Shown here: piece after piece, positions 1 to 14,947 of the stretch | How the letters are laid out: each line of letters opens with the position of its first letter | Numbering within the stretch: position 1 is the stretch's first letter | Source: a virus | Taxonomy: Duplodnaviria > Heunggongvirae > Uroviricota > Caudoviricetes | Direction: 5' to 3' (one strand) | DNA length: 14,947 nucleotides | Virus record (IMG/VR): IMGVR_UViG_2778261635_000005 | The notes under the pieces: generated by a model | The model's input: the letters and a program-made list of their open reading frames with translations, nothing else | Told to the model about the DNA's origin: nothing | Database searches by the model: none | Made by a program: the position numbers and the translations under genes

Positions 1-1284
1 TTACAGACTTCTGGAAGGTTGCGCAGCTCTTACAACACGCGGTTGATCTTCCGCAGCGTCTTCCAGCGCACTTAAATCACGGTCTTTCACCTCTGGCATT
101 TTCAGCGCAGAGATTAAACCAATCACTGAATATGCCATGATCATAATGGCGATCGGATACCAGGATTCCGTCATGGTGCAGAAAATACCCGCCAGGATAG
201 GACCAAAACCGGAAGCGATAAGACCACCAATTTCTTTAGAAATAGCCATCCGGGTAAAGCGGTTTTTACAGCCGAACATTTCTGCCATGGTAATGTTTTC
301 CAGAGCAAATAATCCCAGCACCGCACAGTTATGAATCACAATCAGTGCAACCATAATGGTGCTCGGGGCATAGCTTTTATCTACAATGATAGAAAGCATT
401 GGCCATGCCAGCACAATCGCGGAGGTATTCATAATAATATACGGGATCCGGCGACCAATTTTATCGGATAACCAACCAAGGAACGGAATGGTCATAAAGC
501 CGAGAATCGAACTGATCATCAATGCATCTGTTGGAATTGCTTTGTTAAACAATAACGTCTGCACTAAATAGCCTGCAAGGAAAGTCTGAATTAACCCGGA
601 GTTACCCGCCTGACCAAAACGCAGCCCTGTTGCCAGCCAGAAGGATTTGCTCTGGAACATGCTACCAGCAGGTGCAGGTTTTGCTGTCGGTTGGTTACTG
701 TCGTTAACCTTCTCAAAGACCGGGCTTTCTTTCAGATTCATACGCAACCAGATAGCAAAGACCATCACGACAACGCTCGCCAGGAACGGTATACGCCATC
801 CCCACGCCAGCAGTTCCTCTTTACTGAGAATGAAGAACATAAAGGCCCAGATTGCCGTTGCGCTCAAGGTTCCGCAGTTAGTTCCCATAGCCACAAATGA
901 GGAGATAATTCCGCGCTTACCTTTTGGCGCATATTCCGCCAGCATCGTACCGGCACCGGAAATTTCCGCACCTGCACCCAACCCCTGAATAATACGCAAC
1001 GTCACCAGCAAGATGGGTGCAAAAACACCAATCTGTGCATAGGTCGGTAACACACCAATTAAGGTGGTACAGATCCCCATCATGGTGATGGTAATAAAGA
1101 GCACTTTTTTACGCCCTATTCTGTCGCCCATTTTGCCGAAAATAAATGCTCCGACAATACGCGCCACATAACCTGCACCGTAGGTTCCCATTGCCAGAAT
1201 TAACGCCATTGCCGTTGATGATTCAGGAAAAAATATTTCATGAAACACTAACGCTGCGCCGAGCGAATATAACTGGAAATCCAT
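1..1284 (-). pseudogene. ydfJ: MFS transporter (metabolite:H+ symporter type), 5'-truncated remnant
   Basis: 427-aa ORF from the track with a multi-TM hydrophobic profile and MFS loop motif (FGKMGDRIGRKK). The ORF begins inside the conserved TM1 region (MDFQLY aligns with the E-W-F-D-F block of KgtP/ProP-type transporters) and an in-frame TGA lies two codons upstream of the ATG, so about 30-40 N-terminal residues and the native promoter are absent. Confidence 0.7.
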
Positions 1285-1530
1285 AATTCACAGGTGTTTT
1301 TTCCCATCCTGTGGTTTCCTTGGCGTTTTCTAGGTTTTTTCAGATAGTTGCATTTTTTAAAAAGCATCCTAAGTTCGATCTCAGTGTCTATCTGGGGCCT
1401 ATTTCTGTCCCATATATGCCCCAAAAAAAACTCCCCAACAGATAAGTAGTTTTTTCATGGATTTATGCGTAAAATCAAGAACGGCTGGAAATCATTCAAT
1501 ACTCACACTATCGAAAAATTTACCAGCCAA

Positions 1531-1570
1531 CCGCAGCACGTTCTTGCATAAGGCGTGTCTGCGGTTTTTC
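1531..1570 (+). terminator. Candidate intrinsic terminator (hairpin plus T-run)
   Basis: CCGCAGCACG ... CGTGTCTGCGG stem (about 10 bp with one bulge, 13-nt loop) followed by TTTTTC on the plus strand. No obvious upstream plus-strand gene, so function is uncertain. Confidence 0.3.
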
Positions 1571-1888
1571 AACTATTCAGATACATCACTCCCATCACAT
1601 TCATTCCTCCGCATCAAAGGCATATAGGCTATATCACCTTGATATTTTTATTTTTCAGATAAAAACTGTTATCTATGTATACTTTTAAACCCAATCCGTG
1701 TAGAGTCTCTGCATAAGATAGTTTGCAGTTGCCGCTTCAGCTTGCGCCATAAACCGCCTGATTTTTGCTGCCACCTGTTAGCATTCCTGTATACCTGAAA
1801 CGACAATGTTTATCTACGAACTTTAAGAACACCCAAGATAAAAATTGTCAACTATATCATATATAACACATTACTAATTCGAGGCTAT

Positions 1889-2002
1889 ATGAACAGCATA
1901 CTGATAATCACATCTCTCCTTATCATATTCAGCATTTTTAGTCATGCCCTAATAAAATTAGGGATTGGCATATCCAATAACCCAGACAAAACCGATGTAT
2001 AA
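1889..2002 (+). CDS. Candidate small membrane peptide (37 aa)
   Basis: ATG at 1889 preceded by GAGG (4-nt spacer); translation [37 protein letters not shown] has one predicted TM helix. Below the ORF-track length cutoff; AT-rich with several ATA codons, so could be spurious. Confidence 0.25.
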
Positions 2003-2070
2003 GTCAACATATCCTGAATCAGACATACAATATCGCAATGAAAATCAATAATATTTTAAGGAATATCTTC

Positions 2071-2304
2071 ATGAAATCAAAAGACACCCTAAAGTGGTTC
2101 CCTGCGCAGCTTCCTGAAGTAAGAATTATCCTAGGGGATGCTGTAGTGGAAGTAGCAAAACAGGGAAGACCTATCAATACCAGAACATTGCTTGATTACA
2201 TTGAAGGAAACATAAAGAAAAAATCATGGCTGGATAACAAAGAATTATTACAAACAGCGATATCAGTTCTTAAAGACAACCAAAATTTAAATGGTAAAAT
2301 GTAA
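2071..2304 (+). CDS. ydfK: YdfK/YnaE-family small protein (prophage cold-shock-associated gene)
   Basis: Track ORF 2038..2304; internal ATG at 2071 has an AAGGA RBS 8 nt upstream and gives the 77-aa product MKSKDTLKWFPAQLPEVRIILGDAVVEVAKQGRPINTR..., recognised from recall of K-12 YdfK. Confidence 0.8.
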   Translation: MKSKDTLKWFPAQLPEVRIILGDAVVEVAKQGRPINTRTLLDYIEGNIKKKSWLDNKELLQTAISVLKDNQNLNGKM

Positions 2305-2620
2305 TATAATAAACTTACTTTTTTATCATTTTTCCACTTTAACAACATTTTGCTCCACTTTTCCACGACCAAACAACTTGAAATCTGGTTAAAATAACAC
2401 GCAACACTATTCTTCTTCCTTGAGTCCGCCCGGAACTCGAAAAACAAACCGAGTTAAAGCCATTTTTCACAAAATCGATTTTGGGTCTCACCAAAATTAC
2501 GGGGTTGCATACGCATTCGTTTATTTTCGAACGTGTACATACAAATATGCACAAAAATAATCAAAATTATTTTCTGAGATGCATTATGATATGAACACCA
2601 ATTTCGTATAGAGTCTCACT

Positions 2621-3211
2621 ATGTCTCGAATTTTTGCTTACTGTCGGATATCAACGCTGGATCAGACCACCGAAAATCAACGCCGGGAAATCGAAAGTGC
2701 AGGTTTTAAAATCAAACCTCAGCAAATAATCGAAGAACACATTAGCGGCTCAGCAGCAACCAGTGAGCGTCCTGGTTTTAACCGGTTGCTTGCTCGCCTG
2801 AAATGTGGTGATCAATTGATTGTGACAAAACTGGATCGCCTTGGTTGTAATGCAATGGATATCAGGAAAACAGTGGAACAACTGACCGAAACAGGTATCA
2901 GAGTGCATTGCTTAGCATTGGGGGGCATTGACCTGACCAGTCCAACAGGAAAAATGATGATGCAAGTAATTTCAGCAGTCGCTGAATTTGAACGAGACCT
3001 TTTACTTGAACGCACTCATTCCGGGATAGTAAGAGCCCGGGGCGCAGGGAAACGTTTTGGTCGACCACCTGTGTTAAATGAAGAACAGAAACAGGTGGTA
3101 TTCGAACGAATTAAGTCAGGTGTAAGTATAAGTGCCATTGCCCGGGAATTCAAAACCTCGCGGCAAACCATTTTAAGAGCCAAAGCAAAACTTCAGACAC
3201 CTGACATATAA
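2621..3211 (+). CDS. pinQ: Serine recombinase (resolvase/invertase family), Pin-like
   Basis: 196-aa ORF; N-terminal catalytic region YCRISTLDQ (catalytic Ser), KLDRLG and GRPP motifs, C-terminal HTH ([18 protein letters not shown]); typical small serine recombinase architecture. Confidence 0.9.
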
Positions 3212-3216
3212 AAAAT

Positions 3217-3232
3217 AATCTCGGTGTGAGAT
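3217..3232. terminator. Weak hairpin between convergent pinQ and tfaQ (possible bidirectional terminator)
   Basis: ATCTC-GGTGT-GAGAT inverted repeat immediately after the pinQ stop, flanked by an A-run on the plus strand (a T-run on the minus strand). The stem is only 5 bp. Confidence 0.2.
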
Positions 3233-3308
3233 GCTTTACGTCTTCCAAGCCACCTTCCTTGCCGTAAATGGAAAGATACATCTAATTATAGAATTTATAT
3301 GTTTTACC

Positions 3309-3884
3309 CTACGGCAGTGCTGGCCATTCAATATCCTGTGCAGTTGACGTATCAACACGGTTCAGCAATACCCGATACTTTTTCCATGCTTCCAGCAACG
3401 AGATTTCTTCCTCCGTTGCAATTTCCAGATCTGCAGCATCCTGAAGCGGCGCAATATGCTCACTGGCTACCTGCATCAGGCTGTTTTTTGTTTCTTCCGC
3501 CTCCCGGATCCGGAACAGTTTTTCTGCTTCCGTATCCTTCACCCAGGCTGTGCCGTTCCACTTCTGATATTCCCCTCCCGGCGATAACCAGGTAACATTT
3601 TCCGGTAACGGACCGAGTTCAGAAATAAATAACGCGTCGCCGGAAGCCACGTCATAAACCGTTTTACCCCGATGATCTTCAACGAGATGCCACGATGCCT
3701 CATCACTGTTGAAAACAGCCACGAAGCCTGCCGGAATATCTGGCGGTGCAATATCGATACTGTTTGCTGGCAGACCTGTATGAGGCGGAATATATGCGTC
3801 ACCTTCACCAATAAATTCATTAGTTCCGGCCAGCAGATTATAAATTTTTATGGTCCGTGGTTGTTCACTCATTCTGAATGCCAT
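3309..3884 (-). CDS. tfaQ: Tail fibre assembly protein (lambda Tfa-like chaperone)
   Basis: 191-aa [37 protein letters not shown]... recognised as the lambdoid Tfa family; its start overlaps the stop of the upstream tail-fibre ORF (TAATG), as in stf-tfa pairs. Confidence 0.9.
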
Positions 3885-6064
3885 TATGCAAGCCTCACAA
3901 TATAGTTAAATGCGATGTTTTTGACGGTGTTTTCCGCGTTACCAGCAGCGTTAACGGTGATGGTATGTCCATGTGAACCAATCGCAACGGAGTGCGTATG
4001 AGCACCAATACCGACAGTATGTGCGTGTGCACCTGCGCTTGCAGCAGTACCCGATACAGAGTGCGTATGAGCGCCTGCAGAAGAAGTGTTAACACTGTAT
4101 TTAGAATAATCAGGTGATCCACTTCCCGGAGCACCACTGGAACCACCTGAAACAAATGTCATCGAATGGGTATGTGCACCGGCTGAAGCAGCCGTACCGC
4201 TAACACTATGGGTATGCGCACCAGTGTTATTCGTGGATTTAGTGCCGTAATCAAACGACGATGTGGTTTTCGTCCCCAAATCCGTACTGGATACGCTGGC
4301 GCTGTGGGTGTGTGATTTAATGCCGTCCTGTTCCTGAGACAATACGGCTCGATCACTGGCGGGCTTGCCCTTAATCGTCCAGCCACGCATATCAGGGATC
4401 ACGCCTGACGGATAAGCGGCTGCAAGTTTCGGGTAAGCAGATTTGTCAAAAGTCTGCCCCTGCATCAGGGCATAACCAGACGGAACGGTATCTGATGGCC
4501 ACGGGATTGGTGCACCGACTGGATAAAACTCTGCAGGAGGATGAGCCGAGGTGTAAAGCTGCGCCCACGGCGACCAGTTTGCGTCGGTCGTATCCCGTCG
4601 TGAACGAATAAATGCCGGAGCATGAGCACCGCTTGTACCACTCCAGCCGATGAGTAACTCACCTTCGCCAACGGCTGTCATCCCTTTCAGGTGAATGATA
4701 TTTCCATACGCTGTTGGATATCCGTTGTTATACACCTCGTATAACTCAAGACCTGTTGCCCCCTGCGTATTGTCTGTCAGCGCGGTTACCTGAACCACAA
4801 AACGGCGATGACGTCCCGCCTGCACATCCACTGTCGCCACAAGGAAATTAATGCCATCCGGCACACTGCGGGAAGGAACTGGCTCTGCCCGCTGCTCAAG
4901 CAGTTCACTTTTTCGTTGCTCCATGCTGGCACGAGGAAGATAAGGCAATCCCCAGTCGGTGTTGATAACCGCCCTGAGTGTTTCTTCGCTTCCTGTCGCT
5001 TCATACTCCTGTTCTGCAGTCAGTAATTTGTAAACCAGTTGCGCCCAGGTCTGATACGCAGCAGCTGGCCCTTCCATCCAGAAACTGGCGATACGGGAGC
5101 GGCGCGGTTCACCGGAAACGTTGCCGTTACGATCAATGACCTGACCTTCACGCAACCAGACTCCTGCACTATTGAGCTCACGCTTTTTCTCCGCAGTGAT
5201 AATGCCGCTGCAGTGCGGGCAAAGTAGATACGCCGCCTCACTGGCTTTAAAGGGATCCGGTTCATTACGGTAGCCGGTCATGGCATCCATGGCTGGCTGA
5301 AAATATTCACCGCAGTGCGGACATGACCAGTACCAGCGGCGGCGGTCACCACGATTGTAAAGGGAAAGAATACCAGTCGTCGGTGGCGCTTCATGAGGCG
5401 ACTTACGTCGCCATTTGCTGTCGCAGATGTCACGTCCCGGCGAGCTCTCCACCAGAGTCATCCCGGCGGACATAAATGTGGTGGTACGTTTTGAGGCCAG
5501 GGAGAAACCATCACCCTCGCTGTCGATATTCTCCGGAAAACGGTCGTAATCGGTTAAGGCGACAAACCGGTAATCCGACGACGACATAATGTTGACCGAG
5601 GGCCAACCAATTTTAAGGAACGAGCCATCCCTGAACGTCTTATCATGGACATTATTGTCGTTACGACGTGGACTCATTCTTTTCTTTACCGCCGCACTGC
5701 TTCTGAACGTTCTGTCGAGGCGCTTTTTAGAATGCTCGCGGGCCTTATCTTCGGTCATCTGCACAACGAGCATGTCCGAAGGATCGCAAACGATGGTATA
5801 GACAATCCATCCATCGATCAGACCAATGGTCTTCCCTGTTCGCGCAGGACCAACAAAAATCACCGCATCGTATTCACGCGATGCCAGGCAGTTCATGGGC
5901 TCAATGATGTAGGGTGTCAGTTCAGGATCCCATGGCACCGAGTTACCAGCCCCCTTGGGAACACGCATGAATTTTTTAACAGCCTCCGAAATCGGCATGC
6001 GACGTGGTGGGGAAAATCCTGCCGATATGTCCCTTCCCAAATTTCGGGCTGATGAAAAACCCAT
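3884..6064 (-). CDS. stfQ: Chimeric ORF: large terminase (gpA-like) N-terminal about 430 aa fused in frame to a side-tail-fibre C-terminal region
   Basis: 726-aa ORF with strong AGGAGG RBS. The N-terminal part has Walker A GPARTGKT (residues 72-79) and two CPHC motifs (248-251, 282-285) in the lambda gpA arrangement. The C-terminal part has a tail-collar-like block ([23 protein letters not shown]...DMRGW) and seven HxH motifs typical of fibre tips. The gene symbol refers to the tail-fibre portion; the reference annotation may split this ORF differently. Confidence 0.8.
3962..4315 (-). repeat. HxH-motif repeat region encoding the tail-fibre distal tip
   Basis: Seven His-x-His motifs (SHTHS, GAHTHS x4, GAHAHT, GSHGHT) in residues 584-701 of the fusion ORF; the 18-aa block [18 protein letters not shown] occurs twice with clearly different codons. 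Confidence 0.6.
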
Positions 6065-6072
6065 TATTCCTC

Positions 6073-6630
6073 CTAGAGACTCTCTCCTTCCTCATCAGGA
6101 ATTAATTCAGCAGCACAAGCCTCGTAGGATTTTTCCTGAAGAGTGTATCGCAGGTCATCAATTGCCTGCTGTACAACGCCGACGGCCTGAGGAGTCAGGG
6201 CGCAATCGCGTTCAAGAACATCCGGAATTGTCTCCAGAACCTGGACGACAGCCTTTCTCATGGACGAATAGACGATGACTACTTCATCAACGGGGATGAG
6301 TTTTCGCTGCTCCTTTTCCAGCTTGATCCTTTCATTTTCAGACTGGTACCAGTCCTTTCTCTCTTTCGGCTCCATACGGGATGGATCATGAACAGAGTCT
6401 GCTGCCTCATGCTTCACACTAAACAGGGCTGGCCCGACATGCTGCAGGGCGTAAACGGGGTTCCCCCTGACAGTCGCAGCCACAGGAGTGTTGGCCGCGA
6501 GAAGCCGTTTTTTTACTGTGTCCCGGTGAAGCCCAAAGGCCTCAGCGATTTTAAAAACACTCCAGTAATAAGCATCACCGATCCCGCTCACATTTGACAT
6601 AAGCAACTCCATCTGGCAGGTGAAAATCAT
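6073..6630 (-). CDS. nohA: Terminase small subunit (lambda Nu1-like DNA packaging protein)
   Basis: Track ORF of 185 aa with an N-terminal winged-HTH-like segment ([23 protein letters not shown]) and overall Nu1-like layout. The RBS-supported start is the internal ATG at 6600 (GGAG 6 nt upstream, product MSNVSG..., 175 aa). Lies between the cos site and the gpA-like ORF as in lambda. Confidence 0.8.
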
Positions 6631-6720
6631 GTTTATTTATATATTTCAATTAATTGTAAACTGGTCTAATGACAGGGAGAAAAAAATATTGTACAGGTAA
6701 AAAGAGAAATAACTTTTAAT

Positions 6721-6860
6721 TATCAATAAATTACCAAACATGCTGCCGCCGCCATGGAAATGCAAAAACTAGCCTTTTTCCGCGACGCTCCCGCCCCGTG
6801 GCAGGGGCCCCCACCGGGAGGACCCGACAGCCTGACAGCCTGACAGCCTGACAGCCGTGA
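6721..6860 (-). other. cos site region (cosN-like 12-mer at 6785-6796, IHF-consensus match at 6721-6733, repeat array on the cosQ side)
   Basis: Minus-strand sequence GGGTCCTCCCGGTGGGGGCCCCTGCCACG GGGCGGGAGCGT CGCGG aligns with the recalled lambda cos junction GGGTCCTTTCCGGTGATCCGACAGGTTACG GGGCGGCGACCT CGCGG. TATCAATAAATTA matches the IHF consensus WATCAANNNNTTR. The position, about 185 bp upstream of the Nu1-like gene, matches lambda. Confidence 0.55.
6825..6856. repeat. 8-bp tandem repeat, CGACAGCC followed by three perfect TGACAGCC units
   Basis: Read directly from the sequence; lies immediately on the cosQ side of the cosN-like sequence. Confidence 0.9.
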
Positions 6861-6992
6861 CGAGCATCTGATACAGCGCTTTACATAATGGCATAGGAAT
6901 AATTCAGAAGGACATCACAGCATGCCCACACAAATTAGTGTGAGTGTCCTGTTTCTTCCTACGCACAGGACTGACGAGCATGAGGGGAAAAT

Positions 6993-7160
6993 ATGCGAAC
7001 CATAAATGCCTCATCTTCAGCAATGCAGCCGGCATCCGAACAGGACGATATTGTAAATTCACCTAATTACGAGGACATTGCAGTAGTTGAATTGCAGCTC
7101 TGTATTAGCCTGACAGTGACAGAATGCGATATTGACTCTGTCACAGGTGAAATAGTTTGA
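6993..7160 (+). CDS. Candidate small acidic protein (55 aa)
   Basis: ATG at 6993 with GAGGGG RBS 5 nt upstream; translation MRTINASSSAMQPASEQDDIVNSPNYEDIAVVELQLCISLTVTECDIDSVTGEIV. Below the track cutoff; no recognised family. Confidence 0.3.
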   Translation: MRTINASSSAMQPASEQDDIVNSPNYEDIAVVELQLCISLTVTECDIDSVTGEIV

Positions 7161-7180
7161 ATGATTAGCAGTTATGGTGC

Positions 7181-7387
7181 TCAGTCAACCACCAGGGAAT
7201 AATCCTTCGAATTCTTATCGTGCTTCACCAACGCTGCCTCAATTGCCCTGAATGCTTCCAGAGACACCTGATGTTCTATACATGCAATTACAACATCCGG
7301 GTAACTCATAGAAATGGTGCTATTAAGCATATTTTTTACACGAATCAGATCCAACGAGAGTTCATCAGCAGATTGTTCTTTATTCAT
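7181..7387 (-). CDS. Hypothetical small protein (68 aa), prophage cargo
   Basis: Track ORF with ATG start and GGAG RBS at 7-nt spacing; convergent with the 55-aa candidate. By position between the Nu1-like gene and ydfO it may correspond to K-12 ynfO, but the sequence itself is not recognised. Confidence 0.55.
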
Positions 7388-7687
7388 TTTGTCGCTCCAT
7401 GCGTTTGCTCGTCATCTAGCGGTTAAAATATTACTTCAAATCTTACTGCATAAAAGAGGAAAAGTATGAAAGTTTGAGTACATCGACCTTACATACATCT
7501 GTCGGTTGCATATCCCTCCTGGATGCCAGCAAGGCTCAATTTTGTTACGCAATCAACACTATTCATTAAAAACAGGCTTAATATTTGACATAAATCATCA
7601 ACAAAACACAAAGAGGTCAGACCAGATTGAAACAATAAACACGATAATGCAAACTACGCGCCATCGTATCACATGGAAGGTTTACCA

Positions 7688-8098
7688 ATGGCTCAGGCTG
7701 CCATTTTTAAAGAAATATTCGATCAAGTGCGTAAAGATTTAAACTGTGAATTATTTTATTCTGAGCTAAAACGTCACAATATCTCACTTTATATTTACTA
7801 TTTAGCCACAGATAATATTCACATTGTGTTAGAAAACGACAACATAGTGTTAGTAAAAGGACTCAAAAAGGTTGTAAATGTTAAATTCTCCAGAAACAAA
7901 CATCTTATAGAGACCTCCTATAATAAGTTGAAATTAAAAGAAATCACATTTCAACAATACAGGGAAAATCTTGCTAAAGCAGGAGTTTTCCGATGGGTTA
8001 CAAATATCCAGGAACACCAAAGATATCACTATGCCTTTGATAACTCATTACTATTTACTGAAAGCATCCAGAAAACTACACAGATCTTACCACGCTAA
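7688..8098 (+). CDS. ydfO: DUF1398-family protein
   Basis: Track ORF 7673..8098; the ATG at 7688 (product [18 protein letters not shown]...) has a GGAAGG RBS 7 nt upstream. Sequence recalled as K-12 YdfO. Oriented against the late operon. Confidence 0.8.
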
Positions 8099-8249
8099 AC
8101 CATAACGTCCGGCTTCTCTCACTCCTGAGCCGGACTGCATTGGTTTAATAAAAACCATCAACAATTGTGATTTAGATATTCGGAACCATTCAAATATAAC
8201 AAAACCCCGTAAAAACGAGGTTTATGGATAAATTTTATTATTGAATACA

Positions 8250-8423
8250 TCAGATTAAATTAATCTTGACATCATAGCTTTCAAGACCCGTCATTTTTTC
8301 CCGTGCGGTAAACTGAATACTGGTAACTTCTTTCCCGGTCTTTTTCTTAAGTTCAATAATTTTTTTTGTTATATATTCAGAAATATCTGCTTCTGCTTTT
8401 GTTTTTAAGTTTTCAATATTCAT
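8250..8423 (-). CDS. gnsB: GnsA/GnsB-family small protein
   Basis: Hand-translated 57-aa ORF (M)MNIENLKTKAEADISEYITKKIIELKKKTGKEVTSIQFTAREKMTGLESYDVKINLI with AGAGGA RBS; below the track cutoff. Matches recall of GnsB. A weak hairpin with a T-tail follows on the minus strand (8205-8220). Confidence 0.85.
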   Translation of the reverse strand: MNIENLKTKAEADISEYITKKIIELKKKTGKEVTSIQFTAREKMTGLESYDVKINLI

Positions 8424-8594
8424 CATTTCCTCTTTTAGTCTGTTATGACTTTCCAGTTACACAGTAAGTCGATTATATGGTGCAAACGTGTAAAAGATAA
8501 GATGAAACATCGCAATAATCAACATACGATAGTCTAAATTTTACACAAACAGACAAAGAGAATTTTCCTGAATTATCAATACAATAGCATCAAA

Positions 8595-8825
8595 TCAACT
8601 CAAGAGCCTTATTGCTGCTTCCAGAATTTCTTCTGAAGTAACATGTCGATCCGCGGCTACATAAATGACTTTATGATCTCCGGTCAGAGATGGAAACCCT
8701 GCGGCCATTACAGTAAGGTGTGTTTTTTCGCCATTTGGATATTCACGCATGATGGTGTTAACTCCAGTCATCGCTGGCACTACCACTGCTGGTTCAGAGT
8801 TAAAAAAAACTATGATTTTTTTCAT
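8595..8825 (-). CDS. ynfN: Hypothetical small protein (ynfN-like); start uncertain
   Basis: Track ORF 8595..8867 begins at a TTG; in-frame ATGs at 8825 (MKKIIVFF..., 76 aa), 8771 and 8750 (MREYPNG..., 51 aa). None has a strong SD. Coding-like throughout. Position between cspI and gnsB matches K-12 ynfN; symbol given on positional grounds. Confidence 0.5.
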   Translation of the reverse strand: MKKIIVFFNSEPAVVVPAMTGVNTIMREYPNGEKTHLTVMAAGFPSLTGDHKVIYVAADRHVTSEEILEAAIRLLS

Positions 8826-8870
8826 GATGTTACCGTAGTATGTGAGTATCCATCGAATAGATACCAAGCA

Positions 8871-8889
8871 AAAAAGCTCCCGAAGGAGC
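8871..8889 (-). terminator. Intrinsic terminator downstream of cspI
   Basis: On the minus strand GGCUCC-UUCG-GGAGC (5-bp GC-rich stem, UUCG tetraloop) followed by UUUUU. Confidence 0.45.
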
Positions 8890-9096
8890 CTTCATTTTCA
8901 CTTTTTTAAATCCAACGACAGACGGCTGGCATTTAAGTATTGTGAAATATTATCAAATGTAATCATCATTGATTTACAAAAGATACATTTTGCCCCGAAA
9001 GGATTCATGTCAGAAACATCAAAAGATGATGTTCTATACTGGGAACCATGACAACACGGGCATCTAAAGTGAATATGGTTTGTAATATTGTCTACC

Positions 9097-9309
9097 TCAA
9101 AGCGCCACTACATGAACAGCGGCAGGACCTTTAGGTCCGTTCTCAATACCAAATTCAACTTCCTGATTCTCAGTTAATGTTTTGAAATCGTTGCTCTGAA
9201 TTGCTGAGAAATGGACAAACACATCTTTGCTGCCATCTTTCGGCGTGATGAAACCAAAACCTTTTTCAGGGTTAAACCATTTCACTAAACCAGTCATTTT
9301 GTTAGACAT
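9097..9309 (-). CDS. cspI: Cold shock protein, CspA family
   Basis: 70-aa [41 protein letters not shown]... with RNP1 (KGFGFI) and RNP2 (VFVHF) motifs; AAGG RBS 7 nt upstream. Confidence 0.95.
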
Positions 9310-9418
9310 AATTATTACCTTTTGAAGAAATTAGCCCTTGGGCAGAATGGTCCGAAAAAAAATATCAGAGAGAAAAACCAACAAGGAAATCTCAAGAGGT
9401 ACAAATAATAAAATTATA
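9310..9418 (-). promoter_or_regulatory. cspI promoter and 5' UTR (candidate -10 TATAAT at 9418-9413)
   Basis: Perfect TATAAT about 100 nt upstream of the cspI ATG on the minus strand; CspA-family genes typically have long 5' UTRs. No clear -35. Confidence 0.35.
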
Positions 9419-9672
9419 ACAATGACTGCTTCAGATAAATTTGTAACAAACCAGAACACCATTAACGCATGATTAACCACCCATAGCAAGGATTACTTTT
9501 GTAAAGAAAAACACAGCAATGAAAGAATAGCTTTATTTATTAATAATAACGTGTCATTCTGATTAAGACCTTTTATCTTACCCTTAAGATTTCAGGAATT
9601 TTGGCTCATGGAAGAGTCCTTTTTATTTAAATTTTACATTCCGCGATGTAAATGTTCCGATTTAATATTACC

Positions 9673-10696
<1,024 letters not shown>

Positions 10697-10700
<4 letters not shown>

Positions 10701-11008
10701 ATATATTTATGATGAGGACGCTCGTGTTTATTGGCAGGATTTTCAATCTTAAAGGAGTACTGATGCTGCAGATAAGACTCAACTTTTTCTGACAATTTTT
10801 CTGCTACTTCCAGGAAGACTTGCCGGACGCTCCTTCTGGCTGCTGCCTCATAAAACTCCAGCGCAGCTCCTTCAACACGGTCCATGGCGACATCCAGGTC
10901 AAAAATTTCACCGTCAAAGCGTTCTTTGTCCTGTAAGGCTACAGTTACCGTAACTTTATTCTCAAAATTACGGACTCCTTTCACAACCAGTTCATAGTCT
11001 TGAGTCAT
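10697..11008 (-). CDS. ydfR: DUF1327-family protein inserted between holin and lysozyme
   Basis: 103-aa ORF with GGAGAG RBS inside the end of the holin gene; its stop overlaps the lysozyme start (ATGA). Confidence 0.8.
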
Positions 11009-11012
11009 TGGA

Positions 11013-11228
11013 TTACTCTCCTCTCGCAGCCTTACGCCTGTCTTCTTTAATCTTGAAATAAAGATTTGTCAGATACGTCAGCAGGCCAAAAACCAGGCTA
11101 CCCAGCACACCGATTGCAGCCCACTGTGACGGAGTTACTTTATCGAGTAACTGCAATGCCCAGAAACCAGCATTACCCGCCGATGTGCCATAGGCAACAC
11201 CTGTTGTTAACTTATCCATTGATTTCAT
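11013..11228 (-). CDS. essQ: Class II holin, phage 21 S-type pinholin with dual start (MKSM...)
   Basis: Track ORF 11013..11303; the in-frame ATG at 11228 gives 71-aa [71 protein letters not shown], near-identical in layout to recalled S21 (two TMDs, dual Met starts). Confidence 0.85.
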
Positions 11229-11447
11229 ATCCTCACCCCGATGTACACGGATGGTGCAATATGTTTGAAAAGATCGGAGTCTACGGGGTAGTTTTGACAG
11301 CACACGCTGTTCTCAACGGCGCTAAAGAAACATACACATTAAAAATGTGAGTAATTATTTTGAAAGAAAGTCATATATAAAATAATAATACGAGAAATGT
11401 TTTCATATTTAGTGTACTGTATACGGCCATTTATACAGGAAAAGCCT

Positions 11448-11618
11448 ATGTCAGAACGTAAAGACTCAAAATCACGCCGTAATTATCTCGTTAAATGTTC
11501 CTGCCCAAACTGCACCCAAGAGTCAGAACACAGTTTTTCAAGAGTACAAAAAGGTGCCCTTTTGATCTGCCCTCATTGCAACAAAGTATTCCAGACAAAT
11601 CTTAAAGCTGTAGCCTGA
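11448..11618 (+). CDS. Small zinc-ribbon protein (56 aa)
   Basis: In-frame ATG within track ORF 11397..11618 with AGGAAAAG RBS 7 nt upstream; product MSERKDSKSRRNYLVKCSCPNCTQESEHSFSRVQKGALLICPHCNKVFQTNLKAVA carries CxxC...CxxC. Oriented against the late operon. Confidence 0.5.
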   Translation: MSERKDSKSRRNYLVKCSCPNCTQESEHSFSRVQKGALLICPHCNKVFQTNLKAVA

Positions 11619-11670
11619 TTGATTTTATTAGTAACAAGTATTTTTTATATTTTAATAATATATTTAAAGC

Positions 11671-11699
11671 AGATAATAAAAAACCCGCCTGAGCGGGTT
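11671..11699 (-). terminator. Strong intrinsic terminator ending the cspB transcript region
   Basis: Minus strand AAACCCGC-UCAG-GCGGGUUU stem followed by UUUUAUUAU; about 280 nt downstream of the cspB stop. Confidence 0.6.
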
Positions 11700-11981
11700 T
11701 GAGATTGTGGTGCTTTTTGTGGGAGTCATCCACTTACGCACTTTGTTTTGCCATGCCAGCAGTTAGCTTCTGCTGTAAAACTATTCATGCAGCAAACCTG
11801 CACTTCACCACAATGGTTAGCATACTTTTCCTGATTAAGATTTTGCCAAATATGCTGGCCATTGTTTCATGTATTGGACCTCCTTAATTTTTATTAAAGA
11901 AATCCAATATTCACTACTCTGTCCGTATCTCTACTCAGGCATCAGCCTTCTTCGTTATCGTATACAGACGAGCGATGAATT

Positions 11982-12197
11982 TTAATCAGTAATGATGACA
12001 TTTGCTGCTGCAGGACCTTTAGCACCACTCTCTATAGAGAAGGTAACCTTTTGACCTTCAAATAAGGTTCGATAATTATCATTCTGAATCGCAGAAAAAT
12101 GCACAAACACATCTTTACTACCATCAACAGGAGAAATAAAGCCGAAACCTTTATCAGCGTTAAACCATTTTACTAAACCAGTCATTTTATTTGACAT
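11982..12197 (-). CDS. cspB: Cold shock protein, CspA family
   Basis: 71-aa [41 protein letters not shown]... with RNP motifs; AAGGA RBS 7 nt upstream. Confidence 0.95.
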
Positions 12198-12360
12198 TCT
12201 ACATTCCTTAACTTGAGCCTTTCGGCATAAATGGTTTGCATAACAGAAACGACTTCGTACTTAATTGGAGAGACTCAAAGAAGGAATAAGTGAATAACAC
12301 CTGAAATGAGAACTGCTTTAGTAAACTACTTCGTATATCGTCTGTTCTTCAAACCGACGC
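12198..12360 (-). promoter_or_regulatory. cspB promoter and long 5' UTR (candidate -10 TTAATG near 12359-12354)
   Basis: About 150-nt leader between a cspA-like -10 (TTAATG, preceded by TTGCTT at about 18 bp) and the ATG; consistent with the long 5' UTRs of cold-inducible csp genes. Confidence 0.35.
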
Positions 12361-12497
12361 AATCATTAACGCATAGTTGAACATATGAAGCAATGTTTAT
12401 TTTAGACATCCAGCCATCTTCAACCCCATCAAAAAACTATAGCTTTCTTCAGGAACGTGTGTATAGTGCGCCAAGTTATCAGTATTAAGGAATTTTT

Positions 12498-12710
12498 TTG
12501 TCCCGTAAAATGACAGGAATTGTCAAAACCTTTGACGGCAAAAGCGGCAAGGGTCTTATCACCCCATCCGATGGTCGTATCGATGTCCAGCTTCATGTTT
12601 CAGCGCTCAATCTCCGCGATGCAGAAGAAATTACCACCGGATTACGCGTGGAATTTTGCCGGATAAATGGTCTGCGTGGCCCTTCAGCTGCCAATGTTTA
12701 CCTTTCATGA
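12498..12710 (+). CDS. cspF: Cold shock protein homolog, CspA family
   Basis: 70-aa track [43 protein letters not shown]...; initiates at TTG with AAGGA 7 nt upstream; divergent from cspB. Confidence 0.9.
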
Positions 12711-12764
12711 GCTATATTAAAGCTTTAATTTCAGGCCCCATCGGATCACACATGGAGAGTTTTT

Positions 12765-12854
12765 ATGAATAACCCCGTCTGTCTTGATGACTGGTTGATT
12801 GGCTTTAAAAGCTTATGCTGTACTTTGGCCGTAATAGCTCTGCTAATAATATAA
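12765..12854 (+). CDS. Candidate small hydrophobic peptide (29 aa)
   Basis: ATG at 12765 with GGAGAG RBS (7-nt spacer); product [29 protein letters not shown]. Below the track cutoff; speculative. Confidence 0.2.
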
Positions 12855-13002
12855 TAAGCAGACTCATTGTGTTTAGGGACATTGTACTGGAAGAAAACAT
12901 TTTAAACATCAGGCAAATAACCAAGTCACCAGCTAAATAATAAGTTAACAGACATGAGTCCCGGGATGAGATTCAACATTACCATTGCCCCATTTAAAGC
13001 AC

Positions 13003-13038
13003 AAAACCCGCTCATCAGCGGGTTTTCTACTTTTTCTT
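13003..13038 (+). terminator. Intrinsic terminator (plus strand); the same hairpin may act as an early terminator for the minus-strand late promoter
   Basis: AAAACCCGC-TCATCA-GCGGGTTTT stem followed by CTACTTTTTCTT on the plus strand. Confidence 0.5.
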
Positions 13039-13071
13039 AACGTCGGGTATACAAAGCCCATCGTTGAAAAA

Positions 13072-13100
13072 ATTTTATCCATATTTTTTGAAAAATGCAA
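13072..13100 (-). promoter_or_regulatory. Candidate late promoter (pR'-like) immediately downstream of Q
   Basis: Minus strand TTGCAT - 17 bp - TAAAAT located 30-60 nt after the Q stop codon, the position of pR'/qut in lambdoid phages. Confidence 0.3.
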
Positions 13101-13131
13101 ACATCATGTCGCCATCTTCAGCAAAAATCAT

Positions 13132-13884
13132 TTATCTCGTCACCTTCCTCAATTGCGCTTCCGCGTATGCTTCTTCCTGCCAGCACTTTGTTACCAGTTT
13201 ACCAATGACGTCCGCATACCCCTTATACCACTGATAATCGGTCAGGTCTGGTACCAGCTTCTGGACATGACGTCGTGCCAGCGTGGTCGGTAAACGACTA
13301 AACCGGTTTCCATTACAACGCCCACAAATCTTATATACCGGTACGCCATGAAACCGGGTTCTTTTTTCATCCAGAACAATCCCTTTCCCCTTACACCCTC
13401 TGCACGCTGTGCTGACTTCGCCCTTACCATGGCAATGCTGACATAGTTCCTTCACCCATTCTTCCTTGATTACAGATTCCCCGCGTCTGTAGTGTTTCAC
13501 CACTTCGCGCAATACATAATAAAATCCCGTACCTGAACAATGCTCACAGCGAGCCTTACTTGCCGCAGACCTGGAGTAATCAGCAAAGGCAAAACTCACG
13601 AGGTAAGGAATAATCTGTAACCGGATTTCTTCACTCAATTTGTTCAATGTCGGGTTATCCAGTGCCATCGCGTAATTTAGCAGGCCTTCAATCGCAAACT
13701 GAGGGTCCTGAACACCAACTTTTGCCAGAAATAAGGCCAACCCAAGTGGTGCTTTCGACTGCACCATCCCCTGCGCTGCCATTACATCCGTAATTGTTAA
13801 ACAACCGGTGCCTGTCGCTGGAGCGTCATCGCTCAATTTTGGAGATTTTGGGGAGTAATATTTTGGTAAGGCTTCAAGGTTCAT
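13132..13884 (-). CDS. quuQ: Late-gene antiterminator Q (zinc-binding Q family)
   Basis: 250-aa ORF with Cys clusters CEHCSGTG, CQHCHGKG, CRGCKGKG, CGRC; located directly upstream of the lysis region as in lambdoid phages. Confidence 0.9.
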   Translation of the reverse strand: MNLEALPKYYSPKSPKLSDDAPATGTGCLTITDVMAAQGMVQSKAPLGLALFLAKVGVQDPQFAIEGLLNYAMALDNPTLNKLSEEIRLQIIPYLVSFAFADYSRSAASKARCEHCSGTGFYYVLREVVKHYRRGESVIKEEWVKELCQHCHGKGEVSTACRGCKGKGIVLDEKRTRFHGVPVYKICGRCNGNRFSRLPTTLARRHVQKLVPDLTDYQWYKGYADVIGKLVTKCWQEEAYAEAQLRKVTR

Positions 13885-13897
13885 GCTCGTTCTCCAC

Positions 13898-14947
13898 TTA
13901 CGCCAGTACGCCAGTTGCCAGCGCGCGATCGATAAAACGAAATATCAGCTCCAGTTGGGAGCCATACTTCTCTTCAAATGCCACTGTATTCGTATGCAGC
14001 TCGTTGTGATGCTTTCTGCACAAAGGCAACACAAAGAGATCATGTGCTTTTGTTCCCATTCCGCCCTGCCCGTGACCAATCAGATGATGCGGATCGTCGG
14101 CTGGCATACCGCAGCAAGCACACGGCTGTGTCTTAACCCAACGAGTGTATTTCTCCTTAACCCAGCGGCGACGTTTAGGCAGCTTCATGAAAGATTCCGG
14201 AGACTCTGGATCAACGGTGATGCTTACCACCGTCTTTTCCTGTGGTGGTTTTTGTTGCTGGTGGGCGTAAGGCAACGGTGCAAGATTTTTTGTGCGTTGT
14301 TTCAATATGCTGGTGGCGGTCTGCTCTCCCGGTACGATGTCGCTTTCGCGGTACACCGAGCAGATTTTTTCCGCTGGTAATCCCAGCGAACGACGCGATA
14401 CAGCCTCAGGTAGTGCATCCACCACCTGATTGCAGACCGCCCACCAGGATAATTCAGCCAAAGATAATTCCCGCTCCTGCGTACCGCTTATTGCGTGACG
14501 GATGACGTCAATCACCCATGCTGTCAGATTTTGTTGAGCAAGCAGTTCCAGTGATTCCGATGTCTGGTCACGCAGTTGGTTGTCGCAGTGCCAGCACAAC
14601 ACCATTGCGCCGGTACCATAACGGTGAATGACTGTTTCAGTGTGATGGTAATCGCCATTAGGCCACTGGCAGGATGTAACATGACGTAATAGCCAGTCAG
14701 ACAATGCGCCAACGCCGCCAGCAGCACGAATCACCCGTTCGTTACTAAAAAACGGCAGCAATGTTTTGTCTTCCGCCAGCGGCTGGCGAACGGCAGGAAC
14801 GACTCCGGATGGCAGATTACGCATGCTTTTTGGTTCCGGTTCCACCAGCACTCGAGGATTATGAAATATCTGTATGGATTCACGGCCCGGCTTAAGGACC
14901 ACCAGCCCAAGCTCAGGCACCAGAACAGGTCTAAGTAATACCCGCAC
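13898..14947 (-). CDS. ydfU: nin-region protein (DUF968-like) with C-terminal HNH-like motif
   Basis: 349-aa ORF whose first codon (GTG) coincides with the window edge, so the true start may lie outside the window. C-terminal CACCG...DPHHL...LCRKHHNELH resembles an HNH/zinc-finger nuclease motif. Confidence 0.7.
   Translation of the reverse strand: MRVLLRPVLVPELGLVVLKPGRESIQIFHNPRVLVEPEPKSMRNLPSGVVPAVRQPLAEDKTLLPFFSNERVIRAAGGVGALSDWLLRHVTSCQWPNGDYHHTETVIHRYGTGAMVLCWHCDNQLRDQTSESLELLAQQNLTAWVIDVIRHAISGTQERELSLAELSWWAVCNQVVDALPEAVSRRSLGLPAEKICSVYRESDIVPGEQTATSILKQRTKNLAPLPYAHQQQKPPQEKTVVSITVDPESPESFMKLPKRRRWVKEKYTRWVKTQPCACCGMPADDPHHLIGHGQGGMGTKAHDLFVLPLCRKHHNELHTNTVAFEEKYGSQLELIFRFIDRALATGVLA

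Follow-up and report, generated by a model that had tools for sequence, protein, structure and literature searches.

The gene pinQ, which encodes a small serine recombinase at 2621..3211 (+) in the 14,947-nt stretch of DNA analysed here (the window), is very probably the tnpR gene of an 834-bp, transposase-less relic of a Tn3-family transposon (2421–3254) and not the gene of a Din-type invertase; the same assessment covers insertion of the relic in an ancestral lambdoid phage and its inheritance since then, with decay of its res, loss of recombination in cis and retention of PinQ as a DNA-binding protein. Under this proposal, a Tn3-family element would have entered the ancestral phage between ydfK and the tail-fibre assembly gene, and the 834-bp relic would have been passed on with that phage module ever since. 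Live relatives of the element are expected to recombine at a three-subsite res situated directly upstream of tnpR; the res in the window appears to have decayed, mostly at the crossover subsite, and PinQ would no longer recombine anything in cis. PinQ may persist as a DNA-binding protein that probably auto-regulates at the preserved site III, and it may have targets in trans, either related res sites or other recombinase systems.

PinQ is an already known gene and it is the family assignment that is new, in that our literature search found no paper tying PinQ or PinR to a Tn3-family origin. Under this assignment, PinQ and PinR of Escherichia coli K-12 are filed as what is left of a Tn3-family res/resolvase module instead of as "Pin invertases". 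Such an origin would fully explain the missing invertible segment, as neither an adjacent invertible segment nor a gix site is expected if PinQ is not a Din-type tail-fibre invertase.

The pinQ locus and its transposon-borne relatives

The 196-aa PinQ has the features by which members of the small serine recombinase superfamily are recognized: an N-terminal resolvase domain (Resolvase, PF00239, E 2.5e-36), a C-terminal HTH_7 domain (PF02796, E 3.8e-11) and a conserved nucleophilic serine, Ser11. Upstream of pinQ on the same strand, to the left of the relic, is the phage b-region gene ydfK (2071..2304, +), which was assigned by tblastn and the annotation of homologous loci, and the 3' end of pinQ is met convergently by tfaQ (3309..3884, −), a single-copy tail-fibre assembly gene (Pfam Caudo_TAP, E 9.8e-43, and annotation). 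These positions agree with an earlier reading of this DNA made from the sequence alone (the sequence-only reading), in which the recombinase was described as convergent with a single tfa, its 3' end facing tfaQ and its 5' end facing ydfK. The intact phages mEp460, Tritos, 2H10 and others have a gene 100% identical to pinQ, arranged convergently as here and accompanied by a single stf/tfa set; based on the fact that these functional lambdoid phages have the same arrangement, nothing appears to have been lost locally. A search of 2305–2620 against Rfam returned no RNA family.

The closest relatives of PinQ, at 77–85% identity, are TnpR resolvases of Tn3-family transposons, and every relative with more than 57% identity is a PinQ allele carried by a phage or the TnpR of a transposon. 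PinQ is 85% identical to the TnpR of a 3,815-bp transposon on the Escherichia coli plasmid pSJ7-2 (NZ_CP051658.1), in which tnpR is divergent from the gene for a 994-aa Tn3-family transposase (NF033527, 1202 bits). The element ends in perfect IRs of 38 bp and is flanked by a target duplication, GTATA. Relatives that are 77–80% identical to PinQ (Shewanella, 77%; the P0101/P0084 loci, 79–80%; Klebsiella and others) have the same order of tnpA, 160-bp spacer and tnpR, with the 994-aa tnpA situated 160 bp from tnpR in pSJ7-2, Shewanella and the P0101/P0084 loci. Cargo-carrying relatives of the pSJ7-2 element occur in Klebsiella and Shewanella, and a Klebsiella plasmid context holds a Tn5403-linked resolvase labelled 'pinR' (PMC13253593); this resolvase is a lead to a possible identity with Tn5403. 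The family IR (GGGG...ACGnTAAG, 38 bp) is conserved across genera. In seven relatives the live res is clear, with site I (26 bp, TGTCCGAAACCG-nn-CGGTTTCGGACA), site II (32 bp) and site III made up of TGTCCGAAA-type half-sites, and dyads of this type are the predicted real DNA target of PinQ.

Termini and extent of the probable relic

Relics of two Tn3-family terminal IRs flank pinQ. The left relic (2421..2458, +) matches the family IR, GGGGTCCGCTTGGAAAACGGAAAATATCCCACGCTAAG, at 24/38 positions ungapped, and the right relic (3220..3254, −) matches it at 26/36 positions with one gap or 25/38 ungapped, with local scores of 30.0 and 34.5, respectively, as compared with a shuffle maximum of 25.5. 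Among ~29,800 positions on both strands of the window, only two are above 21/38 to the family IR, and these are the two relics, which are inverted with respect to one another. The right relic begins 9 nt past the pinQ stop, as does the IR in the live transposon, and the homology between the window and the transposon, which is clear from ~2528 and weaker from ~2500, terminates precisely with the right IR, at its outer tip (3254). A putative target-site duplication is formed by a 5-bp direct repeat, TTCCT, whose left copy (2416..2420) abuts position 1 of the left IR relic and whose right copy (3255..3259) abuts the tip of the right one; the expectation for a matching 5-bp repeat by chance is ~1/1000.

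The relic and both of its flank junctions are alike across our set of 66 viral contigs, with the left junction consisting of TTCCT followed by TGAGTCCGCC or CGAGTCCGCC in 58 of the 66. The right TTCCT is conserved in other phage-borne copies, and the relatives L033, L034 and L035 retain the GGGG tip of the IR. A search of 5,426 E. coli genomes, 50,697 phage records, IMG/VR and JGI metagenomes for an empty site, in which the left flank is joined to the right flank, gave none, while the occupied junction, which served as the control for this search, was found in at least 120 viral contigs; it is therefore from the IR relics and the duplication only that we infer the insertion. A tblastn search of 1200–2700 at E<=50 gave only noise as regards a tnpA remnant, and no transposase is present in the window. 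The lack of an empty site and of a tnpA remnant counts against a transposon origin, as do the degeneracy of the IR relics and the somewhat higher score of PinQ to Gin than to gamma-delta resolvase in a PDB sequence search.

In comparison with live Tn3-family res/TnpR modules such as the pSJ7-2 element, the window has in common the protein, at 77–85% identity and with the same recognition helix, a res relic in the homologous position with counterparts of sites I, II and III, the distance of the IR from the stop and the 5-bp duplication. It differs from them in that the transposase gene is absent, the IRs are degenerate (24–25/38), the crossover subsite is decayed and Cys replaces Arg71, and in that the relic appears to be fixed in a phage module and vertically inherited with it.

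The catalytic arginine position and possible activity of PinQ in trans

Relative to the catalytic residues Y6, R8, S10, D36, R68 and R71 of Tn3 resolvase, the set in PinQ is incomplete: Y7, R9, S11 and R73 are present, position 39 is a Glu that is common to the whole clade, and Cys76 (codon TGT, 2846..2848, +) is aligned with the catalytic Arg71 of Tn3/gamma-delta resolvase. The PinQ sequence KLDRLGC aligns here with KLDRLGR of gamma-delta resolvase, Gin, PinE and transposon TnpR, and Arg occupies this position in 115/121 aligned sequences (PinQ and 120 cluster representatives). K-12 PinQ has Cys76, and so do 66/66 viral contigs. The Arg-to-Cys change is common to the PinQ/PinR alleles examined, apart from the phage-borne Arg76 alleles L034 and L035; we considered these two as less-decayed intermediates and rejected that assignment, as they are mosaics that arose by recombination with a transposon-borne tnpR. 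In Tn3, R71A/K substitutions abolish resolution in vivo and lower cleavage about 1000-fold (PMC2794168). Nevertheless, all 66 of the 66 viral contigs have an uninterrupted pinQ ORF, with 15 protein variants among them, and the dN/dS of the gene is 0.15–0.38 (0.15 versus the transposon copy), purifying selection which implies that the PinQ protein does something.

A transposon-resolvase origin casts doubt on PinQ as an active invertase. It has been proposed that PinQ acts as such in trans, directly recombining pix sites that lie elsewhere in the chromosome, in the P segment of prophage e14, so that StfE2 is formed and phage T2 is blocked (Kirigo et al., NAR 2025), a proposal that we consider possible, with the balance of the evidence against it. 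In PMC12529663, overproduction of PinQ gave 88% inverted P versus about 30% in the wild type, T2 survivors carried the inversion, the effect was abolished by deletion of stfP, stfE or e14, and deletion of pinQ led to less inversion and less survival. The rise in P inversion upon overproduction argues for some recombination-related activity despite Cys76. Against direct catalysis by PinQ, however, are the presence of Cys in the K-12 protein at the very position where Tn3 mutants lose resolution in vivo and the report in the same paper that a pinE mutant was locked in one orientation though pinQ and pinR were intact. The evidence for the claim made in 2025, of e14 DNA inversion by PinQ itself as an antiphage mechanism, is genetic; the main text of PMC12529663 mentions neither an in vitro assay nor a catalytic-serine mutant, its results section describes no expression of PinQ in a pinE-null strain, and direct catalysis is not demonstrated there.

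The expected DNA specificity of PinQ also argues against recombination at pix. It has the recognition helix of the transposon TnpRs, SRQTILR, and not that of PinE (GVSTLYK), and on the family half-site matrix the pix half-sites score 3.2, 3.2, −1.3 and −3.5 bits, as compared with 10.4–15.6 bits for genuine sites. Within 8 kb of e14, the highest-scoring dyad (7.4 bits) lies away from pix.

The trans-acting invertase proposal concerns the present function of PinQ and is compatible with a transposon origin of the gene. A resemblance of TGTCCGAAACC to the pix half-site TCTCCCAAACC was considered and rejected based on its score of 3.2 bits on the family matrix.

The sequence facts bear on whether the role of PinQ is that of an enzyme or only of a modulator. 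Tentatively, PinQ/PinR could be a domesticated, catalytically crippled transposon resolvase that selection has maintained in lambdoid phages and their cryptic descendants as a DNA-binding regulator and not as a recombinase, and that might modulate PinE-driven inversion of the P segment non-catalytically, or repress or interfere with incoming Tn3-family transposons bearing a cognate res. If this were so, the published 'recombinase-activated phage defence' would run through PinE, with PinQ as a non-catalytic partner.

Crossover sites and invertible segments

The stretch upstream of pinQ that is homologous to res has counterparts of the three subsites. Subsite I, the former crossover site (CATACGCATTCG-TT-TATTTTCGAACG, 2508..2533), is decayed and was assigned by positional homology to the live 26-bp site I, while the decayed subsite II, a 32-bp dyad (2548..2579), has the position and spacing of site II in the relatives. 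Subsite III (2588..2610) is the best preserved; it adjoins the start of pinQ and aligns to site III of the transposon copies. The half-sites of the site I relic score −1.4 and 8.2 bits (PWM; sum 6.8), as compared with 28.1–28.6 bits for a functional site I, and those of the site II relic score 4.3 and 3.2 bits, as compared with the 10.4–15.6 bits of functional half-sites. Only the right half of site III, TATACGAAA, is within the functional range (12.4 bits, the second best score in the whole window), and the other four of the five scorable half-sites are below it.

We consider it very unlikely that the upstream res (2508–2610) is still functional and has co-evolved with PinQ as the target of a phage-encoded resolvase for phage or prophage multimers. 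The conservation of the region in all phage-borne copies, the recognizable site III and one half of site I, and the purifying selection on the pinQ ORF are in keeping with such a role. However, PinQ retains the recognition helix of the transposon TnpRs while four of the five scorable half-sites fell below the functional range, which indicates that the res has most likely decayed and not co-evolved. Sites I and II have lost most of their dyad symmetry, and Cys takes the place of the catalytic Arg71. In addition, lambdoid phages package from concatemers, and are not known to require dimer resolution.

The sequence-only reading had reported no 26-bp gix/hix-type sites and no recognisable invertible segment, and had suggested a systematic search for imperfect 12-2-12 palindromes, which we conducted along with several others. 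With up to 3 mismatches allowed, its consensus, TTATCNAAAACCNNGGTTTNNGATAA, matched nowhere in the window. Gix-like 12-2-12 sites, scored by Din half-sites, reached at best 13/20 in the window versus 13–15 in shuffles, and generic 12-2-12 dyads numbered 9 at 9/12 and 2 at 10/12 in the window versus 6.3 and 1.0 in shuffles, with both results being at chance level. No inverted repeats that are both long and good bracket any segment in 1285–7000, the best being 25 nt with 72% complementarity. The consensus, dyad and inverted-repeat searches thus confirm both observations of the sequence-only reading: the window truly has neither an invertible segment nor gix/hix-type sites. Scans with the family crossover-site matrix yielded no candidate partner site in the window, the complete mEp460 genome or 8 kb of e14, and no dyad better than the site I relic is present in the window or the complete mEp460 genome. 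The window and the complete phages hold one stf/tfa set only. The 120 cluster representatives, 26 genome loci and 526 phage records gave no relative above 60% identity whose neighbourhood includes an invertible stf/tfa segment with gix-like sites, and the authors of PMC12529663 state that BLAST gave no inversions in Qin or rac.

The explanation that the sequence-only reading offered for this absence is partly supported: PinQ is an orphan recombinase, because there are no partner sites in cis, and its family uses different sites, namely TGTCCGAAA-type res dyads and not gix. Its main part, in which PinQ would be a tail-fibre invertase of the Din family (Gin/Hin/Cin/Pin) and this cryptic prophage would have undergone deletion or rearrangement of the invertible segment and crossover sites, is highly improbable: pinQ does adjoin tail-fibre genes, those of the Qin prophage, carries the historical name Pin and has Gin as its best solved-structure match by sequence (105 bits in a PDB search, with gamma-delta resolvase at 83 bits), but PinQ is only 38% identical to PinE, functional phages with the same layout have no second fibre set, the closest relatives are transposon TnpRs with res sites, the gene is bracketed by IR relics and a target duplication and preceded by a decayed res, and the window has no gix-like site.

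PinQ does share with the Din invertases Gin (Mu), Cin (P1), Hin (Salmonella) and PinE (e14) the general form of a small serine recombinase with a C-terminal HTH, proximity to tail-fibre genes and, within its family, a 12-2-12 (26-bp) crossover site with an A-tract and a non-palindromic central dinucleotide. Members of the Din family are about 60–70% identical to each other and interchangeable, and they carry, in the 5' part of the coding region, a recombinational enhancer to which Fis binds. Unlike them, pinQ has its 3' and not its 5' end toward the fibre genes, of which there is one set, and the relatives of PinQ show the architecture of a resolvase, with accessory subsites II and III and a transposase next to them. 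The similarity to Tn3 and gamma-delta resolvase extends to domain organisation, catalytic residues that are conserved bar one (the R71 equivalent), half-sites of the TGTC.../CGTTCGAAA type and, within the PinQ family, a three-subsite res upstream of tnpR that doubles as the promoter region, although PinQ is only about 33–35% identical to these proteins and site I is 26 bp in the PinQ family versus 28 bp in Tn3. On resistance plasmids, ordinary transposon resolvases carry the label "pinR / DNA invertase from prophage Rac", which annotation pipelines spread to them.

Genetic setting of pinQ and the missing invertible segment

The window covers the right-hand end of an Escherichia lambdoid prophage, cryptic and of Qin type, with the truncated ydfJ (1-1284, -), ynfT (about 1889-2002, +), ydfK (2071-2304, +), pinQ (2621-3211, +), tfaQ (3309-3884, -), a terminase-large::tail-fibre fusion ORF (3884-6064, -) and a small-terminase-like DUF1441 gene (6073-6630, -). 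The 196-aa PinQ matches the Pfam families Resolvase (E 2.5e-36) and HTH_7 (E 3.8e-11). The fusion is a single ORF of 726 aa, with 430 aa of the terminase large subunit (GpA ATPase and the start of the nuclease domain) at its N-terminus and a tail fibre (Collar and fibre repeat) at its C-terminus, all the intervening head and tail genes having been removed by deletion; only 34 of 5,426 E. coli genomes covered this arrangement to at least 80%, the best match being 96.9% in three pieces. The Rfam family IS009 (RF02111) is matched over its full length at 3343-3541 (-; 221 bits, gathering score 117), within the 3' half of tfaQ and in the same orientation as that gene, and two cspA-type thermoregulator 5' UTRs (RF01766; 9070-9455 and 11966-12358, both -; 112.8 and 158.8 bits) are upstream of prophage cold-shock genes.

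The sequence-only reading had reported no recognisable invertible segment and no gix/hix-type sites beside this Pin-like recombinase. Its gix (Gin-type site) consensus had no matches in the whole window at up to three mismatches, and scoring of every 26-bp window for half-sites of the Din family (Gin/Hin/Cin/Pin) gave a maximum of 13/20, compared with 13-15 in shuffled sequence. A search for 12-2-12 palindromes, as that reading had proposed, found generic dyads at chance frequency, in agreement with the absence of sites, and no respectable inverted repeats bracket any segment in 1285-7000. The absence is therefore real and had been rightly described. One dyad at 13002-13027, 10/12 perfect (CAAAACCCGCTCATCAGCGGGTTTTC), looks like an intrinsic terminator hairpin that has nothing to do with recombination.

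The accompanying suggestion that the segment was lost or rearranged does not hold as a consequence of Qin decay, since PinQ proteins 99-100% identical are encoded by isolated functional lambdoid phages, including mEp460, Tritos, 2H10, HannyBb and PhiR63_1. The genes J, (lom), stf and tfa come first in mEp460 and Tritos and converge on pinQ, beyond which lie ydfK, attP and int/xis. Each phage has one fibre/assembly set, that of Tritos being a different module. The lack of an invertible segment is thus a property of the whole phage module. Segments of ydfK-pinQ-tfaQ 99-100% identical were also present in three contigs (L007, L010 and L011) assigned to Alistipes, Draconibacterium and Caldithrix MAGs; in bins of such unrelated phyla these most probably stem from E. 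coli contamination or from mis-binning.

A probable transposon relic around pinQ

By sequence comparison, the closest kin of pinQ are resolvases (TnpR) of Tn3-family transposons. Among plasmids, tblastn identified 250 records at 80-90% identity. The homologue on the E. coli plasmid pSJ7-2 (NZ_CP051658.1), 85% identical, is separated by 160 bp from the divergently oriented gene of a 994-aa Tn3-family transposase (NF033527, 1202 bits), and the pair is enclosed by perfect 38-bp inverted repeats (IRs; GGGGTCCGCTTGGAAAACGGAAAATATCCCACGCTAAG) in a 3,815-bp element with a GTATA duplication on its flanks. The same IR and the order tnpA, 160-bp spacer, tnpR recur with homologues 77-80% identical (Shewanella, Klebsiella-type plasmids and metagenomic contigs), some of these elements also carrying cargo genes. 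A resolvase site (res) is common to seven relatives, representing six genera, in the 125 bp ahead of tnpR; it consists of a 26-bp site I with a non-palindromic centre (TGTCCGAAACCG-nn-CGGTTTCGGACA), site II, a 32-bp dyad, and site III, which adjoins the start codon. A family relationship of this kind would be consistent with the label "pinR" given to a Tn5403-linked resolvase in a Klebsiella plasmid context (2026 paper, PMC13253593). At locus L024 (Budvicia aquatica, about 5880-6000), a same-family 38-bp IR (GGGGTCCGCTTGGAAAGCGGAAAATATCCTACGCTAAG) immediately precedes a pinQ-like gene truncated at its 5' end, which looks like the insertion of a related transposon into a res/tnpR region. In Erwinia oleae (L019, 1280-2649) two pinQ-like genes, whose products share 72% and 78% identity with PinQ, lie head to head, and their shared 204-bp spacer contains res-like half-sites.

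Pairwise alignment of the window with the pSJ7-2 transposon showed about 82% identity from about 2541 to 3250, and the homology runs on through a recognisable IR to end exactly at the outer IR tip, 3254. When the 38-bp IR was scanned ungapped on both strands (about 29,800 positions), two outliers, 25/38 at 3220-3257 (-) and 24/38 at 2421-2458 (+), stood apart from a background maximum of 21/38; these bracket pinQ and are mutually inverted. Directly outside each IR relic is TTCCT (2416-2420 and 3255-3259), and a 5-bp duplication is typical of Tn3-family insertion. The GGGG tip of the IR and the left junction (TTCCT, then T/CGAGTCCGCC) are kept in other phage-borne copies. No transposase remnant was detectable in the window, and no unoccupied insertion site was found in the E. 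coli genomes, phage records, IMG/VR or JGI metagenomes searched. At least 120 viral contigs contain the occupied junction, which is thus frequent. Based on these features we interpret the element as an old, fixed, tnpA-less relic of 834 bp comprising IRL, res, tnpR (= pinQ) and IRR. That pinQ is by origin a Tn3-family TnpR module, now an orphan with no substrate in cis, we consider highly probable.

State of the res site and of PinQ

A half-site matrix was derived from the subsites of the relatives' res, by which functional half-sites score 10.4-15.6 bits and site I dyads 28.1-28.6 bits. The half-sites in the window scored 12.4 (III-R), 8.2 (I-R), 4.3 (II-L), 3.2 (II-R) and -1.4 bits (I-L), the former crossover dyad (site I) summing to 6.8 bits. 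The top dyad of any spacing in the window reached 11.7 bits and the top site-I-like dyad in the complete mEp460 genome 9.8 bits; PinQ has no cis substrate. The changes in res look like decay rather than co-evolution, because PinQ and the transposon TnpRs share an unchanged recognition helix, (S/T)RQTILR.

PinQ keeps all but one of the catalytic residues defined for Tn3 resolvase: the motif KLDRLGR has become KLDRLGC. In alignments the resulting Cys76, encoded at 2846-2848, stands where gamma-delta/Tn3 resolvase has R71 and where Gin and PinE, the e14 invertase, also have Arg. Arg occupies this position in 115 of 121 aligned sequences (PinQ and 120 cluster representatives), the Cys forms being the PinQ/PinR clusters, which comprise more than 3,500 sequences, and a second lineage carried by phages at 85% identity; Cys76 is present in K-12 PinQ and in 66/66 viral contigs. 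In Tn3 resolvase, R71A and R71K gave no resolution in vivo and about 1000-fold lower cleavage, with DNA binding kept (Olorunniji and Stark, PMC2794168).

The ORF itself is not drifting: it is intact in all 66 viral contigs (15 protein variants), and dN/dS is 0.15 in comparison with the transposon copy and 0.38 for the pair of Cys76 phage lineages. A frameshifted pin gene in two prophage copies and a D72A change in one mosaic allele point to relaxed constraint on catalysis. The two copies (L025, Shigella flexneri, and L026, E. coli ECGI0523; 6001-6590) are diverged ydfK-pin-tfa modules, with pin frameshifted or prematurely stopped and an upstream res relic nearly identical to that of the window. 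Phage-borne Arg76 alleles are recombinants with transposon-borne tnpR: one (L034, 5001-5591) is 96% identical to transposon TnpR with its C-terminus from PinQ, and the other (L035, 38-628), which carries D72A, resembles the transposon in its N-half and PinQ in its C-half. These mosaics imply that transposon copies and the prophage relic are still exchanging sequence by gene conversion.

At its own locus PinQ would have ceased recombination and would persist as a site-specific DNA-binding protein. The sole retained res subsite, III, adjoins the pinQ start codon, and auto-repression beside the start codon is classic for TnpR of Tn3 and gamma-delta. We propose such a non-catalytic role tentatively, at slightly under an even chance.

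Published inversion of the e14 P segment

The orphan status of pinQ is already published, and a stranded transposon resolvase is an explanation ordinary in kind. As presented in its main text, Kirigo et al. (NAR 2025, PMC12529663) stated that PinQ does not invert adjoining DNA and that no inversions appear by BLAST in Qin or rac, and credited PinQ with inversion in trans of the 1,797-bp e14 P segment as an anti-T2 defence. Our literature search found no paper on a transposon origin of pinQ, on IR, duplication or res relics, or on the Arg-to-Cys change. New here are the family re-assignment, the mapped relic and the predicted DNA target, and also a specific biochemical objection to that recent mechanistic claim. 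The support given in its main text is genetic and population-level; in a term search of that text neither an in vitro reaction nor a catalytic mutant came up, and its results section contains no experiment with PinQ expressed in a pinE-null strain. That PinQ itself catalyses recombination at pix, the crossover sites of the P segment, seems unlikely to us given Cys76, the TnpR-type recognition helix, the locked state of the pinE mutant reported in the same main text, and the poor fit of pix to the family half-site matrix (3.2 bits or less).

Follow-up and report, generated by a model that had tools for sequence, protein, structure and literature searches.

How does a single reading frame come to begin as a large terminase and end as a tail fibre, and is there anything unusual in the place where the two are joined? 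These questions are raised by an open reading frame (ORF) in the window, by which we mean the whole stretch of 14,947 nucleotides analysed here. The window covers that end of a Qin-type cryptic E. coli prophage which lies next to ydfJ, and it aligns with Qin loci at 99% identity over 97-99% of its length. Integration is in ydfJ, the remnant of which marks the prophage end in the window, and ydfK, pinQ, tfaQ, stf', the packaging genes, cspI, rzpQ, rrrQ, essQ, cspB, cspF, Q and ydfU follow in the order of Qin. The features needed below are as follows.

1-1284, minus strand: ydfJ', remnant of a host transporter gene that the Qin prophage interrupts (as annotated in K-12 and other genomes)
2621-3211, plus strand: pinQ, small serine recombinase, convergent with tfaQ (Pfam Resolvase and HTH_7)
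3309-3884, minus strand: tfaQ, tail-fibre assembly chaperone (Pfam Caudo_TAP; RefSeq annotation of near-identical loci)
3884-6064, minus strand: hybrid ORF, 726 aa (ORF translation)
3884-4784, minus strand: stf-derived part of the hybrid, aa about 428-726 and stop (Pfam, PHROG, alignment to the Stf of PhiR42_1)
4785-4790, no strand assigned: deletion junction, codons 426-427 (base-by-base alignment to both parents)
4791-6064, minus strand: terL-derived part of the hybrid, aa 1 to about 425 (Pfam, protein and DNA identity)
5828-5851, minus strand: Walker A box GPARTGKT, aa 72-79 (translation)
6069-6074, minus strand: ribosome-binding site AGGAGG, placed 4 nt before the ATG at 6064 and overlapping the stop codon of terS
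6073-6630, minus strand: small terminase (terS), DUF1441 type (Pfam DUF1441 and PHROG 141)

Composition of the hybrid reading frame

A preliminary description, made from the sequence alone, had reported a 726-aa ORF at 3884-6064 that starts 8 nt past a Nu1-like gene behind an AGGAGG ribosome-binding site and ends in an overlap with the start of tfaQ. The ORF was found on the minus strand with both of these signals. Its ATG at 6064 is separated by 8 nt from the stop codon (6073-6075) of the upstream gene, a small terminase of the DUF1441 type given as 175 aa (6073-6600) in RefSeq and other gene calls, and its stop TAA shares one base with the ATG of tfaQ (TAATG).

Profile searches of the two halves matched the families that had been proposed for them. 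In the N-terminal half, the large terminase GpA family was recovered by both Pfam and PHROGs, the PHROG match spanning aa 2-428. The GpA_ATPase domain is complete (aa 40-303, profile positions 2-247 of 247, E=4e-80) and includes the predicted Walker A box; the two CPHC motifs described earlier lie at aa 248-251 and 282-285. The GpA_nuclease match (aa 325-430, E=4e-26) covers just profile positions 1-99 of 294, the first third. Residues 1-427 share 100% identity with the N-terminal 427 aa of an intact 699-aa GpA-type TerL from the KD602 prophage, and the terL part shares 99.7% DNA identity with terL of phage Tritos. Alignment to the 699-aa protein places residues 428-699, comprising the rest of the nuclease and the C-terminal end, outside the hybrid. 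Relative to the GpA family (PF05876 and PF20454), the ATPase with its Walker A box is thus present and the complete C-terminal endonuclease and C-terminal end are absent; the terL part is what remains of a family member and is not itself functional as one.

The C-terminal half, for which a tail-fibre distal region with a collar-like part had been proposed from about residue 440, matches tail fibre families in PHROGs from about aa 425 to 726 and the Pfam tail Collar domain at aa 517-564 (4373-4516, E=5e-12). Residues 425-726 align with 708-1025 of the intact 1025-aa Stf of PhiR42_1 at 83% identity. We counted seven HxH motifs (six HTH/HAH and one HGH) at aa 586-700 (about 3965-4312), the number previously given. 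The features of a lambdoid Stf distal tip, namely Collar, HxH motifs and tfa overlap, are therefore all present, and the N-terminal part and shaft (aa 1-707) are missing; the Pfam search detected no tail-fibre N-terminal domain in the hybrid.

Junction and extent of the deletion

Since each half shares 97-100% identity with an intact phage gene, the composite did not arise by chance. Intact relatives encode the two proteins separately, and none was found with a contiguous 726-aa protein: the large terminase stands alone in phage Tritos (annotated as 678 aa), phage cdtI and the KD602 Qin-locus prophage (699 aa), and phages such as PhiR42_1 encode a separate 1025-aa Stf. In Tritos, terL and stf are separated by the complete head and tail module, with its adaptor, portal, capsid, tail and tape measure genes and gene J. 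Given that both halves match the predicted families and that intact relatives are without the hybrid, the ORF is an in-frame deletion scar that replaces the head and tail module, as had been suggested. The breakpoint, previously estimated near 4700-4800, was narrowed to 4785-4790 by alignment to both parents. These observations confirm the preliminary description of the ORF in all details.

The junction is a 6-nt microhomology, GTTACC, carried by both parents, through which terL codon 426/427 was joined to stf codon 709 by one recombination event. Lost were the remainder of terL, every gene of the head and tail module, lom, and stf codons 1-707, a deletion estimated from intact relatives at ~19 kb. 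At least 13 contigs, each from a separate assembly, encode the exact 726-aa protein with an identical junction, and one assembly with this allele is GCA_958335155.1; the terL/stf junction was absent from all 5,426 complete E. coli genomes. The Qin locus of other strains bears different scars.

The in-frame state of the hybrid looks like chance: only 4 of 18 comparable scars have in-frame junctions, so that selection for in-frame fusions was not seen. As a third of the nuclease domain is all that remains and the N-terminal part of the fibre is gone, the predicted product would serve neither as terminase nor as virion fibre. Most likely it is inert, in frame by accident, with the native ribosome-binding site kept and tfaQ next to it. 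The scar itself is ordinary, another pseudogene-like relic of the kind that cryptic prophages contain, and the recurrent breakpoint described below matters more than the hybrid gene.

A recurrent breakpoint in stf

The stf side of the junction contains a TA dinucleotide at 4787-4788, hereafter site J. About 20 further junction types in lambdoid prophages of E. coli have one end at this dinucleotide, not all of these types being proven phylogenetically independent. Among the partners joined to it are nu1, several positions of terL, the portal, protease, capsid and tape measure genes, Z, tail L and the end of lom. Every partner at first unrecognised was identified as a phage gene, the genes being lom, Z, FII, one ParB-like gene and K/I. 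In scans anchored beside site J, which detect only junctions near the anchor sequence, 15 of 73 metagenome loci (8 junction types) and 14 of 101 viral-contig loci (12 junction types) end exactly there, and the two scans together yielded a single locus truncated elsewhere within the next 25 nt. Among the 5,426 complete genomes, the site is intact in 818 and its retained half occurs alone in at least about 290, whereas just 28 break off in the 80 nt on its inner side. The stf-side breakpoint is accordingly a nucleotide-precise hot spot. Our literature searches found no description of a deletion hot spot in stf.

Several further observations concern the site. It is also used in reverse, one locus (L214) having retained the stf side that is otherwise lost. 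In a natural allele of stf with CA instead of TA at this position, 0/22 loci are truncated (Fisher p=0.07), and the frame of the stf tip is open in 29 of 32 truncated loci. We ruled out that the site is a natural module boundary of intact fibres, the ~1 kb stretch around it being 98-99.9% conserved in 126 intact loci. It is absent from the stf of phage lambda itself, homology to lambda beginning about 270 nt downstream.

Sequence at the crossover

With parental sequences represented by proxies from relatives, TA stands at the crossover in 15 of the 16 partner sites for which a parent could be reconstructed, the exception being a junction (L154) without TA in its lambda proxy. Every junction keeps the base of site J at -1 and that of the partner at +2. 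The partner consensus is a near-palindrome, CGGW-TA-WCCG, which site J (CGGT-TA-CCCG) matches at 9 of 10 positions; it is limited to the inner 10 bp, with none at the outer positions. Partner sites are far closer to the palindrome of the retained half of site J than are 1,331 background TA sites (p<1e-5), and a good example is found at position 8978 of Tritos (CGGTTATCCG). Most partners have just 2 nt, the TA, in common with site J. Junctions that do not involve site J are also TA crossovers in 4 of 6 cases, the aaaD'|tfaD junction of DLP12 in K-12 among them; away from site J, a 7-nt repeat is used by one junction of L002, and CA by one of L138. All partners found at site J represent collinear deletions, and no inversions were seen there, though the symmetric TA core would permit them.

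Serine recombinases exchange strands with a 2-bp stagger. The constant TA in stf, the TA in its partners and the palindromic consensus carry the signature of such an exchange, and point to a putative enzyme that would catalyse the deletions at site J with a 2-bp stagger as in serine recombinases. Other chemistries agree less well with the junctions. A 4-bp staggered exchange of the gyrase or topoisomerase IV type predicts that the outer bases of WTAW come from one parent, and the junctions always mix them. An integron-type G|TT crossover and an IS608-type TTAC cleavage were rejected because GTT is missing from the partner parents and the base that follows TA is not constant, as was restriction followed by ligation, the partner sites being degenerate and not identical recognition sites. 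Nor did we find a hairpin or slippage structure at site J, where folding z-scores are not below random.

Proposed mechanism and competing explanations

We are confident, if not certain, that the hybrid gene is the scar of a deletion in a cryptic lambdoid prophage of the Qin type, inserted in ydfJ, and that this deletion was probably made by a recombinase at site J and a pseudo-site in terL. A site-directed recombinase exchanging strands with a 2-bp stagger would have acted on a strong site in stf and a weak one in terL. A more general proposal is put forward tentatively, and we would not yet favour it over its negation: site J may be the preferred substrate of a TA-specific, probably serine-type recombinase of prophage or host, which would repeatedly delete head and tail genes of lambdoid prophages in E. 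coli and so turn them into cryptic prophages, sparing the fibre tip, tfa and pin, with the scars of Qin and DLP12 among its products. If prophage decay in E. coli does run largely via such a reaction at one defined site, prophage domestication would be partly enzymatic and predictable rather than random erosion, and the way in which the K-12 cryptic prophages Qin and DLP12 are built would be accounted for. Site J and its pseudo-site would then offer a concrete substrate for an enzyme search, and site J a marker with which to count independent decay events across E. coli lineages.

The candidate enzyme closest at hand is encoded by pinQ, 1.6 kb from site J. PinQ, or PinR or a PinQ-like protein in trans, might have recombined site J with the terL pseudo-site in the fashion of Cin and Gin at quasi-sites, and the strict 2-bp crossover suits serine-recombinase chemistry. 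A pin gene is present in cis at 11 of 13 well-flanked junction types versus 14 of 32 intact loci (p=0.02), an association confounded by prophage age and locus. The closest solved relatives of PinQ, namely Gin invertase and the gamma-delta/Tn3 resolvases, are all distant, and the site of PinQ may therefore differ from pix. PinQ has been reported to be active (PMC12529663), but the activity reported is inversion at the canonical pix sites of e14. Site J is unlike pix, gix and hix and lacks a partner site: the 26-bp Hin/Gin/Cin/Pin site (AAACC-NN-GGTTT, with an AA/GA-type core, as an inverted pair) was found neither in the window, nor in an intact stf (L005), nor at site J, in a search that recovered the e14 pix sites as a control. 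We likewise found no inverted or direct repeat partner of site J and no transposon-like ends; the best look-alike (15 of 26 positions) falls within pinQ, in the catalytic-serine codons, and is no better than expected by chance. The helix-turn-helix domain of Pin-type enzymes binds outer site positions, precisely where the partners have no consensus. Moreover, three loci truncated at site J (L166, L114 and L071) are without a pin-like ORF in the flanking DNA examined, which for L166 extends 7.3 kb downstream of the site, and the TA junction of DLP12 sits in a prophage without pin. PinQ thus remains a candidate for the deletions at site J, and that it made this one appears unlikely.

The remaining explanations dispense with such an enzyme or with the scar. 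Short microhomology is typical of RecA-independent deletions, and the 6 nt shared here would suit a single chance illegitimate event, by slippage or end joining at GTTACC, at an otherwise unremarkable site. The 7-nt repeat of L002 and the CA of L138, neither at site J, show that ordinary illegitimate events also happen in these prophages. We nonetheless consider this improbable for the junction at hand, since about 20 partners meet one stf TA, mostly with only TA in common, endpoints in the adjacent 25-80 nt are at least 10-fold rarer and the site forms no hairpin. Direct homology also fails to explain the partners, the consensus of which differs from site J at -1 and +2. Very improbable, in our estimation, is that the hybrid is no scar at all and has been domesticated and selected, for instance as a receptor-blocking fibre tip against phages. 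The open frame, the retained ribosome-binding site and tfaQ coupling, the identical protein on the contigs noted above and the open tip frame of most truncated loci would agree with it, and the chimeric Stf of e14 has been reported to block adsorption of phage T2. Against this stand in-frame junctions at chance frequency, the absence of the allele from the complete genomes, the loss of most of the nuclease domain and of the N-terminal fibre part, and the many alleles that place unrelated or out-of-frame sequence before the same tip. IS elements are a classic source of deletions in which one end is fixed, and a TA with palindromic consensus recalls the targets of IS630/mariner elements. Copies of IS2 and IS903B do occur in some Qin loci. 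Yet no IS was seen at site J in about 190 loci and no terminal inverted repeat adjoins it; the IS2 copies of some strains are positioned elsewhere, not at the junction, and the site lies inside the conserved ~1 kb of intact stf. Adjacent deletions by an IS or transposon are hence scarcely credible, as is an assembly artefact, the same junction recurring in independent assemblies.

Relation to known systems

Known deletions with a fixed end that site-specific recombinases make via secondary sites include the Int-promoted deletions of the lambda b region and recombination by Cin and Gin at quasi-sites. They resemble the present case in combining a constant good site with variable weak look-alikes that need the same central dinucleotide. 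Unlike site J, which matches no described crossover site, they involve a known enzyme and its cognate site in laboratory isolates, whereas the events at site J are natural and extend across hundreds of genomes.

The intact Qin-like phages Tritos, HannyBb and cdtI, together with PhiR42_1-type Stf, supply both parental genes at 97-99.7% DNA identity; they differ in having complete terL and stf genes with the full head and tail module between them. The nearest counterpart among scars is nohA/stfQ (b1548/b1547) of Qin in K-12, likewise at ydfJ, with the stf tip, tfaQ, pinQ and ydfK kept and the stf breakpoint at the same TA. There, however, stf was joined out of frame to the nu1/A overlap of a lambda-type packaging module, which gives two ORFs that overlap, a 320-aa StfQ and a nohA that ends in a foreign tail, whereas the partner here is codon 427 of a GpA-type terL beside a DUF1441 terS, joined in frame. 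The aaaD'-tfaD scar of DLP12, its junction also a TA crossover, and ymfN of e14 (oweE'-aaaE') similarly place a terminase-A fragment beside tail-fibre or replication genes with the morphogenesis module lost, but in other prophages, with other partner genes and without site J. The ymfN product is annotated as a chimeric protein; the hybrid gene described here illustrates how annotation pipelines split or misname such ORFs.

The prophage locus and its hybrid gene

The window is the end next to ydfJ of a cryptic lambdoid E. coli prophage of the Qin type. The gene order is supported by annotated near-identical loci.

Genes of the window
1-1284 (-), ydfJ'
between ydfJ' and pinQ, ydfK
2621-3211 (+), pinQ, a small serine recombinase
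3309-3884 (-), tfaQ
3884-6064 (-), hybrid ORF of 726 codons, a fusion of large terminase (terL) and side tail fibre (stf)
6073-6630 (-), small-terminase gene (terS), DUF1441 type
beyond terS, in order: DUF1398 gene, cspI, rzpQ/rzoQ, rrrQ, ydfR, essQ, ynfU, cspB, cspF, Q antiterminator, ydfU

Rfam IS009, a small-RNA candidate that an older intergenic screen had yielded, matches at 3343-3541 (-) with 221 bits, well over the gathering score; the match falls wholly inside the tfaQ coding sequence. Leaders of the cspA thermoregulator type precede cspI (9070-9455, -) and cspB (11966-12358, -); the third cold-shock gene, cspF (12498-12710, +), is without such a match. Embedded in another frame of rzpQ (9673-10170) is an ORF with a lipoprotein-like N-terminus (…LTSC…; 9723-9995, -), the counterpart of rzoQ (Rz1) in the K-12 annotation.

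Every element that the preliminary description had ascribed to the hybrid ORF is present. Its ATG (6064) lies 8 nt past the terS stop, with AGGAGG upstream at 6069-6074; the Walker A box GPARTGKT occupies residues 72-79 and the two CPHC motifs residues 248-251 and 282-285. Seven HxH motifs lie in the fibre-tip part, and its stop codon overlaps that of the tfaQ start (TAATG), in the manner of stf-tfa pairs. Profile searches likewise divide the protein into a terminase and a tail fibre: Pfam places GpA_ATPase at residues 40-303, GpA_nuclease at 325-430 (profile positions 1-99 of 294 only) and a tail Collar domain at 517-564, while PHROGs assigns residues 2-428 to the large terminase and about residue 425 to the end to tail-fibre families.

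The DNA of 4785-6064 shares 99.7% identity with terL of the intact phage Tritos, and that of 3884-4793 shares 97-98% with stf and tfa of PhiR42_1-type phages; among phage records, none matching both halves was found. In the protein, the first 427 residues match the first 427 of the intact 699-aa TerL from the KD602 Qin-locus prophage at 100% identity, and residues 425-726 align to 708-1025 of the 1025-aa PhiR42_1 Stf. Since the adaptor, portal, capsid, head completion, tail, tape measure, tail tip and J genes of Tritos sit between the two breakpoints, about 19 kb, as estimated from relatives, is missing. Base by base, position 4784 is specific to stf and position 4791 to terL; the GTTACC between them (4785-4790) occurs in both parents. 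With terminase profiles matching the N-terminal part and no intact relative encoding the same contiguous protein, the proposal of an in-frame deletion scar stands.

Even where Qin loci have >99% identical flanks, the fibre-tip module is polymorphic or mosaic: the HxH-repeat region at 4075-4173 has no alignment to the K-12, MB06021 or PSS-10 alleles and is gapped against PhiR42_1 Stf, and the tip is 16-18 aa shorter than in those three strains.

At least 13 contigs of separate assemblies encode the exact 726-aa protein, with the same surroundings every time, and the junction is therefore no assembly artefact. It is absent from 5,426 complete E. coli genomes (0/5,426), among which other scars were found at the same locus.

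Other scars at the locus in complete genomes
K-12 (L006): nohA joined to stf
STEC308 (L008): ~975-bp terL fragment adjoining a tail-fibre fragment
MB06021 (L001): terL (1386) joined to stf
PSS-10 (L002): terL (1530), portal fragment, tape-measure fragment and stf, joined in that order
KD602, APEC O78 and others (L003): protease joined to stf

As an object, the hybrid ORF is a new but unremarkable allele of a familiar type of prophage scar, to which nohA/stfQ, aaaD'-tfaD and ymfN of K-12 also belong. In K-12 Qin, the 50-bp overlap of nohA and stfQ (L006 8799-8848) surrounds the stf-side breakpoint, hereafter J (the TA at 4787-4788 of the window). In DLP12, the terminase A fragment aaaD' lies directly against tfaD, with a TA(T) crossover (L088 3355-3663), and e14 has ymfN (L009 171-1538), by its annotation a chimeric replication protein/terminase.

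A recurrent breakpoint in stf

What the locus offers over and above a scar is the stf endpoint, a recurrent TA-centred recombination hot spot. In all loci aligned at base level (L001, L002, L003 and K-12), stf ends at the same nucleotide, ...TGTCAGCGCGG(T/C)-TA. Metagenome and viral contig collections were scanned with a 27-mer just inside the retained, fibre-tip part of stf; being anchored beside J, such scans detect nearby endpoints only. Among 73 metagenome loci, 58 had an intact stf and 15 were truncated exactly at J (8 junction types); the 101 viral-contig loci comprised 86 intact, 14 truncated exactly at J (12 types) and one truncated 19 nt further on. Overall, some 20 different sequences are joined to the one TA, junction types being counted as different joined sequences whose phylogenetic independence is not proven in each case.

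Partners joined to stf at J
Lambda-type: nu1 (three variants), A (position 953), B, E (two positions), Z, I
Tritos-type: terL (1280 and 1386), portal, protease/capsid, major tail gene end, tape measure, tail L
Other: end of lom; ParB-like gene adjoining trkG (Rac context)

In complete genomes, J is intact in 818 and the retained side present in 1,105-1,133, so that at least ~290 genomes, many of them K-12 derivatives, hold only a J-truncated copy. Partial matches stop at query position 81-82, the TA, and truncation within 80 nt inside J was seen in only 28 complete genomes. Because the endpoints in scans and complete genomes coincide at its TA, J is a nucleotide-precise deletion hot spot, and the hybrid ORF is one of its products. 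A scan with the constant-side flank yielded one locus (L214) in which that side is kept and joined at the TA to a point inside tfa; J therefore works in both directions. An stf allele with CA for TA was intact at 22 of 22 loci; of 101 loci with the TA allele, 14 were truncated (Fisher p=0.07), a difference that is no more than suggestive. Across 126 intact stf genes, the ~1 kb in which J lies shows 98-99.9% conservation, and this rules out a module boundary.

Two loci with J intact have the terL 1280 site just 7.2 kb (L133) and 2.1 kb (L178) away; deletions not using J must therefore also have removed morphogenesis genes.

Signature of the exchange

The parental partner was reconstructed for 16 junction types from relatives, whose sequences serve as proxies. 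TA lies exactly at the crossover in 15; the exception, L154, relies on a lambda proxy of only 97% identity. The tract common to J and partner spans 2-7 nt (6 nt in the window) and is often just the TA. Junctions always keep the base before TA from J and the base after it from the partner, which fits an exchange with a 2-bp stagger. A 4-bp stagger would take both outer bases from one parent and was ruled out by this reasoning, as the junctions mix them.

Aligned on TA, 15 partner sites give the consensus C-C-S-G-W-TA-W-C-C-G, the palindrome CGGW-TA-WCCG, which J (CGGT-TA-CCCG) matches at 9 of 10 positions. Partner sites were scored against a palindrome built from J's retained half alone, with 1,331 TA sites of the same phage regions as background.

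Mean matches of partner sites to the palindrome
Both halves (4 nt each): observed 4.3, background 2.4, p<1e-5
Lost half alone: observed 2.1, background 1.1, p=4e-4
Retained half alone: observed 2.3, background 1.3, p=6e-5

Direct homology to J fails to explain the pattern, since at the positions flanking the TA the partners favour A or T in place of J's T and C. Four of the six junctions not involving J are also TA crossovers: tape measure to portal in L002, lambda K to A in L189, one in L145, and aaaD' to tfaD in K-12 DLP12. The lambda-type A site (TGGAA-TA-ACCGAC, lambda ~953-956) was a partner in two different deletions, joined once to J (L114/L166) and once to a gene K site (L189, ~8044), and recurrence may therefore extend to partner sites.

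No published description of J was found in the literature searched and, as far as could be found, a TA-centred stf hot spot with a recombinase-like signature has not been described before. The older idea that stf-associated invertases drive tail-fibre exchange (De Paepe et al., PMC3945230) was presented with no mention of it.

Candidate enzymes and mechanisms

The obvious suspect for the enzyme behind these deletions is the product of pinQ, the neighbour of J. PinQ stands at about the same distance from Gin as from gamma-delta/Tn3 resolvases, and is reported to be active in inverting the e14 P segment (PMC12529663). A pin gene in cis is over-represented (11 of 13 junction types versus 14 of 32 intact loci, p=0.02), a comparison in which the age of the Qin locus is a confounder. 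However, J is unlike pix sites, those of e14 having been recovered as a control, and no partner site for it was found; three J-truncated loci carry no pin-like ORF in the available flanking DNA, and DLP12, with its TA junction, has no pin, although PinQ could act in trans. Hairpins at J, IS elements and transposon-like ends were rejected as causes, as were, by reasoning from the junction sequences, integron-type or IS608-type cleavage and restriction-ligation.

Elsewhere in the window, the next-best match to the 26-bp J site (2637-2662, 15/26, including CAGCG…TA…CCGAC at equal spacing), at chance level for the window size, overlaps the catalytic-serine codons in the first codons of pinQ. In the J-truncated prophage L166, two large ORFs (605 and 373 aa; 2398-5333) lie downstream of tfa, where Qin has pin, and might be defence cargo.

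Fate of the hybrid protein

The hybrid protein has an intact terminase ATPase domain, one third of the nuclease domain and a fibre tip; it lacks residues 428-699 of intact TerL and fibre residues 1-707. Because the nuclease remainder and these fibre residues are missing, it would presumably be unable to cut cos, package DNA or form a virion fibre. Only four of 18 junction types are in frame with an upstream gene, which is chance level, and no selection for fusion proteins was seen among them. The tip frame is open in 29 of 32 truncated loci versus 118 of 123 intact ones, compatible with recent events, with recombination repair from incoming phages or with weak selection. The hybrid ORF keeps its native RBS, its close spacing to terS and its overlap with tfaQ, and could be expressed.

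Follow-up and report, generated by a model that had tools for sequence, protein, structure and literature searches.

Does a defective prophage with a truncated large terminase gene still carry a cos that a helper phage could use? The question was raised by one stretch of a 14,947-nucleotide virus record (IMGVR_UViG_2778261635_000005, the whole of which is called the window here), where a sequence-only reading had claimed that a lambda-like cos survives in a defective prophage. Both parts of this claim held, since the ends of deposited phage genomes coincided with the site and the large terminase gene (TerL) was truncated in a Qin-like element. We consider it very probable that positions 6613–6825 hold a complete cos of the cdtI/Tritos type within a Qin-like deletion prophage, silent in cis and nickable in trans. 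As far as the sequence can tell, the cos is undamaged and would belong to the lambda-like group, in which the cohesive ends are 12-nt 5′ extensions.

On the minus strand, positions 6780–6825 read GGGTCCT CCCGGTGGGGGCCCCTGCCACG GGGCGGGAGCGT CGCGG. The first block (6819–6825, minus strand) is the cosQ equivalent and matched the cosQ of lambda and of Gifsy-1 at 7 of 7 positions; in lambda, cosQ is the packaging-termination signal. The spacer between cosQ and cosN (6799–6818, minus strand) has kept its length among relatives with a variable sequence, and cosQ lies 22 nt from the nick, compared to 23 nt in lambda. The cosN (6783–6798, minus strand) consists of the 12-mer GGGCGGGAGCGT (6785–6796) with CG at each nick, and this is where the phage records terminate. 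A TerL of the gpA family would nick 12 bp apart, at 6797/6796 on the minus strand and 6785/6784 on the plus strand, which would leave 12-nt 5′ overhangs. The two-fold symmetry of cosN extended to 8 of 16 bp, compared to 10 of 16 in lambda.

The lambda cos junction for comparison was assembled from NC_001416. The 12-mer GGGCGGGAGCGT was identical to its lambda counterpart GGGCGGCGACCT at 8 of 12 positions; bp 1–6 were all the same, mismatches were confined to bp 7, 8, 9 and 11, and CG was present at both nicks. In natural lambda-like cos sites, the 7 bp of cosQ are invariant (Feiss et al., PMC4669245), the left half of cosN and the CG at both nicks are conserved, and variation is limited to bp 7–12 (PMC4669245). 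The window cos agreed with these rules (PMC4669245) in cosQ, its spacing, bp 1–6, the CG flanks and the positions that vary. Furthermore, the composite pattern GGGTCCT-N(19–23)-ACGGGGCGG was present a single time in the window and in none of 200 dinucleotide-preserving shuffles.

The sequence-only reading had described a block-for-block match to lambda cos at nearly identical spacing and had proposed alignment with the authentic lambda site as a check. Its coordinates were exact, including 6785–6796 for the 12-mer, and the blocks were collinear in a local alignment with 31 of 48 identities and one 1-bp gap (aligned rows, CGGGTCC-TCCCGGTGGGGGCCCCTGCCACGGGGCGGGAGCGTCGCGG / CGGGTCCTTTCCGGTGATCCGACAGGTTACGGGGCGGCGACCTCGCGG). 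Neither strand of the window offered a higher-scoring place. The score was equalled by 25 of 1000 shuffles, which is modestly significant alone, and because it is only modestly unusual the alignment score was not taken as the main evidence. The pattern of agreement at conserved and variable positions is more informative than the score. A global alignment to lambda with free end gaps missed the block that the local alignment found. An Rfam scan of 6000–7700 gave no matches, and a promoter and terminator scan of 6500–7300 gave nothing above chance.

The minus strand of window positions 6600–6950 was then compared to 50,697 phage records. The independently deposited records of phages cdtI (AB285204 / NC_009514) and Tritos (OV696610) both start at query base 155, which is window position 6796, with the first bases GGGCGGGAGCGTCGCGG. 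The last bases are ...GGGTCCTTCCGGTGGGGTGGCCTGCCACG in cdtI and ...GGGTCCTCCCGGTGGGGGCCCCTGCCACG in Tritos, so that both records terminate in ...GGGTCCT...CCACG at window position 6797; these termini are as deposited, be it from physical mapping or from analogy with lambda. Judged on sequence, this match to deposited phage ends is the strongest evidence for the identity of the cos. Between cosQ and a point about 94 bp past the nick, identity of the window to Tritos was 100%, and four substitutions followed in the next ~100 bp, that is, in distal cosB and the leader of the small terminase gene (TerS), before the TerS start.

Both phages carry the same cos as the window and are 97–98% identical to it across cosB and TerS. 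Tritos also has the same left flank with the 8-bp repeat (three units), whereas cdtI has an unrelated left flank and no repeat units. Unlike the window, both are complete phage genomes with a full-length terminase. A literature search for the 12-mer or its complement matched only an unrelated mammalian paper, a search for 'phage Tritos' returned nothing, and no experiment on this cos type was found in the literature searched.

The cos was compared to two better-known systems. Lambda shares with the window an identical cosQ, bp 1–6 of the cohesive end, CG at the nicks, a collinear layout, an IHF consensus that lies between cosN and the TerS gene and points the same way, and a gpA-family TerL. 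It differs at bp 7, 8, 9 and 11 of cosN, in an I1 site about 15 bp farther from cosN, in R3/R2/R1 repeats, of which none were recognised in the window cosB, and in a small terminase of the Pfam Nu1 family. Gifsy-1, which is counted among the lambda-like cos phages (PMC4669245), has the cosQ GGGTCCT and the cohesive end GGGCGGCAGCGT, with one base different (bp 7). However, its small terminase is of the Nu1/phage-21 type and its cosB is different; the first 200 bp of Gifsy-1 contained no IHF consensus within one mismatch.

An exact search of IMG/VR for ACGGGGCGGGAGCGTCGCGG returned more than 120 stretches, and 122 loci were compared. To the left of the nick, at least seven unrelated flanks were present, and in all loci similarity began exactly at GGGTCCT. 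To the right, the loci fell into three classes, in which the first 34 bp were common and bp ~35–62 were divergent. An ATTGAT(A/T) core at bp 62–76 was again common to all three cosB classes, and divergence resumed beyond it. Of the 122 loci, 101 had a full IHF consensus match that began at bp 62 or 64. TerS identity was 42% between class A and classes B or C and 86% between B and C, while TerL was 88–99% identical across classes. Lambda and phage 21 likewise have a common cosQ and cosN with different cosB/TerS specificity (PMC4669245). These comparisons indicate that one cosQ–cosN core serves at least three TerS/cosB specificity classes, in parallel to lambda and phage 21.

Within this framework, the subsites to the right of the nick could be assigned. 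The conserved block of bp 13–34, CGCGGAAAAAGGCTAGTTTTTG (6763–6784, minus strand), did not differ among the consensus sequences of the three cosB/TerS classes and probably serves large-terminase positioning or DNA bending. The next segment, bp 35–63 (6734–6762, minus strand), is G+C-rich and class-specific and contains CATGGCGGCGGCAGCATG. Because the classes diverge here, with TerS only ~42% identical and TerL 88%, it was taken as the likely recognition segment for TerS. Its position resembles that of lambda R3, which lies at bp 50–65 (PMC9026076).

The IHF consensus site TATCAATAAATTA follows at bp 64–76 from the left end (6721–6733, plus strand) as the counterpart of lambda I1 and perfectly matched WATCAANNNNTTR. 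This was the single match to the consensus on both strands of the 14,947 bases, compared to 1.29 expected, and about 0.015–0.02 matches would be expected in a cosB interval of ~170 bp. The site had been placed where lambda has I1. Its presence, its orientation (that of the lambda I1 core) and its uniqueness in the window were confirmed, but its position required correction, since it lies at bp 64–76 instead of 79–91, about 15 bp nearer to cosN. The remainder of cosB and the TerS leader (6613–6720, minus strand) is A+T-rich and includes a second near-consensus IHF match at bp 141–153 (6644–6656). The complex cosB of lambda-like phages is defined as R3-I1-R2-R1, with the IHF site between TerS sites (PMC4669245). 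A repeat search of the window cosB for R3/R2/R1-type repeats gave only A+T-rich low-complexity pairs.

The small terminase gene (6073–6612, minus strand) is intact and encodes 179 aa from the cdtI-type start, with an alternative start at 6600. Its product was assigned by Pfam to DUF1441 (PF07278, E = 1.9e-44) and by PHROG to family 141, 'terminase small subunit' (E = 3.8e-65), and shared 98% identity with an E. coli cluster of 1,238 members. It had been called Nu1-like. The description stands for the role and for a kinship at the profile level: the product cross-matched the Nu1 family PHROG 57 (E = 1e-9), and in the reverse direction both Nu1 (E = 6e-8) and K-12 NohA (E = 9e-8) matched PHROG 141. 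It does not stand for family membership, since the Pfam family is DUF1441 and BLASTP against lambda Nu1 was not significant (E = 4.8). An hhalign comparison of a 28-sequence DUF1441 profile to the single Nu1 sequence gave E = 0.03 over the HTH only. Thus, remote ancestry shared with Nu1 is probable from the PHROG cross-matches alone.

The AlphaFold model of TerS (mean pLDDT 77) has an N-terminal helix, helix, beta hairpin and helix, followed by long helices; the predicted order of this N-terminal domain resembles that of a winged HTH. A Foldseek search of PDB with the model gave no match below E = 0.5, and the best domain-level matches, to MerR/Xis-type winged HTH proteins, were not significant. 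A PDB sequence search with TerS returned nothing, and the literature on DUF1441 yielded incidental mentions only.

The large terminase gene (4785–6064, minus strand) is truncated to approximately residues 1–426 of 699, which leaves the ATPase domain whole and about 100 residues of the nuclease domain. The fragment is fused in frame to the C-terminus of a tail fibre, and the whole chimeric ORF (3884–6064, minus strand) encodes 726 aa. By Pfam, the chimera comprises GpA_ATPase at residues 40–303 (PF05876, E = 4e-80), then GpA_nuclease at profile positions 1–99 of 294 (PF20454, E = 4e-26), then Collar and Phage_fiber; the PHROG assignments agreed. These results bear out the earlier claim that the small terminase and the ATPase half of TerL are retained. 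The terminase part was 98.96% identical to cdtI bases 1–2012 with no gaps. As a single piece, the junction of TerL and tail fibre was found in 0 of 5,426 complete E. coli genomes.

The window matched E. coli chromosomes at ~99% identity. The locus lies at ydfJ and shows the Qin gene order (ydfK-pinQ-tfaQ-stfQ ... ydfO-gnsB-cspI-lysis-cspB/F-Q-ydfU), in agreement with the annotation of a 99% identical genome. Window positions 1–4788 and 7610–12643 aligned to K-12 Qin at 96–99%, and positions 4789–7609 hold the cdtI-type cos, TerS and the TerL fragment where K-12 has the nohA module. K-12 Qin resembles the window in the ydfJ site, the flanking genes, and a cos and small terminase beside a tail-fibre remnant. 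Unlike the window, it carries a true lambda cos, identical to lambda from cosQ to cosN, and the Nu1 homologue NohA. On these alignments, the window is a Qin allele with a different packaging module.

Compared to strain KD602, a further 3.3 kb was missing from the window, comprising the rest of TerL, a small gene, the portal gene and a protease fragment. In strain CE0026f, the same late region and an identical cos precede a terminase, portal, protease-capsid and tail module that is complete. Because CE0026f combines an identical cos with a complete module, the window is a deletion derivative of a cdtI/Tritos-like prophage. By the sequence comparison, the prophage has lost everything from the middle of the TerL gene to the end of the side tail fibre gene. 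The Pin/Gin crossover core AAACCNNGGTTT was sought at the shared deletion breakpoint near 4788 and was not found there.

These deletions raise the possibility that the cos and TerS, perhaps with the ATPase-only TerL fusion, were kept by selection for superinfection interference or for transfer of the neighbouring chromosome. If so, the module could titrate or poison the terminase of incoming relatives at a chromosomal cos and thereby defend the cell at the level of packaging, or a helper might start from it to package the neighbouring ydf region of the chromosome. The K-12, KD602 and window alleles have different downstream deletions and all keep a cos and an intact TerS, K-12 has a lambda-type cos with nohA in the same slot, the intact window TerS shares 98% identity with a very large E. 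coli cluster, and the TerL fragment is fused in frame. However, the nested deletions share one left breakpoint, and retention may reflect the anchoring of deletions at that point; an in-frame fusion is expected by chance in one third of cases, and ~99% identity among strains leaves no power to detect selection. The shared retention in three alleles is compatible with a defence or transfer function and does not demonstrate it, and we regard this explanation as very unlikely.

The reading of the site as a complete phage cos in a deletion prophage leaves the adjoining array to be accounted for. The 8-bp array (6825–6861) consists of CGACAGCC and three units of TGACAGCC (6825–6856), or, toward the terminase, GGCTGTCA three times and GGCTGTCG. 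Tandem Repeats Finder placed it at 6826–6861 with a period of 8, 4.4 copies and a score of 63, and a separate repeat search gave four copies at 8-bp spacing. The array abuts cosQ, with one base in common. Among the 122 IMG/VR loci, the number of units beside cosQ was 0 in 31, 1 in 1, 2 in 81 and 3 in 9, and the four-unit form occurred in none. Tritos has three units, HannyBb two and cdtI none. The four-unit form of the window recurred in strain CE0026f, which was 100% identical over 231 bp.

An 8-bp tandem repeat flanking the cos had been reported from the sequence. The array at 6825–6856 is real, but it varies from 0 to 4 copies, lies outside the conserved cos block and is missing in some phages with this cos. 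It could be functional, with units bound by terminase or by a host protein and a role in tuning cosQ-dependent termination. It touches cosQ directly through the shared base, and at least two units were counted in 91 of the 122 related loci. Such a role is nevertheless very improbable: cdtI and the 31 loci with other left flanks have no array despite the same cosQ–cosN block, copy number ranges from 1 to 4 inside one flank lineage as replication slippage predicts, and lambda has nothing comparable upstream of cosQ. Most simply, the array is a slippage-prone short tandem repeat of one left flank and not a packaging signal. The comparison of loci indicates that it is dispensable and variable and lies outside the conserved cos block.

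A further explanation holds that the locus derives from a cos and is no longer a substrate, for instance owing to the four-unit repeat or to base changes close to the start of TerS. In its favour, the prophage has undergone heavy deletion, four substitutions from Tritos fall in distal cosB and the leader, and four repeat units were seen in 0 of 122 IMG/VR loci. Nevertheless, from cosQ through the IHF site, with the spacer, cosN, the conserved block and the candidate TerS site in between, the window is 100% identical to Tritos. The repeat stands outside the conserved block and numbers 0–3 units in isolated phages, and in CE0026f the identical four-unit cos adjoins a complete packaging, head and tail module. 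Loss of function is therefore judged highly improbable. The idea that a G+C-rich intergenic stretch resembles lambda cos by chance was refuted by the results and has practically no probability left, since, although 25 of 1000 shuffles reached the lambda alignment score, the composite pattern appeared in none of 200, phage records end exactly at the window cos, terminase genes lie immediately downstream, and the conservation boundary falls at cosQ.

With the site read as a complete cos, its mode of action can be proposed on the model of lambda (PMC4669245, PMC9026076). In the parent phage, the DUF1441 TerS would bind cosB, IHF would bend the DNA at 6721–6733, and TerL would introduce the two nicks given above. 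DNA would then be translocated toward the terminase genes, that is, toward lower window coordinates on the ydfJ side, up to the next cos, where GGGTCCT would act as the signal for the terminal cut. Since the resident TerL is without most of its nuclease domain, the window site is presumed silent in cis. Because the cos appears undamaged, a co-resident or superinfecting helper phage of the same cosB class (class A) should bind and nick it in trans, and we consider such recognition and nicking plausible and indeed likely.

Use in trans has a precedent in O157 Sakai, in which the terminase-defective prophage Sp4 is packaged, most likely by the terminase of Sp14, since the putative cos sites of the two are nearly identical (PMC2669165). 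Like the window, Sp4 is a lambdoid prophage without a working terminase and with its cos intact, and O157 genomes carry relatives of the window's cos region. However, Sp4 is excised and amplified before it is packaged, whereas the window gave no sign that the Qin-like element excises or replicates. The terminases of cos phages require a second cos to complete packaging (PMC6687093), and therefore one chromosomal cos alone would give no transducing particles. Lateral transduction is reportedly absent in cos phages (PMC12829572). Mature particles would arise only with two cos in the same orientation about one genome length apart, or after excision and the formation of concatemers; productive transduction through the window cos is thus conditional.

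The cos of Gram-negative PICIs, which likewise has no working terminase of its own, is also cut by the lambda-like terminase of a helper, with cosQ, cosN and their spacing conserved (PMC9026076). PICIs differ from the window as mobile islands that encode an integrase, replication functions and Rpp, and in having a cosB that bears no relation to that of the helper. A satellite cos of the PICI type was considered and rejected, since the neighbours here are phage terminase, tail-fibre and late genes, with no PICI genes beside the cos, and the cosB is identical to that of Tritos.

The locus is of a known kind, a lambda-type cos that belongs to a common lineage of E. coli phages and survives in a cryptic prophage of a common type. 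Its main value lies in annotation, because this cos type is unannotated in RefSeq. The family can be recognised by a simple rule, cosQ GGGTCCT followed after 22 nt by GGGCGGGAGCGT. The comparison also points to the co-resident phages that could cut the chromosome here, and it bears on prophage–prophage complementation of the O157 type (PMC2669165). The by-products of the analysis are a precise subsite annotation, the three-class structure of cosB and TerS, and the dispensability of the array; no new mechanism is involved.

Of 5,426 complete E. coli genomes, 2,107 carried the 231-bp cos region, and the RefSeq annotation beneath it was 'none' among the matches listed. Among species-representative genomes, the exact cosN was found in E. 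coli and E. ruysiae only, apart from five matches in MAGs or contigs of unrelated taxa. These five off-taxon matches look like mis-binned or contaminating DNA.

The packaging module has been swapped between alleles of one cryptic prophage, Qin. The same slot is occupied in the window by a cdtI-type cos, TerS (small terminase) and a fragment of TerL (large terminase) (4789-7609), versus a lambda-type cos with nohA in the K-12 Qin stretch (L130, 5842-6969), where cosQ and cosN are both identical to those of lambda. To the right of cos, positions 7035-7639 of the window were 87.6% identical to lambda 47,502-48,090, and a 68-aa ORF of PHROG 657 (7181-7387) was located within this lambda-like DNA. 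The window resembles lambda in the DNA right of cos but differs from it in the type of cos itself, and a mosaic boundary is located somewhere within 6826-7035.

The tail-fibre-side breakpoint was identical in three Qin alleles, at position 4788 of the window, 5841 of the K-12 stretch and 7788 of the KD602 allele (L001). The partner at this breakpoint was different in each allele, being mid-TerL in the window, the 3' end of nohA in K-12 and a ClpP-protease fragment in KD602. Qin deletions were anchored repeatedly at one base on the tail-fibre side. Neither a Pin/Gin-type crossover core nor an IS element was found at the shared breakpoint.

In the window, the C-terminus of the side tail fibre was joined in frame to residues 1 to approximately 426 of TerL, which generates a chimeric ORF of 726 aa (3884-6064). 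The two aligned segments overlap by 4 bases at the junction (4785-4788). Among 5,426 complete E. coli genomes, this exact junction was present as one piece in none, and the nearest alleles were approximately 110 bases longer.

The three cosB/TerS classes (A, B and C; IMG/VR loci L006-L125) have the cosQ-cosN core and a further 22 bp in common. Between class A, to which the window belongs, and classes B and C, identity was 42% for TerS and 88% for TerL. This class split around one cosQ-cosN core parallels the specificity split between lambda and phage 21. Directly upstream of the TerS start in the window, a second, near-consensus IHF match was located at 6644-6656 (cosB bp 141-153 from the left cohesive end; CAATTAATTGAAA, one mismatch).

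In the contig IMGVR_UViG_2574179916_000005 (L010), cos blocks occur at three places (approximately 93, 8228 and 10760), all with the same orientation. The block near 93 consists of a class C cos, TerS and an ATPase-only TerL fragment. It is separated by integrase, Bro-N, AAA_25 and SSB from the block near 8228, a class A-like cos that lacks TerS and precedes a ClpP-capsid fusion gene. The block near 10760 is a further cos with a DUF1441 TerS. This contig possibly represents a satellite-like element making use of a cdtI/Tritos-type cos.

The exact 20-mer spanning cosN was also found in five records that carry the labels Treponema, Sphingomonas, Streptomyces, Veillonella and Bacillota (L131, L133, L134, L135 and L137), four of which are MAGs. 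These copies are probably Escherichia phage DNA that was mis-binned or contaminating.

Elsewhere in the window, a 21-bp unit occurs twice (85% match) at 7821-7862, within the DUF1398 (ydfO-like) gene at 7673-8098.

Follow-up and report, generated by a model that had tools for sequence, protein, structure and literature searches.

The region between the lysis genes and the packaging genes of the window (the whole 14,947-nt stretch of phage DNA that was analysed) is a cassette of cold-shock cargo genes already annotated in Qin-type prophages of E. coli, and comprises cspI, ynfQ, ynfR, ynfN and gnsB. The reading that best explains the data as a whole is that Qin-type lambdoid prophages carry here, between their lysis cassette and their packaging genes, a self-contained cold-shock moron on the minus strand, and we consider this likely to be correct. 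The five genes are annotated in K-12 and in RefSeq, and both their cold induction and their moron-type expression have been published; the value of the present analysis is corrective, with little to offer by way of discovery. The corrections are that the gene count is five and not three, that the start of ynfN is now fixed, that the truncated ynfN of K-12 is explained, and that a paralogy of ynfN with the chromosomal ymcE is false.

An earlier note on this DNA had described three small co-oriented genes, namely cspI, a middle ORF and gnsB. These three are real and lie where they had been placed, all on the minus strand, the middle ORF at 8595-8825/8867 and gnsB at 8250-8423/8426, but RefSeq and K-12 annotate five frames, and ynfQ and ynfR had been missed. 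The statement that each gene has its own hairpin terminators is wrong: only two sites with a hairpin and T-run were found, one after ynfQ and not directly after cspI, and one after gnsB, the latter beyond the span of 8250-9420 that had been given for the module. That span is also incomplete on its upstream side, where a leader of the cspA type and a putative promoter extend the unit to ~9489 (Table 1).

Table 1. Positions in the window of the genes and putative control elements of the cold-shock module.
Feature	Position	Strand	Basis and details
Putative sigma-70 promoter of cspI	9461-9489	-	-35 TTGCTA (9489-9484), 17-nt spacer, -10 GTTAAT (9466-9461); read by eye
Predicted cspA-type thermoregulatory 5'UTR of cspI	9310-9455	-	~146 nt; Rfam RF01766
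cspI, 70-aa CspA-family cold-shock protein	9097-9309	-	Pfam CSD E 1.6e-31 over residues 5-69; RefSeq cspI
ynfQ, 62-aa YmcF-like protein with CxxC...CxxC	8898-9086	-	RefSeq/K-12 annotation; translation; Pfam PF23641
Intrinsic terminator hairpin, GGCTCC-TTCG-GGAGC and T6 run	8869-8892	-	directly after ynfQ, inside ynfR; RNAfold
ynfR, 21-codon ORF	8830-8895	-	RefSeq/K-12 annotation; translation
ynfN, intact 76-aa form from first ATG (8825)	8595-8825	-	RefSeq WP_000720962.1 (76 aa); PHROG 3425 E 7e-54
T8 homopolymer run, ynfN codons 6-9	8802-8809	-	pairwise alignment, window vs K-12 MG1655
Conserved non-coding block TGTTGATTATTGCGATGTTTC in ynfN-gnsB spacer	8504-8524	-	homologous to interior of chromosomal 'ymcE' ORF
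gnsB, 57 aa, GnsA/GnsB family	8250-8423	-	Pfam PF08178 GnsAB E 3.3e-35; RefSeq annotation
Terminator hairpin after gnsB	8202-8223	-	between convergent gnsB(-) and ydfO(+); scan 9 pairs and T-run; RNAfold centroid -10.8 kcal/mol

The host element is a defective Qin-type prophage inserted at ydfJ, and the module occupies the position expected of a moron, between Rz and the terminase genes or cos. As the earlier note had proposed, rzpQ/Rz (9673-10170) lies on one side of this cargo slot, and genes for a DUF1441 small-terminase-like protein and the large terminase on the other. The same arrangement is seen in the bona fide phage 2H10, in which the module lies at 44.8-45.9 kb of a 46.3-kb linear genome, at its far right end and directly after an Rz-like spanin. 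Of 5426 complete E. coli genomes, 2153 contain the module, and besides 2H10 it was found in phages Tritos, mEp460_ev081, HannyBb and PhiR42_1; it adjoins two different terminase types, GpA and TerL+HNH, and loci with 100% identity to it are annotated in RefSeq as cspI, ynfQ/ymcF, ynfR, ynfN and gnsB. A csp gene and a ymcF-like gene lie upstream of gns in every gns locus found (23/23), and all 12 type-B loci that were cleanly assembled (L013-L022, L024, L025) carry ynfN, including those beside different terminase types. Antisense to the module, two ORFs on the plus strand (8643-8909 and 8842-9051) were considered as genes and set aside, having no homologue or annotation in any record seen.

With regard to the control signals of its own that a moron should carry, the terminators were found by scan and RNAfold, and a promoter for cspI was recognised by eye, downstream of an AT-rich tract. 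This candidate promoter was not called by a simple consensus scan of the window; it is backed by conservation, since a 13-mer around its -10 (ATCATGCGTTAAT) has an exact copy in the cspG promoter region and is seen in cspB too, and by the start of the Rfam match at 9455, 6 nt downstream of the putative -10. The match in question, to the cspA thermoregulator RF01766, covers 9070-9455 on the minus strand and the full model (1-428) at 112.8 bits, vs a gathering score of 78 (E 1.1e-28), and cspI is predicted on this basis to have a long structured 5'UTR of the cspA type. A second copy of RF01766 is present in the window on cspB (158.8 bits). The CspI translation contains both RNP1 (KGFGFI) and RNP2 (VFVHF) of the cold-shock domain, and induction of CspI on temperature downshift was reported by Wang, Yamanaka and Inouye (1999), as cited in PMC7406224.

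The second gene, ynfQ, starts at an ATT codon 10 nt past the cspI stop codon, which its Shine-Dalgarno sequence (GAGG) overlaps. YnfQ matches the Pfam YmcF-like family over its full length (residues 1-62, E 1.7e-32; the model has 62 positions) and has both of its cysteine pairs (CPCC and CIFC). The ATT start is invariant in ynfQ/ymcF-like genes (15/15 loci), and placement right after csp, the ATT start and a Shine-Dalgarno sequence over the csp stop are found together in the same 15 loci and in a distant locus (L010). No ATG, GTG or TTG occurs in frame in this lineage before residue 27 of ynfQ, yet the variable sites of codons 2-26 split 8:3:22 by codon position.

Directly downstream of ynfQ is the first terminator, for which RNAfold gives -14.9 kcal/mol (z -2.6) and which the scan reports on the plus strand in the window. 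The scan also finds an equivalent hairpin and T-run at the corresponding position of K-12 cspG-ymcF and of Citrobacter braakii, and the hairpin aligns in 7/7 sequences (MAFFT) and is conserved in all locus types. The frame of ynfR crosses it, with an ATG 2 nt past the ynfQ stop and a stop codon 4 nt before the ynfN ATG. SPA-tagged YnfR was strongly detected only after cold shock (PMC6001520). A conserved YnfR peptide was considered and rejected, as a 92%-identical variant (L016) has an in-frame stop and the Citrobacter modules have no homologue, but instead a different short ORF that starts in the hairpin loop; since the peptide is not conserved, any role of ynfR would lie in the act of translation.

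For ynfN, the presence of three in-frame ATGs (M1 at 8825, M19 and M26) and of only a weak Shine-Dalgarno sequence (ACGGTAACATCATG) is confirmed, but the uncertainty about its start that had been drawn from this no longer holds. Homologues of YnfN at 52-76% identity are all ~76 aa long; their N-terminal motif MKKxxVFFN is conserved down to 52% identity, with K3, F7, F8 and N9 invariant, in contrast to the non-conserved M19 and M26. Sorted by codon position, the variable sites of codons 1-25 fall 10:4:17, and the AF2 model (pLDDT 87.9) has five strands and a helix, of which strand 1 is formed by residues 2-7. The conserved N-terminus, the non-conserved internal methionines, the codon-position bias, the N-terminal strand in the model and the alignment with K-12 settle the start as the first ATG, for a predicted product of 76 aa. 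The same alignment accounts for the 51-aa ynfN annotated in K-12, which has T7 instead of T8 in codons 6-9 and therefore a frameshift; in the window the run is T8 and the 76-aa ORF is intact. The gene is followed by no terminator-like structure (z = +0.5).

Similarity searches pointed to no function for YnfN. No match was obtained in Pfam, NCBIfam or PADLOC, a PHROGs search returned unknown-function families only, and Foldseek with the AF2 model gave nothing at E <= 0.001 in the PDB, where the best value was 0.29, or in BFVD, where an uncharacterised protein came closest at 6e-3. When 1.84 billion representatives were searched with a profile, the family was linked to no named one, and only 43 matches had E <= 0.001, those with E <= 1e-10 all being short (48-111 aa).

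The earlier note also proposed that the module is paralogous to a chromosomal csp-ymcE-gnsA arrangement and that a three-gene csp, ymcE-like and gns unit had moved as one block, ynfN being the paralogue of ymcE. Colinear paralogy with the chromosome is borne out for cspI together with ynfQ and for gnsB, and the flanks give this proposal its appeal: window positions 9313-8950 share 74% nucleotide identity with cspG and ymcF, positions 8441-8249 share 73% with gnsA, the corresponding proteins are 79% (CspI/CspG), 66% (YnfQ/YmcF) and 67% (GnsB/GnsA) identical, and YnfN and YmcE are both annotated as 76 aa in the same slot. It is the middle gene that fails. Alignment with the cspG-ymcE-gnsA locus revealed no similarity between the middle ORF and the gene between cspG and gnsA by BLASTP, Pfam or blastn: YnfN against YmcE gives E = 36, YnfN misses the Pfam family YmcE_antitoxin (PF15939), which YmcE itself matches at 1.6e-56, and blastn gives no match for the 508-bp segment in the middle. 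Homologues in the same order are thus found for cspI, ynfQ and gnsB but not for ynfN or ynfR vs ymcE, and transfer of the three genes as one block, with ynfN descended alongside ymcE, is very improbable.

The 'ymcE' stretch aligns instead with the prophage terminator and the non-coding ynfN-gnsB spacer, and the shared unit is therefore best described as a backbone of csp, a ymcF-like gene, a terminator, a spacer and gns, in which ynfN and the ORF upstream of it appear, from the alignments, as a prophage-only indel of ~300 nt. The conserved middle gene of both loci is ynfQ/ymcF. The spacer extends for 171 nt from the ynfN stop (8595) to the gnsB start (8423), and within its conserved block GATTATTG is invariant across seven loci (MAFFT). 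In shuffle tests the K-12 'ymcE' region scored z 9.3-9.9 against the Citrobacter spacers, a value that 0/500 shuffles reached, and z 2.8 against the Qin spacer, which 11/500 shuffles reached. As a coding sequence ymcE lacks third-position bias, with variable sites distributed 7:7:6 vs 4:3:19 in cspG, 3:1:12 in ymcF and 2:1:13 in gnsA; E. albertii and two further lineages have lost its ATG, and in two a stop or frameshift breaks it. These features make it doubtful that ymcE encodes a protein and, as a consequence, weaken the case for the listed ymcE-gnsA toxin-antitoxin pair and for calling GnsB a 'toxin', as Pfam and RefSeq do.

The spacer block was considered as a gns promoter and rejected: TTGAAT-17-TATAAC can be drawn, and the consensus scan calls none in the window, K-12 or Citrobacter. 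A perfect TATAAT with a poor -35 is present at 8472-8477 of the spacer, so that a separate gnsB promoter is possible. Translation of gnsB would begin at the second of two adjacent ATGs, preceded by a Shine-Dalgarno sequence AGAGG at 8429-8433. GnsB aligns with GnsA from residue 1 and, in the PDB, matches crystal structures of GnsA (4XO1/4XO2) with E 5e-20, which places it in the GnsA/GnsB family.

Family names such as 'GnsA/GnsB toxin' and 'addiction module toxin' in Pfam and RefSeq, the inclusion of ymcE-gnsA among E. coli toxin-antitoxin systems in reviews, and the position of ynfN directly upstream of gnsB could together be taken to mean that ynfN-gnsB is a type II pair, with GnsB as toxin and the upstream gene, by analogy with ymcE-gnsA, as antitoxin. 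The analogy is undone by the lack of any relationship between YnfN and YmcE and by the missing coding signature of ymcE described above, and the loci themselves do not behave as a pair. Between the two genes lies a spacer with a conserved non-coding block, where toxin-antitoxin genes usually overlap or are closely spaced. The chromosomal type A loci and Citrobacter sp. NCU1 (L023) have gns but no ynfN, and the distant locus L010 has a ynfN-like gene without gns (csp, ymcF-like, ynfN-like, then a terminator). There is no PADLOC match, and plasmid-borne gnsA or gnsB rescues growth in the literature instead of stopping it: pCA-gnsA and pCA-gnsB restored low-temperature growth of fadR relA mutants, and in the same study gnsA expression was measured to restore 16:1 and 18:1 levels. 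Overexpression of gnsB was found by Sugai (2001), according to a citing paper, to raise unsaturated fatty acids. A toxin-antitoxin function for ynfN-gnsB has, in our judgement, hardly any chance of being right.

Published expression data bear directly on the status of the module as a moron. Tritos, a prophage of LF82 that carries an identical module, expresses CspI 93x and YnfN 27x above prophage background in lysogen RNA-seq, and a cargo (moron) module in the slot between Rz and the packaging genes, transcribed 27-93x above background in the LF82 lysogen, is supported. On AZT induction, cspI, ynfQ and ynfN rise 6.5-, 5.9- and 5.8-fold, with matching SspA dependence values of 38, 42 and 51, and in K-12 the cspI and ynfN mRNAs change together during long-term stationary phase (PMC7406224), a co-variation which does not amount to proof of a single transcript. 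The gene gnsB is absent from the listed Tritos morons and from the AZT top genes, so it may be expressed separately or weakly.

These data also speak to the alternative that the genes have no autonomous expression and are distal members of a Q-dependent late operon, relevant only in lytic growth. They are indeed co-oriented with Q (ydfT), the holin, the lysozyme and Rz, and since Q-modified polymerase would read through both hairpins, late transcription is likely as well. A late operon as the sole source of expression is, however, improbable given the full-length cspA-type 5'UTR and promoter-like site between Rz and cspI, the high levels of CspI and YnfN in the LF82 lysogen, where the neighbouring lysis genes are not listed, and the cold-shock and stationary-phase regulation reported for K-12 with its defective Qin prophage.

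In the preferred reading of the region as a self-contained moron, the putative sigma-70 promoter would drive an mRNA with a cspA-type 5'UTR, which should favour expression at low temperature. The first product would be CspI, acting as an RNA chaperone, and the second YnfQ, a zinc-ribbon-like small protein of the YmcF family, translated from the AUU 10 nt downstream of cspI. Some transcripts would end at the intrinsic terminator after ynfQ, and those that read through would carry ynfR, then ynfN, the 171-nt spacer and gnsB, the unit being closed by the second terminator after gnsB. With its weak Shine-Dalgarno sequence, ynfN may be translated by coupling to ynfR, and read-through of the hairpin could be assisted by ribosomes that translate ynfQ/ynfR or, in the cold, by antitermination through Csp. 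Carriage of the module may help the lysogen in the cold.

Considering how the prophage and chromosomal loci came to share a backbone, a joint reading can be put forward, which is plausible but held only tentatively. The prophage module would be a complete cold-adaptation cassette, and the chromosomal cspH-cspG-ymcF-gnsA island a stripped Qin-like prophage remnant, left when the lysis cassette was lost through a deletion between the two csp genes of the phage, and likewise lacking ynfN; 'ymcE' would be a terminator and a conserved regulatory spacer and not a gene, and ynfN would be gated by a terminator inside a translated short ORF, its read-through needing translation or Csp antitermination in the cold. 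The ynfN family is narrow and a fold-orphan, and in the loci examined it is seen only downstream of csp and a ymcF-like gene.

The opposite direction, in which the chromosomal cspH-cspG-ymcF-gnsA island was taken up by a phage that acquired ynfN afterwards, is compatible with the fact that two-way similarity alone cannot give direction, and with the fixation of the island across Escherichia, E. albertii included, which indicates that the island is old. It accounts less well for the composition of the cspG locus. Upstream of cspG, a 230-nt stretch of promoter and UTR, and cspH farther out, match prophage cspB/cspF (77%); the downstream side matches cspI-ynfQ (67%), and neither side matches the other partner. 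One deletion between two prophage csp genes, with loss of the lysis cassette, yields the chromosomal layout in a single step, whereas the reverse requires a duplication and an insertion. In addition, both chromosomal (non-prophage) layouts lack ynfN, a count of only two layouts. A chimeric cspG coding region was considered, since its informative sites lean towards cspB on the left (10:5) and towards cspI on the right (10:22), and rejected, as the maximum chi-square test gives no significant crossover within the coding sequence (p = 0.23); this is a caveat to the mosaic argument, and the mosaic of cspG is proposed at flank level only. On balance, capture of the island by a phage is rather unlikely.

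Among known systems, the closest is the Qin prophage of K-12 (cspI b1552, ynfQ b4724, ynfR b4749, ynfN b1551, gnsB b1550), which has the same genes, order and spacing, is 99.75% identical over the 1600-nt module and shares its flanks, with rzpQ upstream and ydfO downstream. Apart from the frameshifted ynfN of K-12, the two elements differ in that the window prophage keeps part of the terminase genes that are absent from K-12 Qin and has an internal deletion of its own at window position 4785. The chromosomal cspH / cspG-ymcF-ymcE-gnsA locus (K-12 1,050,963-1,052,240) shares with the module the csp gene, the ATT-started ymcF-like gene, the GGCTCC hairpin terminator, the spacer block TTGATTATTGA and a gns gene with an AGAGG Shine-Dalgarno sequence. 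It differs in having neither ynfN nor ynfR, in its 227-nt middle part annotated as ymcE, in its non-phage context and in an upstream half that resembles prophage cspB/cspF and not cspI. In relation to the cspA thermosensor family RF01766 (cspA, cspB, cspG), cspI matches over both UTR and coding sequence; its UTR is more divergent than that of cspB, to which it is 64% identical over 122 aligned nt, and gave no global alignment with that of cspG.

The bor gene of phage lambda is a lambdoid moron in the Rz-to-cos slot. Together with the Tritos morons of LF82, it represents a class to which the module is similar in its slot, in its terminators and putative promoter and, as seen in Tritos, in expression in the lysogen. 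Unlike lambdoid morons that encode a surface or virulence protein, the module described here carries cold-shock and membrane-lipid genes as its cargo, and it is a multi-gene unit with an internal terminator.

The 14.9-kb window is an E. coli Qin-type lambdoid prophage adjoining ydfJ, and its best whole-window matches are 99% identical. On the minus strand, from right to left, it carries ydfT (a Q-like antiterminator), cspF/cspB, a holin gene, ydfR, the rrrQ lysozyme gene and the Rz-like rzpQ, followed on the same strand by cspI, ynfQ (ymcF-like), ynfR, ynfN and gnsB; beyond gnsB lie the convergent ydfO, a DUF1441 small-terminase-like gene and the large terminase gene. The slot proposed for this cargo, between the lysis and packaging genes, is borne out, and in the sequenced phage 2H10, whose linear genome is 46.3 kb long, the module lies at 44.8-45.9 kb, right after the spanin. 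The ynfN-bearing module adjoins two different terminase types, so its movement does not depend on that of the packaging module. Many RefSeq chromosomes match the 8100-9700 segment at 100% identity, and of 5426 complete E. coli genomes 2153 carry at least part of it. The prophage itself is defective: an internal deletion, with its junction at position 4785, has fused a tail-fibre fragment to the large terminase gene midway along that gene, and, with the portal and head-protease genes of related prophages missing, the prophage cannot package. In the pinQ/tfaQ part, 3343-3541 on the minus strand matches Rfam IS009 (RF02111) over the full length of the model, with 221 bits.

The three co-oriented genes described in the earlier note were found where it placed them, on the minus strand, although its description needs correcting to five frames, as the annotated ynfQ and ynfR were overlooked, and to two terminator-like hairpins in place of one per gene. 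Folding 3' of the middle gene, ynfN, is no better than that of shuffled sequence. The hairpin 3' of gnsB may act as a bidirectional terminator. Nor does the unit end upstream at 9420: it begins well beyond, with a cspA thermoregulator and a promoter-like site, the latter having an exact 13-mer in common with the cspG promoter region.

Features of the cold-shock module and of the K-12 chromosomal locus L002 (NC_000913.3)
Feature	Position	Strand	Basis or remark
promoter-like site	9489-9461		TTGCTA-17-GTTAAT
cspA thermoregulator	9070-9455		Rfam, 112.8 bits (gathering score 78)
cspI	9097-9309	-	Pfam CSD, E 1.6e-31
ynfQ	8898-9086	-	annotated frame, translation
ynfR	8830-8895	-	annotated frame, translation
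terminator-like hairpin	~8869-8892		-14.9 kcal/mol
ynfN (middle ORF)	8825 (M1) to 8595 (3' end)	-	in-frame ATGs M1, M19, M26
conserved non-coding core	8504-8524		upstream of gnsB
gnsB	8250-8423	-	Pfam GnsAB, E 3.3e-35
terminator-like hairpin	8202-8223		between convergent gnsB (-) and ydfO (+)
ymcE	L002 4848-5078		outside the window

The frames from cspI to ynfN are tightly packed, with spacings of 10, 2 and 4 nt. ynfQ, of 62 codons, starts at an ATT 10 nt past the cspI stop, its Shine-Dalgarno sequence GAGG overlaps that stop, and its product, which has two CxxC pairs, is a full-length Pfam YmcF-like match (E 1.7e-32). The ATT start was invariant in all 15 loci examined. No in-frame ATG, GTG or TTG precedes residue 27 in this lineage, and despite this the N-terminal part is coding, since variable sites in codons 2-26 are split 8:3:22 over codon positions 1, 2 and 3. 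YnfQ also gives a weak, below-cutoff match to the NCBIfam ECs_2282 CxxC family (E 0.0024). In prophages L005-L009, which carry a YnfN homologue of 76% identity (P0012), small YnfU-family CxxC proteins are found repeatedly beside the csp modules; examples are L005 2431-2604 and 5051-5215, and ynfU lies in the window at about 11448-11618. Distant kinship between these two zinc-ribbon small-protein families is possible.

The start of ynfN had been left uncertain, on account of its three alternative ATGs and lack of a strong Shine-Dalgarno sequence; both features are confirmed, yet four lines of evidence place the start at the first ATG, giving 76 aa. Homologues of 52-76% identity (from Citrobacter and others) all have a length of about 76 aa, with K3, F7, F8 and N9 invariant and M19 and M26 replaced in several. 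The split for codons 1-25 (10:4:17) is similar to that for the remaining codons (13:7:37), and the AlphaFold model (pLDDT 87.9) consists of a five-strand sheet and a C-terminal helix, with residues 2-7 forming strand 1. Finally, a run of eight T residues at 8802-8809 (codons 6-9) in the window and most RefSeq strains is seven in K-12 Qin (L003), and it is because this single-base deletion breaks the frame that K-12 ynfN is annotated as 51 aa; the K-12 gene is thus a frameshifted remnant of the 76-aa gene. The ynfR ATG lies 2 nt past the ynfQ stop and its own stop 4 nt ahead of the ynfN ATG, an arrangement that suggests translation of ynfN by coupling to ynfR. YnfR-SPA has been seen after cold shock (PMC6001520). 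The peptide is not conserved, a 92%-identical variant containing a stop codon, and the Citrobacter modules examined have no ynfR homologue and instead a different short ORF running from the hairpin loop to the ynfN ATG.

YnfN has no match in Pfam, NCBIfam or PADLOC, it matches two PHROGs, neither with an assigned function, and neither PDB nor BFVD contains a fold that matches its model at E <= 0.001. When 1.84 billion representatives were searched with a profile, only 43 relatives came up at E <= 0.001, and every one with E <= 1e-10 is a short protein of 48-111 aa. In every locus examined, a csp and a ymcF-like gene lie upstream of the ynfN-type gene. This includes L010 (Logan SRR19237017, 3532-4300, beside icd), a distant relative of the module, with csp, the same ATT-initiated ymcF-like gene 3' of it, a ynfN-like gene (60% identity) with a terminator directly 3', and no gns.

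In the most likely working, the cspI promoter and cspA-type leader would give cold-favoured CspI and, by close coupling, YnfQ, the conserved terminator would limit distal expression, and read-through transcripts would carry ynfR, ynfN and probably gnsB. Read-through of the hairpin may be tied to translation or to Csp antitermination, and the module may confer a fitness benefit. Published expression data fit this picture. In the LF82 lysogen, whose Tritos prophage carries a module 100% identical to that of the window, CspI stood at 93x and YnfN at 27x over prophage background; cspI, ynfQ and ynfN responded near-identically to AZT and to SspA loss, and in long-term stationary phase cspI and ynfN vary together. 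Measurements showed unsaturated fatty-acid levels restored by gnsA expression, and for gnsB this effect is cited from Sugai 2001; such an effect makes functional sense beside a cold-shock RNA chaperone.

Considering the proposal that three genes moved as a block paralogous to the K-12 chromosomal cspH/cspG-ymcF-ymcE-gnsA region, the claim holds for the flanks and fails for the middle gene. By blastn, window 9313-8950 matches cspG and ymcF at 74% and 8441-8249 matches gnsA at 73%, and the 508-bp segment between has no match in the chromosomal locus. YnfN has no similarity to YmcE (E = 36) and no match to Pfam YmcE_antitoxin, so the expected resemblance to the gene between cspG and gnsA was not found. 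In a seven-locus alignment a hairpin terminator 3' of the ymcF-like gene is common to all, the prophage versions have ~300 extra nt after it, comprising a short ORF and ynfN, and 3' of these a block, AACCTnTTGATTATTGAnTCTTTC, is again common to all seven. The conserved unit is therefore a backbone of csp, ymcF-like gene, terminator, spacer and gns, with ynfN as an indel. The AACCTnTTGATTATTGAnTCTTTC block is non-coding ynfN-gnsB spacer in the prophage modules and lies inside the 'ymcE' ORF on the chromosome; in a shuffle test, K-12 versus Citrobacter spacers gave z 9.3-9.9 and K-12 versus Qin z 2.8. A core, TTGATTATTGA, is conserved in these seven loci of Escherichia and Citrobacter ~80-100 nt upstream of gnsA/gnsB, and a simple sigma-70 scan calls no promoter there.

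The sequence of ymcE corresponds to terminator plus conserved non-coding spacer. Across Escherichia lineages its variable sites are split 7:7:6, without third-position bias, in contrast to cspG (4:3:19), ymcF (3:1:12) and gnsA (2:1:13) in the same comparison; in place of its ATG, three lineages (E. albertii and two other Escherichia) have AGG or ATA, and a stop interrupts its frame in one lineage and a frameshift in another. It is probably not protein-coding and not maintained as a protein. This lack of a coding signature lessens the case for the 'GnsA toxin / YmcE antitoxin' label as well as for the analogy by which YnfN would be the antitoxin of GnsB, a reading also at odds with the 171-nt spacer between ynfN and gnsB, the lack of strict co-occurrence of ynfN and gns, and the rescue of growth in the cold by gnsA and gnsB plasmids. 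Among 23 gns loci recovered from contigs, one genome per species, a csp and a ymcF-like gene lie upstream of gns in all 23. Loci of the prophage type, which have ynfN, are found in E. coli, Shigella, E. ruysiae and several Citrobacter species, and loci of the chromosomal type, which have 'ymcE', in Escherichia and Shigella. A single chromosomal locus from Citrobacter (L023) combines a GnsB-like gene with a partial ymcE-like stretch and lacks ynfN.

The window's divergent cspF/cspB pair, whose cspB carries a second cspA thermoregulator (158.8 bits), and its intergenic region share 77% identity over 623 nt with chromosomal cspH/cspG (window 11966-12706, comprising cspB 5'UTR, intergenic region and cspF, against L002 3968-4562). 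On the upstream side of cspG, the adjoining 230 nt resemble cspB (77%) and not cspI; on its downstream side, the adjoining 200 nt resemble cspI-ynfQ (67%) and not cspB. A crossover inside the csp coding region does not reach significance (p = 0.23). One deletion between two prophage csp genes, with loss of the lysis cassette, would yield the chromosomal layout, which suggests that the island came from a Qin-like prophage in this way, a direction of descent that we infer from sequence comparison. The module is real but ordinary, being the annotated and published cold-shock moron of Qin-type prophages, and its proteins share 79% (CspI/CspG), 66% (YnfQ/YmcF) and 67% (GnsB/GnsA) identity with their chromosomal counterparts.

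Follow-up and report, generated by a model that had tools for sequence, protein, structure and literature searches.

The lysis-inhibition system of T4 includes RIII, a small antiholin cofactor of the cytoplasm that acts on the holin T, and the phage-encoded modulators of RNase E or the degradosome include T7 gp0.7 and T4 Srd. An RNA-related host partner of RIII, ribosomal protein S1, is described in one report (PMC9409239), and the phiKZ protein Dip has been described as occupying RNA-binding segments of RNase E (PMC4980113).

For YdfR of the Escherichia coli K-12 Qin prophage (UniProt P76160), a study published in 2026 reported recovery in a two-hybrid screen (PMC13232886). A T25–YdfR fusion gave a two-hybrid signal with Rne 1-597, for which residues 1-72 were enough, and the signal with RNase G was weaker than that with RNase E 1-597; the full-length YdfR fusion gave a signal with one Rne construct only, in an overexpression setting (PMC13232886). 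Rne 1-598–FLAG co-eluted with Strep–YdfR from lysate, the Strep–YdfR eluate contained DNase-resistant nucleic acid, and the authors allowed for a contaminant (PMC13232886). Because the co-purification was carried out from lysate without nuclease treatment, the interaction between YdfR and RNase E may be RNA-bridged. Overproduction of YdfR altered few transcripts, growth arrest on overproduction was reported for YegJ only and not for YdfR, and ydfR was almost without reads, and so essentially silent, in K-12 under standard growth (PMC13232886). The gene also stands in the supplementary hit lists of a screen for envelope defects (PMC3879167), a phenotype that we suspect to come from polarity of the kan cassette on the downstream rrrQ. 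Our literature search returned no paper naming both ydfR and holin, and found DUF1327 named in a single comparative-genomics paper.

The window analysed here is a stretch of 14,947 nucleotides from a virus of the Caudoviricetes (IMG/VR record IMGVR_UViG_2778261635_000005). A sequence-only reading of it had described a 103-aa ORF between the holin and lysozyme genes, and the coordinates of this ORF were confirmed exactly, on the minus strand (Table 1). The ORF matched Pfam PF07041 (DUF1327) with an E value of 1.1e-53 and a score of 179.9 bits (cut-off 25) over the full length of the model, residues 1-93 corresponding to model positions 1-93 of 93, and the same model was matched by all 23 members of a diverse family alignment. 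Its product is 100% identical to annotated YdfR (WP_000189915.1), a 2.1-kb region around it is 100% identical to E. coli chromosomes annotated rzpQ-rrrQ-ydfR-essD-ynfU, and the wider neighbourhood is that of Qin, with ydfK, pinQ, gnsB, ynfN, cspI and cspB. This identity and these neighbours establish the ORF as ydfR, which belongs to the cryptic prophage Qin of E. coli and is a real protein-coding gene that was already known, named and annotated.

As a genome feature, ydfR is ordinary: it is annotated in thousands of E. coli genomes, ydfR-like DNA is present in about two-thirds of complete E. coli genomes (3572 of 5426), and it occurs in sequenced phages. The sequenced phage Tritos also has this cassette, its YdfR protein being 100% identical, and more diverged copies are carried by mEp460, H-19B, PhiR12_2 and many Stx1a and Stx2c phages. 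The order holin–ydfR–lysozyme is readable in every annotation; in H-19B the ORF between S and R has been left without an annotation of its own. When one genome from each of 185,579 species was scanned with a sequence pattern, DUF1327 turned up in Escherichia and Shigella alone, if MAGs with evident contamination are set aside.

Searches for a function by similarity gave little. DUF1327 was the sole Pfam match of YdfR, even at E values up to 10; no holin, muralytic or spanin family was matched in Pfam or PHROGs, the endolysin and spanin functions being supplied by the genes neighbouring ydfR, and the five PHROGs families that did match are all of ‘unknown function’. None of the PADLOC defence HMMs matched at E values up to 0.1, a YdfR profile run against all PDB sequences gave nothing below E 0.49, and fold searches with the YdfR model returned no known RNase E regulator (RraA, RraB, RapZ or Dip), so that the searches run gave no structural or sequence relative of known function. 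The long C-terminal extensions of other DUF1327 variants had no significant Pfam match. A kinship of DUF1327 with ROF was considered on weak matches of three members (E 0.1 or worse), which were dismissed as noise.

Table 1. Features of the lysis cassette around ydfR and of the region upstream of it (positions in the window).
Feature	Position	Strand	Remarks
Terminator-like hairpin AAACCCGC-TCAG-GCGGGTTT + T run	11681..11700	minus	Sequence scan
Class II (S21-type) holin gene	11013..11228	minus	71 codons + stop; Pfam PF04971, E 4.4e-34
Holin 3′ end AGA GGA GAG, last three codons	11016..11024	minus	Includes ydfR Shine–Dalgarno
ydfR (DUF1327 / YdfR family)	10697..11008	minus	103 codons + TGA, ATG start
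Conserved DUF1327 core, codons 1-75 of ydfR	10784..11008	minus	Alignments, AF2, dN/dS
Variable C-terminal tail, ydfR codons 76-103	10700..10783	minus	Alignments, AF2 pLDDT
ATGA, overlap of ydfR stop TGA and rrrQ start ATG	10697..10700	minus	Read from sequence
rrrQ, 177-aa lysozyme	10167..10700	minus	Pfam PF00959, E 1e-23; annotation
rzpQ, Rz-like (i-spanin-type) DUF2514 gene	9673..10170	minus	PF10721, E 7.7e-39; annotation
Candidate Rz1-type lipoprotein ORF, other frame within rzpQ	9723..9977	minus	Lipobox-like stretch by eye

The holin gene upstream of ydfR is essD/essQ by annotation in identical genomes. Its product begins MKSMDK, with Met codons at positions 1 and 4, and the SD sequence GGGGTGAGGAT lies upstream of its ATG; in the ORF list the reading frame stays open further upstream, to a GTG at 11303. 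The hydrophobic N-terminus of RrrQ resembles a signal-anchor-release (SAR) segment in its sequence, and RrrQ is 89% identical to R of phage Min27. The start of rzpQ overlaps the rrrQ stop. The ORF embedded in rzpQ was listed as 9723-9995; its start was set by eye at the seventh codon (Met), the lipobox was likewise recognized by eye, and no Pfam family was matched, so that it is given here as a candidate Rz1-type lipoprotein gene. The terminator-like hairpin follows cspB and precedes the holin gene. It is the sole such signal between cspB and the lysis genes, and it may have a role like that of tR′. Consensus scans of the minus strand between 10167 and 11300 found no promoter-like or terminator-like site within the cassette, and Rfam gave no RNA family match there.

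The holin stop TAA (11015-11013) is followed by TCCA and then by the ydfR ATG (11008-11006), and because the gap consists of these four nucleotides only, the Shine–Dalgarno (SD) sequence of ydfR, GAGGAG at 11023-11018, falls inside holin codons 69-71. The sequence-only reading was thus right in placing the ribosome-binding site of ydfR in the last codons of the holin gene, and the calculated anti-SD pairing energy at the ydfR start was −9.5 kcal/mol. It was equally right about the stop codon, the 3′ end of ydfR, AAA TAT ATA TGA, overlapping the rrrQ start, ATG AAC ACA, in the ATGA at 10700-10697. With its start only 4 nt past the stop of the holin gene, ydfR would be transcribed and translated together with the late lysis genes, and co-expression with them, which the reading had also claimed, is well supported by the operon packing, the strong SD, the lack of an internal promoter-like or terminator-like site in the scans, the coupling at ATGA and the constant adjacency described below.

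No SD precedes the rrrQ ATG, at which the pairing energy was +1.2 kcal/mol, and an in-frame TAA, three codons before this ATG, rules out a longer rrrQ ORF from an upstream start. The same pattern was found throughout the 138 cassettes carrying DUF1327, in which the mean anti-SD energy was −8.9 kcal/mol at the DUF1327 starts and +1.1 kcal/mol at the R starts, the endolysin start being without an SD in 138 of 138. In contrast, R starts in cassettes without DUF1327 gave −8.5 kcal/mol (Min27) and −7.1 kcal/mol (R21-type), and here the same holin-terminal SD serves the endolysin. A new point of this analysis is therefore that the ribosome-binding site used for the endolysin in other cassettes has been captured by ydfR, which has left the downstream endolysin gene without an SD. 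In the Qin allele, the endolysin would have to be reached by termination-reinitiation at ATGA, and in alleles of the H-19B type by SD-independent initiation in an A/U-rich leader. Loss of the SD probably lowers or re-times endolysin synthesis. As the endolysin gene is deprived of its SD when ydfR is inserted, a cis effect of the insertion on lysis is plausible. Such a takeover should alter the amount of the SAR-type endolysin relative to the holin.

The synteny survey proposed in the sequence-only reading was run. At the DUF1327-anchored loci of Escherichia and Shigella, the S21-type holin lay directly upstream and a 177-aa lysozyme downstream in all 89 of 89, so the position of the gene is fixed; the junction of holin stop plus 4 nt was found in 87 of the 89 by alignment, the alignments of the remaining two starting at residue 2. 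This upstream half of the described arrangement is general, whereas the overlap of stop and start codons at the lysozyme end is peculiar to the Qin-type allele, the corresponding gaps being approximately 50 nt in H-19B and mEp460 and at least 320 nt in other variants.

The gene itself is optional for S21-type cassettes. Of 80 IMG/VR loci whose holins share at least 92% identity with the holin of the window, 49 carried DUF1327 and 31 lacked it. All 49 DUF1327-bearing loci had the start 8 nt past the last holin codon and the 177-aa lysozyme type as the next gene. Among the 31 without DUF1327, four had no recognizable lysozyme and 27 led to an R21/RrrD-type lysozyme starting at a TAATG overlap, with holins 94-99% identical; these 27 bear out the statement in the earlier reading that in phage-21-type cassettes the endolysin follows the holin directly. 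In the functional Stx2a phage Min27, holin and endolysin are 80% and 89% identical, respectively, to the proteins of the window, and their genes lie 4 nt apart with no gene between them. In the phage collection, DUF1327 was found in 100 records, compared with 438 for this (S21-type) holin. When counted by record name, from two separate searches without record-by-record matching, DUF1327-positive and holin-positive records numbered 41 and 47 for Stx1a, 15 and 17 for Stx2c, and 2 and 124 for Stx2a. In phages of the Stx1a and Stx2c types, in which toxin release depends on the lysis cassette, ydfR is located directly downstream of stx; from Stx2a phages it is nearly absent.

Holins that are 97-99% identical, differing by approximately one residue, were also found without DUF1327 in IMG/VR. 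The sequence-only reading had named, as evidence against itself, absence of the gene from most otherwise identical cassettes with no change in lysis behaviour, and this observation comes close to it as far as gene distribution alone is concerned. Moreover, identical holins in IMG/VR are paired with different DUF1327 subtypes, of 103 and 183 aa, and there is consequently no sign of co-adaptation between holin and DUF1327.

A profile search of 1.8 billion representative proteins gave only 86 DUF1327 matches. These include stand-alone homologues that are 72-94 aa long, Sodalis ligni and a Serratia species being two of their sources. Distant homologues, down to 22-40% identity, keep the hydrophobic pattern and the Y53-E54 pair. 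For six of them the context was informative: each gene is on the late strand and forms part of a lambda-like tail operon, where it occupies the T|H (tail chaperone/tape-measure), M|L, L|K or I|J junction, and none of the six lies in a lysis cassette, from which we conclude that the DUF1327 domain is not intrinsically a lysis function. A seventh lies on a short contig and its context could not be placed.

A convergent ORF of 70-186 aa follows DUF1327 immediately in six of the seven distant contexts, the Sodalis context being the one with none. At least three unrelated families are represented among these ORFs, which had no known domain, nothing significant being found in Pfam. Escherichia cassettes with the 169-183-aa variants also have a convergent ORF, of 86 aa, which overlaps the DUF1327 3′ end (15 loci, 90-100% identity) and for which we found no convincing promoter; the Qin allele has lost this part of the layout.

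The AF2 model of YdfR has three antiparallel core strands (residues 5-14, 18-27 and 34-43) and a helix from residue 50 to approximately 87, followed by residues 88-103 predicted to be disordered (pLDDT below 50). The mean pLDDT was 80.7, with the core above 90, when distant homologues were added to give a diverse alignment; a model from a shallow alignment of close homologues (pLDDT 46) was discarded. In the core, the invariant residues are Y53 and E54 and the nearly invariant ones Y5 and V21, E6, D43, R44 and E46 are kept as charge class, and G47 is found in 20 of 23 members; the acidic residues E6, D43, E46, E51 and E54 are conserved or invariant across the family. YdfR has a pI of 5.6 and its core a pI of 4.7 with a net charge of −5.5 at pH 7; by residue count the net core charge is −5 in this YdfR and ranges from −7 to +1 across the family. 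Neither a transmembrane segment nor a signal peptide nor any hydrophobic segment was predicted in YdfR (GRAVY −0.61). On this modelling, YdfR is a small soluble acidic cytoplasmic domain of approximately 72 residues with a dispensable mosaic tail.

The tails of DUF1327 proteins are unrelated or mosaic, and total lengths of 103, 104, 114/116, 169-183, 206 and 287 aa occur. The Qin tail agrees with the start of the 174/206-aa variants and then stops at an A/T-rich stretch just upstream of R, as seen when the Qin junction CCTCATCATAAATATATATGA is set beside CCTGATAAATATCCATGA of H-19B and mEp460. Because the tail breaks off at this stretch, the ATGA overlap of Qin looks like the product of a deletion, and the Qin tail, in the sequence comparison, looks like a truncation of the 174/206-aa variants. 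We therefore rejected the overlap as a general design feature, as it is specific to the truncated Qin-type allele.

Across 36 distinct alleles the core has a dN/dS of approximately 0.33, indicating purifying selection, and comparison of the Qin with the Stx subtype shows saturation at synonymous sites (pS ∼0.8) and a pN of ∼0.35. Constraint among the Qin-type alleles themselves is weak (dN/dS 0.6), and approximately 9% of the sampled ydfR alleles are truncated or frameshifted, one type being a ydfR-rrrQ fusion.

The explanation that we favour, tentatively and without regarding it as probable, is that YdfR is a late-expressed cytoplasmic host-directed accessory protein rather than a component of the lysis machinery, with RNase E or RNA as its best candidate target, and that insertion of its gene rewired the translation of the endolysin as a side effect. 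The gene is a common, optional passenger of S21-type lysis cassettes in Escherichia lambdoid phages. As candidate target we see the N-terminal catalytic half of RNase E (and of RNase G), or else RNA attached to it, so that binding of YdfR might tune RNA turnover at a late stage of infection; lysis, if affected at all, would most likely be affected indirectly, in cis, via the changed translation start of the endolysin. That the interaction with RNase E is the biological function of YdfR we infer from the two-hybrid and co-elution results. Against the accessory-factor explanation, the RNase E data are thin and open to RNA bridging, overproduction altered few transcripts, the searches run gave no relative of known function, the strict adjacency to the S21-type holin (89 of 89) might mean a functional tie rather than shared ancestry of one insertion, the Qin-type alleles are weakly constrained with their share of broken copies, and an acidic protein such as YdfR is an unusual kind of direct RNA binder. 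The adjacency is also an argument for the role in lysis timing or lysis inhibition that the sequence-only reading had suggested, which would have YdfR bind the basic C-terminal tail of the pinholin or the SAR-type endolysin and so delay or sharpen lysis, by analogy with T4 RIII. With the same holin type always upstream and the 177-aa lysozyme always downstream in Escherichia (also in 49 of 49 IMG/VR loci), with a strong SD and co-translation with the lysis genes, with an acidic core that could pair with the basic holin tail, and with RIII as precedent for a small cytoplasmic antiholin cofactor, such a regulator is conceivable, but we consider it unlikely. The gene is missing from most cassettes of the same holin type, including that of a functional phage with the same endolysin type, and from cassettes whose holin differs by about one residue; one and the same holin accompanies the 103-aa and the 183-aa subtype; the distant homologues sit in tail operons; the S21 holin has a dual-start antiholin motif of its own (MKSMDK); and overproduced YdfR caused no growth arrest (PMC13232886). 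The suggested role therefore found no support in an optional gene with tail-operon homologues, a product with neither transmembrane segment nor signal peptide, and published data that concern RNase E and RNA only.

It is distinctly unlikely, in our judgement, that the protein has no relevant function and that only the cis effect on the endolysin start matters, or nothing at all in a decaying cryptic prophage. The SD-less R starts in 138 of 138 cassettes, the weak purifying selection in Qin-type alleles (0.6) with their frameshifted, truncated and fused forms, and the near absence of ydfR reads in standard growth (PMC13232886) would all be expected of such a passenger; on the other hand, the core is conserved as protein over deep divergence (pS ∼0.8 against pN ∼0.35), stand-alone homologues of 72-76 aa persist in other genera and at other genomic positions, and intact copies are carried by Tritos, mEp460, H-19B and Stx1a/Stx2c phages. 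The convergent ORFs raise another explanation, in which DUF1327 is half of a two-gene mobile module and acts as a late-phase regulator of, or antidote to, the convergent gene, the Qin allele having been orphaned by deletion of its partner and of the C-terminal extension. This accords with the convergent ORF in six of seven distant contexts, with the 86-aa ORF at 15 Escherichia loci with the 169-183-aa variants, and with a Qin tail that starts as do the 174/206-aa variants and breaks off at the A/T-rich stretch. We nevertheless regard it as quite improbable: the convergent ORFs fall into at least three unrelated families, which leaves a specific partnership unproven, the Escherichia ORF has no convincing promoter, the Sodalis context has no such ORF, the orphan Qin-type allele is the commonest and mostly intact, and small convergent ORFs may merely mark an insertion hot spot. 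A very improbable extension of these ideas is that DUF1327 is a guardian of late operons of a class not recognized before, a minimal dsRBD-like protein docking on RNase E/G and travelling with small convergent genes inserted into lambdoid late operons, which would protect the long late transcript or control the partner mRNA at sense/antisense collisions. This guardian would unite the co-purification with RNase E and RNA, the weak dsRBD-like fold, the convergent ORF that recurs in tail and lysis modules alike and the SD-less, possibly regulated endolysin start.

The ORF in the window is thus a member of the YdfR/DUF1327 family in the strictest sense, with the same neighbours (essQ/essD, rrrQ and rzpQ), and we found no difference between them. 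If the interaction with RNase E is true, the accessory-factor explanation would make YdfR a temperate-phage case of the manipulation of host RNA decay in the late phase. [quoted passage not shown] Dip, however, binds the C-terminal scaffold, whereas the association reported for YdfR is with the catalytic half, and the searches run found no sequence or fold similarity between YdfR and such phage modulators of RNase E. The resemblance to a dsRBD (PF00035-type, α-β-β-β-α) is similarly partial, because YdfR lacks the first helix and is acidic overall; Pfam dsrm matched none of the 23 DUF1327 members.

Compared by description, YdfR and T4 RIII are both small soluble cytoplasmic phage proteins that are genetically tied to lysis, but RIII belongs to a lytic phage with a different holin (T), whereas YdfR is optional within one type of cassette and has homologues in tail operons. 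The membrane-borne lysis timers S21-68 and S21-71 have a transmembrane segment and YdfR has none. With the morons, such as lambda bor and lom and the Stx2 ant between R and Rz, ydfR shares both the presence/absence polymorphism and the insertion at a junction in the late operon. Min27 carries another passenger, ant, in the same type of cassette, with bor alongside. Classical morons, in contrast, come with a promoter and a terminator and are active in lysogens, whereas ydfR, by consensus scans, has neither of these and is translationally embedded in the late operon.

Every cassette carrying a DUF1327 gene, represented by the one in the window (endolysin start region, 10697-10720) and by 138 related loci, lacked a Shine-Dalgarno (SD) sequence before the 177-aa endolysin gene, with a mean computed anti-SD pairing energy of +1.1 kcal/mol, whereas in cassettes without DUF1327 the endolysin is served by a strong SD within the last holin codons. 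Insertion of DUF1327 should therefore alter the holin:endolysin ratio.

The DUF1327 gene also lies just 3' of stx, inside the toxin-releasing cassette. Two separate searches of the phage collection, tallied by record name and not matched one to one, found DUF1327 in 41 Stx1a records, compared with 47 for the S21-type holin; the corresponding figures were 15 and 17 for Stx2c, and 2 and 124 for Stx2a. This skew across Stx types may be a mere effect of phage lineage.

In other Enterobacterales phages, a small convergent ORF (70-186 aa) directly follows the DUF1327 genes of tail operons, and one is likewise found in Escherichia lysis cassettes with long-tailed DUF1327 variants. At least three unrelated families are represented among these adjoining ORFs, none of which was matched in Pfam or PADLOC, and DUF1327 and its convergent partner may constitute a two-gene mobile module.

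Features flanking the lysis cassette, and compared loci with a convergent ORF beside DUF1327
Feature	Coordinates	Strand	Match
cspA-type thermoregulator leaders (cspB and cspI), window	11966-12358 and 9070-9455	(-)	Rfam RF01766
Terminator-like hairpin between cspB and holin, window	11700-11681	(-)	
ynfU, zinc-ribbon protein, window	11397-11618	(+)	PF23499
DUF1327 + convergent ORF, own coordinates	L175 3001-3821; L179 449-1001; L182 511-966; L185 3501-4019		
DUF1327 + convergent ORF, own coordinates	L187 3501-4006; L188 503-1328; L003 2501-3218; L047 3221-3986		

The IMG/VR loci included seven frameshifted ydfR alleles of 129 aa, truncated alleles of 25, 44 and 85 aa, and one in-frame ydfR-rrrQ fusion of 279 aa; another locus (L015) has an insertion of approximately 1.4 kb, its lysozyme alignment being limited to residues 46-177. 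These disruptions are consistent with decay in cryptic prophages. YdfR cores 100% and 81% identical were encoded in Firmicutes MAGs assigned to Veillonella parvula (L006) and Bacillota (L011), almost certainly E. coli prophage DNA present as binning contamination. The Keio ydfR mutant is among the hits listed in the supplements of a CPRG screen for envelope leakiness (PMC3879167); because a kan cassette in place of ydfR would give read-through into the genes for the SAR-type lysozyme and spanins, this phenotype may be polar rather than caused by loss of YdfR.

The lysis cassette lies between two cspA-type leaders that share its strand, and the reported cold induction of essQ-ydfR-rrrQ could arise from transcription reading through from cspB. 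Between cspB and the holin gene lies ynfU, opposite in strand to the lysis genes; ynfU should be within the late-transcript leader, and phage Tritos has no annotation for it. Elsewhere, distant from ydfR, the window contains an IS009 match (RF02111, 221 bits; 3343-3541, minus strand).

The holin begins MKSMDK (11211-11228, minus strand), in which codons 1 and 4 both specify Met. Phage 21 S has a dual start producing the antiholin S71 and the holin S68; the two-Met start seen here is the same arrangement, so the cassette, judged by this motif, would already encode an antiholin of its own.

Follow-up and report, generated by a model that had tools for sequence, protein, structure and literature searches.

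A modular, conserved RNA fold in the 3′ UTR of the cold-shock gene cspB of the E. coli Qin prophage

Control of the cold-shock genes of E. coli has been explained almost wholly through the 5′ UTR, and the corresponding Rfam family, the cspA thermoregulator (RF01766), spans the 5′ UTR and the coding region. For the opposite end of bacterial messages, Dar and Sorek (2018) are said to have found that Rho-terminated transcripts are trimmed back to stable stem-loops, and Holmqvist et al. (2018) reportedly observed a ProQ-protected 3′ end for cspE. Among more complex folds, SAM-I is the textbook junction riboswitch aptamer with a K-turn and a pseudoknot, and the combination of a multi-helix junction with these two features is the architecture of many riboswitches. 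The 3′-UTR-derived sRNAs such as CpxQ, SroC, and MalH (PMC9438474) are simpler, consisting of a seed and a terminator.

The DNA analysed here is a stretch of 14,947 nucleotides from IMG/VR record IMGVR_UViG_2778261635_000005 (hereafter the window), which corresponds to the E. coli Qin prophage. According to the RefSeq annotation of K-12 and ECONIH5, the cold-inducible, cspA-type gene cspB and the gene ynfU are convergent in this prophage. K-12 coordinates are converted to window coordinates by an offset of 1,629,357, and there is no indel between the two sequences in this region. The cspB 5′ UTR and coding sequence match RF01766 (11966-12358, 158.8 bits). The 311 bases between the cspB stop codon (11982-11984) and the far side of a transcription terminator (11671-11981) had been proposed in an earlier note to be more than spacer, and this view is borne out. 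Fold energy, covariation, and sequence identity together reveal a strongly structured, evolutionarily constrained cspB-sense RNA that reaches a real terminator. Specifically, the minus-strand RNA of this region has a fold energy of −102.8 kcal/mol, compared to −71.4 ± 5.6 kcal/mol for shuffled sequences (z = −5.6). We favour, with moderate confidence, the reading that the region is the cspB 3′ UTR and encodes a modular, conserved folded RNA rather than peptides, and that this RNA serves as a cis-acting module for transcript fate.

The element and the cspA thermoregulator share their transcripts, each being a structured portion of a cold-shock message. However, the RF01766 match ends at 11966, whereas the element is a separate 3′ structure that shares neither sequence nor model similarity with that family. 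At gathering thresholds, the only Rfam 15 matches in the window are IS009 and two cspA thermoregulator hits. When the search was relaxed to E ≤ 10 for positions 11600-12000, only matches far below their gathering thresholds appeared (Trp_leader, 21.7 versus 41; AaHKsRNA82, 22.5 versus 51.4; FourU, 19.4 versus 60; isrK, 18.3 versus 50), and these lie mostly on the terminator. Representatives of the element from two further lineages likewise match no Rfam 15 family. ARAGORN detects no tRNA or tmRNA in the window, and the linkers of the junction described below, at 12 and 23 nt, are far above tRNA lengths. A literature search found no paper describing a cspB 3′-UTR element, and the decRNA list has no entry at the cspB 3′ UTR.

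Table 1. Features of the cspB 3′ UTR and its neighbours, in window coordinates
Feature	Position	Strand	Basis or remark
cspB coding sequence	11982..12197	−	ORF list; RefSeq K-12 and ECONIH5; Pfam CSD, E = 9.8e-32
Domain 1, long hairpin	11909..11980	−	MFE fold; RNAalifold; starts 2 nt past cspB stop
Qin-lineage hairpin, AUUGGAUUUCUUUAAU-AAAA-AUUAAGGAGGUCCAAU	11873..11908	−	MFE fold; 16 bp including 3 G.U pairs
SD TAAGGAGGT, 7 nt before ATG 11870	11886-11878	−	Sequence
Abundant RNA 3′ ends (K-12 1641226 and 1641224)	11869 and 11867	−	Term-seq, Adams et al. 2021, PMC7815308
Mini-ORF1, MKQWPAYLAKS and stop	11835..11870	−	Sequence; overlaps H0 5′ arm and loop
H0, 8-bp stem	11815..11860	−	GGCCAGCA (11860-11853) pairs with UGCUAACC (11822-11815)
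Mini-ORF2, MLTIVVKCRFAA and stop; AGGAAAAGT precedes ATG 11823	11785..11823	−	Sequence; ATG inside H0 3′ arm, runs through P1 5′ arm and H1
Four-way-junction core	11704..11814	−	Alignment A1, RNAalifold, covariance model R1
P1	11814-11813 and 11811-11806 with 11712-11707 and 11705-11704	−	Junction alignment
H1	11803-11787	−	Junction alignment
H2, CAGCAG/CTGCTG hairpin, loop AAGCUAA	11775-11757	−	Junction alignment
Possible pseudoknot, AGUUU with H3 loop	11782-11778 with 11728-11724	−	Tentative
Invariant AAAGUGCGUAAG	11744-11733	−	Junction alignment
H3	11733-11719	−	Junction alignment
Antisense ORF	11699-11887	+	ORF list
Antisense 44-aa frame from internal ATG 11753	11753..11887	+	ORF list
Intrinsic terminator, common to convergent cspB and ynfU	11671..11700	both	Terminator scan; good U-tract on minus strand
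Terminator stem, AAACCCGC-TCAG-GCGGGTTT, followed by TTTTTTATTAT	11700-11681	−	282 nt past cspB stop
ynfU, zinc-ribbon small protein, convergent	11448..11618	+	RefSeq; Pfam PF23499; NCBIfam NF038384

Structurally, the element comprises two domains (Table 1). Domain 1 is a long hairpin with a conserved, purine-rich internal loop (CGAUAACGAAGA opposite GAGUAGA) that flanks a small hairpin, AGGC-UGAU-GCCU. Its outer stem is paired in 91.7% of cases and has a covariation score of 0.428, compared to 0.230 for shuffles and 0.05-0.10 for slid controls. RNAalifold, applied to 15 sequences, predicts 12 pairs with compensatory changes in eight, which lie in the outer stem. In nearly all sequences, the inner hairpin is bordered by GA dinucleotides on each of its two strands, and a GAUGA...CUGA arrangement is conserved; the register of the bulge and C-stem is ambiguous, and the inner hairpin pairs in 76.7% of cells. 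By eye alone, this GAUGA...CUGA pattern is reminiscent of a C/D-box or K-turn. Domain 1 is shared by the Qin, Cyrano, and Klebsiella-plasmid lineages, locus L133, and the Enterobacter/Kluyvera group, and is absent from the PHB10 type.

Domain 2 is formed by stem H0 and a four-way junction of about 110 nt on the cspB-sense strand that carries invariant loop and junction sequences. The H0 loop is variable in sequence and 15-30 nt long, and 0-2 nt separate H0 from the P1 stem of the junction. Among 22 distinct combinations of H0 arms, all have 0-2 mismatches except a single-copy variant with three. Wobble changes are frequent in this stem, and the Cyrano lineage exhibits a double compensatory change (CAGUU/AAUUG). 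The junction itself has the strongest numbers: in alignment A1 (29 sequences), 98.8% of 660 cells pair, compared to 20-63% in slid controls, double changes occur at seven pairs, and none of 500 shuffles reaches the observed covariation score. The same junction fold, with nine compensatory pairs, is obtained independently by RNAalifold. Its H2 stem is the CAGCAG-AAGCTAA-CTGCTG hairpin that had been noticed from the sequence alone. A covariance model of the junction, R1, has a single match in the window (11700-11827 on the minus strand, 137.9 bits), and detects no second copy of the element after the paralogous gene cspI, even though cspI has RF01766.

Comparison across relatives reveals helices that are kept by compensatory changes, and on one strand. 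The junction contains many G.U cells, including 19 at pair 26-42 alone, which assigns the fold to the minus, cspB-sense strand. On this comparative evidence, the junction, the domain 1 outer stem, and H0 are best described as structured RNA under selection. The alignment covers Enterobacteriaceae only and has an effective sequence number of 1.29, meaning that the compensatory changes represent about a dozen independent events rather than hundreds. Furthermore, most homologues were collected by exact patterns that fix 21 core bases, and therefore part of H2, its loop, and AGUGCGUAAG are invariant by construction; the BLAST-derived lineages and the loci reached via a neighbouring 75-aa ORF are those free of this bias. 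When the conserved unpaired segments from 11 lineages were examined by RNAduplex for pairing with the 5′ UTR or coding sequence of the same mRNA, only weak interactions (−6 to −16 kcal/mol) at inconsistent positions were found.

The same region carries two small, SD-led reading frames. Both are present as the earlier note had described them: an SD sequence and ATG that open 11-codon mini-ORF1, and a second SD and ATG that open 12-codon mini-ORF2 (Table 1). If translated, they might serve as leader peptides or small proteins, or might tie the hairpins and the terminator that follow to their translation. The SD-ATG combination of mini-ORF1 is perfect and is kept with minor variants across Qin-type prophages. 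With both strands of the 15-kb window counted, the pattern AAGGAGG-N4-10-ATG occurs once, compared to 0.17 expected, and at least once in 32 of 200 shuffles. This is unusual for a stretch of 300 nt, although it was spotted after the fact. Most lineages keep the mini-ORF2 frame open and end it at an identical position, and there is precedent in the validated small proteins YnfQ and YnfR, which lie downstream of cspI in the same prophage.

Despite these features, the proposal that the two frames form a leader-peptide or small-protein unit is not supported by comparison with homologues, among which neither a conserved ORF with its start and SD nor a coding substitution pattern was found. The mini-ORF1 SD is wholly base-paired within the 16-bp Qin hairpin (about −20 kcal/mol), and the ATG itself is where the dominant RNA 3′ end is mapped. 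The SD and ATG are confined to the Qin lineage, as the Cyrano, Klebsiella, PHB10, and Enterobacter-type lineages have no ATG at the homologous position. In Escherichia sp. E1V33 (L143), a close relative, the SD hairpin, mini-ORF1, and H0 are all missing, and the junction and terminator are kept. For mini-ORF2, the minority-base counts at codon positions 1, 2, and 3 are 59, 35, and 25, which runs opposite to the pattern of coding sequence. The start position of this frame reads ATG, GTG, TTG, ATA, or GAA depending on the lineage, its stop is lost in L133, and a codon in the H1 loop changes non-synonymously (TCT/ACT/TTT/CTT/GTT). Indels of 1 nt between H1 and H2 also disrupt every longer frame on both strands. 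Neither mini-ORF is annotated in K-12 RefSeq, unlike the small proteins YnfU, YnfS, YnfR, and YnfQ around this region. Because of the lineage-specific starts, the frame-breaking indels, and the codon-position pattern, we reject the mini-ORFs as functional units. Mini-ORF1 is judged to be probably incidental, as is mini-ORF2, and translation of this pair as a functional unit appears very improbable. A textbook SD and ATG can evidently arise as a by-product of helix-building sequence, and some caution is warranted when such signals are encountered.

Between the two domains, the Qin lineage carries an additional hairpin whose 3′ arm is the strong SD sequence. Its pairing is kept in 15 of 16 Qin-lineage variants despite changes in the arms (GGAUCUC/GGAUUUC/GGAUCUU and GGAGGU/GGAGAU), the sole mismatch being GGCGGU, and other lineages have unrelated hairpins or none at this position. 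Published Term-seq data place abundant RNA 3′ ends 4 and 6 nt past this hairpin, on and just after the mini-ORF1 ATG. In K-12, the read counts at this site are 604,404 in LB at OD 0.4, 1,233,565 in LB at OD 2.0, and 2,464,295 in M63, and its class is ‘orphan’ (PMC7815308, supplementary file 1). For scale, other minus-strand counts in the same study are 304,673 at 20763 (also ‘orphan’) and 976,436 within sroA (PMC7815308).

An abundant end 4-6 nt past a stable hairpin and without a U-tract is what would be seen for a hairpin-protected mRNA 3′ end left by 3′-to-5′ trimming or by endonucleolytic cleavage. However, such protection accounts for the Qin-specific hairpin only, and leaves domain 1 and the junction unexplained. 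The hairpin is also reminiscent of the FourU thermometer (RF01795) in that a U-rich strand pairs with the SD through G.U and A-U pairs, and there is a weak match at 11875-11906. In this case, the score is 19.4 bits against a gathering threshold of 60, the ORF that would be regulated, of 11 codons, lacks conservation, and its start codon coincides with the end of the main RNA.

The terminator downstream of domain 2 has the sequence that had been noted before, with a stem of eight pairs, five of which are G-C. It follows the junction core in the Qin, Cyrano, and Klebsiella-plasmid lineages and in L133, but not in PHB10 or Enterobacter-type loci. On the plus strand, a Term-seq 3′ end at K-12 1641060 (window 11703) demonstrates that ynfU uses this terminator (PMC7815308). 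For the minus strand, the three 37 °C Term-seq conditions list no 3′ end at K-12 16410xx, where the terminator lies (PMC7815308). A discrete transcript ending at the terminator is one of the two signs by which the earlier note would test its reading, and it is missing under these conditions; the region does contain a very abundant 3′ end, located at 11869/11867. A role for domain 2 at 37 °C would lead one to expect transcripts that end at the terminator, and their absence from these data counts against such a role.

These observations bear directly on the suggestion that the region yields a trans-acting, 3′-UTR-derived sRNA. Such an RNA would span about 190 nt, from 11866 to the terminator at 11671, and might base-pair with its target mRNAs through the invariant, single-stranded AAAGUGCGUAAG or the AAGCUAA loop with the help of Hfq or ProQ. 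Like the known members of this class, the element is an RNA segment past a stop codon, with a processing or 3′-end site immediately upstream and, in the Qin, Cyrano, and Klebsiella lineages, a strong U-tailed terminator. Its conserved unpaired stretches resemble seeds, and structured 3′ UTRs, among them the one of cspE, are bound by ProQ. Unlike the sRNAs of this class (PMC9438474), it lacks a mapped end at its terminator, Hfq records for it were not found, and the terminator is not conserved. The RIL-seq-derived table of Bar et al. 2021 showed no node for the cspB 3′ UTR or for the cspB-ydfQ/essQ intergenic region, only cspF.cspB.IGR and the cspB coding sequence, and the Hfq CLASH tables consulted contain no cspB entry. 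Moreover, a 2022 review of 3′-end-derived sRNAs does not mention csp. An internal promoter from which an independent sRNA could arise was also looked for, and a scan of minus-strand positions 11700-11980 gave no sigma-70-like site. Four covarying helices around a ‘seed’ are also atypical of Hfq sRNAs; the element has a conserved multi-helix junction in place of the simple architecture of this class. We regard the sRNA portion of the earlier proposal as unlikely, though not negligible.

A riboswitch- or thermosensor-like function has also been considered, in which the junction would respond to a ligand or to temperature and act in cis on read-through or translation of the next gene on the same strand. 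This gene would be a conserved 75-aa ORF in other genera and the holin/lysis cassette in Qin-type phages. The architecture is suggestive: as in SAM-I-type aptamers, P1 closes a four-way junction whose junction nucleotides are invariant, a loop-junction pseudoknot is a candidate, and a GA-rich loop that looks K-turn-like lies close by. In several loci of Enterobacter, Klebsiella, and Leclercia, the 75-aa ORF begins about 130 nt past H2 in the same orientation, and no terminator intervenes. However, unlike in SAM-I-type aptamers, the K-turn-like hairpin forms a domain of its own, 40-90 nt farther upstream. The element is located 3′ of a gene, no Rfam riboswitch matches it, and no conserved expression platform is seen. 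Its downstream neighbour varies, being a terminator and convergent gene in Qin and the phage-plasmids and convergent ynfU in many other loci. The 75-aa ORF, for its part, is also found at a locus that lacks the element (L215). Control of a downstream gene by a riboswitch-like mechanism is consequently improbable in our estimation.

We also weighed whether the opposite strand is functional, either as a hydrophobic ORF of 44-62 aa or as the ynfU 3′ UTR, or whether the region is a decaying small Cys-rich gene. The plus-strand frame of 44 aa reported earlier does exist, antisense ORFs of 46-62 aa are open in four of 18 loci, and ynfU uses the terminator. In addition, phage PHB10 is annotated with a sense 41-aa, Cys-rich ORF across H0-H2. 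As a gene, the antisense ORF is rejected: a version of at least 45 aa is open in only those four of 18 loci, one-base indels in the H1-H2 linker break the long frames in both directions, and the G.U pairs, including the 19 at one position, become C.A mismatches on the plus strand. The PHB10 ORF is rejected as well, as it is frameshifted in the close relative L047 and the compensatory changes in H1 are non-conservative in its frame (Cys to Arg). A role as the ynfU 3′ UTR is disfavoured by loci where the element persists and ynfU is missing. Any of these possibilities would be very surprising given such data, and they rank as the least credible readings of the locus.

Our best guess for the function, based on position and one 37 °C data set, is that the folded RNA is a cis-acting 3′-UTR module for the processing or stability of the csp transcript. 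Transcripts from the cspB promoter would enter the 3′ UTR and extend at most to the terminator at 11681-11700, which would insulate the lysis genes and also serve convergent ynfU. The RNA might then be cut, or trimmed in the 3′-to-5′ direction, back to the Qin hairpin, and the product would be a cspB message capped by domain 1 and this hairpin. H0 and the four-way junction could fold on their own into a module that is recognised by a protein, a ribonuclease, or a small ligand. Such a module might set the fate of the transcript, including its processing, decay, and perhaps temperature dependence, or it might leave as a structured ncRNA. The mini-ORFs would be by-products of the sequences that build the helices. 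A bolder proposal, which we advance only tentatively and consider doubtful, is that a K-turn-like hairpin and a four-way junction with a loop-junction pseudoknot form an undescribed compact RNA that specifically senses temperature or a ligand, or serves as the binding platform of a dedicated protein, and that mobile elements have attached it to cold-shock genes for post-transcriptional control. It would then count as a riboswitch- or aptamer-like device at a 3′ end, or as a new class of protein-binding ncRNA, and K-12 itself would carry it.

In any case, phage- and plasmid-borne csp copies carry at their 3′ end a second module that is more conserved than the coding sequence and falls outside Rfam families. 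If this module controls processing or decay, it would represent a missing layer of cold-shock mRNA regulation and would help explain why csp cassettes travel on mobile elements. If it binds a specific partner, it would be a new class of structured RNA in the best-studied bacterium. Because an abundant 3′ end is already mapped, the element should be readily testable in K-12.

The association with cold-shock genes is consistent. Mean nucleotide identity is 81% for the junction, 73% for the csp coding sequence, 60% for the 5′ UTR, 57.5% for the linker, and 50% for the flank downstream. Wherever enough upstream sequence is available, a csp ORF precedes the element by 128-221 nt, the one exception being a locus cut by an insertion, and all element-bearing csp genes that were checked have an RF01766-type leader. 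In contrast, ynfU accompanies the RNA element often but not always, and is missing from element-bearing phage-plasmid loci. Loci fetched via the neighbouring 75-aa ORF contain only near-identical or visibly decayed copies (L190, L191, and L192), and at least one of these (L191) has an intact csp gene beside a decayed element, which indicates that the element is not indispensable to csp.

The junction always follows a cspA-type csp gene, whether this gene is carried by a prophage, a phage-plasmid, or a chromosome or chromosomal island, and does so across many genera of Enterobacteriaceae. The element is found in 1,622 of 5,426 complete E. coli genomes (about 30%), including K-12, and in approximately 100 plasmids of Escherichia, Klebsiella, Citrobacter, and Enterobacter. 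Six phage records have nearly the full region and two more have the 3′ part only. Species-representative genomes yield 29 matches, nearly all from Enterobacteriaceae and spanning about a dozen genera. A lone match on a Veillonella MAG contig carries the E. coli Qin sequence and is probably contamination.

The region immediately 3′ of cspB contains a real and apparently undescribed family of structured RNAs that resides on mobile cold-shock genes and is present in E. coli K-12. The window is Qin, a cryptic lambdoid prophage of E. coli. In BLAST searches, many E. coli chromosomes match a 1-kb query around the cspB 3′ region at 100% identity, and K-12 MG1655 coordinates map to the window without indels after subtraction of 1,629,357. 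On the minus strand, ydfT (antiterminator Q) and cspB precede the element, which is followed by the lysis genes essQ-ydfR-rrrQ-rzpQ. The K-12 annotation has no RefSeq feature between ynfU and cspB, representatives from three lineages match no Rfam family, and no paper describing the element was found within the limits of the library searched. A sequence check confirmed all strings listed in the earlier note at their positions. An ATG at 11397 would extend the open ynfU frame to 73 aa (11397-11618, plus strand), and the RefSeq version, which begins at 11448, is 56 aa.

Coordinates of features in the window and, in the last row, in other fetched homologous loci (L-numbers)
Feature	Position	Strand	Remarks
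cspF		plus	divergent from cspB
cspB	11982-12197	minus	
Domain 1	11909-11980	minus	directly after cspB stop codon
Shine-Dalgarno-like string (SD) of mini-ORF1, TAAGGAGGT	11886-11878	minus	7-nt gap, then ATG
Mini-ORF1, MKQWPAYLAKS*	ATG 11870 to 11835	minus	
Mini-ORF2, MLTIVVKCRFAA*	ATG 11823 to 11785	minus	ATG preceded by AGGAAAAGT
H2 hairpin, CAGCAG-AAGCTAA-CTGCTG	11775-11757	minus	
Antisense ORF	ATG 11753	plus	
Terminator	11700-11681 plus U-tract		from terminator scan
ynfU	11448-11618	plus	convergent on cspB
75-aa ORF	L007 1706-1933; L095, L129, L132, L136, L139, L145, L155; L186-L219		

Structurally, the minus-strand RNA is predicted to fold at -102.8 kcal/mol versus -71.4 +/- 5.6 in shuffled sequences (z = -5.6). 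Its core is a predicted four-way junction, first proposed by eye and then recovered independently by RNAalifold, for which we used an alignment of 29 distinct core sequences. P1, a stem of 8 bp with one bulge, closes the junction, hairpins H1, H2 (loop AAGCUAA) and H3 extend from it, and the segment AAAGUGCGUAAG between H2 and H3 is invariant in the alignment. Standard pairs occupy 98.8% of 660 junction cells, a count that overstates the number of independent events because the lineages are related. Two-sided changes occur at seven pairs, or nine when the P1 extension is included. For example, P1 alternates between G-C and A-U and between U-A and C-G, the outer pair of H2 is A-U, C-G or G-C, and H3 exhibits an A-U/U-A swap as well as a fifth pair that appears as U.G, C-G, G.U, U-A or A-U. 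The observed covariation score was reached by none of 500 shuffles, and sliding the partners by 1-3 columns reduced pairing to 20-63%. Thus, the fold and the conserved helices bear out the claim that this is a structured region and not spacer. For the plus strand, the predicted fold is weaker (-85.4 kcal/mol, z = -4.4). In 19 sequences the H1 closing pair is G.U, which becomes a C.A mismatch when read from the opposite strand, and the functional strand is therefore that of the cspB-sense RNA. Explanations invoking the other strand or a remnant deserve scarcely any weight.

Directly upstream of the junction is H0, an 8-bp stem (GGYCAGCA/UGCUGACC) found in nearly all lineages, with a loop of 15-30 nt of free sequence and, in the Cyrano lineage, a double compensatory change. 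A pseudoknot of 3-5 bp may form between AGUCU of the H1-H2 linker and the H3 loop. This pairing is compatible with all sequences, and we call it tentative because it is supported mostly by wobble changes. The second conserved domain of the cspB-sense RNA, domain 1, has an outer stem with eight compensatory pairs, and the covariance analysis across relatives suggested earlier yielded such pairs in both domains. Its conserved internal loop, CGAYAACGAWGA ... GAGUAGA, flanks both sides of a small hairpin, and the GAUGA/CUGA arrangement appears to resemble a C/D-box K-turn. Across the domain 1 alignment, the loop (GAUGA/GAAGA ... CUGAGUAGA) is reminiscent of a C/D-box or K-turn, or else of a purine-rich loop of the sarcin-ricin type. 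We know of no L7Ae-type K-turn-binding protein in E. coli, and therefore the partner of domain 1 is not obvious.

On mobile elements, the structured RNA shows strict linkage to csp genes of the cspA type. Among 5,426 complete E. coli genomes, 1,622 have BLAST matches to the 326-nt region, as do six phage records of the Qin-like type. Matches confined to its 3′ half (about 11816-11674), at 75-82% identity, come from otherwise unrelated settings, namely approximately 100 plasmids and phage-plasmids from Escherichia, Klebsiella, Citrobacter and Enterobacter, and the phages Cyrano and PHB10; a csp gene, sometimes unannotated, is located just upstream in all of these plasmid and phage loci. Scanning viral contigs and a single genome from each species for sequence patterns contributed approximately 180 further loci from Escherichia, Shigella, Enterobacter, Klebsiella, Kosakonia, Kluyvera, Phytobacter, Leclercia, Raoultella, Atlantibacter, Pseudescherichia and Superficieibacter, and the homologous loci form 27 clusters below 95% identity. 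The distance from the end of the upstream csp ORF to H2 is 128-221 nt in all loci with enough upstream sequence except one, and the csp genes tested carry cspA-type (RF01766) leaders. The sole locus lacking an upstream csp gene is a viral contig (L082, about 2900-3010) in which foreign DNA ending in ...GGCCTGTGTCCATATTACGTGGGTAGGATCA truncates the element between H0 and P1; this terminal sequence may be an IS3-family end. Another locus, binned as a Veillonella parvula MAG, carries a Qin-type cspB and 3′ UTR. Its CspB matches the E. coli protein exactly, and the assignment most likely reflects contamination or a binning error.

Constraint on the element exceeds that on the coding sequence. Across 55 lineage pairs, mean nucleotide identity is 81% for the junction versus 73% for the csp CDS, 60% for the 5′ UTR, 57.5% for the stop-to-P1 linker and 50% for the 100 nt downstream; most homologues were ascertained through exact patterns within the core, and junction identity is still about 76% without the 21 bases fixed by these patterns. 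A covariance model built from the core alignment has a single hit in the window, at 11700-11827 on the minus strand (137.9 bits). Its effective sequence number, 1.29, is that of a young, narrow family.

The earlier note had proposed that the two mini-ORFs might encode leader peptides. A string of the form AAGGAGG-N4-10-ATG occurs once in the 15-kb window versus 0.17 expected. This SD forms the 3′ arm of a predicted 16-bp hairpin, AUUGGAUUUCUUUAAU-AAAA-AUUAAGGAGGUCCAAU (11908-11873), with three G.U pairs. The ATG and SD of mini-ORF1 are confined to the Qin lineage, in which substitutions on either hairpin arm keep pairing in all variants except one. Escherichia sp. E1V33, whose CspB is 99% identical, lacks the SD hairpin, mini-ORF1 and H0, and still carries the junction and terminator. 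The ATG of mini-ORF2 is within the 3′ arm of H0, its body spans the P1 5′ arm and H1, and its stop adjoins H1. Its start is ATG, GTG, TTG, ATA or GAA depending on the lineage, its stop is missing in one, and variation declines from the first to the third codon position (59/35/25 at positions 1/2/3). Longer frames on either strand, among them the antisense ORF and a 41-aa frame from the PHB10 annotation, are disrupted by 1-nt indels in the H1-H2 linker. Neither mini-ORF is in the K-12 annotation, although nearby ynfU, ynfS, ynfR and ynfQ are, all small proteins derived from ribosome profiling or tagging. With starts that are not conserved, an anti-coding codon pattern and an SD within a hairpin, the leader-peptide proposal was not supported, and the sequence-based tests that define such peptides came out negative. 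We judge both mini-ORFs incidental, and it is highly improbable that they are functional.

In K-12, the dominant RNA 3′ end is located between the two domains. Term-seq data from 37 °C cultures of MG1655 (Adams et al. 2021, eLife, PMC7815308, supplementary file 1) place minus-strand ends at 1641226 (604,404 reads, LB OD 0.4) and 1641224 (1,233,565 reads in LB OD 2.0; 2,464,295 in M63). For scale, two other minus-strand entries have 304,673 reads (20763, class 'orphan') and 976,436 reads (within sroA). The two ends correspond to window positions 11869 and 11867, the U of the mini-ORF1 AUG and the base after this codon, 4-6 nt past the last pair of the SD hairpin. Because a U-tract is absent there, the end is best read as processed or trimmed and stopped by the hairpin. 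The same source lists Rho-dependent 3′ ends in the cspB 5′ UTR and ORF, and a plus-strand end at 1641060 (window 11703). The ynfU transcript therefore ends at the terminator, 3 nt past the hairpin also predicted to terminate cspB, which makes the terminator bidirectional in sequence; its documented use is on the plus strand, which has the poorer U-tract. The discrete minus-strand end anticipated at the terminator (16410xx) is not listed for any of the three 37 °C conditions. This argues against an Hfq-type 3′-UTR sRNA, as does the failure of the terminator to be conserved across lineages. No record for the element was found in the RIL-seq-derived and Hfq CLASH tables consulted. The H0/junction domain might alternatively be released as a structured RNA, and we consider a trans-acting role unlikely.

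The function of the element we infer entirely. Domain 1 and the Qin hairpin would cap the cspB message against 3′ exonucleases, with a likeness to known hairpin-capped processed mRNA 3′ ends that applies only to the Qin hairpin. The terminator would shield the downstream holin and lysis genes from cspB transcription. The H0/junction domain could serve as a specific recognition module, since its invariant unpaired nucleotides favour a partner over a generic stabiliser, and might set transcript processing or decay, possibly in a temperature-dependent manner. Such a cis role in processing or stability is plausible but tentative. Junction-type aptamers have an architecture that the predicted fold may resemble, and riboswitch-like control of downstream expression is quite improbable. 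Overall, we lean slightly towards a structured 3′-UTR RNA with incidental ORFs and a post-transcriptional role. The earlier observation is confirmed and its interpretation partly supported.

The window has a second cspA-thermoregulator match (9070-9455, minus strand; 2189-2668 in the fetched locus L001), which is cspI. The covariance model finds zero copies of the junction element after this gene, where the annotation instead has small proteins, ynfQ (62 aa) and ynfR (21 aa), and therefore the 3′ regions of the two prophage csp genes are quite different.

Downstream of the element, many loci from Enterobacter, Klebsiella, Kluyvera and Leclercia, as well as viral contigs, have on the same strand a conserved 75-aa ORF (MIKVLVFFNAESCKVMTVLEGISSIRQEYPNGEE...SQEILDAARKYL) with zero Pfam or NCBIfam matches; L215 has this ORF but neither csp nor the element. 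When this ORF was used to retrieve loci independently, the model matched near-canonical or visibly decayed copies. The latter include L190 (2294-2420, 61 bits) and L191 (331-452, 72 bits), which have many broken pairs and compare with about 147 bits for canonical copies. The csp gene of L190 has lost a conserved Trp (KSF replaces KWF), and that of L191 looks intact beside its decayed element. Length changes concentrate in the H1-H2 linker, with approximately seven tandem copies of AAGCCTGA in Raoultella lignicola and a 9-nt deletion at the same place in L192; the remainder of the junction is intact in both. Elsewhere in the window, a full-length Rfam match to IS009 (RF02111; 3343-3541, minus strand; 221 bits versus a gathering score of 117) overlaps a 191-aa ORF (3309-3884) within the prophage's tail-fibre/invertase section.

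Follow-up and report, generated by a model that had tools for sequence, protein, structure and literature searches.

The window, that is, the whole stretch of 14,947 nucleotides of viral DNA that was analysed (IMG/VR record IMGVR_UViG_2778261635_000005), is the late region of the cryptic prophage Qin of E. coli. Two divergent cold-shock genes lie in it, flanked by the lambda-family antiterminator gene quuQ/ydfT on one side and by the holin gene essQ on the other (Table 1). Identical genes are named cspB and cspF by RefSeq in Qin prophages, including the TTG start of cspF (WP_000087756.1). The locus is in itself ordinary and already known; every K-12 record carries an annotation for both Qin genes. 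Of 5426 complete E. coli genomes, 1608 contain at least 80% of window 10900-13950, so that the pattern cannot be put down to chance.

Table 1. Features of the Q-holin interval and its flanks (window coordinates; strand left empty for the two hairpins)
Feature	Position	Strand	Description and basis
essQ	11013..11228	-	P21-type class II holin, first lysis gene downstream of the cargo; Pfam PF04971 at 1.1e-33
ynfU	11448..11618	+	small zinc-ribbon protein, antisense to late transcription; Pfam PF23499 at 4.7e-31; RefSeq-annotated
Intrinsic terminator hairpin	11681..11700		terminator scan, fold z = -5.8
Structured conserved stretch	11701..11866	-	between cspB mRNA 3′ end and terminator
cspB 3′ UTR	11867..11981	-	two stable hairpins; fold and Term-seq
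cspB	11982..12197	-	71 aa, ATG, canonical CspA paralogue; Pfam CSD PF00313 at 9.8e-32, full domain
cspB 5′ UTR	12198..12358	-	161 nt; cspA-type thermoregulated leader and Rho-dependent attenuation site
cspB promoter	12359..12405	-	UP-like AT tract, -35 TTGCTT 12393..12388, -10 GTTAAT 12370..12365, start G12358
Candidate cspF promoter	12439..12467	+	TAGCTT, 16-nt spacer, TATAGT; ~30 nt upstream of TTG; -35 weak
cspF	12498..12710	+	70 aa, TTG start, divergent CspA-family protein; Pfam CSD at 5.6e-22, full domain
ynfS	12765..12854	+	29-aa small protein, downstream of cspF, same strand; Pfam PF23697 at 4.7e-23
tR′ hairpin, bidirectional	13003..13026		terminator scan (plus strand), fold, Term-seq
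pR′-like late promoter	13057..13100	-	with promoter-proximal pause element; sequence reading, comparison with lambda
quuQ/ydfT	13132..13884	-	lambda-family late antiterminator Q; Pfam PF03589 at 4.4e-54

The initial annotation had described a divergent pair of CspA paralogues, placed between Q and the holin and sharing a 300-bp control region. This description holds. Both open reading frames are found, their products match the same Pfam cold-shock domain, the spacer between them (12198..12497) measures exactly 300 bp, and the Pfam matches of quuQ and essQ identify the flanks. Since quuQ and essQ are both on the minus strand, this strand is the late strand; cspB is therefore co-oriented with it and cspF antisense, as had been proposed. 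Read from pR′, the minus strand runs antisense to ynfS and cspF, sense through cspB, antisense to ynfU and then into the holin gene.

Cold induction of cspB has been reported in the classical literature. The nucleic-acid-binding motifs of CspB are intact (RNP1 KGFGFI, RNP2 VFVHF). Its promoter blocks are invariant among cspB, cspG and the PHB10 pair, and the Rfam cspA model begins at 12358, which is the predicted cspB start. A published cspB cloning primer starts at GTCGGTTTGAAG (Adams et al. 2021). The long, cspA-like leader attributed to cspB is borne out by Rfam RF01766, the cspA thermoregulator, which covers 12358..11966 (-) with 158.8 bits for a gathering score of 78 (E = 4e-42). When Rfam was searched at a permissive threshold over 11250-13200, only sub-threshold matches were obtained besides cspA (isrK at 18 bits, Trp leader, P9, others); all of these were rejected because they are driven by the terminator hairpins. 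In the cspB leader, a 3′ end flagged as Rho-dependent was located by Term-seq 80 nt before the ATG (K-12 1641634; PMC7815308). Published Term-seq data place Rho-dependent 3′ ends in both the leader and the ORF of cspB, and expression of a cspB fusion rises more than 2-fold in rhoR66S. The dominant 3′ end of the mRNA was mapped at K-12 1641226/1641224 (-), with the top scores of the region (PMC7815308); these positions correspond to window 11869/11867, just past the hairpin 11907..11874.

In the Tritos (LF82) lysogen, CspB RNA is 59-fold and CspI RNA 93-fold above prophage background, and the morons listed for phage Tritos include CspB, CspI and YnfN (PMC9928086). Its own promoter, leader and 3′ end, together with expression from a repressed prophage, indicate that cspB is not late-controlled as stx is. 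With its own promoter, thermoregulated leader and 3′ end, cspB is a classical moron and not a purely late-controlled gene. The comparison with stx holds for the position, which is common to both, and not for the control itself: cspB is autonomously transcribed and regulated, and cspF points the opposite way.

The product of cspF departs from the canonical family. Its RNP1 and RNP2 read SGKGLI and VQLHV, W11 is changed to T, and most surface aromatics are replaced; the literature agrees on the loss of these motifs (PMC6719143). CspF is for this reason to be regarded as a divergent member, of the CspF/CspH clade. The gene has no cspA-type leader, the RF01766 match there reaching 14.1 bits, below the gathering score. 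Upstream of the TTG, GTATAGT and T-R-G-C-T occur at a fixed spacing that is invariant in Qin, in K-12 cspH, in PHB10 and in 20+ genome loci, while the surroundings diverge; the segment carrying them may well be the cspF promoter. The TTG start and an AAGGA Shine-Dalgarno sequence are conserved in all intact cspF/cspH-type genes, in five genera. Across the five genera the length is constant at 70 aa and dN/dS is 0.06-0.17; codons 2-4 show synonymous changes only. Considering the conserved TTG and Shine-Dalgarno sequence, the dN/dS values and the conserved -10 box, cspF is a real gene. The next gene, ynfS, is annotated in K-12 and stays with the cassette in Citrobacter.

Qin is defective in the window, where a terminase/tail-fibre fusion ORF is found at 3884..6064, and Q is possibly never expressed in this prophage as a consequence. 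It might be imagined that the pair is the decaying baggage of a dead prophage, cspF being a pseudogene or untranslated. Besides the state of the prophage, the weak start codon, the loss of most RNA-binding aromatics, a cspF knockout without phenotype in long-term stationary phase and frameshifted copies of cspF (L035, L036, L039, Tritos) would fit such a picture. It is very improbable, given the signs of constraint just described and the occurrence of cspF in active phages.

On the other side of tR′, quuQ is full length and shares 93% identity with the Q of phage 2H10 and with that of the Stx2k phage. It matches the structure of lambda Q (PDB 7ubm) at 4.3e-36, as well as 4mo1 and 7ubj. Assignment to the phage 21 or phage 82 type of Q was rejected, the PDB search having matched lambda Q only. 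The protein has an extra DnaJ-type zinc finger (Pfam PF00684). Judged by its sequence, a lambda-type pR′ is located just downstream of Q: -35 TTGCAT (13100..13095), a 17-nt spacer and -10 TAAAAT (13077..13072), all on the minus strand, followed by a predicted start at A13065 and by the pause element AACGATGGG at 13065..13057 (-). The lambda architecture is TTGACT-17-TAAATT-6-AACGATGGG, and that of Qin TTGCAT-17-TAAAAT-6-AACGATGGG. The string TCAACGATGGG is invariant among lambda, Qin and SfV and conserved in six phages, and the pR′ region as a whole hardly changes in 2H10, SfV, Ayreon, the Stx2k phage and mEp460. A consensus promoter scan gives the same promoter shifted by 1 nt (TTTGCA, 18-nt spacer, TAAAAT; 9 of 12 matches), the first hexamer starting at 13101 and the second ending at 13072. 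A generic promoter scan showed no enrichment over shuffles (10 found vs 6.5 expected), which is why the promoter calls made here rely on homology and conservation.

The predicted pR′ RNA folds with -30.4 kcal/mol (z = -6.5), and its plus-strand version with z = -6.8; in SfV and Ayreon, the homologous tR′ hairpin carries a terminator annotation. In K-12, Term-seq detected in at least 2 conditions a minus-strand 3′ end at 1642356, that is, window 12999, 4 nt past the tR′ foot (PMC7815308). With another such end at window 12831, minus-strand RNA in K-12 stops at or shortly after tR′ (PMC7815308), which speaks against a late transcript crossing the cassette there. The hairpin would thus terminate a pR′ RNA of ~67 nt on the minus strand, the 3′ end of which comes from the Term-seq data, whereas we infer the 5′ end. 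On the plus strand, tR′ is so positioned that it may terminate cspF-ynfS. The resemblance to the pR′-qut-tR′ unit of lambda, which yields the 6S RNA, extends to the Q family, the -35/-10 spacing, the pause element and a short, terminated RNA that would be made constitutively. The Qin unit differs from it by the length of this RNA (~67 nt vs 194 nt), by the zinc finger inserted in Q, and by the bidirectional nature of tR′, which faces a convergent cargo operon.

Downstream of cspB, the stretch preceding the terminator has conserved blocks, shared by loci that range from Qin to those of Enterobacter and phage PHB10, and region 11670-11985, taken as a whole, has a fold with z = -6.3. A consensus fold of the stretch gave hairpins with 4 compensatory pairs only and an unfavourable covariation term (+2.12). 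In view of this weak covariation, no RNA element is claimed. Tiny ORFs in the stretch (MLTIVVKCRFAA; a 25-aa ORF at 11862..11785) were rejected, not being consistently conserved across genera. The terminator itself is strong on the minus strand, where it reads AAACCCGC...GCGGGTTT then TTTATTAT, and its plus side ends ynfU. It is kept in Citrobacter, with changes confined to the loop. At this hairpin, the Term-seq data for K-12 contain a weak 3′ end on the plus strand (1641060) and list none on the minus strand. The neighbouring ynfU accompanies cspB and cspF in Citrobacter, Enterobacter and Klebsiella loci.

A strong minus-strand terminator inside the cassette could mean that the cassette is transcriptionally isolated from the late operon. 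The lysis genes would then use a promoter of their own in the essQ-cspB spacer, possibly with an alternative sigma factor, and Q and pR′ would be irrelevant to cspB and cspF. Genomic SELEX in K-12 did reveal binding of the RpoE and RpoH holoenzymes in this spacer, albeit with low scores (3.3-7.0); the promoter scan gives a weak sigma-70-like match at 11381..11354 (-), upstream of essQ, and the holin gene is preceded by sequence peculiar to the csp cargo. Such an insulation is nevertheless unlikely. In mEp460 and the Stx2k phage, the same Q, pR′ and tR′ are followed by other cargo and then by the holin gene, without a conserved holin-proximal promoter. Moreover, Q proteins of the lambda family render RNA polymerase resistant to intrinsic as well as Rho-dependent terminators.

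The boundaries of the cargo come out of the comparison with relatives. SfV, Ayreon, mEp460 and the Stx2k phage all carry other cargo in the Q-holin slot, and their homology with Qin breaks off exactly at the foot of tR′ (window 13003); with mEp460, it restarts only within the holin gene. The cargo is a four-gene unit made of ynfU (+), cspB (-), cspF (+) and ynfS (+). Hence, what had been proposed as an inserted interval does behave as an insertion, but the inserted unit is larger than cspB and cspF with their spacer. The slot is that of the Shiga toxin genes, as had been put forward: phiSTEC1575-Stx2k, which belongs to the genus Glaedevirus like phage 2H10, has tRNAs and stx2AB between the same pR′/tR′ and its class II holin gene. 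Like the csp cassette, stx2AB is missing from sister phages. It is established that stx is co-oriented with the read-through from pR′/Q and depends largely on it (PMC8065619). The csp cassette, in contrast, is equipped with promoters and 3′ ends of its own and with a thermoregulated leader, and two of its four genes oppose late transcription.

The same layout, with lysis genes downstream of the cassette, is found in the deposited or plaque-forming phages 2H10, HannyBb, PhiR42_1, PhiR63_1 and Tritos. Late transcription in such relatives, for instance Tritos and 2H10, would therefore have to cross the cassette. The layout is also kept in 80 of the 80 IMG/VR loci examined, which add numbers and not diversity since all are near-identical Qin-type contigs. 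A Citrobacter prophage with an unrelated Q (PF06530) has the cassette in this slot too, and likewise oriented.

The notion of lambdoid morons goes back to Hendrix and Juhala, with lambda bor and lom as examples; in DLP12-type prophages, nmpC sits between Q and the holin gene. The Qin-type cassette has sharp boundaries, is absent from close relatives and, for cspB, has its own promoter and 3′ end. It is portable cargo, a moron, in a slot of a lambda-type late operon. It shares with the lambdoid morons the autonomous unit of promoter and terminator among phage genes, the absence in close relatives and the expression from a repressed prophage. It differs from them by its divergent, two-promoter organization, by two extra genes for small proteins and by a bidirectional hairpin shared with tR′.

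Whom this cargo serves may be debated. One may propose that it mainly serves the phage: CspB made late would keep late RNA unstructured for lytic growth in the cold, and CspF would tune or antagonise it, until silenced by antisense transcription. CspB is an RNA chaperone and members of its family act as transcription antiterminators. In favour of this, two unrelated Q families occur ahead of the cassette, and with either of them cspB runs along with late transcription and cspF against it. Another cold-shock gene that has an RF01766 leader, cspI, comes after Rz on the same strand, and the layout is conserved in active phages. We consider a primary role for the phage quite improbable, as this divergent pair is also found away from late operons (in PHB10 adjoining int/umuDC, in the chromosomal cspH/cspG locus and in Citrobacter braakii adjoining ars genes) and congeneric phages lack the cassette. 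The repressed prophage expresses cspB and cspI (PMC9928086), and loss of either gene lowers the fitness of the host in long-term stationary phase.

Taken together, these data make it probable that the cassette of Qin occupies a moron slot, is expressed by itself and is crossed by a Q-dependent late transcript when Q is made. In the literature on quuQ/ydfT together with cspB, no study of Q-dependent transcription in Qin was found. In the repressed or cryptic prophage, the sigma-70 polymerase would start at pR′ (+1 at ~13065) and halt at tR′ (13026..13003) after a ~67-nt RNA. cspB is transcribed from its own promoter, its 161-nt leader limiting expression at 37 °C, through its thermoregulated structure and Rho attenuation, and permitting it in the cold; the mRNA ends ~115 nt past the stop codon. 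For cspF-ynfS, the weak promoter, back to back with that of cspB and ~116 bp from the cspB start site, and the poor TTG start codon would be used. As cspF-ynfS is transcribed toward the opposite face of tR′, the hairpin would act as an insulator between pR′ and cspF.

When Q is made, as in 2H10 or in Tritos after induction, it would load at the pause site of pR′ and the polymerase would become resistant to terminators. The modified polymerase would then read through the cassette. The late transcript would be antisense to ynfS and cspF, and sense over the promoter, the leader and the coding sequence of cspB; it would continue past the 3′ hairpins of cspB and the terminator 11700..11681, antisense to ynfU, into essQ-ydfR-rrrQ-rzpQ. 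With Q, one would expect cspB RNA to be independent of cold and of Rho, and convergent transcription and antisense RNA to interfere with cspF-ynfS and ynfU. The read-through RNA has a foreign 5′ extension that may misfold the cspB thermosensor; sense RNA need not, for that reason, give CspB protein.

It is tempting to go further and to imagine the cassette as a two-state switch in the late operon, with a lysogen state and a Q-induced state, although this extension is put forward tentatively and appears rather doubtful at present. In the lysogen state, the bidirectional tR′ would separate pR′ from cspF-ynfS, while the leader and Rho would hold cspB down at 37 °C. In the induced state, the Q-modified polymerase would override tR′, the Rho site of the leader and the cspB terminator. 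The outcome would be a cold-independent cspB RNA and the silencing of cspF, ynfS and ynfU by convergent transcription.

The comparison with the bacterial chromosome gives an evolutionary dimension to these observations. Leader and ORF of cspB together match the model of the cspA thermoregulator over its full length, and promoter, UP element and 161-nt leader are arranged alike in cspA; unlike cspA, cspB is prophage-borne and within reach of a Q-dependent upstream promoter. The K-12 chromosomal pair cspH-cspG has the divergent geometry of cspF-cspB, the same promoter blocks and the TTG start of the cspF-type gene, with 76% DNA identity over 635 bp. It differs from Qin in that Q, the holin gene, ynfU and ynfS are lacking. 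Furthermore, cspG is followed by ymcF-ymcE-gnsA, homologues of the genes that follow cspI in Qin. Chromosomal cspG looks like a chimera with a cspB 5′ part and a cspI 3′ part.

With the present analysis, the pR′/pause/tR′ unit of Qin is placed precisely and tied to an experimentally mapped RNA 3′ end, and a four-gene cargo is delimited, with exact boundaries, in the stx2 slot of a congeneric phage. Recent phylogenetic and transcriptomic papers on Csp proteins treat cspB, cspF and cspI, or cspH, without their prophage context, which could explain co-regulation. Late regions of the Qin type may also be tied by evolution to the cspH-cspG locus of the chromosome. If both the switch and the chimeric origin of cspG were true, five of the nine CspA paralogues of E. 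coli would be cargo of Qin-type lambdoid late regions: B, F and I as direct cargo, G and H as the fossil left when a cspB x cspI deletion removed the lysis cassette.

The window is the late region of Qin, a cryptic prophage of E. coli, as seen from its ORFs and their annotated matches (Table). It is 98.5-99.3% identical to the K-12 Qin, from which it differs in having a more extensive terminase remnant; the segment 10900-13950 is present (coverage at least 80%) in 1608 of 5426 complete E. coli genomes. The initial annotation had placed a divergent pair of CspA paralogs between Q and the holin gene, with a control region of 300 bp, a cspA-like leader upstream of cspB and a TTG start for cspF, and this observation is correct in every detail. 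Both products are cold-shock domain proteins, the spacer measures exactly 300 bp and RefSeq annotates the same TTG. QuuQ, the Q protein, has an inserted DnaJ-type zinc finger. The leader of cspB is matched by the Rfam cspA thermoregulator at 12358..11966 on the minus strand (158.8 bits, threshold 78); hence the cspA-like leader is real, and it is 161 nt long.

Table. Coordinates of genes and control elements in the Qin late region
Feature	Position	Strand	Remarks
ydfU	14947..13898	minus	
quuQ/ydfT	13884..13132	minus	lambda Q family: PF03589; PDB 7ubm, 4.3e-36
pR' -35, TTGCAT	13100..13095	minus	from sequence; directly 3' of the Q stop codon
pR' -10, TAAAAT	13077..13072	minus	17 nt after the -35
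Pause element, AACGATGGG	13065..13057	minus	6 nt after the -10
tR' hairpin	13026..13003		stable fold; terminator scan of the plus strand
ynfS	12765..12854	plus	29 aa, hydrophobic small protein
cspF	12498..12710	plus	PF00313, 5.6e-22; TTG start
Candidate cspF promoter, TRGCTW, 16 nt, TATAGT	12462..12467 (TATAGT)	plus	conservation; AAGGA and TTG about 30 nt later
cspB promoter -35, TTGCTT	12393..12388	minus	conservation; AT-rich UP-like tract
cspB promoter -10, GTTAAT	12370..12365	minus	conservation
cspB start, G	12358	minus	conservation
cspB	12197..11982	minus	PF00313, 9.8e-32
ynfU	11448..11618	plus	zinc ribbon small protein
essQ	11228..11013	minus	P21-type holin
ydfR, rrrQ, rzpQ		minus	between essQ and cspI
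cspI	9309..9097	minus	

Several further features of the window may be recorded here. A 726-aa ORF (3884..6064, minus strand) has a terminase large-subunit-like N-terminus and a tail-fibre C-terminus, and appears to be the scar of a deletion by which this Qin copy became defective; the K-12 annotation has the shorter pieces nohA and stfQ in this region. Within tfaQ, Rfam IS009 (RF02111) matches 3343-3541 on the minus strand with 221 bits. A second cargo block, 3' of the Rz gene (8250-9455, minus strand), contains cspI, preceded by an RF01766 leader of its own (112.8 bits), homologues of ynfQ/ymcF, ynfR and ynfN, and then gnsB. The late operon therefore has cold-shock genes flanking the lysis cassette on both sides.

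The late control unit resembles that of lambda, where pR' reads TTGACT, 17 nt, TAAATT, 6 nt, AACGATGGG, with the same spacings and the same element as in Qin, and TCAACGATGGG is invariant in an alignment of lambda, Qin and SfV. In lambda, this -10-like element causes a sigma-70-dependent pause and is the site of Q loading. Late transcription of Qin would start at pR', and QuuQ would be loaded at the pause element. Promoter, pause element and hairpin stems are nearly invariant in the phages 2H10, SfV, Ayreon, mEp460 and phiSTEC1575-Stx2k (hereafter the Stx2k phage), the loop alone being variable, and the SfV and Ayreon records annotate the hairpin as a terminator. The predicted pR' RNA, folded as 71 nt, has a free energy of -30.4 kcal/mol (z = -6.5). 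Read on the plus strand, with cspF-ynfS running towards it, the hairpin is likewise scored as a terminator. Short pR' RNAs of Stx phages act as regulatory sRNAs and offer a possible comparison for the Qin RNA, which should be constitutive, about 67 nt long (12999-13065, minus strand) and terminated at tR', and which has no sRNA annotation. Its 5' end is placed where the promoter sequence would put it. Its 3' end has been seen in K-12: Term-seq of MG1655 maps a 3' end of the minus strand to 1642356 (window position 12999), 4 nt beyond the foot of the hairpin, under at least two conditions of growth (Adams et al., 2021; PMC7815308), and this strain therefore makes a short RNA that is terminated at tR'. 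An additional minus-strand 3' end of the K-12 Term-seq lies at 12831, antisense to ynfS, and suggests partial read-through of tR' without Q.

BLAST comparison of 11000-13900 with phages having the same Q module gives about 90% identity from Q, ending exactly at 13003, and no match beyond it until the holin gene, where similarity to mEp460 resumes at or below 11240. The cargo consequently spans about 11241..13002 and is made of four genes rather than two, namely ynfU, cspB, cspF and ynfS. The same slot holds methylase and hypothetical genes in mEp460, small unknown ORFs in Ayreon and SfV, and three tRNAs followed by stx2AB in the Stx2k phage, the Q of which is 93% identical to QuuQ and which belongs, like 2H10, to the genus Glaedevirus. 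Thus, the likeness to Stx phages, proposed in the initial annotation as an analogy, is one of direct positional homology. The four genes are kept together in Citrobacter, Enterobacter and Klebsiella (retrieved loci L015, L017-L019 and L029-L033). In Citrobacter sp. FP75, the block keeps its orientation and is flanked by a Q gene from an unrelated family (PF06530) and by a holin gene that differs as well. In C. braakii its neighbours are ars genes and a DUF262-type gene, and the vicinity is free of phage genes. Phage PHB10 (locus L010, 4219-4937) carries a divergent pair, made of a cspB-like gene and a TTG-started cspF-like gene with the conserved promoter blocks, near int, an SOS-response peptidase gene and umuDC, and not between Q and holin; this placement demonstrates joint mobility of the two genes.

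From an alignment of Qin, 2H10, K-12 cspH/cspG and PHB10, the control region contains two back-to-back sets of conserved promoter elements. cspB is autonomous, and its start matches both the start of the Rfam model and the primer of Adams et al. This arrangement would put about 116 bp between the two start sites, and the leaders of cspB (161 nt) and cspF (about 24 nt) would take up the rest of the region. At 37 °C, Rho-dependent termination occurs in the leader and ORF of cspB, according to Term-seq and reporter data, and the main 3' end of the mRNA in K-12 is at 11869/11867, right after a stable hairpin (PMC7815308). The minus strand of 11701-11981, about 280 nt from the cspB stop codon up to the terminator, is highly structured (-102.8 kcal/mol, z = -6.3). 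Conserved blocks within it are shared by Qin, Citrobacter, Enterobacter and phage PHB10, with weak covariation support, and its conserved 165 nt lie past the dominant 3' end.

As for cspF, TTG is the start codon of every intact cspF/cspH-type gene retrieved from Escherichia, Citrobacter, Salmonella, Enterobacter and Klebsiella; codons 2-4 show synonymous changes only and the Shine-Dalgarno sequence is kept. The dN/dS values relative to the Qin gene are 0.06-0.17; cspF is therefore subject to purifying selection, its weak start codon notwithstanding. In agreement with the literature, CspF is devoid of most of the RNP1/RNP2 aromatic residues.

In the chromosomal cspH-cspG-ymcF-ymcE-gnsA locus, the 5' side resembles cspF-cspB and the 3' side cspI-ynfQ-ynfN-gnsB. 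Three cspG loci were compared with two phage references; the stretches concerned are 9097-9470 and 11982-12358 of the window and 4964-6241 of the retrieved locus L007. The cspG leader is 72-82% identical to cspB and 43-52% to cspI, the last 120 nt of the ORF 55-64% and 67-75%, and the 3' flank 36-44% and 64-79%, respectively. From these identities, cspG has a chimeric appearance in E. coli, E. albertii and C. sedlakii, and the locus looks like a Qin-type late region having lost ynfU and the lysis cassette by cspB x cspI recombination. A chimeric cspG with cspH, the equivalent of cspF, upstream is the pattern expected from such a deletion.

Active relatives bear indirectly on the prediction that late transcription runs through the pair. 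The Q-to-holin stretch of 2H10 is 94.8% identical to the window, and the same layout is found in HannyBb, PhiR42_1, PhiR63_1 and Tritos, as well as in all 80 IMG/VR contigs retrieved. In these phages the cassette separates pR' from the lysis genes, so that pR'-derived late transcription must cross it, and this is the strongest argument for the prediction. Tritos forms plaques, and in its lysogen CspB and CspI RNAs are 59-fold and 93-fold above the prophage background, the authors classing both genes as morons (PMC9928086). In Qin, Q-dependent read-through would likewise cross the cassette, yield a cspB RNA independent of cold and Rho, and interfere with cspF-ynfS and ynfU. Such an RNA would begin at another 5' end, which may alter the folding of the cspB thermosensor and makes the yield of CspB protein uncertain.

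The K-12 Qin locus itself is already known, as are morons in the Q-to-holin slot, cspA-type leaders and lambda-type pR'/tR' units. A literature search on quuQ/ydfT with cspB found no study of Q-dependent transcription in Qin, and a Csp phylogeny paper discusses these genes without their prophage setting. In long-term stationary phase, cspB, cspF, cspI and ynfN rise jointly, in a study that never mentions Qin (PMC7406224), and AZT induces cspI, ynfQ, ynfN and cspF in a partly LexA-dependent manner, with a Qin tag in the table on ynfQ and ynfN only (PMC11228462); neither study relates the joint response to a single late region of a prophage. Finally, the essQ-cspB spacer (11229-11981) is a popular neutral site for chromosomal integration in synthetic biology (e.g., PMC2847246). 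This spacer holds ynfU and the conserved structured region, and it lies on the path that late transcription would take.
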